A DNA stretch of 64,000 nt from Haplodiscus bocki (taxonomy: Eukaryota): contig OZ296648.1 of assembly GCA_965655095.1 (NCBI GenBank), forward strand, positions 166,160,001 to 166,224,000, written 5' to 3'. A program made the translations under genes and the position numbers. This document shows positions 1-64,000 of the stretch, piece after piece (the first letter of the stretch is position 1; every line of letters begins with the position of its first letter). Below the pieces are notes generated by a model that was not told where the DNA came from, did no database searches, and saw only the letters and a list, made by a program, of their open reading frames with translations.

Positions 1-226
1 GCGAGTGATGAAGTATATCAGATATCACTCGCTAACAGCTACGATTTTTGAAGTAGACATTTTTGTAACAGCCGCCAGCTAGCGATTTGTTTTCCTATTA
101 CGCATTTTTCCCTCGCCTCTTTTAATAACTCAACAATCTTTGCGTGCAGTGAACAGCAGCTCATCTATATAGCAAAATTAAACTTTTCTCATCTTGAAGA
201 AAAATCATCTGGAATTTTTCCTCTTC

Positions 227-271
<45 letters not shown>

Positions 272-500
272 TCATCTCTCTTTTTATTCTCCCTCTCTAC
301 ATCACGAAGAAAAGAAAAAAGGTTAGTGTTCTATAATATTTATTGTTTCTTTAAACTAATTTCAACCTATTGACAAACGTTTCAACCCTGTAACAACTAA
401 CATAATATTTTAACTTATTTATTGCAAAGCGCAAAAAGATTTTTGTTCCTGAGAAAACAAAACCGAGAAATATCATAGGACCCAAAGCAGGGTCGCTATA
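1..500 (+). repeat. 5' LTR (first few bases outside window)
   Basis: Aligns to 12379-12838. Ends ...GGTCGCTATA (decayed TCGCTACA, the inverse of a TGTAGCGA start). Contains a (CT)n tract and the hairpin GCGAGTGAT...ATCACTCGC at 1-32. Confidence 0.92.
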
Positions 501-505
501 GAAAA

Positions 506-519
506 TGGTGACAGGCAGT
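506..519 (+). promoter_or_regulatory. Primer-binding site (PBS)
   Basis: TGGTGACAGGCAGT begins 5 nt after the 5' LTR end. The cognate tRNA is uncertain. Confidence 0.65.
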
Positions 520-2280
520 TTTTAGCACTTTAAATGTCACCCACAAGCATCCTTTAATCATTTCCTCTCGCCTCTAGGACATTCTCCTGCCTTGTTTTGT
601 TTTGGTTTCTGCCTTCTTTTCTTGAAAAGCATCAGCGCAGCAGTTTTTCAAACTTTTGAACTTTTCACATTTTTCTCCCGTTTTTTTCAATGTTTGTCAT
701 TTAAAGTCATTTCATTTCAACAGTTCGCCTATCGAACTACATTTTCCTTTTCTTTTTGCGCTTCCATCCGTTTTTTGCTAACCCACGCCAATCCTTGGGT
801 TCGTTTTCTTCATTTCTCTTCTTGGAGTATGGTTCCCATGACAAGGCACTTTTTCAATCAGTTGGTCACGGCCTGAAATTTCACTGAGAATACTATTGCT
901 TGTCCATCCACACGTTTGATGAGAAGTTGCTTCAACTTGATCTAGCACTTAGGTCCAGTGCGTTTATTCCGTATGGGTGACCAAATAGACTAAATTGGGC
1001 GTACCTCCAGTGTGGAACACTGAGATTGATTGGTGTAGGAACAGCAGCAGTGCCTTGCTACCTCCACCTCTAAAATTTTCAGTTTTTCGGTCGCCCGTTT
1101 TCGCCACCGTCGCCTCCACTACGTTACTTTGACGCAGTCGTTTTCGCTATGTTATTTGGACGCAGTCGTTTCAGCTACGTTTTTTCGTTGCCGTCCGTAC
1201 GTCACGTCGCTCATTGCCACTCCTTCCGCCGTTTCCATTCTATCATTGCTTCTCTCATACAACCAGCAATTAATTTATTAACTGGTTTGTATGTCAGTCT
1301 ACCACAATGTTCACACTAGTTCCGGCCCCTTTGTCGTTGCTTTCAACTGTTATTTTTCTCAATGTCCAGGAGCTAAAATTCCATGCTCTTGTGTTCCTGG
1401 TTACGGTCGACCTGTCCCTCCTTCGCTCCAACATCTTCACAGTGTACTCCTAAATCAGCACTACCAGTCACAGCTTTCGCACACTTCGACTTGATCCTAT
1501 TTGACTGAAAATAGTAACTCTTCTATCCACGACGCGCTGTTTTTCTACCTCCTCGGAAACTTTTGGCTCCTTTACTTTGAATTGCACGTGCATAAAAACC
1601 CTGACATCCTAATGGCCTAATCAGTCGCCTCAACCCCAGGACTATCTGATTCACTTTCGACCAGTGTCGCTGTTGCCACGCCTTCTTCTTCCACAGTTAC
1701 TTTTTGCAATTCCAATGTGTCAGCCGCATCACGATCCTGAAAAAATCCCGGAACAGGCTCAAGCCAACCCTCTCCCCAGCTACGACAGCTCTTTGCGTTT
1801 GCATCTTGACACATTTTCTCTAACTTTGGCTCGTTGACAGTCCATTGACCGGCTCTTGATTCTTCCTAATTGTTTGTGTATTCCTTGTTTGTTGTCTCTC
1901 TTTTGTTCTCTCGTTTTTTACCTTTTTGTATTATTTGATTAAAAGTCTGTTTGCTTCAAAATTGGTACTACTCTTGTTCCACTTTCATTGTGTTGGATTC
2001 CTCCTTGCTGTCCATGCCCGGTACTTGTTACTGGGATCTACTTTCGTACCAAAGGCTCCGATATTCAATTTTTGCTTGGCTCAAATAATCATTTACAAGT
2101 TGATTTCATTTCTGTGCCTCCATATAGCCCAACTTAGAATTACCTTTATTCGTGTTTGACTGAATATCAGCGTGTTACTCCTTCCACTTGTTTTTATCAG
2201 GCTCATGATTTGAAGGAAATCCTCGATTATATGTCCATGTGTCGAACGTCTAATTGATTTTTTTCTTGTTTCTGTTTTTA

Positions 2281-3385
2281 ATGGATCCTGACGATCAAGC
2301 CCTAAATGTGGCCTCGCAAAAGTCTTCCAGAATGTCTTCTGGTGGCACATTTATGCCTAATTACTCTTGTTTTTTGCTCGCGCCGTTTGATGGCACACCT
2401 GGTTTTGCAGAATGTTTTACTCAATTCTGTTGCCTCTCTTTCTGGTTGGGAAAAACCACCCCTCAGGTGATTTGCGTCTTCAATTCTTTTCTGCCCGCCT
2501 CAGTGGCGACGCTTTGATTTTCTATCTTTCGCTGACTCGACCCCACCAAACTAACATGAATATACTTCTTCGCGCCTTTCGAACTCAGTTTGCTCCTAAT
2601 CAATATGTACTTAAGGCTAAAGTTGAAGATCTCCGTCAACCACCAGCACAAACCGTCCCTGCTTTTTTCCAGAGTGGTGAGATTTAGCCCGCAAAGTAAC
2701 CCCTGTTGAGGCTGTCCGCAGTGAAAATCTCCTGACCGCTTTTATTGCTGGTTTATGCAACCCCACTTTTCAGCGGGATTTTTGCAAAGCGAAAACCGCA
2801 GATGCTGACGCTGGACTGCAAGCAGCAGTAGAAACTTACACTTCTCTTGGAACCGACGATTTAAAAAAGCAAACTTCTGGTGTTAACAATATCAGCACTG
2901 AGACCTCTCTTGACACTTTTACTGAGTTAGTTCTTAGTCGCCGCACAGAAATTCAAGACGCTGCGGCAAATTCAAGACGCTGCGGCAAATTCAAGACGCT
3001 GCGGCAAGTCATCACGTACCGACAGAAATATTTCCCATAACAATCAAAAAGATCGCTCAAGCAGTCGAGTTAGTAACCGATATCGGTGTCCCTCAACAGG
3101 ACCGAGACGCGTTAACACTTTTTCCAACTCTAAAAACCTAGTCAGCCCAACGAGCGGTACACCGCCCGAAACAGCAACAATCAAAAGAAAAACTTCAAAG
3201 TTCGCTTCTCAGACAACTCCAAAAACAACAAGCGAGATCAAATTTCCAGTTCGCAGCGTAGCGATGACGAGAAAGGCAAACATTTTGGCCGCACCAACCA
3301 TTCCAGCCGTGAGTTCAGAGCATGTTGCAATTTTGGCTAAATTGGCCACTTCAGGCACGAATACCGTGCCCGACGCCAAAATTTA
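2281..3385 (+). pseudogene. gag: Gag with two degenerate CCHC zinc knuckles
   Basis: ATG at 2281 (MDPDDQ...), capsid-like fragments (PFDG, LRQPPAQTVPAFF), and at ~3274-3366 GKHFGRTNHSSREF/CCNFG*IGHFRHEY = decayed tandem Cx2Cx4Hx4C. Confidence 0.75.
2949..3007 (+). repeat. 19-bp unit x3 inside gag
   Basis: AAATTCAAGACGCTGCGGC repeated three times; the expansion shifts the frame. Confidence 0.9.
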
Positions 3386-3440
3386 AACTGAAAGCACCCG
3401 CGTAACAGGGAACCCAAAAACCCTCCAAAAAACGGATTTT

Positions 3441-6400
3441 TTGAATTCAGTGATAGATGACAAATGCGTTTTCGTACGAGTTACGGTCTGTGAAATTCCG
3501 TTAGATGCCGTTTGTGACACAGGTGCAAGTGTTTGTCGTTTGAGCCTCAAAGTAATTGTTTGTTTCCCTGCAAAGATACAGTCATTTTTGGAACCATGTT
3601 GTAAACTATTCCTAGCAGCCAATCGGCCCGATTAAAGTAAAAGATGAAGTTACAGTTGCAATGAAACAAGCATCAATGACTTTTTGACACACTTCTTTTG
3701 TTCTTGAAGCTTCTGAAGCTGAGTGTTTGTTAGGTTTTGAATCTTTTGAGACAAAAACGTGTAATCCTCTGTTTTCCGAACTGAATTTACGTTTGATCCG
3801 AGGTACCTCCGCATACTTTTTCCATCGACCCAAACTGGTTCAGTCCAGGCACAACCCAGTCATGGGAGTAGTTGCCAGAGAAACATCCTTCATACATTCC
3901 GGTCATGATGCGATTGTTCTAGGTAAAACTGACCTCGATGCTGACACTTTTTTGGCTAAAGCAGTAATCGTTGAATCTTCACAATAATTCTGCGCCAAAC
4001 TGAATGACTTAGCTTTCAACACTCTTTCCAAACTTCAAGAGGATGCCATACCAGCAAGTATCAATAATCTTGAAGAAGATCGAATGATTTCCAAAGGCTC
4101 AACACTAGGAACATTCTCCATCCTGCAAAACGACGCGTTCGACCAGAACAAGGTAGCCAGTCAATCAAAGCAGATGCCCACCGCAAGCACCAAGTATGAT
4201 CACAAAAGCATCCTCCACAACTCGAAACCAGTCATGAATGGAAATTCCCATGCGAAATTTGCGCAGTTGCTCCACGACTTTTCAGTTTTCTCCAAAGATG
4301 AATGGGACATCGGAAAATGTGATCTTGTGCAACATAGAATTCCAGTTTACCCAAGTTCTAATCCGCTCAAGCTTTCCAATCGCGGGATTCCAATGCATTT
4401 CAAAACAGACTTTCAAGAAACGTTGGACAAATTCCTTGAGCATGAACTAAATCAGCCGCGCCATAGTCCTTACATTGCACCCGCTATGTTTTGCAAAGAA
4501 AAATCCTAAACTGAGATTTGTCAATGGCTATCGGTAGTTGAACAAGTAGAACATTAACTCTTGTTAGCCGACACCATCTATCGAGGGAATCTTTGGCACT
4601 TCGAAGATATTCTTTACTTCTCTACCATTGACGTGTCTTGTGGACTTCATCAACTACCCATGGAAGAAAAAAGTGGAGACTATACAACGTTCAGTACACC
4701 ATTCGGATCATTTAAATGGCTGCCTATGACAATCGGCCCCACCAGCAGGCCAAACACTTTTCAGAGTCTCATGGAAAAGGTACTCGTAGGCGTAACTTGG
4801 AAGTTCAAAATTCTATTTATTTTCGATGATTGCATCTCTTTCTCTCGCACAATCGAAGAAAAACTAGACCGCGTACGTGAACTTTTTCAGAGGTTCAAAG
4901 ACGCCAATCTCAAAATTATTCTAACCAGATTTGTGTTTTTCCGTCAGAAAGTGTCCCTTTTGGGCCATCTCTTGAGCCGTGAAGGCATCCAAGCCGATCC
5001 TGAGAAAACTTCACTGTCAACATAAATCCGGTACAAAAGAACGCTACCGAAATCAAAAGCTATTTGGCCTCTTTTCATACTATAGAAGATATGTGCAAGA
5101 CGTTGTGAAAATAACCCGTCCCTTGCATCAATTGACCGAGAACTCAAAAGATTTCCTGTGGAACTCCGAAACCTAGGAAACTTTTGAAGTTCTAAAGGAA
5201 AAACTCACTTCCACCGCAATAATGGCCTTCCCGAGCATGAGAGACGCTTTCATGTTAAATACTGATGCTAGCCAGCAGTCAATGGGCGCAGTTCTCACTC
5301 AGGTTCAAAATGGTTCAGAACGCGTCATTTGTTACGCATCCAAATCCTTCAACAAAGCTCAGGGACGATATTCCACTACCAAACTTGAACTTTTGGCCAT
5401 TGTGAATTTCACTAGACATTTCAAACGTTACTTGTTAGGAAGGTAATTCCAAATTGCCACTGATCACAGAGATTTGCAGTGGCTTCATGATTTCAAAGAA
5501 CCTGACGGTTTAAAAGGGCTTTGGCTAGAGAAACTAGCAGCTTTTGAGTGAGAAGTTGTGTATCACATTGGAAAAAGTTTGGACACGCGGACTCTATGTC
5601 CGGGATTCCCAGTCACGACGCCACCACGGACTAGGAGAATGCACTTACGCACGGTGCAGAAGCAAAGCACCCAACGCAAAAAAAAACGACGAAGCAAGCA
5701 ACACAGAATGGCCAAACCGTCCTCGCAGGAAAAAGGAAAAAGCGCCAGTTACCCAGCAAAAACGGCACAATATGCCAAAGATGCAACAACAGCATCTCTA
5801 TACGCGAGATATGGAAGAAGAGAGAAGTCAACAAACTTTTTACATCGGGCAGATAGTGTGCCAAACAGAAAATTCAAAGAAATTCGAATTAGTAGAATTG
5901 TGTGGAAATCTATTTGATTCCACAGACTCAAAAGCGCATAGCATTTCATCAGATTTTAAGCTTGCAGCAGGTTTTGCCAAACCTGTTAGGCAAGCGTTCC
6001 CAACCACGTACCCCGAGTTTGGGTCGGAAGCATCGAAAGAAAAAATTTACGCACAGCAAATTTCTCCGGATAGATTTATTTATCACTTGATAGTCAAGCC
6101 CAGTTTTTGGAACAAACCGACGTATAGTTCCCTACGTGCAGCATTGGAAGCCATGTTGCAACACGCGCAGAAACACAAAGTTGATACGATAAGCATACCA
6201 CGACTGTCGACAGGACTCGACAAGTTAATTTGGTTAAAATTGAGAGAAATCATCATAGACGTTTCCCAAAACCCGCCCATAAAAGATACGGTTTATACGC
6301 AACCAGAACAACAACAAATAACAGTCAATCCCATTAGAACACAGAGAGAAACAAAATCAAAAACTAAGACGCAACAAACACAAGAAGACAATCAGTGTCT

Positions 6401-7635
6401 TAGCACCGTTCTTTCAGGGATCAAGAACGAGAATAAACTCCATCAATTGGTCCTTCAAAGCCGGTTAAAAGACATTTCGTTTCTCTGGAACAATTTCGAC
6501 TCCCTCAAAGTCGTAAATGACATCCTGTGCCAAAGTTTTGAGGATTCAGGCACAGCCCCGAGTCACTTACAACAATTCGTTCTAACAACATTGCGACCCA
6601 AAATCTTGGAATCAATTCACAGCTCCACTAAAACTGCTCATCCAAGAATAAAAAAAAATTTGGAAAAGATTTGAGCTAGCCTCTATTGGCCAGGTCATAA
6701 GAAATATGAAGGTGTGTTTGTCTCAAGTTGTCGTGTTTGTCGACAACGTTACAGTCCTGATCAAAAACATAGACACAGCCTTGTCAATTGGCCCCCCAGT
6801 TTCCTTTTTGCCCACATTCATATTGACTTCCTTGGACCACTTCCAGTCTCAAATCGTAACTCATAAATACCAGCACTTGGTGATCACTTGACGAAGTGGT
6901 ATGAAGCAATTCCATTGCCAGATCAGCCAACTGAAATGAGTGCTACCGCACTGATTGAGCACTGGATTAGTCAATTTGGCACTCCCGTAAGCATTTACAT
7001 AGACCAAGGTCTTAATTTTGGGTCTAAAACCTTTCAAAGTCTCCTTGAGTCTCTTCAAATTGATAAAATTTGAACTACATCCTTCCATCCACAATCAAAT
7101 GCCGTGATCGATCGAATGAACAGAACTTTATTGAACATGTCGGCCAAAACCGTTGATGACTTTCAAAGCAATTGGACTCAGCAACTTCCGTATCTGATGA
7201 TGGCATTCCAGTCTTCAGTCCATGAGTCAACAAGTCACACAACCCAGTTTCTTGTTTTTGGCGCAACAATCAACCTCCCCATTGACATCCAGTGTCTCTT
7301 GCGAGAACAACGGAACAAAACCGACGTGCATCACTTTATCAAAACAAAAACGTGCCGACACGCAAAGAGCTCACGAAGCAGCACGCTTCCATCTTCAAGC
7401 TTCTCAACTGCGACGCAACGCTTTGACTAATTCTAAATCGCATGGCCCCCGATACAAGCCAAGTGACAGTGTTGGGTTACATAGCTCCGTCACCCTAAGG
7501 GATTCATTCCAAAGCTTTCATCCCCAAGGAGAGGTCCATTCACAACTGTACAGTGTCTCAACGACGTTAATTATGAAATCAGAAACACAGCGAACAAAAA
7601 AGAGACCATCGTTCATTATGACCGTTTAAAGCCCT
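3441..7635 (+). pseudogene. pol: Pol polyprotein (aspartic protease, RT, RNase H, macrodomain, integrase)
   Basis: PR VCDTGASV (~3510). RT YFSTIDVSCG, TTFSTPFG, IFDDC (~4600-4835). RH NTDASQQSMGAVL, ELLAIV (5222-5446). IN HSSTKTAH...CRVC, HIDFLGP, DQG, DRMNRTL, GPF...VNYEI, VHYDRLKP (6618-7635). Confidence 0.93.
5883..6299 (+). CDS. TARG1/OARD1 (Poa1p-like) macrodomain embedded in Pol between RNase H and integrase
   Basis: GNLF...AHSISSDFKLAAGFA...RFIYHLIVKP...KPTYSSLRAAL...ISIPRLSTGLDKLIW matches the OARD1/TARG1 pattern (GDLF, AHCISxD, YYLITK, MPRIGCGLD). It is in frame with the integrase N-terminus within ORF 5544-6674. Confidence 0.85.
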
Positions 7636-8384
7636 TTGTTCGACGCCCAGAATAACTACAGCTTCCACGGCGTGAATCAAATCTCCCAAGAGTACCGGAA
7701 AGCAAATCGACACGAAAACCGCACTTTGCTAACCACTAACATTGTAGCTATTCTCAAACTTTGTCTGACCAAATTCCACCAACCCGTCGACGCCGAAGTG
7801 CCTCTCCAGCCCCATTTTCGGCAAAGTTTTCCGCTAATATCCCATCCAAGGATCTTCTGCTGCATGTTGAAAACGAGCATCTTTGGTTCCCGGCAGAACC
7901 GCTCTTTGTAGTTCACCTCAAGATTTGTCACAGGTTCCATCGGAAGCACAATATCCAACTGTAATTAATGACACATTTAACCTGTCACGTTTCTCCAAGA
8001 GCATGTTCGTACCACCAGGTTCGCCTTTCTCATCCCTTTCCATTGAAAGTCCCATATCTAACGCGGCGGAAGGTTTAGACCGTTCAACTCCTCCTCAGGC
8101 GTCTGCCAAGCTTGCTATTCAGGCCGTATGTCCGCATCAATTACGTTCAACAACATTACTTCAACGTCTTTCACAACCACTTCACCAATTAGAGAAGTAC
8201 TTGCCCAGCAACTAGAGGTCAGAGAATACAATTCAAAGTAAAAAAAAAACATAGCTCCCTTTAATCAAAGCATGATAAAAAAAAGTGGTCTTCATTTTTG
8301 TTCTCATCAAACGTTTGTTTCACTTGTCTCCAGGTCGTACTCTTCTTTGCCTTTTTTCTGATTTTATTCAGTACCAACGCCGTC

Positions 8385-9009
8385 AATTGTGTCCTTGGCT
8401 AATTTCCATTATCTTCTTGAAATCGTGGTTCTTTATGATCTATTCCAAAGTTACTTTCCAACCAAGTGTGGGCTCCGAGACAGAGGACCCGGTTTTCCAA
8501 CGAGGCGCAGTATTCATCTACGCTTATCAACCCGTCACATCTGAAAGTAACATTAAAAGTAGATTTTTTTTCGCTATTTCATCAACCATAAGCAATCGAC
8601 CCGGCTGGAGCCCTCCGCCTGCACCAGATTGTTTTAAAGGCGCGTCAGAATCTTTACAATACTGGTCAGAAATACCAAGACAATATCAATCCCACCACAG
8701 GCCAAAATTAGCTTACACCCATATTTTGCGTCGTCAACACCAATGGTATGTTAGCAAAGTTGGTAGGTTTAGCTAAGTCAGTCAAATGTGGCGTGAATCT
8801 TCTCTTGAAAGAACAAAAGGCCATTGCAGACGATCACCTTGAACTCCTTCGAGTTGCCGAGTCTTTCGCTCCGCCGCCCACGTAACCGAACGAAGACAAA
8901 GGACAAACGGGACATTCTCGGTAAAGTCGCGTTATTCCTGCATTGATGGCCTTATCTGGAGCAACTGGCCTAATTCTTGGTAAACCATTGGAAGATGCAG
9001 CATGCAGTG

Positions 9010-9041
<32 letters not shown>

Positions 9042-10802
9042 CTCTCGTCAAACTATGCAGCGATACTACAGACTTGAAAGAGCACATTTCAAACCTCATG
9101 GCCCAACAGAGTTTTTTTGCTGAAGCAATGAAAACTGTTCAAACCACCAACGACAGAATGTTTGTCCTGCTTGGCTCGGAGATTTCAAACACACAAGAAA
9201 ATGTCAAGGCGATGAGAGATGTTGTTGAAAACCGTTTTACCGCTATGTCCAAAATTTTAGATCAACTCACTCGTTCTTTGAACTTTTTCGACCACTTGGT
9301 GGTCCATATCAAACACTTTAGCAACCTTGTTTTTGAAGTTGAAAAATACACTTCATATTTGGATCTTGTGTACAATCACCTCGAAGCCTACAGATCACCG
9401 TCCGTTTCTTACAAAACTAATGTTTATTCAGCAGTACCTTCATTATGGCCCGGCTACGTCACTCCTAATTACTTAACACCCATTTGTCCAGCCCAGATTG
9501 TTCATGAACTCACAATGGAAGACGTTTATCGTGGTACGAAACTAACACCAGCCATACAAGTCGGCTACGAAGCAATGTACTACGAAGTACAGATGTTGTT
9601 CGAAGTTTCCATTCTAGCTTGTGGTATCTCTGTCGTACTTGGGATTCCCATGAATTCAGAATGTGCCATATTCAGTATTCTCTGAGCAATTCCACTGTAT
9701 CAGCCCAAAGAGGATGGTTCCACTGCTTCTTTGTAACAGTTCCGTCATGACTATTCAGCTATCGGGACTGATATGTCCCAGTACACCAAACTAGGTGTTG
9801 CTACGTTACAACAGTGTTCTCACATGTACAGAATAAAGCTCTGTCGTTAGAAATTGTCCACCAGCACAGATGTAACCTTATTGTTTCTCACGTCCCTGTT
9901 CTACAATTTAAGTGTTCCTGCTTTTCCAAAAAGTCATTTTGAATCAGTTTTGTTACCCGATGCCCCGCAAGCTTTTTATCTCGCAGATCGTCTTTATCAC
10001 GTCATCTCACGAAAACAGCACTTTCCCATGATGAACGATACCAATTCTCAAGGCACTAGAATGTCCACTATTGACTGTCAAGCGTGTGTCATTCGCCCAG
10101 GTTGCTCGTCGAAACGGACGCTCAACCATGGAGATCTTGTTTTGAACCCGGACATTAATTAGTGTGAAACTCATGCGGAGCCATTTGTGGCCAGAATACA
10201 ACTAACTTCCTGGTTTCAAAAAGTTTTTGAGTCCCTAACACCCACCACCTAGTGCAGAGTTCAACATATATTCTCACAGCGAGGTAGGGAAGTCTGTCTT
10301 TACTAGTATCCGCATGGAACTAGCCGAGTTATGGGAAGCTCACACTATGGATTTTGATAAACCTAAAGAATTCGCTGAGCCCATCTATCAATACTACGCC
10401 TCCTTTCCGCCCGCCGCCAGTAAAGCGCTCGAGGGATATTTGCAGAATAAGAGCGCCTTGTGTTTAGTTTTGTTATCAAAGACCATTTCTTTGAATTCTT
10501 TCAGCATTAGTTTCACGTTATTCAGACGTCAGTGGCAGCAATTTATCGCTCATTCGCGACGCTTCCTTCGCCGTACACAGGGACGATTTATACACGTCGT
10601 TTACCAGCTGGCCGCAGATGATACGCGAGCGACGACTGCATTTCTTTATTTAATCGAAGACGAGTTTTCATCGTTATCCGAATTCGCCAAAGAAGTTCTC
10701 ACACGTCGCAAAGTTGCCACTTGTCCCACTAGCAACGCATCCACAGAACAACCCATTTCTTACCCCGATATCGCTCACACGTACTCCACACCTAATGCTT
10801 GA
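8385..10802 (+). pseudogene. env: Envelope glycoprotein, class I fusion (F-type) like
   Basis: Hydrophobic N-terminus; decayed furin-type site R*SR (8919-8930); fusion peptide VIPALMALSGATGLILG (from 8931); heptad coiled coil (9060-9400); Cys-rich region (~9810-10160); hydrophobic TM-like segment (~10450-10520); cytoplasmic tail. Pyrimidine-rich acceptors at 8333 and 8371. Confidence 0.8.
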
Positions 10803-11261
10803 CCACCGTTATCCTCTCTCCTTCCAACTTAATTTCCTATTTGTTATATATAATATGTAAATTATTCTACCTCCGTCCAGTGCTAATTCACTGAGTTCAA
10901 ATCATCATTTTGTCCTCAGTTTTACACCGAGTGCTTTTTCTTCCGCGTAATTGAAACGCGAGTCTTTCTTTTTCACACCCCAGTTTTTGTCGTATCTAAC
11001 TCACACGACCATTTTTTTTACTGACCAGTGCTTGACACTGAAGTTTTTTTTTCTCAACGCTTAGTCGAAGATTCCCGCTCGGAGGCAACACGTTGCCGCC
11101 GTGTATTTGAGTTAATTCAAGAGGTTTTTTTCCCTACGCCTGTGCATAAGAATCTTAGCGCCTTTCTTTTCTTTTCTGTGTAATTTTAACGAACCTTTGC
11201 GAGTTTTTCTTATTTCAGGTCTCACTCCCGATCCCGAGTTCTCACCACCAGTGGTCAGTTT

Positions 11262-12154
11262 ATGGATGTAGCTTGTGGTGACACCGTGTGTATTGTGGAC
11301 CCAACTCCGAACCAAGTTGTTCGCGTCGTACCTTCAACGAACAGCGTTAAGATTAACCCTGCTTTCGACAGCCGTCGCCGCTCGTTCTTTGTTAGCTTTC
11401 TAGCGCTTTCGGCCCCACCTAAGCCAGTGACCGAGTTAATTGTTAACACTGAGCTTATCCAAAACTGTAATTTGTGTTCCCTCGTGCCGCTCCCTGTTCT
11501 ACCAGAGGTCATGGACGTCAGCACTAACACAACCCCGCCTTTGACCTCCACTGTCGGTTCCATCACTGACTCGGTGGAGCATCGAGAATTTTCAGCGCTT
11601 CTTCGAGAAGCAGACGAATTTGAGCGTCTCGAAGAGCAATTAAATGAGCGCTCTAATCAACTGGATCGATAACAAGGACGTTTAGCCCACATGACAACCA
11701 GGGTCAATCAATTGCTCCTTGAAAATGAAACCATGCGGCGCGAACCCCCAGTCCCAACTGTAGGGCATGCACAAAACCAGCAAAATCGCTAAAGACAACG
11801 ACTGCGCCCTCAGCATGCTCTTCGAGATCCTGTCTAGTTTCACTGAATCTTTTGACCGCCTCACCGCCGAAGACTTAAAACTTCCTTCGCCTAAACCCTC
11901 AAACACACCCGCAAATAATTCGTCAACAGCACCTAGAAATTCAAAGATTGACACACCCTGACCAGCACACCGAATGCCCGTCCGAGGTACCAACGTTCTT
12001 AACAACCCTCTACAGCATACTTTCTTCCAACCGCAGGCTCACCATCCTGGATTGCTGCGGCATGAGAGCTGTACGCAATCAGGAACGACATCAATGCAGC
12101 TGCTGTTTCCCCATGAACAACATCGACACAAGGATTATTGGCAATAGCCTCTAA
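11262..12154 (+). pseudogene. Extra (fourth) ORF between env and 3' LTR: coiled coil plus Cys-rich C-terminus, unknown function
   Basis: Consecutive ORF pieces 11262-11672, a readthrough coiled coil to ~11790, 11767-11961 and 11948-12154 (DCCG...CSCC). Splice acceptor TTTTTCTTATTTCAG ends at 11218. Confidence 0.55.
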
Positions 12155-12378
12155 TAGATGCGGAATGCATTTTTTTAAAGAAGGAAGCCGCATGACAAAC
12201 AAATTAAAACTCTTTATTTTTTTCATTTTTGATTTAGTACGTGACCTTTGTAAAATTTGTACTCAATTTTTACTTCAGTTCCTCTAGGCTCTCTAGGCTG
12301 GTACTAGTCAACCTCTCGCTATCATAGTCAGAGTAAGTTGTAGAAAATTCGTTCCCCGTAGCTGTTCATTGTAGAAAA

Positions 12379-12838
12379 CGAGTGATGAAGTATATCAGAT
12401 ATCACTCGCTAACAGCTACGATCTTTGAAGTAGACATTTTTGTAACAGCCGCCAGCTAGCGATTTCTTTTCCCATAACACATTTTTCCCTCGTCTCTTAT
12501 TAATCTGAACAATCTTTTTGTGCAGTAAAGAGCAGCTCATTTACATTCCAAAATTAAACTTTTCTCTTTTTGAGGAAAAATAATCTGGAATTTCTCCTCT
12601 TCTCCTATCTATCTCTCTCTCTCTTTTTTCTCCCTCTCTACATCACGAAAAAAAAACAAAATTTTGGTGTTTTGTAATATTTACTGTTTGTATAAACTTA
12701 TTTCAACCTATTCATAGTTGTTTTAACCCTGTAATAACTAACATAAAATTTCAATTTTTTTTGCAAAGCGCAAAAAGATTTTTCTTCCTGCGATAAAAAA
12801 ACTACAGGAATCATAGCACCCAAAGCAGGGTCGCTCTA
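12379..12838 (+). repeat. 3' LTR
   Basis: Direct repeat of 2-500; ends GGTCGCTCTA. Confidence 0.92.
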
Positions 12839-14870
12839 AAATAATCACAATGCTTTTCTTCCAAGTACTGTTATACAGCTTCCTATTTTTCAAAATTTAG
12901 TAAAGGTAACAAAAACGTCTTTCTCGTCCAGATACCGACATACTGTACAACCACGATAACATAATTACAAGTGAAATCTTTGTTCGTAGTATCGCATCAT
13001 GACTAACGTTCGAACATTAGAGAAGGCGTTTTTTAATAATTTTGATTTAACGAAAATTTAAAACTAACTTCGAGAAGTTTCGGCTTAAAATGAAAAGCCC
13101 CGAATTTATCAAATATTGGATAAATACGGAAAATGATTAGTGCAGTTTGTTTATTTGGTATATCAACTTGATTTACGAGCTACTATAGATTACGACGGAA
13201 AAAAAGTTGACTTGCCAAGCAGAAGATTCGGAGCTGCTGTAACAATTATTGGAACACAAACAAGAGAACCTGGTGACCCAGAAAATGCGAAAAATGTTAA
13301 AGCTGAAAACATAGACTATACGACGGCAAAGCTGAAGATTCCATTGGAGATTAAAAATTTGCCAACTTTACGCCGACGTGACAAAATTTGGAGGTTACTC
13401 GATTAGAATCGCACAAATTAATGATCAAATTAAAGGAGAATTAAATTTTCGAATTTGCCGAAATTCTACTATCAGCGCACTGGTCAGTGGGTCTGAAATG
13501 TCGGATATGCGCTGTTTTCCTATTGGTGGCATGAAAAAACAGCATGATGCCTTTTTAGAGTCATTTGGCAAAACTGAAAAATTCATAACATCACTCACTC
13601 GCTCACCGTCAACAACTTACTCTCTTTTCTTTCCTGCTCTTAAAATATTGAACTTTGCTCTTCTCTTTGCTCTTCTTAACCTCCGAAAATTTGCTCAGTC
13701 AAATTTTGATTTAGCAGCAAAACATCTTTCATCGGAATTATTCTGAGTCAAATTCTGACTTCGCCGCAATACGCTCATCAGCGAAAAATTTCTATGTCGA
13801 ATTATGACCTAGCCGCAAAAACATCAAATTTTCTGATAGACCGCCCTTCCTCACCTCCTCACGCCAACCAAACGATCCTAAAGTAAACTTTGCTATCTGC
13901 GGCGCTCTCCTATTTGACGATCACTCAATTGCGCCACAACCGGGTATGAATACCCCGTACACTCTCATTATGTTCATTCGCTCTCTGTAGTTAAATAGCC
14001 TACTTCATGGAAGCTAAACTCTCTTCTACTTCACCCTCATCTTGATTTCACAGCAAAATCCTCTTTGTTGAAATTATTAGAAGTCAGAATTCCCATCATC
14101 GAAATTATTTTGATACAAATTTCCTAATCATCCAAATTATTCTAAAACAAAACTTGCCTTGGCCTCAAGTTCTGATCTGCAGGGCCGACCTACTTGATTT
14201 CCTCAACAAATGATTCAGTTGGCCTTCGCCCAAAATTGAAAGGACACGTGACTATCGGGGTATAAATACCGAGTGCACGTCCATAATGTTCACTAGGTCG
14301 CTACAATTCACCTAATCAAATCCACGAGGCGAAACTCTTTTGGACCTCCTCCTCAATTCCTAACTTTTCTTACTTGAATGTTCTTATCACTTCTCAGCGA
14401 GCGAAAAGCCAATATTCACGGTCAACCAACACCCATCTGAAGAACCCGAACTTCAACTCATTTCTTCAACTTCAATGATGGTATCAGTGAGTCTTTCATT
14501 TCAATTACCAGTAAAATAAACCTCGCTAGAAAATCTTAACAGATTCTTGCATTTCAAATGCAGTGAGTTAATAATCTGCTGAATTTTCGAAAATTGTGAA
14601 ATTGAAAGATAAACCCTCTCAACAAATTCGGCCGTGAACTACCACGTTTGAGATAAAGGGATATAGGAGAAATAGCTCAGATACCGTGAAACACGAGTGA
14701 CACTGAGTCTTAGATAGAACCTAAAAAGGTAAAACAATTTAAACCCCTCCAATAAATCCGAAGACTACGTCACGGTATGGGAGAAAAGGGGAACTGAGAT
14801 CTCCCGACCAGACCAGTTACTATAATATGCAAGTACTGAGTCGTTCAATAAAAAACTAAAATACATGAAG

Positions 14871-15215
14871 GCGCCTCGTCAGTGGATCAACGCTTGACTA
14901 AAGGAGGACCCTAACAGACTTGACTTGGTCGACTGCTTTTATGCATGTTACCACAGTCGTAGACAAAAGGCCAAAACGGACAACTTAATAACTTGAAAGT
15001 AAAATACAAGAAAGCGCCTCGTCAGTGGACTAACACTTGACTAAAGGAGGTCCTTAAGAGAGTTGACTTGTTCGACTTCTTTTTAAGCATGTTACCACAG
15101 TCTTAGATAAAAGGTGATGTCCCCTTCGATAACACCGTTTGACTTACGTCACGGCCTGAACTAAAGGGATTTATTGAAATTTGACTCGGTTGACTGCTTT
15201 TATGACATGTTACCG
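14871..15215 (+). repeat. Degenerate direct repeats (~143-bp spacing), probably TE-internal
   Basis: GCGCCTCGTCAGTGGA...CTTGACTAAAGGAGG...CATGTTACCACAGTC at 14871 and 15014, with a partial third copy at ~15180. Confidence 0.7.
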
Positions 15216-15499
15216 AAATCTTAGCTAAACTGATTACATAACATAAAAGAGTAAAACCAAAAGGAAACACAAGGCCAAAACGCCGAGCTAGAAACAACGA
15301 ATTTGACCATTCGTCCTAGCTCCAAAAGTAGAAAGGGCCAAAAACTTACCTCAACCTAGTTGTTAGAACTGATCAATAAGTCCAATATTTTTCGAAAGAT
15401 TTGTAAATTTACTGTTACCAATTGCTATGTTCTCATCTGTTCAAATATTTCAATCATCAGATAAAATTAATAGTAAAATTGATGTTTTATTCTTTTATA

Positions 15500-16050
15500 A
15501 ACGCTGCGATGCCTTAAATTTCGAATTGTTCATGAAAATTCGTCGAATATTGTGGATTTTCTGATTTTCTGATAAATACTTTGGATATTTTGATACTGGC
15601 TGATATTCTCTTGACTGTAACTGTCCTCTTGACGGGGACAAAATTTTACAGTGGCGATATTTCTTCTTCTACGGGGATAATACGATTGCGATATGTTACA
15701 GTTGATAAATACGGATGCTTTCAGATATTTTACAGTTAAAAAGGATATAATGATTGTTATGAAATTGTAGAAATTTGGTTCATAAGTTCTTGAAGAACTT
15801 CTGTTTACTTTTATTGTTCTGGATTTCTCAAATCTCACCCCTATTAAAATCGCCTTACCAAATTTTCATTTTAACTTGCACACGTTTACATTGTACAAGT
15901 TGATTGCCATTTCCGTATATTCATCAAATAATTAATCTCTTATTTCATACTCTTTCTTTTCTCACCAAGTCCTTGCTAGTAGAACTTACGCAACTTTGTT
16001 CCCGCGGTTTAGCAAAGCAAATTTACAAAACTAATAACACTGTAAGCTTT
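15500..16050 (-). pseudogene. Relic of a LINE APE endonuclease
   Basis: Minus-strand pieces LLARTW (ETW-like), GDFN, VFINCNISQSYYP (SDH-like) in the expected order but different frames. Confidence 0.35.
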
Positions 16051-16539
16051 TGAGACTTACTTACACGATAACGCAGACGTATGGCTGCACACGCCGCTCA
16101 ACAATTTTAGCTAGCGAGAACAACAGTAAACAAATAATATTAAACATAAGACAACCGCGACAATAGTGTACAAAACCGAAAACTTGAGTGTCCTGGTTTC
16201 ACTTTTGAGGAGATGACTGATATCAAAACAAGAGTCTATAAAGTCAAGGGGTTTCTAGTTGCGTCCTAAGAGTAGCAATACCCTACTTTCAGAAGAAAAA
16301 CACATAAACTTACACAACAATGATTAGCATGACCTTTTTTTGGGCAACAGTGGTTACTACTCGCCGACCTTTACTAGGTTGGAAAAGTAAAGATACAATT
16401 ATTATTTACAAAAAATACGTAAAATGGCTTGTTGAAAAGTTCTAGAATTTCCTATGAAAAGAAGTTCCACTCCAATTCCAGCACATATTAAGAAAAACTA
16501 TACATAACTTGAGACAAACCGACTAAATTTTCAGATTTT

Positions 16540-17330
16540 TTTTTGTTTTAGGACAAACGTACTTGCAGTGTGATCTTATCCGGCATTCTTTGGTGGTCGA
16601 GTTGTCAAAATTGCATTCTACATATCCAAAAAAAAAACAGTTTCAGGAACAAATGTTCTTGAAAAAAATGTTTTTTTTTCTCTAAATTCTAATAGGATTC
16701 TCAACTGAAAGTTTTCCGTTTTTTGGCAAAAAAATCGGCACAGTTATCAAAACTGCGTTTCACAAGTGCATAGGAACGTTTTCGGGAAAAACATTTTTTT
16801 TGGAATTTTTTTTTCAATTTCATTTCTGGACTTTGAGAGAAAAATTTTTGGACTTCAGGCCTAAAATGTTTCGTCAGGGTTGACAAAAATGCCTTCTACA
16901 AGCCCAGTGCAAATTTTGGGGAGAAATAAAATTTTGTAAAATTTTTAATTTTAAAATAATTTTGGAATTTGAGCGAATTTTTTTCGGATTTTTTTTCGGC
17001 AAAAGTACTTTACAATTAAGGTGGGAAAGTAATTTTTTAAAGACAAGATCATTTCACACGCATTCTACAGGATGTGCGCCATCTTCAAATATTCCTTATA
17101 TTTTTCGGGAACAAACCCTAATTTTGAACGTTTTGAGAAATTTTATTTTTCAAGTCGCACTCTACGGCAAACGTGCTACATTTTTGTGAAAAAGGTGAAC
17201 ACAATTGGCAAATTTGAGTTTTAAAAAAAACGTTCCATTCGAGTGGTTGATTTTTCATTCATATGGTAAATAAAATGGTTTAAGAAAACAAATAACATGG
17301 CGCAAAATAGTAATTAGGGAGTCCACTCGT
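16540..17330 (-). mobile_element. Non-autonomous repeat, inverted relative of the element at 25376-26052
   Basis: Reverse complement of 17120-17170 (TTGCCGTAGAGTGCGAC...TTTCTCAAAACGTTCAAAATT) matches 25700-25750. It also carries TTGTCAAAACTGC-type subrepeats, seen again inverted at ~34480-34650. Confidence 0.65.
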
Positions 17331-18965
17331 TGCGTTGTTTATGTGATTGAGAAGAAACGGCAGAGAAGGTTGAAAACGTTCCAAACTATAACCAACTGAC
17401 AGGAATGTGGAGAAACTTACTCATAATAATTGAATTCTTCACTACAAACCCAAATTTTCTGTCAAGTACATAAACCTGTAAAGGTCCCAGAACCCTTGGA
17501 GAACAATGTGTCGGTTCAATCAGGTTAATTAAGATTATAAGAATCTTACACTTTTCTCGAAACAGTTTTGGATAAATTATGCAACTCATTGGATGGGTGC
17601 CACAGATGGATAACTATGGATTCAAAAACAAAATCTCCTGGTACAAAATTACTAAATTTTCGAAAATTTTACTCTGGAAAATATTTTGGATTTTTTTACA
17701 GTTTTTAATGAAAAATATTGGTCAAAATTGGATTACAAAAGTCTGAATCTGATGAACTGAACAACTCTTTAGTTGAAACTTTTCAAAAATGAAATATTAA
17801 TACGGGAAAGGACCTGACAATGTCGTGCTCTGAGATAAAAGCAATTCTTGCAACACACGTTTTCTAGAAAGTTGTGAAAACAGCTTCTAAAGTTTCCAAA
17901 ACAAATCCTCTTATAAGTTATATTTCACTTGTGGATTCAAATGGATAGAATATTTGAGATTCACTGATGTGATACTACATTGTATAGAAAACGTAGCTGT
18001 TGTTATCTTTACAGAACAACATCAAGTTGAAATTCAAGTACCAAGGGAGCTGCAGATGTAAAATTACGACGGTTTTACAAAACTTCATATCGATGCAAAT
18101 GTTCCTTATGGGTTGGTGATGAGTCACTATCGCCCACCTGTGGATTCTAAGAACCACCCCTTCTCACAACAGAGTGAAACGGAACGTATAATGGAGATTT
18201 TGTCGATTGTTCTTGATGACTGTGAATAGGGTCACTTCAGTGAGTTGGATCTTTTTCTCCATTTGGACAATTAAATTGAGAAATATCAATTTTCCCTAAT
18301 ATAAAACAGTTGATGGAACACTTCCTCCGAAATGTAGTTTTTATTTTATTTTTGAGGTTTAGAAACCAACACGGAAACTGCTTTCTAGTCAAACAAGCTG
18401 ACTCAATTATGTTTCATTATAGAATGCTCAATTTCTACCTATGAAAAAAGCATGAGAAAAATACATGCAGTTCTTAAGTCCAAACAACCCTTCTTTGCTG
18501 GAATGTTTCAAAACTTTTAAAATAGAATTGAGAACCAAAGCAAAAACTTATTGTTAACACAGAGATTCTCCAAGTCAAGGACTTTAGGTTCTTTGGAAAT
18601 ACAACGAACAAGGCCAGAACAAGAATCAACTTGGATCTCATATCTGACACGTTTACCTTCTGTGCCTGAAAGCTATGTCAAGAAAATGCTTGACGGAGTT
18701 CAAAAGTCAATATTCTAGTGTTAGTTTTTGAAAAGTTTAAGGGGAAAAGCATTTTTTGAAAGCCAGTATAGCTTGGTTAAGAAGTAAACGAGATATCAAA
18801 TTTGTTAATGAATGAACTTCATTACAGTAGTGATTTTAATTAATGCAACTAGGCAATTTTGATACGCTTTACATAATCCTAAATGGAGAATAAATATTAA
18901 GGTATCAGAGTAAACAAAGGTTCTCTGAGAAAGCTCATTAAAAGGGCTACCACATGGTTATTTTA

Positions 18966-20370
18966 CGGATGCGAGACAAACCCGCCGATTTTAGAGTGGG
19001 ACAAAACAGCCGATTTTGAAAACGGGACAAAATCGCCGATTTTGATAATGAGACAAAACCGCCGATTTTAAAGTGGGACAAAACCGCCGATTTGTTATAA
19101 TACAGATCGCTAGTCTTTGCAAAGATAAAAGTTGTTCAAGATAAAAGCGTCTTGGCCTAATTACGGATAATTAGCAATTAAATTACCATTATACTAAAGA
19201 AATAATTCTACTCCAAAATACCAAACCCAAAATAACCAATCCCAAAATACCGAAGGTCATACATGAAACTTTTTGACGAAAATTTGAATTTTTGTAAGAA
19301 GTGAAGGTTAAAAATCTGGAGGGCCAGGAACAAAAAATTATGAAAATTGATAAACCTAATATCTGTAAATTAAAGTTTCTGTCACCTAAGGAGTTCCACT
19401 CCAAAATACCCAAGCCCGAAATACCCAAGCCCGAAATACCCAATCCAAACAGCGATACCAATTAAATAATTAGAAGCATCTTGAAATCAAAAGTACCCAA
19501 AATACTTCAATACTAGGGTATTTTAGGACTTGGGTATTTTGGGACTTTGGGTTTGGGTATTTTGGGTTTGGGTATTTTGGGCTTGGGTATTTTGAGTTTG
19601 GGAATTTCGTCCTGCCACCCACCTAAGGAAATGCCAATGAAACTGAAAAACTACTACAAAAACAAACAATTTTAATTTTTGCGTCATATAATTTTCTGAT
19701 TTTTCTTGATACTCAATTGCATGAACCGAAAATATCCGAAAAGACCATTTCTGAATTTTTGGCAATGGTGTTTTAGTTTTTTCAGGAGAAATTTTAGGAT
19801 CTTTCCGCCCCACAGTAGAAGCTCAAAATTTAACTCCCCCCCCAGGCAGAAGCAAACTCGTCTCTGATTGGCTAAAATTCACCCGCGCGTGAGTTAAAAC
19901 ATTACGCCGCTTATTGTTTCGCATATCCATTATGGTGTGTGTGTGTGTGTGTGGGGGGGGGGGGAGGTTAAATCAGTGGGGGGGATTAACAGAAAAGATC
20001 CAAATTTTAATTATTCAGAGGAGTTCGGTACACAAAAGATAGGGGGCGGGTACCACAAATTTAGGTTAAATGCAAGCGAGGGTTTCAATAAAATCTTTGG
20101 TGTTGGCATTCTCGAAAAATTATTAGCCGCAAAAAGTGAAGGAAATTGCATTAAGTTCCTGGCATCTCATTTGGTAATATGTTTGGTAATATAATTGCTA
20201 ATTATCGATAATTAGGCCAAGACGCTTTTATCAGTGAAACAATTATGATAGCAATTTGTTCTCTTTTGCAAAATCGGCGGTTTCGTCTCATTTTCGGAAT
20301 CGGCGGTTTTGTCCCGTTTCCAAAATCGGCGATTTTGTCTCATTTAAAATCGGCTCTTTTGTCCTGCCCC
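18966..20370. mobile_element. Non-autonomous long-TIR (Mutator/foldback-like) DNA transposon with 8-bp TSD
   Basis: ~200-230-bp TIRs containing ~24-bp GACAAAACCGCCGATTT subrepeats and ATAAAAGCGTCTTGGCCTAATT or its inverse. TSD TTATTTTA (18958-18965) / CTATTTTA (20371-20378). Empty site at 21417-21424. Confidence 0.85.
19393..19619. mobile_element. Small foldback element nested in the TIR element
   Basis: CCCAAAATAC-type repeats face inverted GTATTTTGGG repeats. Flanked by direct repeat CACCTAAGGA (19383-19392, 19620-19629). Confidence 0.6.
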
Positions 20371-21280
20371 CTATTTTACTTGCCAAAACAAGTTCTTCAA
20401 AGAGGTTGAAAATCGCGTCCCAAAGTTGAGTAAATAAACCATGCAAGCATTACGAATATTGACTAATTTTGTCAAATTTCGTAAAAAATCTTGACAATGA
20501 CGCAAAGTAGCAAGAAAAAAATTCCATAGTTTGTTAGTTTTGGTTATTCTTCACAGCTTTTATCTTTAAAACTTTCGTCACAACTTTGAATTTTCAGAAG
20601 AAATTGCAAAAAGTGAAAGTATAACTTTAACATCCAATTTTAAGACATTGATTTTCCAATTTAGTAGATTCAAGATGAATTTTGGAGTAGTTTTTGAAAA
20701 CCTTTCCGCCGACAGATGATATTAGCTGTCACAGAAACATCAGGGGCATCTATTGATTACACAAACTTCCATTATTACTTTTTTAAAGTTAAAACAAAAC
20801 TAAAAACAGAAACATTTCAGATGCTACCCTAGTAGCTGGAAAGCATTTATATGTTAGCATTTATAATTTTGGAACATTTTTATGTTAGCAAACACTTTTT
20901 AAATAATTTTGGATGATTCATATTAAACTTTCTACGGGTAAAAATTGTCTGCTGCTGTGATGTCTTTTCGGTTTCTTCAAAGAATTTTTTAAAATTGAGG
21001 AGCATTTTGTAGTTTCCTTCAAAATTTGTCAGGCGAAAAATAAATAAAGCTTCGCAAGTTTTTCAATGCAGCCTAATCAATTTAACAAGTGACAGACAAC
21101 CTTATAATTTTGTCCTACATTGCAATAAAAACAATATCGATCGAATTTACAACTACCCACGCAGAGTCACTTGTTAGAAAATATTAGCCTAACAGTCAAA
21201 GCGGCAAAAAACGAATATGAGCAACTCTGAAGTAGTAGTAGTTCTAGAGGCAAAAGACGTGCGAGATACTTTACGTTCTC

Positions 21281-21840
21281 CACAGTAGTGATTTAGATTA
21301 ATGCGACCAAGCAATTTTGACACGCTTTACAAAATCCTAAGTGGAAAAGTAAATAATAGGAGATCAGAGTAATTAAAGGTACTCTGAAAAAGCTGATTTA
21401 AAAAGCTACAACGTGGCTATTTTATTTGCCAAAACAATTATTTCAAAAAGTTAGAAACTCCCGTCTCAAAAGTGAGTAAATACACTATGCAAGCATTGCG
21501 AATATTGACTAAATTTGACAGTTTTTGCAAAAATAAATCTTGACAGTGACTCAAAATAGCAAGAAACAAATTCCATAGTTTGTTAGTTTTGGTTATTCCT
21601 CAGAGCTTTTATCTTTAAAACTTTCTTCACAACTTTGAATTTTCAGAAGAAATTGCAAAAAGTGAAAGTATAACTTTAACATCCAATTTTAGGACATTGA
21701 TTTTCCAATTTAGCAGATTCAAGATGAATTTTGGAGTAGTTTTTGAAAACCTTTCCGCCGACAGATGATATTAGCTGTCACAGAAACATCAGGGGCATCT
21801 ATTGATGAAATAAAATTCCACTATTAATTTTTTAAAGTTA
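21281..21840 (+). repeat. Interspersed repeat copy B (uninterrupted)
   Basis: Colinear with copy A. A third 5' end CAGTAGTGATTTTAATTA occurs at ~30622. Confidence 0.8.
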
Positions 21841-22523
21841 CGAAATTCTCAACAGAATGGAAAGATTGGCCAAAAACGCATTTTTTTTTTACTTTTTGCT
21901 CTATTCATTGGAAATTTTCCAAACAAACACCATTATAATCTCTCAAAAATTCCAAGAATATTTAGTTTCTGATACTTTTGTCCAAAATGATTATTCCTGA
22001 AGTTATTCGTGCTTAAAGTTGACTTATGCGTTAAAGTTGTCGCACTAATTAAAATCACTACTGTATATTACCTTGACATCTTGGACAAGCTTTTGCAGCT
22101 GCAGAAAAAACATTCAAAATACATGTTTGCTAAATGTCCGAATTTTCCATATTTCATGAAAATTGGCTACATGCATGCATGCATTTTGCATGTTTTATCT
22201 GCACGTCCCACTAGGGCAGGCACTAGGCGCTGAGAATTAAGCACTGCCTAGAAAAGTGTAAGTGAGCTATTTTCTGATGCTCTTTATAGTTTTGAAATAC
22301 GCAAAAAGTATCCTGTAATTAAATTTGACAAAGTTTCAAACAAAATTGTAACCACCTAGGAAAGACGCAAAAGTGAATTGAATTACTTGTCAGCGACTCA
22401 AAAGTGAACTGGAATACGTAGTATTTTTTCGAAAGTGAACGGAAGTAAAGAGACATTCACGTGCAACGCAAAATCAATTGGATATTATGATATTCACACT
22501 CGGGAGGTCTCAAACTAAGAATT

Positions 22524-23257
22524 CCCGGGTTAACAGCCATGGCTAATATGACGGACATGCGATTACCTGGTTTGATAATAGTGATTTCCATTCGCCATGG
22601 TATGATCATGGCAAGATCATGGAATTATCATTATCGAATATAGCATGATCATGGCATCGTCGTCATGGAAGATAGCATGATCTTGCCATGATAACAATTG
22701 TCATTGTTACAACATAGTCCAGAAGCTAAACATTCAACAAACTTTGTATAATAGTACCCGTTATTATAGGTGGTAGCTCAATGTTTTTTAACTCGCAATA
22801 TTTTGAACGAATCAATCAGAAACCACCCAAAAGTAGTTTACTAAAATGGATCTCTGCCAACAATTCGAAGTTACTGAAAATAACTTAAAGTTGTATTAAA
22901 ACTATCGTTGAATAAGAAATTGCTGTCTGTTCCTATCACAGTCCATAACAGTCTTTCTTTCTGGAGTATTCTTCGTTCAATTTTTCGGACTCAGCAGTTT
23001 GGAGGCATAAATTTTCTCTAAGCCCACTCAAATGTGCCATATGGCAGCAATTATGTGGGGAAAATTTGATGAAAAATTATATTTTTCAAGAAGGCATGAA
23101 AAACACGATGACCATACCATGGTAATGGCATGAATCATGGAAAACATCATCATACCATGATCATGTCATTAATCATGGCGACCATGTCAAGAAACATGAC
23201 CGACATGCCGTCATAATAGCATGATCATGGCATGGCAGCCATGTTTCCTAACCCGGT
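22524..23257. mobile_element. MITE with CCCGGGTTA termini and CATG-rich subterminal repeats
   Basis: CCCGGGTTA...TAACCCGG inverted ends, with CATGATCATGG arrays at both ends. A related relic lies at ~29470-29585. Confidence 0.7.
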
Positions 23258-23998
23258 TGGGAAAACTAATTTATACTCGTCGCTCCGAACTTCATTCGCC
23301 TTTCTTTCTAGCAGCCTTTTCGTTGTTATGCTCCTATGAGCGAGATTTCCAAAAAAAAAATAAAATGTAGAATTAGGCACAAGGCCATCATTTAATGCCT
23401 AAAAGACTAAATGAAAACATTCAAAACTTTTAGACACAGCTGAATTCAAATCAAAAGTAAAAGTAAGATTGAAGGTCAGAACTAGTATTTTGAAGTATGG
23501 ATTAAATTTTTTTTTCAAAAGTAGAACAAAACACAGGTGAAAGAAAAAATTGTTAACAACTCCAACACAAAGAGGTCATAGTCATTTCGAATCAGATAAA
23601 ATCAGAGAAAAGCAGCGCTGTTCAAAGACAATTACCGTGTTATATATGTCACTGTAGAAAGCACCTATTGCTGAGAACTCGGGTTTTTCTGATTAGAGTC
23701 ACTTCACCTACTGGCAAGGTTTTTGAATTCCCCAAACTTTACATATTATAAAATTTTGCTTTTATATTGAATTTCATTACTAAAAGCATTGCTCTTGGAT
23801 AATTTTTTGAACATTGTGGCTGTGACCAAAAAATCCGACAATTTTTGATTCAGAACTGATTACCACATAAAATATCCAACATTTCAACAAGGTTATTCAT
23901 TTTATCTAAGACAACAAAAACGGAGATTTCCTTCAACTGATTGAGGTTTTAAAGTGAGTGTTTTCCGGTCTTTTCACTGAACTCTATAGTTTATACAC

Positions 23999-25132
23999 TT
24001 AAAATAGCAATTGTAAGAGATCGGTTATGATGGTATACAAAGTGAAAGGTTCATGAATTTTGTATTGGTGCAAGCGCTTCAGATCGCCTGTTTTAACTTC
24101 GAACATATAAGTATCTCGCATTTTGCTCCGGTAACCTTTCTCCTTTATGACATAAGCAAGCAGTGATTTCCATCTTCGCAAGAGCACAAATTCACCGAAA
24201 TAGGAGTTTTTCTGTATAAAGTGCACACATGATCCAATGAAAATGTCCTCGAAAGCCCAAAAACAATTAGCATCCCTGTTTTTTATGTTGTCTCTTGGGT
24301 CTAGTCCAATACACGTGTAAGGACAATCGAGTGCCATTTCATGAACTGCAGTCATTGATAGCACATATAAAACTCCTGTCATGTAGGGAGGGTATTTCTT
24401 TGGGGGGTAGTCACTGACAGGTACACCCCATTTTCCATCTCTTAAAACGGTCCGATTGTTCATCCTTCCCAGATAAAAATTTTTGGGAGACTTCTTCTTA
24501 CGCGATGAAAAACTTGCATTTTTTTCTTGGATTTTGATAGCATCATCAATTTTATCAGCCTCAAAATAAACGTCATCGTCAATTTTGACAAAATACTCCG
24601 CTTGACCACAATAGCACGATGCAAACTTCAGGCCTATCAGCATTTTGAGAGTTGGTTTGTTGTAATATCCTTCAGTAACATTTGTAACCACAATATCTTT
24701 GAATAGTTTGTTCTCATTTGCAAGCATTATTGTATCCTCTACGCTCTGAGGTGCTCCAACAAGAAATAACTTTCTCCAATGTGACAAGTTTGATTTCTTG
24801 GAAATTGTAAAATTGCCGAAAGTTTCTCGAATTATCTGCCTTCTTGAGCTATCATTCATTCGGTTGAGGATGACCAAAATTCTTGTCACGTGATTTGAAT
24901 AACCACAAACTGATTTCCTGGCCGATGTCCAATGCAATAGATTGCTGTAAGGCGGCATGGATTCAAAGGGAGTTCCTGGAATGGCAACGGCTGAATATTT
25001 GGAGTAGTCCCTCTGCATACAATTTTCGGAACTGTAGTCGATGTCTCTGTCTTTCTCAAAGAAATTTGGTTTACGTTTCAAGGTCTCAAAAATATTCAAA
25101 CTAAGGAAAAAGGATACGCTTGACATTTTCAC
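23999..25132 (-). CDS. Beta-1,3-galactosyltransferase-like glycosyltransferase (GT31 / Galactosyl_T)
   Basis: Intact 377-codon ORF with RRQIIRETFG, LFLVG, DIV, YYNKPTLK, YFVKIDDDVYF (DxD), KW...YPPKKYPPYMTGVLYVLS and EDIFIG. The ORF begins exactly at a TTTTGTTCAG acceptor, with first ATG at 25126, so an upstream exon or leader is possible. Confidence 0.92.
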   Translation of the reverse strand: MKMSSVSFFLSLNIFETLKRKPNFFEKDRDIDYSSENCMQRDYSKYSAVAIPGTPFESMPPYSNLLHWTSARKSVCGYSNHVTRILVILNRMNDSSRRQIIRETFGNFTISKKSNLSHWRKLFLVGAPQSVEDTIMLANENKLFKDIVVTNVTEGYYNKPTLKMLIGLKFASCYCGQAEYFVKIDDDVYFEADKIDDAIKIQEKNASFSSRKKKSPKNFYLGRMNNRTVLRDGKWGVPVSDYPPKKYPPYMTGVLYVLSMTAVHEMALDCPYTCIGLDPRDNIKNRDANCFWAFEDIFIGSCVHFIQKNSYFGEFVLLRRWKSLLAYVIKEKGYRSKMRDTYMFEVKTGDLKRLHQYKIHEPFTLYTIITDLLQLLF

Positions 25133-25375
25133 CTGAACAAAATTGCCATCGAAACGTTCAGCTATAGAAATAAAGGAGACTATAAACTGAATTAAACCGT
25201 TTTAATTCGTAAAAGTATTGGAAATCTTGAAGGGCATTTTAATTTAGATATCAGGCCTCTTATTTAATCGCATTTGCCCCAAATGATTTCATTCAGGAAC
25301 TTACTTTCTTGAATACATCAAAACCAGAGCAGTTAAAACGTAATTAACTCAATTATATATATTACATTGTAGAAA

Positions 25376-26052
25376 AAGACGGCCGCCGGCTTATTTTTTG
25401 CCCAACTGCAATATTTTAAGATCAACTTCTGCAAATGCTTTTATTAAAAAATAATTTTATAAATGAGGTTCCGAATATTTTTCATACATATCATATCTAC
25501 CATTACTTTATGCATTATCGATTTCTCGTGGCTGCCTGAGTTATTATTTTGCGCCATATTGGAAATATGGAAAGCAAAATCTTCCTCGCAAATAGGTGCG
25601 TTTTTTCCCGATGTTTGCCAGTTGAGCTCGCGTAAAGGAGCCAACATCGGTTGTTCACGTGTTTGAATGTCGATTTTTTTTCATCAAATTGTAGCAATAT
25701 TGCCGTAGAATGCGACTGAGATAGTATGATTTCTCAAAACGTTCAAAATTTGGTTTCCTAAAAAAATAGATAGGCTTTTTGAAAATCTTGATTTTTTAAA
25801 AAAAAATCGCTAAGGGTAGTAAATTTGCTGTAAAATGCATATCATATGGTAATTATTCTTAAAAATGTCTGTTCAGCCCTCATTATGAGGTTTTGTGGCA
25901 AAAAAAACAGAAAACTTTGATCGTTGGAAAAATTAGAAAATATGATGCAGAAAAAGTGTTTTTTTTTCGAGGAAAAAATGTTTTCATCTTTCAAAAATGC
26001 ATGTTTACCAAATTGGGAAGGCGCAAAATATGCCGGTGGTAGCCGACCGTTT
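25376..26052 (+). mobile_element. Non-autonomous DNA element (MITE or Helentron-associated type)
   Basis: Imperfect inverted ends AAGACGGCCGCCGGCTTATTTT ... AAAATATGCCGGTGGTAGCCGACCGTT. Internal homology to 16540-17330. Confidence 0.6.
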
Positions 26053-26129
26053 TATTTCTTCTATTTTTCGCCGCATATGTAATATGCAAGAAAAATTATT
26101 CATTCAGTAACGTCGTTCTTTTTTTTCAG

Positions 26130-27003
26130 ACCGAAATTGCAAACTCCTCCTAAATAAAAAACTGCAGTACGGTTAGGACAACAGGGTTCTCAAGCAGTAG
26201 GTTCGGGGTTCGAGTCTCCGTCTTGCCAAGCATTTTTAAGATTTATGCTTAACATTTCTCGATACCCGAAAATAATGAAACACTAAAGGGTTCCCCTACG
26301 AAATTTTTCGACATTGTGAGACAAAAAAAATTTCGACGGAAACTCTTGTTACTCTCCCCCCCCCCTCTTATACATAAACTTTTTCGGCACCGGCAATTTT
26401 CTGAAAGACAGCACAGAAGGGTTCCTCAACGAAATATTTCGGCACTGTGAGACCAAATAAATTCGACGGAGAATCGTGATTCACGCCCTCCCCCTCGCCC
26501 CCCCCCCACCCCTCTTATCCATAAAATTTTTCGATACCAGAAATTTCGTGAAACACAAAACGGTTCCCCAACGACGTTTTTCGGTACAGTGAGACAACAA
26601 ATTTTCTATAGAAATTCATGATATTCCCCTCCTGGGCATAAAATTTTTCGATACCCGAAACACAGAAGGGTTCCTCTCAGGAATGAATCGGTACTGTGAG
26701 ACAAAACAATTTTGACGGAAATACCCGCCCCCTCTCTTATGCAACATTTTTCGACACCCGAAAAATTCTGTAACACAGAAGGGTTCTTCTACGAAATTTA
26801 TTGGCACTGTGAGACAAAAATTTTCCAATGGAAAATCGTGATACCCTTATGCATAAAGTACAGAAATCAGTGGTGGAATTGATGTTTGTGGAATGTCTTT
26901 GAAAACTAAATTCCAAACAGTCGTTTTTTCAAATCGTTTGCAAAAGTTGATCAAAATATTTCTAGTTGGGCGAAAAATATGCGGGTGCTAGCCGGCCATC
27001 TTG
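26130..27003 (+). mobile_element. Composite repeat: tRNA-like head, ~110-140-bp minisatellite, and the same 3' terminus as the previous element
   Basis: B-box GGTTCGAGTC at 26207. Five CACAGAAGGGTTCC...TGTGAGACAAAA units (26281-26820). End AAAATATGCGGGTGCTAGCCGGCCATCTTG. Confidence 0.6.
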
Positions 27004-28919
27004 CTGAAACAACCGCGCACGCTAAAGATACGCCACGTGAACAAAATTTGAAAGATCACGAGAGTGATAAACAAAACCTAGAAGTTTTAGAAACTAGCAA
27101 CAAATGAGAGATATGAACGGATCGTAAAAAAACACAAGCTTGTGATATAACACTTACTTGCGCAAGTGTAACACAGACGCAAAGCAGAGCTTCGCAGAGC
27201 TGGCAGAACGAAATTCCGCCAGTTTCGAGACGCTTTGGAACACCCTTAACCATAACGGGGGAAAAGTTGTCCAAAGACTATGAAAACTTCCAAGTTTATC
27301 GGAACAATTTTCCACCACAGTAAAAAAGTGAAACTTGCCAGACTATTTAAAAAGTAATTCTGGGACTTTGGCCAAAGACAGCTGTTTTTTTGGGCAAAAA
27401 AAAGTAATAACTTCCATGAAAAAAGTTATTGTTGCAAACGAGGGTTTTTTTACACTAGAACCGTGCCAAACATAAAACATGAGCACCCTATGGCGCGAGC
27501 AGGCTCTCTCATGGCTCAAAGAGTAGATTAACTTACAGTAATTAAGATAGAACTTGTTGAAGTAGCTTACGCGTTTGAGCCCAAAATGATACCACTATAT
27601 CCGAAAGGCTGCAATGGGGAGCAAACAAGCGGAAGCTGTAAGGAAAATCGCAAACTGCTACGGTTTCAGGCTGACGCTGGAGCACAATAATTACCTTTTC
27701 ACATCAATTTAACAAAAAATTGAGAAAAAATATCAAAATATCAATATTTTCAAATTAGTTTAACTGAATTCGTTGTTGCAAAGATGGTTTGGAAGGCAGA
27801 CGAGGTATGTTATGACGAAAACGTAAACTTGGACAGTTTTTCAGGTTGAAACCCTGGAGGCATTTTGAAGACCACTAAGCATAAATAACGGGAAAATGAT
27901 GTCCAAAGACTAATAAAACTGCCTTTTTCTACCAAAAAGTTTACTGTGTACTGCATAATTTAAAAATATTCTCTCCTGTATTGGTTATCAAAGCAAATGT
28001 AACTGAAAAGCAAAATTAGTAGGCAAACGAGCGAAAATTTTGCGAGAGTAAAAAAATTAGCTATTTTTTGTTCACTTTAGAACAGCAAAAAACTTCCCGA
28101 AAGAGGAAATATGAAAAATTTTAATGTATTTAGCGACGTTTGTGCTGTTTTATCTCGTTAGTTTGGCTCAGTGGCACGATGGCTAACAAAGAAAAAAGTG
28201 CAAAAAAATTTCGGACAATGCAATAAGAGCTATTTCGGTCAACCTCATATCATCAAAAAAGTCATTTAAGCATGGAAAAACCTTCCAAAAATCTACTGTC
28301 TTCGACTAAATTTCTGCTTCCACTTGCAAGACCTGCGAAATGCTGCTAAAGGTTCATGTCGAAGAGACAATTGCAAAACATTGAACGAAATCGGTACACT
28401 AGCTGAAGCTCGGCCAACTTTAAAAGACTAAAGACACTATTTTCTACAAATTTTTGAAATTTGTAACCAATCCTTTCAGCTCATCGTTTTTAACTCTTCT
28501 GAGTTGCATGCGTAGATAGAAAGAATAATCGTATAGCAAATTATAGCAAGAACTGGCATTTTAGTACAGTATATTCACAAAATTTCTTCCGGCGTTTCCA
28601 CAAAAATTCCGAAAATGTTCCTTTAGTTCCGGCCAAAAAATCTGACGTTGCAGAGGAAAAAGCGAAAAATCAAGCAAAAGTAGCAAAACTTATTTTCAAC
28701 GGTCGATAGATTAGCTCGAATTCGAAAACGATAAAGCTTAACTTTTTTGTACCAATTTGAAATCTCAGCGGAAGTAGTCATTTAATTCAAAAAAAATTCA
28801 ATTTGGAGTGAGCTTGCAATAAACAACTTTTCAACGCGGAAAAGATCTCTCCCAATTGGGAAATTGTCATTTTTCTAAAAAAATGCGAAATTGACAAAAA
28901 GGGAAACGTGGAGGGAAAG

Positions 28920-28998
28920 AAATGAGTGAGATGGGAATCGAACGAGAACGCTCGGAGCAGTCAGCCGCGCATTGCTGTCGTCATTACCCACCACCCCA
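28920..28998 (-). repeat. Degenerate tRNA-derived (SINE-like) head
   Basis: Minus-strand B-box GTTCGATTCCC; no complete cloverleaf. Confidence 0.4.
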
Positions 28999-29649
28999 AA
29001 TAATTCCTTACTTTGACTAGATTCATCCTGCTATCATCTTGTGCGAGTTGTGAACAATACAAAAAAAACGCGGCTTGATCGCACTAAACTGGCGTCTGCC
29101 AACCTACGGAGATAATACAAAGTGGAAGCAACCAACTTTTTTCTCATATCCTAGTGCCCCGGTAACTATTCGAAAATGATTCTTTAAGGGCACATTTCTG
29201 AAGAAAATTTTGTGGTTTAATATCTTTGAGCTGAATGATTTTTGAGAAATATTAATTGAATAGATTTGAACTGATGTTTGAAATTACTGATAAATATTAC
29301 GGCAAAAAAGTTAAGCTTAAGCCTAAGTCCATCCGTAAGTCACGTCTGTATCTACTTTCTGATGTTAAAAAAAAAGTTGAAGTATGATACTTTTGTTATC
29401 TAGTTGTAATGGTTGTGCAAGTAGCAAAAATTGGGGTCTGTTTTATGTAAAAATGTTTCTTTTTTATAGTTCATGGAATCATGGAACACCATCCATCGTT
29501 CACTCATGACGCTTTACAAAATTTGGAAAAATAATGAATGAACAATAGTGCGGCGATCCTGCATCATCGATGAATCATGGATGGCAATTAGTAATAAATC
29601 AACTTGGGGAAACTAAACAACTAACCGTTCTCCGACCAAAGTTTAAACA

Positions 29650-30480
29650 ATTCACATATGATTTTGGGCAATGTACTTTTCGTCCGTAGAGCATCCAATC
29701 CTCCTTTCCTATGAACAGGGATTCCGCAAAAATAATTTAAATGTTATGGAACAAATAATAGACCTTGAAATCAACGTTCCCTAATTTATTCCAATAATGG
29801 CACGCGAAGAAATATTTCTGAATTTTCGAAAATTGTTTCAGACAAATTTTCTCATATCCATCAGTCTTTCCTGCGGAAGAAAACAGCATATCAATAAGAA
29901 CTGAAAGTTATTCCAATTTAAGATTTGCTCGACTGAAATGTCTTCCAAAAAGACTTTGGTGCTTTCAGAATACCCTCCAGGGTACCATAAGTTCTTGTTT
30001 ATCAGCATACTAATAAACAACCTATAGGTTGTGTTTGCATTTCTAAAAATTATGCTTAAAGTGTGAAAAAAAGTTCCAAATCTTGTCCCATAAATTATTG
30101 ACTTGAAACTTTCCTCAAATGAATATTTTTCAAGGAAAAAATGGGGAAAATAAATTACATATGGCAAATATTTATTTTGCAATTATTTTTGCGGAATACC
30201 TGCTTATGAATTAACTGCGCAAAGTTAAAAATGGCGAGTTGTTTTGTAAACCAAGTGAATGTCGAAGCTGCGCAGAAGTGAGTGCTGTCTGTAATTGGGG
30301 AACACCATCTTGAAACATAACCTCGTGCCTTCGTGGACTTTCTGCAGAAAAATAGAACACAGCGCCAAATACCAACAAAAGAAGACATTCTTTTCGTATT
30401 AGTTTGGCCATTATTTGCCCATACAATAGTGGAGGGTGCAACTGAGCAATTCATAGTATGCGTTAAGCAGGCCAACAAAC
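29650..30480 (-). pseudogene. Old CR1/L2 LINE RT relic
   Basis: Minus-strand pieces ECLLLLVFGAVF (LDFSKAF-like), DGVPQ, IFA and VEQILNWNNFQFL in RT order. Confidence 0.4.
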
Positions 30481-31679
30481 GAGCATAAGCCGAACAACTG
30501 AGTTTACAAATCGAAAAAGTAAAAAAAGAAGAAGCACAGCGATATTTCGAGAAAACACTTGCTCAAAAGCATGAAACTAAGAGATTTTGGTTCAGTCAAC
30601 AAGTTATCATTGATTTATTTACAGTAGTGATTTTAATTAGGTGAAACTCTGAGTAATAATTAGCGTTTCTTAGATTTTTGATCAGGTTTCTGTTTCATCA
30701 AAATCGGACAAAAACTCAAATTTCAGAGAGCCAAATTTGGGTAGTTGTAATTTTTGCATTTCTTACAGATTTTGATTGACCAAATGGATGAATATTCTAG
30801 ATTTGATGGGCTCAAACGAAACACTAGTATCCCCATTCAGTCATGATAAACCAGTTTCACTGACATTTTCTTGGTTGAAAACGCTCCTTCCAAGATTGAG
30901 ATGTCTTGAAATCCATGCATTTATTTAAACTTCAAAATCTCAGCACTCAGAAAAGGTAGAAAAACTCAGTATGTACCCTTCTGAAGCTTTGAATTTCTCC
31001 TCAAAAAAATTTAACTTTCTGAGATCTGAAACAAATTTTTTCATAACTCGAATTATAGAAAAATCCCTACAGTTAAGTAGCGTAAACTTTTAAGGACTTC
31101 AATTTCCAGCCAAGTATTAAAGTCAAACATTTCGAGAGGTGCGAAGCTACAACAACGTAACTCAGCGTTTTACGAGATTTTCGAAAAACGAAAACAGCCA
31201 GAAATGGGTTAGTGAAAACTTATAAATTACTGACCCCTTTTGAATCAAAGAACATTCACAAATTCTGGGGGAAAATCGAAGAAAAATTAGTCATTACTCT
31301 TCTCTAATGAAACCATTGTGCTCTGAAGAAACAAATTCCGACGTTGCTCAATTTTTGCTCAGGAGTTCAATTACTGAAAATAAATAACGTATATGCAAAA
31401 GAAAAACCTTTAGGGAAAACTAAAAGCTAAAGGAGAATTCTTTTGACTTTTTTTGCTTTCATCGGCAGTTAACGAGGCTATAGAATCTAGGACAATTCGT
31501 CGGAAACAAATCGTTGGAAATGAAAAGGCGCTCAACTCGTGGCAAAACAAACCCGTCACAAAAATGAAAATGAAAGACTTGTCCAAACAATTTGCAAAAT
31601 GGATTCGTTAATTAGTTGTTATACACAAAACTTAATCATTTCAATTTTTCAATGCAAGTCGTATACAAAAGTGCCGTTT

Positions 31680-33500
31680 CGTCAACCATCAACAACAAGC
31701 TTGTGTGCATAATCTATCGAAATCTTTTTTTTTTTCAAAAAAGTATAAAAACATATACATATACATTTACATAATCATACACATAAACATATACCCAAGC
31801 ATAGACATACTCATAAACATATGTATAAAAATATACATTTACAACAAACAAAAAAATCTGATTCAGATAAACAATGTCCTGGAGCTTGATGTAGATTTGT
31901 GACAAATCGGCAGGTTAGGTTACTCCTAAAAACGTGGTTGTTGACACAGATGTGGTGTGGTTGTCTCACTCGCATTTAAAAAAATCATGGAAGTCGGCGA
32001 TTCGAAAAAATAGTGGAAGTCAACATTTATGTCAAAAAAATTATTAGTAGGTTGATGCTTTGGGTAAAAGTCAAAAAATTGTGAGAACATTCAAGAAGTT
32101 TTCAGCCGTAGTCAAACCTGCAAGTTATCAATGCAGGATGTCTTATCCCAATAAGACTTATAGGAGCATTTATAAAAAAAAAATTCAAAATGGAAGCAGT
32201 CTTGTCCTTGTATATGTGGCTTCATTCTTGTCGATTCATTCAATTTAGATTCTGGTTGAAAATTTGGATACTGGGCGGCTATTTTCAATTGTTTGGGGCC
32301 ACTGAAATTGAATGATGATAGGAGTTTCACATGGTCCACATGAATGTTTTCTCAACCCATATCTGAGGACTTTGAAAATGTATAACGTTTAAAGTCACTA
32401 TGGACAATCCATGTATAGTTTTCGTTTTTTCTTTTGTGTGACTTCTCTCAAAGAACCGTTTCCCAGTGTGGTTGTAAACTTCTAAGCATTTATAAAGTTG
32501 AAATCATTTGGATATCTTTCTCTTCCAAATTCTATTTCAAGTTCTGTTTTTCTTTCTCCATCTTACATTATCTTTTTTACAAAGCTTACAAACGTTTTCA
32601 ATTCCATCTTATCTCGTCCTGTTTTTGTTTCATTTAGTATATGGCTTTTCAATTCGACAATTTTCAGTCTCCATTCTTATTTATATTTAATTTTAACTGC
32701 GATTTGTCATCCTAACAAGGAGAGGCACACGGTTCAACTGATGGTCCAATTAACGTTCATTTTTTTTTCTTTCGCTCTGCCTTTCCTGTTTTGAGAGTAA
32801 AGTTGAAGTTACATTGTTCCCGTTAGAAACCTTGCTGTTTTAACTTGATACCGGCTAATGCCCTCCTTCCCTAAAACCTGTCCCCGAAAACGTCTTAAAA
32901 TGTAAATGCAGTGCTCCTTTTTTTTCATCCAAATCCTGATTGTAAATCGTTACTAACTCAGAAGCATCTTACTCGTCATTCTGTTTTCCATTTTTAACCT
33001 ATTTAGTGTTTTGTCAAACAACAGAGTATTCATGTTTTTCAATCCTTCAATATAACGTATCCTGTTTTCAGCTAACTGAATTAAAAATTAACTATGAGGG
33101 TTGCAACACTGCACAAAAAAGCAACTACGCTCGCAAATGGCACATCGATTTCTGCTCCGACATCGGTTGTGGTGAGACAAGAGCCATGTGCAAATCCGCT
33201 TACACCCATCAGGATGTCCAGAACTGTACCGCAAACTTTCATTCTTTTGAGCCTTCTGTTTTTTTCCAGTAGTTATTGTCAACCGTTAGGCACTACAGTA
33301 AATTTTCATGAACATGTTTTCGGTTTTGCACTTTAGGTCCTTTTGGGGCACTTAAACAGGTCGGCTTTGACTTCTCTGTTAATCTGTCCAAAGTCCACAG
33401 GCGCCATTGGTTTAGTATTAATTCCAATTCTTTGCACGCTTCGTTCATATCAGCATTAAGACTTCTTTCATTTATTTTAAGGAGGGTCTTCCTACTGAGT
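31680..33500 (-). mobile_element. Decayed CR1/L2 LINE with 3' end
   Basis: LLSSFNFSGPKQLKIAAQYPNF (RT N-terminal KIA.V.PIFK-like). The 3' segment 31680-31930 is the inverted homolog of 46820-47080, with a TG/TA-rich tail. Confidence 0.55.
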
Positions 33501-34742
33501 TTACCAGTGTCAATTGCCAGTGCCTAAGTGAAAATTCTATTTTCAGGAGGTTAGCCATCACATGCTAGGTTGTTTTGTCGATTTAAGCTTCCTATGAGGA
33601 TTTCATATAGGTTTGCATCTTTTTTAATGGCTCAAACTATATTATCAATATCGCCTATGGAACATGTTATGTTATCAGGTTGTATCAAGTTGCACCTATT
33701 TTATTTTTGCATGTTAACACTTTTTGCGTAGAAAAAAAGCCTTGTTTTCCCCAAAAATCTGTTTGCTCACTATTTACCAGAAACACAAATTATTTTTCAT
33801 GCAACGTCAGTTGAAAGCCTCTTCTAAAACTAAAGGTCTCAGTGGTCCTACTCTATGTGTAAAGTTGGAGAATTCTGAGTCCGAGAACTTGTTTCAAAGT
33901 TTGCCTTGAAGTTTTTGAAACCGCCTTGTCCTACTGCTGAAACCGGACTAAAAATTGTAATTCCACTTTTAGTTCCACTTGCTGTTGAGAAGGCACTGAC
34001 CCCAGTTTAATCGTTTATCATTACAGTCACTGTAAGCCCGCTGGTTGAATTGTCAATAGACAAACCACCTCTGAGAAATCCACCATCACAAATTGTAGGA
34101 TAGCCATACAAGGAAAAAGCACCACCATTTCCCCAGCTCCATTGAGAGTATTACTTGAGAAAGAAGTTTTTCAGCCCATATAAGGATAACCTCTGGGGCA
34201 GCCTCTTGTGCGGTGGCTAGTTCTATGGGATCTTTCCCATTGATGGTTGCCAGGACAGTGAAGTCTCTGATTTCTCATTGAGACTTAGTCCAGGAAGAGA
34301 ACTTTGATGTATCTTGAGGTCCACACAATCCTTTGTTGTAAGTTGTAAACTGAATTGCACGTCCCTGCCAACTTAAACACTATCTAAGGAAAATCAGTTC
34401 GTGGGATTTTTTCACCGGAACATGCCAATTCATAGGTAATATGTTCACGTTTGTAGAACTTTTTTTAAACCCTGAAATGTTCCACTGGATACGTAGAATG
34501 CAGTTCTGACAAGCCTGGCGGAAAGTTTTCGCCAATAGTCCGAGATTTTTTCGCTCAAAGTGAGAACAAATATCTGAAGTTTCAGATTATTTTTCATGAA
34601 AGACACTCAAACTGTTCCGCTGGACATACATAACAAGCGAGTTTTGTCAAAACCACATTTTGTTCTCCGTCTCCTGCTAAGGGCAGGCATGTTCGCAACG
34701 TAGGGTGCCTATGTTCATCTTGAAAGTTTCAGCCATTTCCTT

Positions 34743-35063
34743 TCAGAGGTATTTTTTACCCACTTCGATTGAAAATACCGCAGCGCTACTGAGCGTCTTG
34801 TTTATAAAGATACTCACAATGAAATCGTTGTTGACATCGCGTATGGGAATGTTGTCAAAATATTCTGCATCAACATACCTTTTAGTGGTTGCGTCGTTTA
34901 AGTTAGTCGGTTCCGGCAGATTGGCATTTTCAAACTGATTTTTCATGTCAATGCCTTCTTCTATATTCGCTTCCAAGGTAATAGAATCAAAAAAGGCTCT
35001 TGTTATCCCCTTCCTTGGAGAAGTGGAAGTTGCTGTTAGCAGTTTTCCAAATGTATCAGTCAC
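34743..35063 (-). pseudogene. Relic of a Polinton-type structural/fibre-like gene
   Basis: NIEEGIDMKNQFENANLPEPTNLNDATTKRYVD matches the ID(M/L)..(K/R)I.NL..P....DA.TK.YVD repeat of Polinton-like and phage fibre proteins. Confidence 0.5.
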
Positions 35064-35899
35064 TCACTTTTCTCTATACCAGAAGCTTGTGGAAGAATGT
35101 ATATAGTATCCCCCTGATACGTTATGAATAGTAAAGTGAATAAGTATAGGAAATGAGAATAAAACCCGCAACAATTACCATCTGGTACGGGTTGTACGGG
35201 ATAAAAGGAAATGTAACTCTCACATGAATTGATACAGTAGAGATCCCTGTTCATGTCAATTGGTGGTCCAGTGCTAAAACTGCCCCGTCATAAAAAATTT
35301 TTCTTTCCTCTGAGAAATGAAAGGCAAAAAAATGTGTTCCTTTACGGTAATCTTTGTTAGATTTAGGATTCCTTGCTTGCTTCTTGAGGTATCTGTTTTC
35401 ACACATGAAGTAAAATCTTTTAGGCGCAAGCGCCCAGCAACTCCCGAAATAATACAGATTGATGTTGCTTCGTTCTTTTTAGTTGTTTAAACAGGAAACC
35501 TTTTAATTCATCTAGGCTCGTTTACTGAGCTACAGCATGTCAAAGTGTCTTTGTCCAACGCCTGATACAGAAGTAAGCTTGTGCTTCAAGACCAAGCCTG
35601 TCGATTGATAGTTGGGTTCCTCTGCTTTGCATGCTGCTCTGAATTTGAAATGTACTAACTCTAACTGGTTATGCGGCTTTATTATCTTATTGTGCTCTAC
35701 AGTCTAAAATAGTATATAGTTTTATTAAAATCCTTGAAACTCAAATAAGGGCTACCTTCTTCAATTGGTAGAAGCTACTAAAGGGACATGAACATTCAGA
35801 GACATGGAAGAAGGAGGTTGCTGTGGAATTATTGTGGTTACGGTTGGTAAGTGTTCGGCTTGCCGGAGAAAACTGATGGAATGGTAGCTGGCAGTGAAT

Positions 35900-38400
35900 T
35901 CACGGATGGCGTTGCCAGAGTCCGAGGACTTCAATTTTAAACGGTAGCTCCACCTGTTACCAGAAAGACAGCCAAACTTGCTGTTTTGTTACAATTGCTT
36001 CAAACGACACTTGTGGCAAAACTATGGGCTGCAGAAATTTGCAAAATAGCAACAGATGGCTATTTACATTTTCGTACTGGAAACTTCCAGGCCCGCAAGT
36101 TTGGAAGGATATGGTTAACAGGGATTGCCGTCGGATTAGTGGTTTTCGGCAGATAGGTGCACCGTTCAACTTGTTGAGAGTGTGAGTCTTGAGGAAACTG
36201 TTAGAAGACTTCTGGCCCTGCCAGAAATCCTGATAGCCCGGTAACAAAGTTTCGGAATCCCGGAGAACCATTGAGGATTGATATTCCATAATCAGATGTG
36301 CCATGTGTTTTTAAAGCCTAATGGAATCACGAACACTGGGCCTGTAGTATTCCAAGCAAAATGAGTCAGCGCTGCAAGTGAAACTTCAGGTTACCGTGTC
36401 TGAGATTGTGACAACACTAATTATTAAAAATTAATAGCAACTGAGGTAGGTTACCGATTACCGTCAGACCAGCATATGTGTCTTTCTCTGCTTTTGTGTC
36501 ACCACCCAAGGTGCTGGGTCACTTGTGACGGTGACGTGTTTCTCCGCTGCTCTATCTCTTTCTTACCATCGTGCAGATTGGTTACCGAGAACTCATTTAG
36601 AAGGTTTTGACTAGCTCGAGAGACATAATTCACCTGTTATTTTTCACTCAACGTTGCTTCCGACAACCTCATGTTCTCATGATTTGTTTTATTTCGCGTT
36701 TTTGTTCCTCTTCTATTATCTTTTCAAATCCAAGTCTTGTTTCACATTAGCATGTTTTTCATGCATTCTCGTTTTATTTTTCAACTTCTTCGCGATGAAG
36801 TTTGGCCAGCAAAAAGTTCTGTATTTGAACAGACGTTCTGAAAACTGTTTCTCTTTGGCCAGAAACGGTCTTTCCACAACGTTCTAAGGAAATGCGCGAC
36901 TGGTTACCATTGGGGATAGACCGTGAGACAGGCTTGGCTCAATTTTTTTCCTTGTGACGATGACATCTGTCAACTAGTCTCCCAGTGTTTCTTAGCGTTA
37001 CTGGGTTTACCAGTTTTATCAGCAAGAGCAACCATTTCTTTAGTTTTTGAGACACCTATGGCCAAAACTTAATGGGAAGTGCTGATTAGCCTCTCCTTAC
37101 GCACGTTCCTACCAGACAACTTGACACCGTCTAAGATGCTAAGTTGCACTTTACTAGAAAAATTTTCCAGCTTTGGTTCAGCTTTTGCACAGTTCAGTCA
37201 CTTTATCATGTAGAGCGTCAGTCACGTTTTTTTATTAGCTTTAAAAGCTGCTTTACTAAGCTTAACTGAGAGGGAGGGTTCCTTGAAACCGGATAGACAC
37301 AGTTAAAGTTTTAACAGTAACTGACGGTGGTAACTCTTGACTCCAACGACGTAACTAAGTCTGGACATCGTCCAGAGGGTCAAAGCACTTGTTAATTTTC
37401 AACCGAGCAAGTCAATTCGGACACCACTCAAAACAACCACTTAGTATCAGTGTACTACTTTTGAAGAGACTTCAGGGGAAAAGTGCGGTTTTTAGAGCGC
37501 GATTTCGTCGGCGTTTCGGTTGGCTTTCATTCAAGTCGCTCTGCTGACCGAAACTTACTGATAGTGTTTTGAACTCAAGTTGGGGCTCTGGGGTACAAAT
37601 CTCTATTAGCGCAAAAAGTGAGATTTTTCCGTTTTTGTAATGAAGCCAGGTCTTTCACAACATTCAATTTCAAACATTCTCGTTCTTGCAACAATCAAAA
37701 ACACCTGGAGTACAATTGCGTTGACTGTACACCAGAGCTGGGAGTGGATATCTAGAAGGATTCAGTTCTTCAAGTAGCTCAATACTGCTGAGGAGACGAT
37801 CACTGTCGCTCACGTGTTTAGAAAATGAGTCAATCAGCAAATCTTGCCGAAAAACTACATGGGTATCCTCTTCAACTCTTGGCCAAGAAAATTTGGAAAC
37901 ACCTTTTTTGGAGTTTTTTGCAAAATAATCTAAACTTAAACCCGGGAGTCTGAACTTGTGGCTCCTTTTCAGCTTTTTTCAGGGATTAGCGTTTTAAGCG
38001 TTTGATTTACGCTGCCGGTACCCATACTAAACACCAATCACTTGTTTTTCTAACTATTGGGAATTTTTTAGGCAAACATTTACGGCATGGGGCTTGCTAT
38101 CAGCATCAACCACACAATTATGCTGATGAAATAGTTTTGGCGAGTCTCAGCGTTTTATGAGCTGACCTATTGTGGACAGGGTTTTCCAGCTCGTACTCTC
38201 GGGTCAATCAATTTCTGGGCAGGGTCCTCCTTAGGTGAATCATTAAGCGTAATGGGTTGGCGCATTCTCTGGGCGACGGGTTTTTGTCTGATGGTATTGA
38301 CCTGTTAGAGTTTCATGGTAAATCAGGTCGTTATTGTCGGTTAGCTTTCCGCATCTAACACCGTTCCGAGTAGATCTCCACACGGCGACTAGAACTGGAG
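35900..38400 (-). mobile_element. Possible highly decayed LINE (endonuclease/ORF1 region)
   Basis: Only a weak motif (YGISILNGSPGF, APE-like) and coding-like composition. Confidence 0.25.
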
Positions 38401-39025
38401 ACACCAGTCGGTCATTCTAAGTTGAGGTACTGCGGGATTGGATCTCAAGGAAAATTAATAGAGTTTGCGATTAGGCAGCTCTCACTTCAACTGACTCAGT
38501 TAGAAGTATTTGTGATTGTGATTCTTGTAATAACTTCAATAGCAGCACATTCTATCCAATGTAACCGGGGATTTCCATCGCTCTGAATCAGAATCAAATT
38601 TCTGTCCTTCTGAACGTTTACTGGTCAATCAAATTGTGCGGCAGTCTACATTGTCAAACATCTTTTGATTCGGGTGATTCTGTTTTCTATATGCGTGCAT
38701 GTAACAGATCTGTTCAGTCAATAATGCAAGAAAACTGAAAAAAAAAAGAAAAACGCTGATTTCAAGGAGATGTTTTGCTTCCCAGCTTTCTCGCTGCACG
38801 CTAACGCCAGAGCCAATGGATTTAAACTGAGATAAGTTGCTGAGTTGGCATCTGTGTGATTTGCCCCATTTGAGTAATCAAGCGATGATGTCCAAATATC
38901 AAAGTCTTTCATTGGAAAGCAAGTTTTAGATGATTCTCTGATCAAAGAAAAATCTAAAAATATCAACAAAGTTTTAGTATTAGGAGTGACCAACAATTTT
39001 CAAAGGCAGAGACATTATTGAAGTC

Positions 39026-42000
39026 AACGGAAAAAAATCAAAAGGCTTCAGAGGAAAATTATTGTATTATCAAGATTTTGTTGTTTGCAAAAAAAGACAA
39101 AAAGTAACCGGAAGGTCGATAACAAGTTTTTTTGAGGGCAATATACAAACAATTAGGTGGAAACAGGAAATAATTTTCACTCACTGGGAATCGAACCGGT
39201 ATTGTCCCAGTTCTATGGCGCATACGCTAACGCTAAGCCACTCTGGTACTGTTTGATCGGAGCAAAAGCGTTTTATTTGGTTACGCAACAGTCTCCAACA
39301 TAAAATTTGGTGAATCTTACAGCTTCACTGAAAACGTGATTGTTTTTTTTTCGATCAAAATACATGGGCATTGCCGTATCTGGGTAACTTACTGCTCCAA
39401 TGTTGCAAGATGCTTCCATAGCATCAAATGTGCCCAAAATGGCATTTTCACTCGCTCATAGGGTCCTGTTGGATGCCTACTGTCAAAGATGGGCTCATCT
39501 GTTCCTTGTTCAGTCCCAATTTCTATCATTCATTTGGTTTTAGAAGTTAAAGGTTGCTAAGTCAGAGACCTTGAAACAAGTTGGTATTGTGTGGTATTCA
39601 TGCTCATAACATGTTCGCTAAGCCAGGTTATATTGTCAAAGTATAGTCTATTTTAACTTACGAAGCATTTTATGCCATCGAGTATAATTTTTGCTAACTT
39701 TGCCCCGTGCCACAGTGGCAGAGTTCTGAATACCGAGCCCTCATAATCAACTCTCCTCATTTTTGAACAATCGCCCATTCAAGAATCACTTTTAGCTACA
39801 TGCGTACAAAACCCAAACACGTCTTTTATGTAAAATCTAAGATTGTGCCCTTTTCAGTACTATCATTTCTAGGTTTTCTATTTCTCCATCAATTCGAGCA
39901 ACAACTGCTGCGTTTGCAACATCTTTTTTGGAAACAATCCTCATATCTTCTTCGTTGTCAGCTAATATTTTAAATATGAGGCTTGAAAGATAAACGGAAA
40001 AAACGGAGGAAAAAAATCAAAAGGCTTCAGAGGAAAATTATTGTATTATCAAGATTTTGTTGTTTGCAAAAAAAGACAAAAAGTAATCGGAAGGTCGATA
40101 ACAAGTTTTTTTGAGGGCAATATACAAACAATTAGGTGGAAACAGGAAATAATTTTCACTCACTGGGAATCGAACCGGTATTGTCCCAGTTCTATGGCGC
40201 ATACGCTAACGCTAAGCCACTCTGGTACTGTTTGATCGGAGCAAAAGCGTTTTATTTGGTTACGCAACAGTCTCCAACATAAAATTTGGTAAATCTTACA
40301 GCTTCACTGAAAACGTGATTGTTTTTTTTTCGATCAAAATACATGGGCATTGCCGTATCTGGGTAACTTACTGCTCCAATGTTGCAAGATGCTTCCATAG
40401 CATCAAATGTGCCCAAAATGGCATTTTCACTCGCTCATAGGGTCCTGTTGGATGCCTACTGTCAAAGATGGGCTCATCTGTTCCTTGTTCAGTCCCAATT
40501 TCTATCATTCATTTGGTTTTAGAAGTTAAAGGTTGCTAAGTCAGAGACCTTGAAACAAGTTGGTATTGTGTGGTATTCATGCTCATAACATGTTCGCTAA
40601 GCCAGGTTATATTGTCAAAGTATAGTCTATTTTAACTTACGAAGCATTTTATGCCATCGAGTATAATTTTTGCTAACTTTGCCCCGTGCCACAGTGGCAG
40701 AGTTCTGAATACCGAGCCCTCATATTCAACTCTCCTCATTTTTGAACAATCGCCCATTCAAGAATCACTTTTAGCTACATGCGTACAAAACCCAAACACG
40801 TCTTTTATGTAAAATCTAAGATTGTGCCCTTTTCAGTACTATCATTTCTAGGTTTTTTATTTCTCCATCAATTCGAGCAACAACTGCTGCGTTTGCAACA
40901 TCTTTTTTGGAAACAATCCTCATATCTTCTTCGTTGTCAGCTAATATTTTAAATATGAGGCTTGAAAGATAAACGGAAAAAACGGAGGAAAACGGAGGAA
41001 AAAAATCAAAAGGCTTCAGAGGAAAATTATTGTATTATCAAGATTTTGTTGTTTGCAAAAAAAGACAAAAAGTAACCGGAAGGTCGATAACAAGTTTTTT
41101 TGAGGGCAATATACAAACAATTAGGTGGAAACAGGAAATAATTTTCACTCACTGGGAATCGAACCGGTATTGTCCCAGTTCTATGGCGCATACGCTAACG
41201 CTAAGCCACTCTGGTACTGTTTGATCGGAGCAAAAGCGTTTTATTTGGTTACGCAACAGTCTCCAACATAAAATTTGGTGAATCTTACAGCTTCACTGAA
41301 AACGTGATTGTTTTTTTTTCGATCAAAATACATGGGCATTGCCGTATCTGGGTAACTTACTGCTCCAATGTTGCAAGATGCTTCCATAGCATCAAATGTG
41401 CCCAAAATGGCATTTTCACTCGCTCATAGGGTCCTGTTGGATGCCTACTGTCAAAGATGGGCTCATCTGTTCCTTGTTCAGTCCCAATTTCTATCATTCA
41501 TTTGGTTTTAGAAGTTAAAGGTTGCTAAGTCAGAGACCTTGAAACAAGTTGGTATTGTGTGGTATTCATGCTCATAACATGTTCGCTAAGCCAGGTTATA
41601 TTGTCAAAGTATAGTCTATTTTAACTTACGAAGCATTTTATGCCATCGAGTATAATTTTTGCTAACTTTGCCCCGTGCCACAGTGGCAGAGTTCTGAATA
41701 CCGAGCCCTCATATTCAACTCTCCTCATTTTTGAACAATCGCCCATTCAAGAATCACTTTTAGCTACATGCGTACAAAACCCAAACACGTCTTTTATGTA
41801 AAATCTAAGATTGTGCCCTTTTCAGTACTATCATTTCTAGGTTTTTTATTTCTCCATCAATTCGAGCAACAACTGCTGCGTTTGCAACATCTTTTTTGGA
41901 AACAATCCTCATATCTTCTTCGTTGTCAGCTAATATTTTAAATATGAGGCTTGAAAGATAAACGGAAAAACTGGAGGAAAACGGAGGAAAAAAATCAAAA

Positions 42001-45000
42001 GGCTTCAGAGGAAAATTATTGTATTATCAAGATTTTGTTGTTTGCAAAAAAAGACAAAAAGTAACCGGAAGGTCGATAACAAGTTTTTTTGAGGGCAATA
42101 TACAAACAATTAGGTGGAAACAGGAAAAAATTTTCACTCACTGGGAATCGAACCGGTATTGTCCCAGTTCTATGGCGCATACGCTAACGCTAAGCCACTC
42201 TGGTACTGTTTGATCGGAGCAAAAGCGTTTTATTTGGTTACGCAACAGTCTCCAACATAAAATTTGGTAAATCTTACAGCTTCACTGAAAACGTGATTGT
42301 TTTTTTTTCGATCAAAATACATGGGCATTGCCGTATCTGGGTAACTTACTGCTCCAATGTTGCAAGATGCTTCCATAGCATCAAATCTGCCCAAAATGGC
42401 ATTTTCACCCGCTCATAGGGTCCTGTTGGATGCCTACTGTCAAAGATGGGCTCATCTGTTCCTTGTTCAGTCCCAATTTCTATCATTCATTTGGTTTTAG
42501 AAGTTAAAGGTTGCTAAGTCAGAGACCTTGAAACAAGTTGGTATTGTGTGGTATTCATGCTCATAACATGTTCGCTAAGCCAGGTTATATTGTCAAAGTA
42601 TAGTCTATTTTAACTTACGAAGCATTTTATGCCATCGAGTATAATTTTTGCTAACTTTGCCCCGTGCCACAGTGGCAGAGTTCTGAATACCGAGCCCTCA
42701 TATTCAACTCTCCTCATTTTTGAACAATCGCCCATTCAAGAATCACTTTTAGCTACATGCGTACAAAACCCAAACACGTCTTTTATGTAAAATCTAAGAT
42801 TGTGCCCTTTTCAGTACTATCATTTCTAGGTTTTTTATTTCTCCATCAATTCGAGCAACAACTGCTGCGTTTGCAACATCTTTTTTGGAAACAATCCTCA
42901 TATCTTCTTCGTTGTCAGCTAATATTTTAAATATGAGGCTTGAAAGATAAACGGAAAAAACGGAGGAAAACGGAGGAAAAAAATCAAAAGGCTTCAGAGG
43001 AAAATTATTGTATTATCAAGATTTTGTTGTTTGCAAAAAAAGACAAAAAGTAACCGGAAGGTCGATAACAAGTTTTTTTGAGGGCAATATACAAACAATT
43101 AGGTGGAAACAGGAAATAATTTTCACTCACTGGGAATCGAACCGGTATTGTCCCAGTTCTATGGCGCATACGCTAACGCTAAGCCACTCTGGTACTGTTT
43201 GATCGGAGCAAAAGCGTTTTATTTGGTTACGCAACAGTCTCCAACATAAAATTTGGTAAATCTTACAGCTTCACTGAAAACGTGATTGTTTTTTTTCGAT
43301 CAAAATACATGGGCATTGCCGTATCTGGGTAACTTACTGCTCCAATGTTGCAAGATGCTTCCATAGCATCAAATCTGCCCAAAATGGCATTTTCACCCGC
43401 TCATAGGGTCCTGTTGGATGCCTACTGTCAAAGATGGGCTCATCTGTTCCTTGTTCAGTCCCAATTTCTATCATTCATTTGGTTTTAGAAGTTAAAGGTT
43501 GCTAAGTCAGAGACCTTGAAACAAGTTGGTATTGTGTGGTATTCATGCTCATAACATGTTCGCTAAGCCAGGTTATATTGTCAAAGTATAGTCTATTTTA
43601 ACTTACGAAGCATTTTATGCCATCGAGTATAATTTTTGCTAACTTTGCCCCGTGCCACAGTGGCAGAGTTCTGAATACCGAGCCCTCATAATCAACTCTC
43701 CTCATTTTTGAACAATCGCCCATTCAAGAATCACTTTTAGCTACATGCGTACAAAACCCAAACACGTCTTTTATGTAAAATCTAAGATTGTGCCCTTTTC
43801 AGTACTATCATTTCTAGGTTTTCTATTTCTCCATCAATTCGAGCAACAACTGCTGCGTTTGCAACATCTTTTTTGGAAACAATCCTCATATCTTCTTCGT
43901 TGTCAGCTAATATTTTAAATATGAGGCTTGAAAGATAAACGGAAAAACTGGAGGAAAACGGAGGAAAAAAATCAAAAGGCTTCAGAGGAAAATTATTGTA
44001 TTATCAAGATTTTGTTGTTTGCAAAAAAGACAAAAAGTAACCGGAAGGTCGATAACAAGTTTTTTTGAGGGCAATATACAAACAATTAGGTGGAAACAGG
44101 AAATAATTTTCACTCACTGGGAATCGAACCGGTATTGTCCCAGTTCTATGGCGCATACGCTAACGCTAAGCCACTCTGGTACTGTTTGATCGGAGCAAAA
44201 GCGTTTTATTTGGTTACGCAACAGTCTCCAACATAAAATTTGGTAAATCTTACAGCTTCACTGAAAACGTGATTGTTTTTTTTTCGATCAAAATACATGG
44301 GCATTGCCGTATCTGGGTAACTTACTGCTCCAATGTTGCAAGATGCTTCCATAGCATCAAATGTGCCCAAAATGGCATTTTCACCCGCTCATAGGGTCCT
44401 GTTGGATGCCTACTGTCAAAGATGGGCTCATCTGTTCCTTGTTCAGTCCCAATTTCTATCATTCATTTGGTTTTAGAAGTTAAAGGTTGCTAAGTCAGAG
44501 ACCTTGAAACAAGTTGGTATTGTGTGGTATTCATGCTCATAACATGTTCGCTAAGCCAGGTTATATTGTCAAAGTATAGTCTATTTTAACTTACGAAGCA
44601 TTTTATGCCATCGAGTATAATTTTTGCTAACTTTGCCCCGTGCCACAGTGGCAGAGTTCTGAATACCGAGCCCTCATATTCAACTCTCCTCATTTTTGAA
44701 CAATCGCCCATTCAAGAATCACTTTTAGCTACATGCGTACAAAACCCAAACACGTCTTTTATGTAAAATCTAAGATTGTGCCCTTTTCAGTACTATCATT
44801 TCTAGGTTTTCTATTTCTCCATCAATTCGAGCAACAACTGCTGCGTTTGCAACATCTTTTTTGGAAACAATCCTCATATCTTCTTCGTTGTCAGCTAATA
44901 TTTTAAATATGAGGCTTGAAAGATAAACGGAAAAACTGGAGGAAAACGGAGGAAAAAAATCAAAAGGCTTCAGAGGAAAATTATTGTATTATCAAGATTT

Positions 45001-45918
45001 TGTTGTTTGCAAAAAAAGACAAAAAGTAACCGGAAGGTCGATAACAAGTTTTTTTGAGGGCAATATACAAACAATTAGGTGGAAACAGGAAATAATTTTC
45101 ACTCACTGGGAATCGAACCGGTATTGTCCCAGTTCTATGGCGCATACGCTAACGCTAAGCCACTCTGGTACTGTTTGATCGGAGCAAAAGCGTTTTATTT
45201 GGTTACGCAACAGTCTCCAACATAAAATTTGGTAAATCTTACAGCTTCACTGAAAACGTGATTGTTTTTTTTTCGATCAAAATACATGGGCATTGCCGTA
45301 TCTGGGTAACTTACTGCTCCAATGTTGCAAGATGCTTCCATAGCATCAAATGTGCCCAAAATGGCATTTTCACCCGCTCATAGGGTCCTGTTGGATGCCT
45401 ACTGTCAAAGATGGGCTCATCTGTTCCTTGTTCAGTCCCAATTTCTATCATTCATTTGGTTTTAGAAGTTAAAGGTTGCTAAGTCAGAGACCTTGAAACA
45501 AGTTGGTATTGTGTGGTATTCATGCTCATAACATGTTCGCTAAGCCAGGTTATATTGTCAAAGTATAGTCTATTTTAACTTACGAAGCATTTTATGCCAT
45601 CGAGTATAATTTTTGCTAACTTTGCCCCGTGCCACAGTGGCAGAGTTCTGAATACCGAGCCCTCATATTCAACTCTCCTCATTTTTGAACAATCGCCCAT
45701 TCAAGAATCACTTTTAGCTACATGCGTACAAAACCCAAACACGTCTTTTATGTAAAATCTAAGATTGTGCCCTTTTCAGTACTATCATTTCTAGGTTTTC
45801 TATTTCTCCATCAATTCGAGCAACAACTGCTGCGTTTGCAACATCTTTTTTGGAAACAATCCTCATATCTTCTTCGTTGTCAGCTAATAGTTTAAATTTG
45901 AGGCTTGAAAGATAAACG
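39026..45918 (+). repeat. Tandem array of 7 near-identical ~979-989-bp units
   Basis: The same 64-aa ORF recurs at 39062, 40041, 41030, 42019, 43008, (frameshifted ~43996) and 44984. The array is bounded by AACG microhomology at 39026 and 45915. Confidence 0.98.
39178..39252 (-). repeat. tRNA-derived SINE-like head (present in each array unit)
   Basis: Minus strand reads AGTGGCTTAGCGTT (A-box-like) ... GGTTCGATTCCC (B-box); no valid acceptor stem. Confidence 0.6.
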
Positions 45919-46330
45919 CCACCATTTCTTTTATCTTTACTACTAAAAAATGCGGAACTCGAATCCCTATAACGGGCCGAATCTAATAATATGACTTCGT
46001 TGAATGTATCGCCGTCGGCGTAACGGCTATCGTAAGCATTTTTGTTCACTAAAAAATCCATTCCTGGCTATGAATCTCTTAGGTCTGTGAACAAGTCTTC
46101 TCTGAGGATGCATATTTTGAAGGCTTAATTTCCATTGACGCCTGATATTCATGTTGAATTAAAGGCTACAAAATCAGACTTAAATTTAGTTCTATCGGCG
46201 ACTTCTATTTTTGTCCAGTTGATATTTCTTGGATTGAGTGCCTTTTCCAAGCATGCCTTCATTTCCTTTTTTATTCATATATAGTTGTCAATAGCGTTTA
46301 ATTCTTAATGTCACAAAACCTCAACTTGTT
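45300..46330 (-). pseudogene. CR1-like RT relic; its distal part is amplified in the array
   Basis: FKLLADNEEDMRIV (FADD-like) and GLGIQ (DLG-like). The reading frame continues across the array boundary at 45918 into unique sequence. Confidence 0.55.
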
Positions 46331-46449
46331 AACTTTTTCAACGGTTCTTGATTTACCCTATATAGTTTTTGTGTTTCTTTTTATCGTTTCATTTTTGCAT
46401 TGTGGTTTCTCTCGTTTTGCTTTCATTTTGTTTAAGTTAGGAGTAGGAT

Positions 46450-47110
46450 TCCTTGACCCACATAAAACTCAGAGCTCTTTTTAGGTGAAGTGTGAAGGGT
46501 ATTAATTCAATATGATTGTCGATGCTTGAGCCACCGTTGTCTTCCATCCAAAAGTCTCAGCTGTGCAGTTTTTCCTATACATCAAAATCCTGGGTTCCAA
46601 AACAATTTGAAAGGAAAACTTCCTTCTTCCTAAGGTTGCATTGAAACTTCTTAATAAACACACATACTTCCACCCAATTCAGTGCTTCATAGCTGCTTTA
46701 GAAACATTTATGTGGACTGAAATGGATAAGCAGCAATAGTACGCGATCCCATTGTCGAAAAATACGTTTTCAGCAGTAAGCGAGAAAGACTACCAATATA
46801 TCTCATCAACCAGGTCTTTAGTAGTAAGCTAAACTGCCGATTTGTCACAAATCCACATCAAGTTTGAGGACTTTGTCTACCTAAATCAGACTTCCTTTTT
46901 GTTTGTATTTGTATATGTTAATTGATATATATGTTTATGCTTTTGTTTATGTTTGTGTGTTTGTTTATGTGTATGTTTATCTTTTTGTAAATGTATATGT
47001 TTATACATTTTTTGAACAATAGTCTGATTTAGATAGATCATGCCCACATGCTTAAGGTCAATTGATGACAAAACAGCACTTTATTGCCTTTGGTTTTACT
47101 CAATGCAATA
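46450..47110 (+). mobile_element. 3' end of a CR1-like LINE
   Basis: CTGCCGATTTGTCACAAATC...TG/TA-rich tail, homologous to the inverse of 31680-31930. Confidence 0.55.
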
Positions 47111-48799
47111 AAAAATCGACCAAAAGTACTTGCTACAATTTCAAACAAGCCGGCAAAATCACCAGCACGCTGCGTCCATGGAGTTTACAAGTCATAAGAA
47201 GCTTTTGATCATTCAGAGAAGACAGTAGATTAAAGTATGAAGAAACAATCAAATCAGTTCTCAATCCATTCTGAAGACTGAAAACAACCTGAAACACGAT
47301 CATTTTATGTTTTTGCGACAAATTTGATGAAATTTCTTTGAAACACAACAAACGAAAACACTAGTTCTACTAACTATCCTCTAAAAAAATCTACGCAATA
47401 GCATTTTTTGATGGCGAGTCTTTGTAAATTACAAATGTTTTCCCCAACAAGCAAGTTCGTTTTTTACATTTGAATTACCCTGGCAATGCATAAAGTCCGA
47501 GAAAGTCCTGTGAACTTGGAGGGCACTGAGACGATTACATTACAAGCTTTTCCTATGAGTTTCTTGAGCATTACGCTCCCTCGCGCATTTCCCAGCGTTT
47601 TTTGCGGGTTGAATGTTTATGCAAGCCAAAAAATTAGCGCCTAAACTATTTAGCGCACAGCTATACTTACCGAGCGTTTCTCGATCTGTACAACGAGTTA
47701 GTTTTGCGACAAAGTTACTTTGTCGTGAGTTTTCCGCCTCATTTCTGACGAATTGCTGACGACAATTCCTATTCAACGATTTGCCTTCGACTCGTTTTCC
47801 GCATCTCAATGATAAAACAGGACGATTGTTCTAAGCTTTGGCAACCTTTGCTATGGAAAATCAGCAACAACACAACGGTCACATCAGCCCACCCCCAACA
47901 CTAAAAACAATCGTAGACAAACCCCTTTATTTTACCAAAAGTTTGTTTTAAAGATGAAAGAAAATGAATCAATTTTGACTGAGTGAAACCACTTTTCAAA
48001 TCTAACCAAATGACCAAGACCTCAATGTATAACATTGTTGTGAACATCATTTGTCAAAAATGAATTTTTATCTGGCAAAAAGGCTCCTAGTCGTTTGAGC
48101 TACCTCTTATAAATTTTCAGGTTATCCCCATAAAAAGTTTGAGTCGCTACTTTCAGGGACAATCTTTCTGAAAAACGAGCAAACTCAGCATCAGAAGTTG
48201 CATCAGCAAATATTTGGATGTTAGAAGAAGAAATAATTTCTCCGAAGATTATCGAAATATCATATGACTTCAATAATTAGTGCAGAGACTCGGAAAGGAC
48301 TGGTAACGAGATCAACAGATCTGCTTTCCAACCAGCCCTGGCTATAGCGTGTCAAAATCCAAATGAGGCTCAGAAGGTATGAATAACAATTTTCAAAAAA
48401 AAGGGAAAGATTAGATTTCAAAAAAACGCATAATTTTAAAAATTGTGATATAGCTTTCATATTTGCTCAATCTCTTCGAATTCTCTTTTGTGGTCTCAGT
48501 GGCTGGGAAGAACCACCCAAAGCAAGAACGATTGAAACTTTGAAGGCTGAGAGCGTGTATCAATTTTTTTTAGCTTACTCAAGAAAACAAATCCGAAAAC
48601 ATGAAATTCCCGAAGTGCGTTACAGCTTCTAAAAAAGCGAATTGACCTGTTTTGACGCTTTTATCGATATCACGGTACTTGAGTAGTAGGTACCGTTCAA
48701 ATTTTTGATAAAGTTCATAGTGAAGAAACACCTATCCAATAAGTAATTTGATCAGTTCACTGTTATTCAGAATGAAACTGGATTTGAGCTTATGATAGT

Positions 48800-51580
48800 A
48801 CAATCGAATTTGCTCAATATTCCAAGCATTGACAATTTCGGGCAACACTGCTGCAGATATCATCGCGTTAGGTAGCATTGATCCTCGATACTTAATGGAC
48901 TGCTTGATGAGTTCTGATTTTGGTGCAGGGACTTTCAGTAGATTATGAGCTGACTGCCGAGTCGATCGTAGAGAATTTTCCTAGCAAAAAAGATCGTTTG
49001 AAAACTCTTTCGCGTGATTTTGGGTTATAAATCGTAGTAGAAATTTGAGTAGTTCATACGCGTGCAATTCAAACACCGTTAAAGTTTTATTCGAAGTAAA
49101 AATATCTTCACAGTGATCTCGCTTGCACCTGAAGTAAATCATCTTTAGAATTCTTCTCTGAAGAAATAGCATGGGATTCAAATGACATTTGCTGGAGCAA
49201 TCCTAAATAAGGATACCATAACGAATGATTGGATATATATTGTAACTTGTAATAATTAAACAGATTCTTTCTTGCTACATAATGACGGAGTTTGCTTATC
49301 AAACCACTTTCTTTTCCGAGTCTCTCCATCACAGATTGGTAAGGTTTTTTGGACAGGAAGTTGATAGTAAATAGTTATTCCTAAATATTTGCATGTTGGG
49401 TTACAACTTATAACTGAGTTGCAAATTACATTAGTATATTTCGAAAAACTTGAAGCACTAGAACCTATGGTCATTTTCAAAGTTTTGTCAAAACAACAAA
49501 TCTATTTGCAATTAAGCACTTCGAGATTGCAGTTAAACCCTCTTCTACATTTTCAATTGGTGGATTCAGAGCAGTAACATTTGTATCATCAGCAGAAAGG
49601 AACAATTTTGTATGCTTTGAAACTTTGGGCAGATAATTTAAATATATCAAGAAAAGGAGTGGTCCTTAGATCGACCACTGAGGAACTTCGCAAGTTATAT
49701 CCAAGCAGTCGAAAGTATCATTACTCAACTGATTGCGTTAATGCCGACCAGAAAGATAGCTACTCATCCAGTAATAGCAATTATTTCGCAGTCCGTATAA
49801 TTCTAGATTTCTTAGGAGTAGACCATGGCCGATGGTATCAGAAGCTTTTCTTAAATCTAGAAAAAAGTTGATTACATTTTCCCTATTTTCTTCTCGCATT
49901 CGTCCAGTCATGTCAGCAATTGCGTTCAAAGTTCAATGTTTCTTCCTGAAACCGTACTGCTTGCCACGGAAAAGTTTATATTTTTCGAAGTACCGGTAAA
50001 CTCTGGTGTGCATCACTTTTTCGAAAATTTTGCTCCATACAATGAGTAGTGATATCGGGCGTGGTTATCTTCATCTAACTTCGACCCCTCCTCATGAATC
50101 GGAATCACTTTCACTTTTTTCAGAGAGTTAGGAAAAAGACCTTCATTCAGAGACCGATTACTAAGGGTAGTCAAGTATGGCACAGTAACGCTACTGGTCA
50201 ACTTGACAAGAACGTTATGTATTTCATCGTCTCCCGAGAATTTCTCATCAAGCGAAGCAAAAATTGAAGTAACTCCAGCACAGCTTGTTTCATACGGAAG
50301 CATATGGTGTACAGCAGATTCAAGCAGAACAGGATTCATCGCTGGTAAATTCTTCGTGACGGTTTTTCCAATGTTATTAAATTGTTCGAACTGGTTCGGA
50401 TTACCTTTTCGAGTTGGATCTTCTTACTGTAATTGGCATGTATTTAGTACCGGTATCTGACCGCTTTTTGTTTTCTGACCATTTATTTCAATGATCAATT
50501 TGTAAGTTGTTCTTACGTGTCCCAAGCAGTTCTGGAAATTTGTTAGAAATTAGTCTTTTTTGCCCATTTGATCTCGTTCTGTCTTCTGTCTGGTATCTTT
50601 GAATTTTTTTATTGAAAATAGGTTCCATTGGTTACATTTCCATTCTCTAAGAAATTTATTTCTTTTGTTTATAAAAATCCCGCCTGGTTGTTGAACCACT
50701 TTGGTAATTTCGAAGTTTTCCTGGAAGATTCTCTATAGGGGGCAAAGGAGTGCGTTACTTTCAAAAACTTTTCTCGAAAACAATCAAATGCCATGTTCAT
50801 GTCATCAATGTTCTCAAAGCAATTCTGCGCTGCAGCGAATTCGTTCGTTATAATTTGCAGAAAACGCACAAAAACCCGAGTGTTTTTCAAAAACGAACAA
50901 TTTCTGTAGTACGTCACATTTGATGCCTTTTCTTTCACATTACCGGTTATCAAAAGTGTTTCACGATCAAAGAAACTGTGTTGTTCTAGAGCATTCACAA
51001 TGCATTTAATGTTTTGCGTTATCACGTGATCTATACAAGTTTTTGATACTTGTGTTATTCTGGTAGGCTCATTAGACAATATTTTGAAATCAGTGCCTTC
51101 AATGACTTTAAGATATTCTGACTTCAATAAGCTGTTAGCTAGTATAACTATGTTGACTTCTCCGCAATATATGATTGGAGCTCGCTCAGCCAATATTTGC
51201 TCCAGGAAACTGTCTGAGATCTCCAAAAATTCCTTTTCATTATTTGCAGGCGCACTGTATATGCCCAATACTATGATCCGGAATCCCGAGAAACTTAAGA
51301 GCACAAACGCCCTCTCCTTAAAAGGGCTATGGTATATTTTTAGGATATTACAACTTTCTCGCACTTGTATCATAGCGCCACCTGATCGCTGAACTCTAAT
51401 GCTAGCCTCCAATTGTTTAAAACCTGCTGCTAGATTTTTATCGTTATCGTTTTTAAGAAGCCAGATTTCAGTTAGACAGAGATTAGGAGGGGGACATTGA
51501 AGGCTATATATTAGTGCTTTAAGATCGTCTAAGTGCTTATTAAGAGAGCGTACATTCAGACACAATAAAGTAAGATTGCT
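48800..51580 (-). pseudogene. LINE ORF2 (APE endonuclease + reverse transcriptase)
   Basis: LNVRSL, LTEIWL, GGA, IYSAP, GEVNI, PTR, CIDHV; GLFPNSLKKVKVIPI, FLDLRKASDTIGH, GPLLFLIY, ADDT, KYLGI. Confidence 0.9.
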
Positions 51581-51639
51581 TTCGGTTAAATTATTTGTCG
51601 AGGATAACTTTGGCCGCTGTTCCACTCTGCCAGGGCAAC

Positions 51640-52543
51640 ATTGCTGGTAGTCTTTCGGTTGAAAACATGATATCATTGTGTTGTTGTACTGCAGAAAAGA
51701 GCCACCTTCATAGACTCCTGGCAAAGAGTATATTTTGTTGTCTTCTTTCCAGACATAATAGATGGTGCCTTCGCGTGTCCACGTAGATGAGACTCGTGTA
51801 TCGGTTCTCAAAAAGATGAAGAAGTGGATTCATGGTGCAGTTAGATCCACGAATAGTCTCCCATTCCCATAGGCAATCTTGCCAGTTGTTTCTTGTTTTT
51901 TTAGGAGCTGCAATTTTCCAATCCTTCCTGCAAATCGTAGAATAATTGGGCGCTCGCCTGGTTTACGGGATGGAAGTCTACGGGCAATTGATATTTCGTT
52001 GTCATTGACTTTAGCTTCACAAACATGAGAAAGTTTAATCATCGACGGATTCGTGGGTAGTTCGATTATTTTCATCCGTGCTCGTTTTCTCTTGAAGACC
52101 AATAATTCGGACATTCTCTCGTCGGTTATAATTTTTTAGTGACTCCGTTTCAGAAAGAATCTTCAAATGTTCATTCTGCCGCGAATTTCTAATTTCGGAT
52201 TGGACATCCATCAAAATCTTTTTCTTATATGTCTCGAGTTCTTCATGAATCAGAGGCTTGATGAGTTGTTGTAGGGAGCTCTTGACTTGAGATTCTGGAT
52301 TTTTTTTGGAACCAACTCAATTACAGTACTTTCCACTATTTCTTCAAGTCGACTGGTGACATTGTCTTCGATTACTTCTTCTGATAGGGGGCTGACTTCG
52401 GATCTTGTTCTCTTGTTCTGAGGTCTTCGAGGAGATGGATTAGGTGTTTGATCCATGAATCTTAATGTTGGTGATTGCTGAGATTCAATGTTTTGCATTT
52501 GCTTTTGATGTTGCTCGTCCTCACCTATGCCTCGCTGGATCAT
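51640..52543 (-). pseudogene. LINE ORF1 (coiled coil, RRM-like region, WTREG C-terminal domain)
   Basis: NKRTRSEVSP; ISIARRLPSRKPGERPIILRF; FVDLTAP; STWTREGTIY. Confidence 0.75.
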
Positions 52544-53339
52544 GTCTATTTAATAAGTTTATCACAACAATTAGGCTAATGTTAAGAAACTGAAAGGGAC
52601 CGAAACAGCCAAAGGAAGTTTTAGTGATCCCTATGTCTGATGAGGTTTGAGAACGGCCATGGAATGAAAATGGAAACTGCGAATTGAGAGGCCAGTCATT
52701 TTTCAGCAAATCGACAAAACTCGACATCATATATCCGTCTCAATGTTGAGACTACCATGCCAGCAAAACTAAACTATACCTGAACAAAATGCTCCTTTTG
52801 AAGCAATTTCGTCTCATAAGTTTTTCACTGAACATGAATGAAAGTTAGGAGAAACCGCTGTGAAAGAAGGACTAAAAGGGAAATAAATAGTATGCTTCTA
52901 TAGCATTATATGAATCATTACTTGATCATATTGCATCGAGATTTGAAACACATAATCGCCCTTAATTACTTAATTATTCTATGTCAGTGTAATTTTCGAC
53001 AAGACCCTACAGAAAAAAATGAGTCAGCAGTTCACAAGATAAAACCACTTTGAACATCGCTTGAGCCGACATCAAATGCTTTTGTAGCAACATTTGACCG
53101 TGATTTGCGAAATAAGCATCCAAGTCGAAACTCAGCTCTAATCAAGCGAAACTACCTCCCGACGGTTTTCTATTAGGCACTACACGAAGTTGAGTCCTTA
53201 TGTCAAGATGAATAACCATAATGACAGACAACTAGCTTGGACCTCAAACACTTTTGTGTCAAAAGTGGGGTCATCTTTCGTGAAACACGATACTACTCAG
53301 AAATAGATCTTACATATAAAGAACGCTACGTCAATAATA

Positions 53340-53410
53340 ATATAGGTGCGGATTATATCAGTCAAACTCTGATCGACTTTGACTTTGACTGACATAATCT
53401 GCACCTATAT
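53340..53410. other. 27-bp-stem DNA hairpin
   Basis: ATATAGGTGCGGATTATATCAGTCAAA (53340-53366) pairs with TTTGACTGACATAATCTGCACCTATAT (53384-53410) at 25/27; 17-nt loop. Confidence 0.9.
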
Positions 53411-53467
53411 CACATACAAGAAGAATTTCACGAATGTGTGTATATATACAACGTATTCCGACATTGA

Positions 53468-53562
53468 ATTGTACGAGTATGGACGAGTGGTATAGATTTG
53501 GGACTCGGGTGATGAGGATTCGGGTTCAATCCCCGGTGACAGCGAAAAATTTTTCATTTTTT
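53468..53562 (+). ncRNA. tRNA-like Pol III unit (A box, B box, T-run terminator)
   Basis: TGGACGAGTGG; T-arm CGGG-TTCAATC-CCCG; then TTTTTCATTTTTT. The acceptor and anticodon stems are imperfect, so this is not a canonical tRNA. Confidence 0.5.
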
Positions 53563-53857
53563 AAAAAACCATTTTATTTTATAATTTTCAATTAGATTTA
53601 TCAGAAAAAGTAAAACAAGACGCAGATGTAAAAATCATAAAAAAATTAATTTTCTAAAAAATTTTTTGAATAGTCTTAGCAAGGAACAAAAACGTGAAGA
53701 AATTCATACACAAAAGCCATCTCAACGAGCAGGTGGTTATTGAATTGGTTTTTTACAATTTCTTTCATATGAAAAAAGCAGGTGGATATTAAAATATTCA
53801 TCCATGTACATTTCAAATGAGTAGAAAACCACCGCCATTTTAACATTTTCAATTTCT

Positions 53858-54165
53858 CATCAGACGTATACAACATATTTCACACTGGACTATCACATCA
53901 GACGTATACAACAAATTTCACATTGAACTATCACAACAGTATTGCCCAGAAGATATCACACACGATGATGATCAACTATCCACGAAACCCATACGACAAA
54001 AACGACTCGAGATCATGAAGATGACGGTATCAGAAGATATCACACACGATGATGATCAACTATCCACGAAACCATACGAGGAAAACGACTCAAGATGATG
54101 GTATCAGAAGATATCACACACGATGATGATCAACTATCCACAAAAACGACTCAAGATGATGGAAT
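53858..54165 (+). repeat. Short direct repeats (38-bp x2; ~75-85-bp x3)
   Basis: ATCAGACGTATACAACA x2; AGAAGATATCACACACGATGATGATCAACTATCCAC at ~53949, ~54032 and ~54106. Confidence 0.85.
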
Positions 54166-54314
54166 CATGGAAAAAGATAGTTTATTCGAAGACATCGTGT
54201 GTTATATTTTATATTTAATCGTTGGTGTGTTAAAATAAATGTAAGTTTTAGAATTTAATCTGGGGTATTGTGTTTTTGGGGAGGTTTTAGGATCCATTTA
54301 AACAAGATTTTGAC

Positions 54315-54782
54315 ATTATAGCATATCTTTATATGTTTAAGGAACCATTATAGCATATCTTTAAATGTTTAAGGAACCGTTCAAGCGATCTTTAACCATT
54401 ATAGCATATCTTTAAATGTTTAAGGAACCGTTCAAGCGATCTTTAACCATTATAGCATATCTTTAAATGTTTAAGGAACCGTTCAAGCGATCTTTAACCA
54501 TTATAGCATATCTTTAAATGTTTAAGGAACCGTTCAAGCGATCTTTAACCATTATAGCATATCTTTAAATGTTTAAGGAACCATTCAAGCGATCTTTAAC
54601 CATTATAGCATATCTTTAAATGTTTAAGGAACCGTTCAAGCGATCTTTAACCATTATAGCATATCTTTAAATGTTTAAGGAACCGTTCAAGCGATCTTTA
54701 ACCATTATAGCATATCTTTAAATGTTTAAGGAACCGTTCAAGCGAACTTTAACCATTATAGCATATCTTTAAATGTTTAAGG
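54315..54782 (+). repeat. 51-bp tandem repeat, ~9 copies
   Basis: Unit CCATTATAGCATATCTTTAAATGTTTAAGGAACCGTTCAAGCGATCTTTAA; starts at 54345, 54396, 54447 and onward. Confidence 0.97.
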
Positions 54783-54797
54783 ATAGGAAGCGAACTA

Positions 54798-55180
54798 CAC
54801 CCTATCTTAATACGTTACCGAAGTATACCCTATCTCAATACGTTACCGAAGTATACCCTATCTTAATACGTTGCCGAAGTATACCCTATCTTAATACGTT
54901 GCCGAAGTATACCCTATCTTAATACGTTGCCGAAGTATACCCTATTTTAATACGTTGCCGAAGTATACCCTATCTTAATACGTTGCCGAAGTATACCCTA
55001 TCTTAATACGTTACCGAAGTATACCCTATCTTAATACGTTGCCGAAGTATACCCTATCTTAATACGTTGCCGAAGTATACCCTATCTTAATACGTTGCCG
55101 AACTATACCCTATCTTAATACGTTGCCGAAGTATACCCTATCTTAATACGTTGCCGAAGTATACCCTATCTTAATACATT
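54798..55180 (+). repeat. 28-bp tandem repeat, ~14 copies
   Basis: Unit TACCCTATCTTAATACGTTGCCGAAGTA; no spacers. Confidence 0.97.
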
Positions 55181-55410
55181 ACGATCGATAGTCAATCAAA
55201 ATCGAGCACCCGAGTCGTCAACCAATCAGAATCGAGTATTACGTCAAGTATTAAAAAAATCGTCCGACAAAGCTGTTGAAAAATGCTGTTCAATGAAAAT
55301 ATTTTCGGAAAACAGTATTTGAATAAGTGTACATATACTATAACATCATTGTGGAATTATTATATGAATACCATTGACGACATGCAAGATGAAATGGATT
55401 TCTACGGTCA

Positions 55411-55965
55411 TTACAATGAGTTGTCGTCGTCATCGTTGTCGTAATTATAATTTGAATGAATTTTGCACAATTCCATTTTTTCAAAAGGCAAATCTGATTC
55501 AGGAACGTAAATTCCATTCAATATAGTATTGTAATCAATTTTATCCTTTTTAATAAAACTAAAATTCGGAGTCAACAAATAATAATTTTCTTTACCTATA
55601 GCAAAACTATAAGGACTCAAATTACGTCCCATATTCGAGATATATTCATATATGTTATCGCTAGTCAAAAAAGAGCATACCATATTTCCACCAAAATATA
55701 CATATTTATTTTTTCCATTTTCTATACCTACTTTAAGTAAAATAGTATTTCCATCGAAACAAGCCTTATTAAAAGCTCCTGACAAAGCTGTCATACTACA
55801 AGATCGACTTTTACCCAAAAATGTTTCCATTGGATTGACTGTGTATATAATATTTTTATCACTTTCAGAAACATCTTCAAATTGTTGTACTTGAACAAAT
55901 CCATTGTTTTCAAAAGTTACTGCATAACATTTACAATTATTTTCAGTGATATATATAACCGTCAT
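55411..55965 (-). CDS. Hypothetical viral protein resembling an NCLDV-type uncharacterised family
   Basis: Intact 184 aa with TAAATG start. Motif FDGNTILL...YVYFGG...YISNMGRNLSPYSFAIGKENYYLL. Confidence 0.7.
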   Translation of the reverse strand: MTVIYITENNCKCYAVTFENNGFVQVQQFEDVSESDKNIIYTVNPMETFLGKSRSCSMTALSGAFNKACFDGNTILLKVGIENGKNKYVYFGGNMVCSFLTSDNIYEYISNMGRNLSPYSFAIGKENYYLLTPNFSFIKKDKIDYNTILNGIYVPESDLPFEKMELCKIHSNYNYDNDDDDNSL

Positions 55966-55984
55966 TTATATAGAAAAAAAAACA

Positions 55985-56560
55985 TCATCTATTTCTTAAA
56001 ATTTCTTTGAAACTGGTATCAGGTTCTCTTGGTTTAGTATTCAACCAATCATCTCTAACACAAAAAACTAAACGATTATCATGAGTTATTACACCGAAAC
56101 CGTAGTATTTAAGTATTAGATATTCATAATAAGGAGCTTTACTGTATTCAAGTATTTTTAATTTTTCTGGATATTTATCAAGATTTTTGATCAGTGATGT
56201 TTCTAACATAGATTTAGGTTGTGATAGATAGTAATTAAAAGACATACCTTCTATATTTGAATGAAAATTAAACTCAATATTTACCACATCATCTTTATCA
56301 TAGTTTTTTAATAAGACACATTAGGGAAAACCTATGATTTTTTTGTTATTAATTTTACATACAATATAAAAAGAATGAACTTTCCGTTTATGTTCTTCAA
56401 ATATGTCGGAAAGAGTGTTATCAATTTCATTAATAACTATGTTTTCTTTTTTGTATATATATTTAACTCCAAACGCTTTTTTTAAATGACTATTAGTACG
56501 ACAATGCTTTCTGAAATATTTATCTGAATAATTTCTGTTACAATTCTGACAATGTCTCAT
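55985..56560 (-). pseudogene. C2H2-type zinc-finger protein, one internal stop
   Basis: MRHCQNC...HCRTNSH. ORFs 56321-56560 and 55985-56287 are in one frame joined by GFP*CVLLKNY. TAAATG start. Confidence 0.65.
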
Positions 56561-56564
56561 TTAA

Positions 56565-56723
56565 AAGAACATTAAAACGAATCTACTTGAAGAATATGTT
56601 AATTATGTTGATAACACAAAGAAGCAAAAGAAAAACTTATGGATATATTTAATTATAGTTTTATTTATAGTGTTTGTGTGTATTATTATAATAATATTCT
56701 TAGTGAAATATATAAATGGTTAA
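56565..56723 (+). pseudogene. Putative 52-aa single-pass membrane protein with mutated start
   Basis: (M)NIKTNLLEEYVNYVDNTKKQKKNLWIYLIIVFIYSVCVYYYIIFLVKYING*; AAG stands where ATG would complete CATTTAAATG. Confidence 0.4.
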
Positions 56724-57153
56724 TACTCCTTCTTTAAACGAGATAAATCAAAATTCTACTATGGACCCTAATATGTTAACTAAATATTATAAATTAAAAC
56801 TTATGAATGATTTTATGAATATTAAAAATCGAAATCCAAAAATGACACAATCAGAGATATCATCTCAATTAAACATGTCTCCTTCTAATATACAAAGATA
56901 TAGAAACGATATAAATATGCTTTCTCCATACAGAATTAACCCAAAAAACGTTAAAAAACAGCAAAAAAAGACCAAAATCGATAATAATGGTGACCTCAAA
57001 AGACCTCAATTGACCTCAAATGACCTCAAGACAACTTCAAATGTTAAAAAAACAAAATCAAAAAATGTTTTAAAAGCTGGATCTGTACAAGAAGAGAATA
57101 TTGAAATTAACGAACATTATTTAGACAAAATTCTTGAAAATAATGAAACTTGA
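56716..57153 (+). CDS. Helix-turn-helix DNA-binding protein
   Basis: NPKMTQSEISSQLNMSPSNIQRYRNDI; TAAATG start. Confidence 0.75.
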   Translation: MVNTPSLNEINQNSTMDPNMLTKYYKLKLMNDFMNIKNRNPKMTQSEISSQLNMSPSNIQRYRNDINMLSPYRINPKNVKKQQKKTKIDNNGDLKRPQLTSNDLKTTSNVKKTKSKNVLKAGSVQEENIEINEHYLDKILENNET

Positions 57154-57227
57154 ACTCTTATATGTGTAATTATAACTCAATATTTGTATTCGAATAGGAG
57201 TAATTATACCAATATATTTGTTTTTAA

Positions 57228-57563
57228 ATGGAGTTAGCTATGCAACTGATTTCTACTGATCAAGCGGTTAGAAACGATACTATACAAGATTTAAAAGATT
57301 TTAACCAACAATCACTATCAACACAAGCTAAAAAAGGTGAACAATTAACGAGTATGATGCCTGCTATCAAAAAAGCCTTCAACGTTTTAGGCGATGATAT
57401 AATTGATTTATCTACAGAAAATGATGTTTTGAAAAATCAAATAGGTGATTATGATCAAAAATGGTTAGAAGAATCAAAAGCAAAGCTATTAAAAGATATC
57501 AATGATGAAAAAAGAGCTAATTTAATTATGTCTAGAATGAAAAAACAGATGAATAAAAAATAA
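57228..57563 (+). CDS. Hypothetical coiled-coil protein
   Basis: Intact 111 aa, TAAATG start, helical heptad pattern. Confidence 0.7.
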   Translation: MELAMQLISTDQAVRNDTIQDLKDFNQQSLSTQAKKGEQLTSMMPAIKKAFNVLGDDIIDLSTENDVLKNQIGDYDQKWLEESKAKLLKDINDEKRANLIMSRMKKQMNKK

Positions 57564-57673
57564 ATAATTTGTGATTGATAATGTTTAATTGTACAAATAA
57601 GAAAAAATTACAAGAATTCTTATATGAATAATAGTATAAGTATTCGTATACTTGTATGTTTATTATTGTTTAA

Positions 57674-58087
57674 ATGGCTTATATATCGTATAACAAACTT
57701 TGGGAATCAGAATTTGATGGAATTGTTTCTAGAAGAGATAAATTGCAAGATTTAAATATCAATAATTTAAAACTTGAAGTATACGATACTTATAAAAAAG
57801 ATGAAAAAATAACAACAAATTTTGAACCTGTTGATAACGACGATGTTATAAACAAAGGTTACCTAGATTCAAAATTATTGAAAATAGATGGGCACATATC
57901 AAGATTAGAAAAAGATTACAATGAATTTAAATTACAATACAACAAACAAAATGTAGAAGATATTTTAGTTCAGAGAGCTGTAAAAACAACTATTCAAATA
58001 CTTTATGACAAAGGATTATTCGATAAATTTCAAAATGCTGAAGAAGTATTGAAATATTTTTTATTTACGACAAGACGAGATTCATGA
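57674..58087 (+). CDS. Hypothetical Polinton protein with DVINKGYLD motif and coiled coil
   Basis: Intact 137 aa; EPVDNDDVINKGYLD resembles the P....DA.NK.YVD fibre repeat; TAAATG start. Confidence 0.7.
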   Translation: MAYISYNKLWESEFDGIVSRRDKLQDLNINNLKLEVYDTYKKDEKITTNFEPVDNDDVINKGYLDSKLLKIDGHISRLEKDYNEFKLQYNKQNVEDILVQRAVKTTIQILYDKGLFDKFQNAEEVLKYFLFTTRRDS

Positions 58088-58299
58088 TAATTACAATTAT
58101 ACGAGTACTTATACTAAGGTATACTTACAATTATGCGAGTATTTATACATATGATTCACAATTGTGATAATATAATTATACGAGTACTTATACTGGGTTA
58201 TACTTACAATTATATGAATAAGTTTCTTGATTTAGAAGAAAATACATAAATACATATAATTTTAGGTATACTTATACATACATTTATATGAGTGTTTAA

Positions 58300-58710
58300 A
58301 TGATGACATTCAATGATTTTATTAAAAAACACAATTTGAAAAATAAAGCAACATCAAATATAAAAATTCAACAAGTACTTGATTCTATGAGATTAAACAA
58401 TGTTGGAATCTATTTAAGAGACGGATTGTTTTCAAGTGATATTGGTATTGTCAATTTACATCAATCTCGAGGTACTCATTGGGTTTGTTATATAAATGAA
58501 AATTACTTTGATAGTTATGGATGTGTACCTCCTAAAAAACTATCTAAATTTATTATAAAACGAAAAGGTTATTGTTTATATTCAGAACATCAGATTCAAA
58601 AAAATGATAGTTATTGTGCTAGTTATTGTTTATACATAATTTATTTGACAAAAGTGTTAGGAATTGATTTTAAATCAGCTGTTTTGAATTTGTATTATCA
58701 AATGATATAA
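58300..58710 (+). CDS. Adenain-like (Ulp1-fold) capsid maturation cysteine protease
   Basis: GTHWVCY (His), YFDSYG..PP (Asp), QIQKNDSYCASYC (Gln/Cys); intact. Confidence 0.92.
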   Translation: MMTFNDFIKKHNLKNKATSNIKIQQVLDSMRLNNVGIYLRDGLFSSDIGIVNLHQSRGTHWVCYINENYFDSYGCVPPKKLSKFIIKRKGYCLYSEHQIQKNDSYCASYCLYIIYLTKVLGIDFKSAVLNLYYQMI

Positions 58711-58878
58711 TAACTTCAATGGCATCAACTTCTAAAACGTTGAATTAAACTTTTACAACAAATGTAAGATATGTATACTTACATTTATATGAGTAAGTAT
58801 TACATCTGAAAACTGGTTTGTTAGAGAAGTTTCAAATAATGATGACATATTATAACGTTAACGTTTCTTTAATATTAA

Positions 58879-59052
58879 ATGGCATTGAGAAAAATAACTA
58901 TTGATAATAGCGTTCGATATATTCCAAAATCTGAACAGATGAGTGAAAATAAAACAAAAACAATTCCTCGTAAACAAAACAAAAAAATTTCACAAAACAA
59001 TAAAAAGTTTCTTAAAAATATTTCAGCATCAGGATTCAAACTCCTTAAATGA
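58879..59052 (+). CDS. Small basic protein, candidate genome-core protein
   Basis: Not in the ORF track. MALRKITIDNSVRYIPKSEQMSENKTKTIPRKQNKKISQNNKKFLKNISASGFKLLK*, TAAATG start, ATGA overlap with the next gene. Confidence 0.55.
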   Translation: MALRKITIDNSVRYIPKSEQMSENKTKTIPRKQNKKISQNNKKFLKNISASGFKLLK

Positions 59053-60117
59053 ATAATGAACTGTTACTTTTAATAAAAAAACATACAAATACTTTGATTG
59101 AACAAACAAAGACAAAACCTCAAGAAACACTCGAATTTAAAATGAATAAACAAAGACAAACTTTTTCTTTTAATCCTCCAATAAATTTGATTGAAGAGGA
59201 CAAATGGTTATTAGCAGTGTCTTCTTTTGAGTGTAAAAATTCTGTTTTTAATATAACTGATGAAAACAACTCATTTTCAAAAATTATACCAGGTCATTAT
59301 CAAAACAAAACCGATGAAAAAACTATTGACAATCTGAATGAATTATTAGAGCTTAAATCTCTTGAATTACATGTAGAAGAAGTTAAAAAACGTGGAAATA
59401 AAAAAAAATAGGAGATGTTGAATATCAGTTATCAGATTTTGATAATCAAAAATATAAAATAATTGAAGAATTAAAAAATGTTAAATACAATGATCTTGAA
59501 GATTTAGTTTACAGAATGCGACTATCTTATGATGAAATATTGAACATATTAGATCTGAAATATATTCCTACAAAAAGAACAGGTTATAGTTTGAATCCAG
59601 GTATTTATGAAGTAATTGATTTAAATGATACTTTAAAACATATTTTACCTGATAATGTAAAAGTAAACATTACAATAGATGATATTAGATTAAAATCGAA
59701 TTTAAAAATTAATCAGACTCTAATATTTACTAAAAGATCTTTCTTTTATACAATTCTAATTTTACACAATCAAGATCTTATCCACTAGATGATATAGATA
59801 GTCATTATCAATTGATTGCGGGATCATATAAAAGCGATAAACCAATTAACATTACAGGAATTGATAAAGTTCATTTGAAATGTGATTGTATACAAGGATC
59901 TATCATAAACGGTGTCAGAGAGTCTATTTTGTATTCATTTGCTTTATCATCACCTCCAGGTCATAAAATATATAAAGAACCAAGAGTAAAACTTTTTAAA
60001 AAGATAAATAAATCTGTTTTGTCTCATTTAACATTTTATTTTGAAGACGATGATCACAAACCTGTTGATTTTAATAATGAAACAATAAGTTTTACTTGTC
60101 AACTAATTAAAATATAA
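59049..60117 (+). pseudogene. Minor capsid (penton) protein paralog 1, two frameshifts
   Basis: FNPPI..W.LAVSS...NSVFNITDENN and KVHLKCDCIQGS...ILYSF...PPGHKIYKEP...DFNNETISFT. Frameshifts in the A-run at ~59400 and the T-run at ~59760. Confidence 0.8.
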
Positions 60118-60201
60118 TATTCATACTTGTATACATACAATTATTTTTGTACTTATAAGAAAGTATACGTACAATTATATTTGTATTTATACGAGTATTA
60201 A

Positions 60202-61296
60202 ATGGATTTAAATATGATACAACCTAAAAATAAAACAGAAGATTTATTACTATCAATAACTAAAAATTGTGAAACACTCCTTCAACAAACCCATACAAAA
60301 CCTCAAGAAACATTAGAATTTAAGATGACCAAACCAAGAGAAACGTTTCATTTCAAACCACCAATTCAGATCAAAGGTAATTGGATGATTGGATTAACTG
60401 ATTTAGAAGTATATAATAGTATTTTTAATTTAACAGAAGAGAATAACAAATTCGAACTTTATAAATTTCCAGATAAAAAAGCTGGTGCTGTTACATATGA
60501 AAAAGTCAGAGATGAAATTGAAAAAGATTTAGATATTGAAGATATTACAGCAGAAGATTTACAAGATGATATAATAGGTCCGATTATTATTGAAGAATAC
60601 GAAGAACAAGTAACAAAAAGAATGAATGATGAGCAATATATGAATATTTTGGCATTTTATACTAGTTCCGTATTTCAAGATTTCGAAAGTTTTCTCAGAA
60701 CACAAATTGATTTGGTTGAAGATGATATTAGATTGGTTTTAGATGAATACAATTCAAGTTTTATCACTTATGAATTAGAACCAGGTATTTACACTTTTAA
60801 AGATATTTCCGAAGCTCTTTTTAATATTCTCCAATCAGATTGTCCAGGTGATTGCAACGTTATTGTTATTGAACATGATGATATTAAAATGAAAACTAAA
60901 TTGGATGTAAAAGCTGGAATTATAGCCATAAGGTTTGATGAAATGTCATTCTTTAGTACTATCCTTGGTTTTACTGCTGGTTGGGATTATACACACTATA
61001 ATAAGTATATTAGTCAAAAAATTGTAAGCCTAAGTAATACTAATAAAATACACTTGAAATGTGATGTTATCGATGGATCAGTAGTCAATGGTCTGAGACA
61101 ACCGATATTATACAGTTTTGTATTAGACAAACCAAGTGGGTATAAAGTATTTTGCGAACCTGAAACAATTCATTATAAAAAATTAAATAAATCTGTTCTG
61201 AATACTATAACATTTTATTTAGAAGATGATAATAACGAAGAAGTTAATTTTAACGGAGAAACGTTGACTTTTACACTACAAATGATTAAAATTTGA
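60202..61296 (+). CDS. Minor capsid (penton) protein paralog 2, intact
   Basis: FKPPIQIKGNWMIGLTDLEVYNSIFNLTEENNKF...IHLKCDVIDGSVVNG.RQPILYSF...PSGYKVFCEP...VNFNGETLTFTL, the Polinton single-jelly-roll penton pattern. Confidence 0.85.
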   Translation: MDLNMIQPKNKTEDLLLSITKNCETLLQQTHTKPQETLEFKMTKPRETFHFKPPIQIKGNWMIGLTDLEVYNSIFNLTEENNKFELYKFPDKKAGAVTYEKVRDEIEKDLDIEDITAEDLQDDIIGPIIIEEYEEQVTKRMNDEQYMNILAFYTSSVFQDFESFLRTQIDLVEDDIRLVLDEYNSSFITYELEPGIYTFKDISEALFNILQSDCPGDCNVIVIEHDDIKMKTKLDVKAGIIAIRFDEMSFFSTILGFTAGWDYTHYNKYISQKIVSLSNTNKIHLKCDVIDGSVVNGLRQPILYSFVLDKPSGYKVFCEPETIHYKKLNKSVLNTITFYLEDDNNEEVNFNGETLTFTLQMIKI

Positions 61297-61363
61297 ACAA
61301 ACATGTTTACATACAATTATATGAGTACATTTATACAAGTAATTATATTTATTTGTGTTTTAA

Positions 61364-61776
61364 ATGAACTCTCAAAAATTTGAAAATAATAGTTATTGCG
61401 TTGGTGGCAAACACAAGTCTGGTACAAAAAATATCACTGGTGAAATAACAGTTAATAAAAAAACTGGTAGAGAGATTAAATTACTAGTTGGAAAATGTGT
61501 AATTTGTAATAGAAAAAATCTATGATCGTTTCTGATAATACTATTCAAGCAGAAGGATTAGATGATTTTTTCAAAATTTTGGGAAAGGTCTCTTCTAAAG
61601 CTGCTAAAAAATTGGCAAAAAATGCTCTCAAGAATCCATCTAGATTTCTCGAAATTGGTGCAAATGTAGCAACAGCGGCCGTTAGTAAAAATCCAAAAGC
61701 GGCTTTATCAGCATTACCCGAAGTAATTAATTTCTATCACACAGGTAAAGGTCTTTATCTTGGAAAATTTGTATAA
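61364..61776 (+). pseudogene. Zinc-ribbon plus amphipathic-helix protein (adenovirus pVI/pX-like), one frameshift
   Basis: MNSQKF..YCVGGKH...GKCVICNRK joins MIVSDNTIQAEG|LDDFFKILGKVSSKAAKKLAK...GKG|LYLGKFV if one A is added to the run at 61513-61518. Confidence 0.65.
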
Positions 61777-61851
61777 ACACTCATATTAGAGTACGAATAA
61801 TAACTATAATCACACATATAGGAGTAATTATTTGTATTTTTTATATAATAA

Positions 61852-62385
61852 ATGGAACAAAAATGTGAAAAATTATATCCCACAGCACCGTTATTAGAAA
61901 ATATTGATTTAGAAAAACGATTAGAAAAGAAAATAAATGATGTTAATAGTTTTAATAACCATATTAATAACATTAAAGAAATGATAACTTACTTCAAAGA
62001 GAAAAACCATAAATCCAAAAAGAAATATAAAAATTATAAAACTCTAAACACAGTATTAGAATCGGTAGACAGTATCTTTATCATCGGAGCAACATCAACT
62101 TCTATAACTCTATCGATAACTGGTGTTGGTTTGATTATTTTACCAATATCAGCTGGTATTGCTTGTACTCTATCATTAGGTAACAAAATATTACATAAAT
62201 TAATCATAAACAAATACAATGAATACAAAAAACTATATGAAAGAGATCAAAATACTATTAAATCTTTTGATAAATTATACAGAAAATCTTTACAAGATAA
62301 TGTAATCGATAAAAATGAATATGAAAGTCTATGTAAAATTTTTACTAAATATGTTGACGAAAACAAAAATGAATCTTTTTTATAA
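61852..62385 (+). CDS. Membrane protein with N-terminal LYPTAPL, coiled coil and hydrophobic hairpin
   Basis: Intact 177 aa; hydrophobic stretch SIFIIGATSTSITLSITGVGLIILPISAGIACTLSLG; TAAATG start. Confidence 0.8.
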   Translation: MEQKCEKLYPTAPLLENIDLEKRLEKKINDVNSFNNHINNIKEMITYFKEKNHKSKKKYKNYKTLNTVLESVDSIFIIGATSTSITLSITGVGLIILPISAGIACTLSLGNKILHKLIINKYNEYKKLYERDQNTIKSFDKLYRKSLQDNVIDKNEYESLCKIFTKYVDENKNESFL

Positions 62386-62464
62386 ATATGAATATAAAAA
62401 TAAAATTAAACTTTTTTAGTCATAATAAATTAAAATTTCAACCTAGAACTTAAAAAACGTTTAT

Positions 62465-62552
62465 GTTCAATGTTAATGTGAACCGTTCTGTTCGATTGTT
62501 CTGTTCAATGTAAATGTGAACTGTTCTGTTCAATGTAAATGTGAACTGTTCC
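62465..62552. repeat. ~24-bp imperfect palindromic repeat x3
   Basis: TGTTCAATGT(T/A)AATGTGAAC(C/T)GTTC repeated upstream of the ATPase. Confidence 0.8.
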
Positions 62553-62562
62553 TGTATTTTAA

Positions 62563-63294
62563 ATGGATAAGAATAAAAATTGTTCTGTATGTAACACAAA
62601 ATTAGATATAAATATTTATAAGAAAGATAGAACTGTTTGTAAGGATTGTTATAAAAAAAAGAAAAGAAAAAACAATTTAATTCAACAACCAAAAATTGAA
62701 AACGGAAATGATATCAATAACAATCGAACACTATTAGTCGGTTCTAGTTTTGCAGGTTAGACATATTTGATGTTAAAAATTCTTCCACGAATGATAGATC
62801 GAGATATTTATGTAATCACTAAATCACTTCCAGAAAAGTATACCAATTCTAAAATCAAAATTAAAGAAATAAGCGATGAAATTAAACCTCTAAACGAATA
62901 CGAAAACGGTATCATAGTTTTTGATGATATTTTAGGCTCGTCAAACAGCAGACTTATAGACCAATTTTTCAATAGAGGAAGATATAACAATTTAGACATT
63001 TATTATTTATCACAATCCTATTTTGATCTGCCAAAAAGAACAAAACGAAATAATAGTAATAAAATTATTCTGTTTAATCAAACGTTAAAAGATATTGAAC
63101 ATATATATAGAGATGTTGCAGGTTATGATATGAATTATGATGAATTTAAAGAATTATGTAGAAAATCATGGGAAGAAGATTATAACTATCTTTATATTGA
63201 TAGATCTAAAAAAAGAGATCAAGGAAAATATTGTATTTGTAATGAAAGCAAAAAAACATATATAGACGCAACACCTCAGACGAAACCTTTTTGA
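62563..63294 (+). pseudogene. A32/FtsK-like DNA packaging ATPase with N-terminal CxxC-CxxC finger; stop at the Walker A lysine
   Basis: CSVC...CKDC; LLVGSSFAG*T (Walker A, TAG at 62758-62760); IIVFDD (Walker B); RGRY...YYLSQSYFDLPK..RNN. Confidence 0.9.
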
Positions 63295-63383
63295 AAACAT
63301 ATGACACACATTCACAAAAGTTATGGATAAATACAAATATACGGGTGTGATTAATATAAACGATTACATTCTCATTCTTTTAA

Positions 63384-64000
63384 ATTTTATATTCGATTAA
63401 AGATAGAGAAGATTTAGAAAATTTAAACGAGTTAGTCTCGTTACAAGATCAAGTGAAAGTTGTTAGATTACAAGATAAGCTTGGTAAACAGAACTTTCAC
63501 GAAGATATGAAAAAAGTATTTGAACCAGTTAGTTAATCACTTGAAAATACATCTAAAAATATAACAAATGCTATCACGGAAGCTTCTATTAAAAACAACC
63601 AAGAATTAGAAAATTTAAACGACAAACTTCTTGAAATAATGAATGATAGAGGAATATTAGCATCTTATTTGATGTCTCCTTTATCTAAAATCACTAATCC
63701 TGAAAATAATAGTCAATTTAAACTAGTAAAAGATCATAATTCAAATAGAGTAAACGATTTGTTAATGAAGAATAAAATACCAATTACTTTATATGGCAAT
63801 ATGTTAACTTTTCGTGATACAAATAAACAAATTGAATTGAAAGGAGATCTTTTGGAAATGATAACTAATAGTAAATATAACGTTGATCTTGCTAGTTTAT
63901 CAGATAAAAGATTAATGTATGATTTTGCAAAAGAAATGCATTTTGATACAAAAGCTGTAGGTAAAAAATCTACTCGAGATAAAACTCTTATCAAATTACT
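63384..64000 (+). pseudogene. Polinton hypothetical coiled-coil protein, truncated by window edge
   Basis: (M)LYSIKDREDLENLNELVSLQDQV...KVFEPVS*SLE... open to the window end apart from TAA at 63534. The start context is TAAATT (mutated TAAATG). Confidence 0.65.

What the first reader, a model, noticed from the sequence alone, without database searches (positions are those of the whole stretch)
5883..6299. TARG1/OARD1-type macrodomain built into Pol of an env-bearing Gypsy element
Seen: a complete macrodomain between RNase H and integrase. Residues equivalent to the TARG1 catalytic Lys (LIVK) and Asp (STGLD) are retained, and it sits in the longest unbroken ORF (376 codons) of a decayed element. 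Established: TARG1/DarG-class macrodomains remove ADP-ribose from acidic residues and from thymidine in DNA; RNA viruses use macrodomains to counter PARP immunity. Inference: a retrovirus-like element carrying an anti-ADP-ribosylation module with its integrase, implying host PARP or DNA-ADP-ribosylation restriction of retroelements. Macrodomains are known in some retrotransposons, so novelty lies in the combination with env and a fourth ORF.
Basis: partly seen in the sequence, partly recalled or inferred. Interest (0 to 1): 0.78.

Follow-up and report, generated by a model that had tools for sequence, protein, structure and literature searches.

The report
ADP-ribose eraser inside retroelement Pol
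A large, recently active group of envelope-carrying jumping genes in this animal genome builds a conserved enzyme domain that strips ADP-ribose tags into its polymerase protein, which suggests that the host uses such tags against them.

Summary
Confirmed and extended. Window 5883-6299 encodes a complete TARG1/OARD1-class macrodomain (human TARG1 is the only PDB match, E 3e-19). It lies between RNase H and integrase in a decayed Ty3/Gypsy element of about 13 kb. Both catalytic residues (Lys84, Asp125 equivalents) are kept, but Thr83 and Gly121 are not. It is no one-off: all 9 env-bearing families read in this genome carry it at this position, some copies have LTR pairs 99.8-100% identical, and dN/dS is 0.08, close to integrase. 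The env is probably F-type. The host has at least 9 ZNFX1/UPF1-like helicase-PARP fusions, which are candidate writers. Unrelated retroelements and an insect RNA virus carry TARG1 domains at other positions. Most likely the domain is packaged with Gag-Pol, stays on the integrase N-terminus and erases host ADP-ribose from the element's RNA or cDNA. Activity, substrate and restriction are inferred, not shown. The long open frame in this copy is not evidence of selection. New variant of a known kind.

The parts
1..503 (+). 5' LTR (starts about 190 bases left of the window; about 690 bp)
   Evidence: blastn of the left neighbour stretch against the 3' LTR, 82% identical with gaps; 13.7% mismatch over 650 ungapped columns
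506..513 (+). putative primer-binding site (TGGTGACA), the same in families A and B
   Evidence: matching tRNA not identified
2281..3391 (+). gag, broken in this copy (Retrotrans_gag; zinc knuckle in open relatives)
   Evidence: tblastn; Pfam
3382..3388 (+). -1 frameshift heptamer TTTAAAC at the gag stop
   Evidence: in gag register, pol in the -1 frame and a hairpin downstream in 6 of 6 open copies of families A and B; same heptamer in the window
3382..8248 (+). pol (PR-RT-RNase H-macrodomain-integrase-tail); 17 stops and 12 frameshifts in this copy
5883..6299 (+). TARG1/OARD1-class macrodomain; Lys84 equivalent at 6096-6098, Asp125 equivalent at 6219-6221
6383..7640 (+). integrase (N-terminal extension, H2C2, core, C-terminal domain); limits approximate
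8378..10802 (+). env, probably F-type class I fusogen (furin-like site, hydrophobic peptide, coiled coil, C-terminal hydrophobic segment); broken here
   Evidence: ESM Atlas nearest clusters Baculo_F/Fusion_gly 0.95-0.96, recognition below threshold; 2 of 108 homologues carry PF12259
11193..12130 (+). ORF4: small N-terminal domain, coiled coil, J-domain (HPD at 11954-11962), Cys motif; broken here
   Evidence: Pfam DnaJ 33 bits over a cut-off of 27.8 in an open relative; window fragment E 0.007; alignment
12177..12191 (+). polypurine tract
12192..12841 (+). 3' LTR

Best explanation
The macrodomain is a working TARG1-class ADP-ribosyl eraser that the element carries into its own particle. It is made only as part of Gag-Pol by a -1 frameshift (sequence signal shown). 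It is probably cut from RNase H but left on the integrase N-terminus (inferred from protease-site-like motifs). It would thus be present through reverse transcription and in the pre-integration complex, in the Pol slot where some lentiviruses carry dUTPase (recalled). There it would remove ADP-ribose that host PARPs put on the element's nucleic acid: base-linked marks on the RNA template that should block reverse transcription, or caps on cDNA ends that should block integration (inferred). The host's expanded helicase-PARP fusions are the candidate writers. This window's copy is a dead insertion; the function belongs to the clade.
For: Class and catalytic pair. Fixed position in 9 of 9 env-bearing families read, 2 of them found through env and not through the domain. 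Young copies have LTR pairs 99.8-100% identical in 5 of 6 pairs read. Purifying selection in 25 open family-B copies: macro dN/dS 0.08, against RT 0.03, RNase H 0.03, IN core 0.05, IN C-domain 0.09, linkers 0.3-0.6 and tail 0.39. Frameshift signal. A hydrophobic-Asn-x-Val/Ile motif follows RNase H in 6 of 7 families, is also at the protease N-terminus, and is absent from the macro-integrase linker in those 7. Human PARP10/15 put ADP-ribose on RNA guanine N1 and uracil N3; TARG1 removes it while ARH3, MACROD2 and PARG do not (10.64898/2026.03.31.715305). TARG1 also clears nucleic-acid ends (PMC8053099, PMC7050489). Host: 9 of 12 long PARP frames checked are SF1 helicase-PARP fusions of two subfamilies. 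TARG1 domains recur in distant retroelements and an RNA virus.
Against: No activity, expression or substrate data. Family A, which includes the window, has Val for Thr83 (Thr in 142 of 158 homologues) and Ser for Gly121 (Gly in 133 of 158), and fails the published TARG1 pattern. The RNA-binding basic patch is only modestly better kept in retroelement rows (2.1 of 3; 27 rows, not independent) than in cellular rows (1.4; 23 rows), and net charge is the same (5.5 against 5.6). No sign of diversifying selection. Cellular TARG1 domains are often fused to DNA ligase III/BRCT or PNKP, which points to ordinary repair. The helicase-PARPs are linked to the element only by sharing a genome. That the motif is a protease site is recalled, and family A lacks it at the usual place.
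Confidence: 0.45

Rival explanations
1. Integration helper, not counter-defence: the domain clears the ADP-ribose that PARP1/2/3-type repair enzymes place on any DNA end or gap, easing cDNA-end use and repair of the integration intermediate.
For: Predicted to stay on integrase. In 5 distant full-length Pol proteins the domain follows integrase directly. Cellular TARG1-type domains are fused to DNA ligase III, BRCT and PNKP. PARP3 caps DNA ends and TARG1 reverses it.
Against: Most Gypsy elements integrate without it (recalled; the errantivirus survey PMC13524379 does not mention it). An RNA virus with no DNA stage carries the same class (P0124).
Confidence: 0.22
2. Protein-directed eraser like coronavirus Mac1: removes Glu/Asp-linked ADP-ribose from element proteins or host immune factors.
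For: TARG1 acts on acidic residues. The clade has other accessory genes that look aimed at host proteins: a J-domain ORF4, and short RING-like ORFs in family B.
Against: It is made at frameshift-level abundance inside Pol and not as a free accessory ORF. TARG1 is at least ten times more efficient on base-modified RNA than on protein. The captured class is TARG1 and not MacroD.
Confidence: 0.15
3. One reading: the domain binds poly(ADP-ribose) or ADP-ribosylated chromatin and steers integration, as chromodomains do in chromoviruses.
For: Fused to integrase. TARG1 accumulates at damage sites in a PAR-dependent way. Family A has changes around the ligand loop.
Against: Lys84 and Asp125 equivalents are kept in all 7 families tabulated from the protein collection and in the two env-found families; a pure reader need not keep them. 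Insertion-site bias was not tested.
Confidence: 0.13
4. Passenger or host-domesticated piece: a one-off captured host exon, or this copy kept open for a host function.
For: The domain lies in the longest break-free run of this copy (P=0.047).
Against: Present in 9 of 9 families, with dN/dS 0.08. The domains branch apart from the host's stand-alone TARG1-like gene. In this copy macro dN/dS against a young relative (0.35) equals RNase H and integrase (0.31).
Confidence: 0.03

Closest known systems
Human TARG1/OARD1/C6orf130 (PDB 4j5q, 4j5r, 2l8r), ALC1-like macrodomain class
   Same: Full-length match (E 3e-19); His32, Ser35, Lys84, Pro118, Gly123, Leu124, Asp125 and Trp129 equivalents kept.
   Different: Embedded in a retroelement polyprotein; Thr83, Gly121, Cys33 and Cys122 replaced in family A; activity untested.
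'Ancient errantiviruses': env-bearing Ty3/Gypsy elements with F-type env (Chary and Hayashi, PMC13524379)
   Same: gag-pol-env order, LTRs, many near-identical copies, furin site plus hydrophobic peptide, small domain between RNase H and the integrase zinc finger.
   Different: The main text holds no 'macro', 'DnaJ' or 'J-domain', and its bridge-region survey lists only RNase H-like and mini domains. Here a macrodomain is inserted in that bridge and a J-domain ORF4 follows env.
Fish epsilon-like endogenous retroviruses with macro-domain ORFs (Basta 2009, seen only through the review PMC4977317)
   Same: A retroelement with env that has captured a macrodomain.
   Different: Retroviridae, described as additional ORFs; class and position not stated in the passage seen. 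Here: a Gypsy clade, in frame inside Pol, fixed in 9 families.
DarG antitoxin and RNA-virus Mac1 macrodomains
   Same: Mobile or parasitic elements that use a macrodomain against ADP-ribosylation.
   Different: No DarG or MacroD/Mac1 structure matched at E<=0.1. DarG lacks the Asp125 partner, which is kept here.
dUTPase between RNase H and integrase in non-primate lentiviruses (recalled, not tested)
   Same: A nucleic-acid-protecting enzyme in the same Pol slot, packaged with Gag-Pol.
   Different: Unrelated enzyme; analogy only.

Membership tests
TARG1/OARD1 (ALC1-like) macrodomain | Sequence closest to TARG1 over the whole domain | tested here: met
   Only TARG1 chains match in the PDB, E 3e-19; fish OARD1 finds these elements at E about 1e-32
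TARG1/OARD1 (ALC1-like) macrodomain | Catalytic Lys84 and Asp125 | tested here: met
TARG1/OARD1 (ALC1-like) macrodomain | Published pattern TKx(30,35)Px[IL]GxGxD (PMC6397177) | tested here: not met
   Window and family A have Val for Thr and Ser for the first Gly; family B fails only at [IL]; families C, D and G meet it. The change is shared with a sister family, so it is inherited and not decay
TARG1/OARD1 (ALC1-like) macrodomain | Macrodomain fold by structure | not tested
   No model of the domain was obtained
TARG1/OARD1 (ALC1-like) macrodomain | Hydrolysis of ADP-ribose adducts | not testable with these tools
   needs an assay
DarG antitoxin | Match to DarG structures, no Asp125, DarT partner | tested here: not met
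   No DarG hit; Asp kept; no toxin domain in the ORFs scanned
Ty3/Gypsy (Metaviridae) LTR element | LTRs, PBS/PPT, order PR-RT-RH-IN, Gypsy-type gag, RNase H and integrase profiles | tested here: met
Ty3/Gypsy (Metaviridae) LTR element | Placement in an RT tree with named reference clades | not tested
   The tree held no named references
F-type errantivirus env | Furin site, fusion peptide, transmembrane segment, F-protein homology | tested here: inconclusive
   Motifs visible; Atlas 0.95-0.96 with low recognition; PF12259 on 2 of 108 homologues; no direct Pfam F hit; single-sequence model unusable
J-domain (Hsp40-type) protein, ORF4 | DnaJ profile and HPD motif | tested here: met
   Pfam over cut-off in family A; 4 of 5 families hit at E<=0.01; HPD in 5 of 5 aligned plus 2 more families

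The most novel reading that the evidence does not exclude
This host restricts retroelements by ADP-ribosylating their RNA with an expanded set of ZNFX1/UPF1-like helicase-PARP fusions, and the clade's Pol-embedded TARG1 domain is the matching antidote. That would be an animal counterpart of the bacterial DarT/DarG and phage-eraser conflict, acting on a retroelement genome, and the repeated capture of TARG1 by unrelated retroelements would mean the defence is widespread.
Probability: 0.2. Interest if true: 0.88.

Novelty: new variant of a known kind. Interest (0 to 1): 0.66.

Why it matters
Whether ADP-ribosylation is used against retroelements, and whether the recently reported RNA-base ADP-ribose mark has a defensive role, are open questions (the discussion seen leaves the mark's function open). 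A clade that has kept the one eraser class reported to remove that mark, under enzyme-like constraint, in a genome rich in helicase-PARP fusions, gives a candidate writer-eraser pair that can be tested with isolated domains. It also shows that invertebrate Gypsy elements can be 'complex', with Pol add-ons and accessory genes (J-domain, RING-like) that a recent large survey did not describe.

Tried and rejected
One-off insertion: rejected. Domestication of this copy: no signal. Recent capture from the host's own TARG1-like gene: not supported, as that gene branches with the other group (140 columns, modest support). Structure of the macrodomain: none obtained, so the fold rests on sequence alone. 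Single-sequence model of env: pLDDT 35, not searched further. PDB searches with env gave nothing significant that bears on its type (a 'fusion protein' at E 0.04 only). ESM Atlas had no usable hit for ORF4. The 159-row macrodomain tree did not finish its careful search and is mostly unresolved; the RT tree had unsettled bootstraps and two very long rows. The catfish LINE-macro proteins (P0250, P0251) were not checked and may be chimeric gene models. Basic-patch comparison: weak and non-independent. Earlier-findings look-ups by sequence and by place were empty. Literature searches that found no description of this architecture. The library lacks most subscription papers and Repbase/GyDB entries, so absence from print is not established. 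The supplements of the bioRxiv preprint on RNA-base ADP-ribosylation and the Basta 2009 paper itself were not seen.

Full report
OBSERVATION. Window 5883-6299 (+) is an open 139-residue frame. Among all PDB sequences only human TARG1/C6orf130 matches at E<=0.1 (5 sequences, E 3e-19, residues 8-139), and Pfam Macro passes its cut-off. The alignment places LIVK on TARG1 Lys84 and GLD on Asp125, the catalytic pair named in PMC6397177 and 10.64898/2026.03.31.715305 (passages). Against 158 related domains, Lys is present in 155 and Asp in 154. The window differs from the majority at Thr83 (Val; Thr in 142), Gly121 (Ser; Gly in 133) and Cys33 (Ser; Cys in 140), so it fails the published pattern TKx(30,35)Px[IL]GxGxD. 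The Val and Ser are shared with young copies and with a sister family, so they are lineage features and not decay. No structural model of the domain was obtained; the class rests on sequence.

THE ELEMENT. The window holds one decayed element of about 13 kb: 5' LTR (starting about 190 bases left of the window, ending at 503), gag, pol, env, ORF4 and 3' LTR 12192-12841. Its LTRs differ at 13.7% of 650 columns, and Pol has 17 stops and 12 frameshifts. The break-free run around the domain (329 codons) has P=0.047 under random breaks, and macro dN/dS against a young relative (0.35) equals RNase H and integrase (0.31). A naturally open relative reads gag with zinc knuckle; PR-RT-RNase H-Macro-H2C2-rve-p58C; a 797-codon env; and a 321-codon ORF4 with a DnaJ domain over cut-off. 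Six of six open copies read have TTTAAAC in gag register at the gag stop, pol in the -1 frame and a hairpin behind it. Env shows a furin-like site, a hydrophobic peptide and a C-terminal hydrophobic segment. Its nearest Atlas clusters are Baculo_F/Fusion_gly (0.95-0.96, recognition under threshold) and 2 of 108 homologues carry PF12259, but there is no direct profile hit: F-type is likely, not proven.

FAMILY-WIDE. Twelve copies have an identical macrodomain 85% like the window's. I read nine families (A, B, G-K, and L and M, the last two found through env). All 9 have the domain between RNase H and integrase and an env behind it. Five of six LTR pairs read are 99.8-100% identical; the sixth was cut by a gap. 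In 25 family-B copies chosen for open Pol, dN/dS is 0.08 for the macrodomain (0.09 for variants shared by two or more copies), 0.03 RT, 0.03 RNase H, 0.05 IN core, 0.09 IN C-domain, 0.3-0.6 linkers and 0.39 tail. Between families A and B, synonymous sites are saturated while the domain keeps 51% identity. ORF4 has the HPD motif in 7 families. It is undetermined in family G (an N-run in one copy, a disruption in the other) and replaced by short RING-like ORFs in family B.

ORIGIN AND SPREAD. The host has two adjacent TARG1-like genes. In a 38-row tree, six of the seven families included form a supported group with the window (97/87), family B lies beside them in a weaker group (86/95), and the host gene that could be included falls on the other side. 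The capture is therefore old; 140 columns limit the resolution. A profile search found 4,367 representatives at E<=0.001; I scanned the 69 of the best 150 that are at least 200 aa long. Distant retroelements (RT-RNase H 32-47% identical) also carry TARG1 domains: after integrase (P0111, P0142, P0151, P0248, P0258), in the same slot (P0249), or beside the protease (P0104). P0249 and P0258 are RT sisters with different placements, and their domains group away from this clade: at least two captures or moves. An insect RNA virus polyprotein has one too. Most close database hits are unnamed ENA proteins, and two tested match this genome at 100%, so the clade's host range is unresolved. Two env homologues reach only 78% and 55% here, so relatives exist elsewhere, with unknown macro status. 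An earlier unchecked note (e1-7470572) reports a different, bacterial-type macrodomain in another Gypsy family; I did not test it.

MECHANISM. Shown from sequence: in-frame position in Pol, a frameshift signal, catalytic residues and purifying selection. Inferred: packaging with Gag-Pol, and cleavage just after RNase H, where 6 of 7 families have a hydrophobic-Asn-x-Val/Ile motif that is also seen at the protease N-terminus and is missing from the macro-integrase linker. That this motif is a protease site is recalled, and family A lacks it at the usual place. The domain would then ride on integrase. Why this class? In the preprint 10.64898/2026.03.31.715305 (abstract, sections 7 and 9, passages; supplements not seen) PARP10 and PARP15 modify RNA guanine N1 and uracil N3; TARG1 removes the mark and ARH3, MACROD2 and PARG do not. 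These positions are base-pairing faces, so the mark should stop reverse transcriptase (inference). TARG1 also clears ADP-ribose from DNA and RNA ends (PMC8053099, PMC7050489; passages). The host has 22 PARP-domain matches; of 12 long frames fetched, 9 are SF1 helicase-PARP fusions, 4 with a ZNFX1 domain, in two subfamilies. They are plausible RNA-directed writers, linked to the element only by sharing a genome. Against this reading: no activity or expression data; family A's loop changes; only a slight excess of RNA-patch basic residues (2.1 against 1.4 of 3, equal net charge); and frequent fusion of cellular TARG1 domains to ligase III/BRCT and PNKP, which favours a repair-helper role. I put nucleic-acid counter-defence at 0.45, integration helper at 0.22, protein-directed eraser at 0.15, tether at 0.13 and passenger at 0.03.

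COMPARISON WITH WHAT IS KNOWN. Env-bearing Gypsy elements with F-type env are widespread in animals (PMC13524379: abstract, first parts of sections 5 and 6, sections 7 and 8, word searches of the text and 7 supplements). That paper surveys the RNase H-integrase bridge and has no mention of a macro or DnaJ domain. Macro-domain ORFs are reported in fish epsilon-like retroviruses (one passage of review PMC4977317 citing Basta 2009; the original was not seen). Captured enzyme ORFs in rotifer LTR elements are reported too (PMC5408684, passages; no macro). 10.1101/2021.11.30.470311 (passages) was not relevant. Nine searches found no account of a TARG1 domain inside Gypsy Pol, of a J-domain ORF4, or of the helicase-PARPs; the library misses subscription papers and repeat databases. 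The thing works like a viral ADP-ribose eraser, is a TARG1-class domain by sequence and catalytic pair though not by the strict pattern, and is not a DarG.

VERDICT. Observation confirmed; interpretation partly supported. A real, selected, clade-wide feature, best ranked as a new variant of a known kind, with a bold and directly testable extension (helicase-PARP writer against TARG1 eraser, probability 0.2). Interest 0.66.

Noticed in passing
window 11193-12130; L034:8863-9825, L096, L097, L099, L102, L115, L117: ORF4 is a conserved accessory gene: small N-terminal domain, coiled coil, J-domain with invariant HPD, then a Cys-x2-Cys motif. It is present in 7 families at about 25-45% identity and is a likely Hsp70 co-chaperone. 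One paper search found no description in LTR elements.
   Followed up: partly
L103-L111 (G000 C12, C11, C2, C5, C3, C155): At least 9 long single-frame ZNFX1/UPF1-like SF1 helicase-PARP fusions in two subfamilies, one with an H-Y-E triad and one with H-Y-Met/Val. One paper search found nothing on them.
   Followed up: partly
L067:254-2369, L077:284-2192: Family B lacks the J-domain in the 3 copies read. It has short Cys-rich RING-like ORFs (weak Pfam hits, below cut-off) and a stub resembling the ORF4 N-terminus downstream of env; its LTRs are about 1.6 kb.
   Followed up: partly
L101:6344-7327 and 8592-9815 (-): Two neighbouring host TARG1-like genes; the first has the canonical motifs but none of the three RNA-patch basic residues.
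   Followed up: partly
G000:C10:69550982-69586829: About 14 tandem copies of the family-A ORF4 J-domain region at a spacing of about 2.7 kb.
   Followed up: no
P0124, P0233, P0103, P0137, P0114, P0152: TARG1-type domains at the N-terminus of the Diabrotica undecimpunctata virus 1 polyprotein, and fused to DNA ligase III/BRCT, PNKP or NADAR in cellular proteins.
   Followed up: no
window 18973-19609: Short tandem and inverted repeat arrays outside the element.
   Followed up: no
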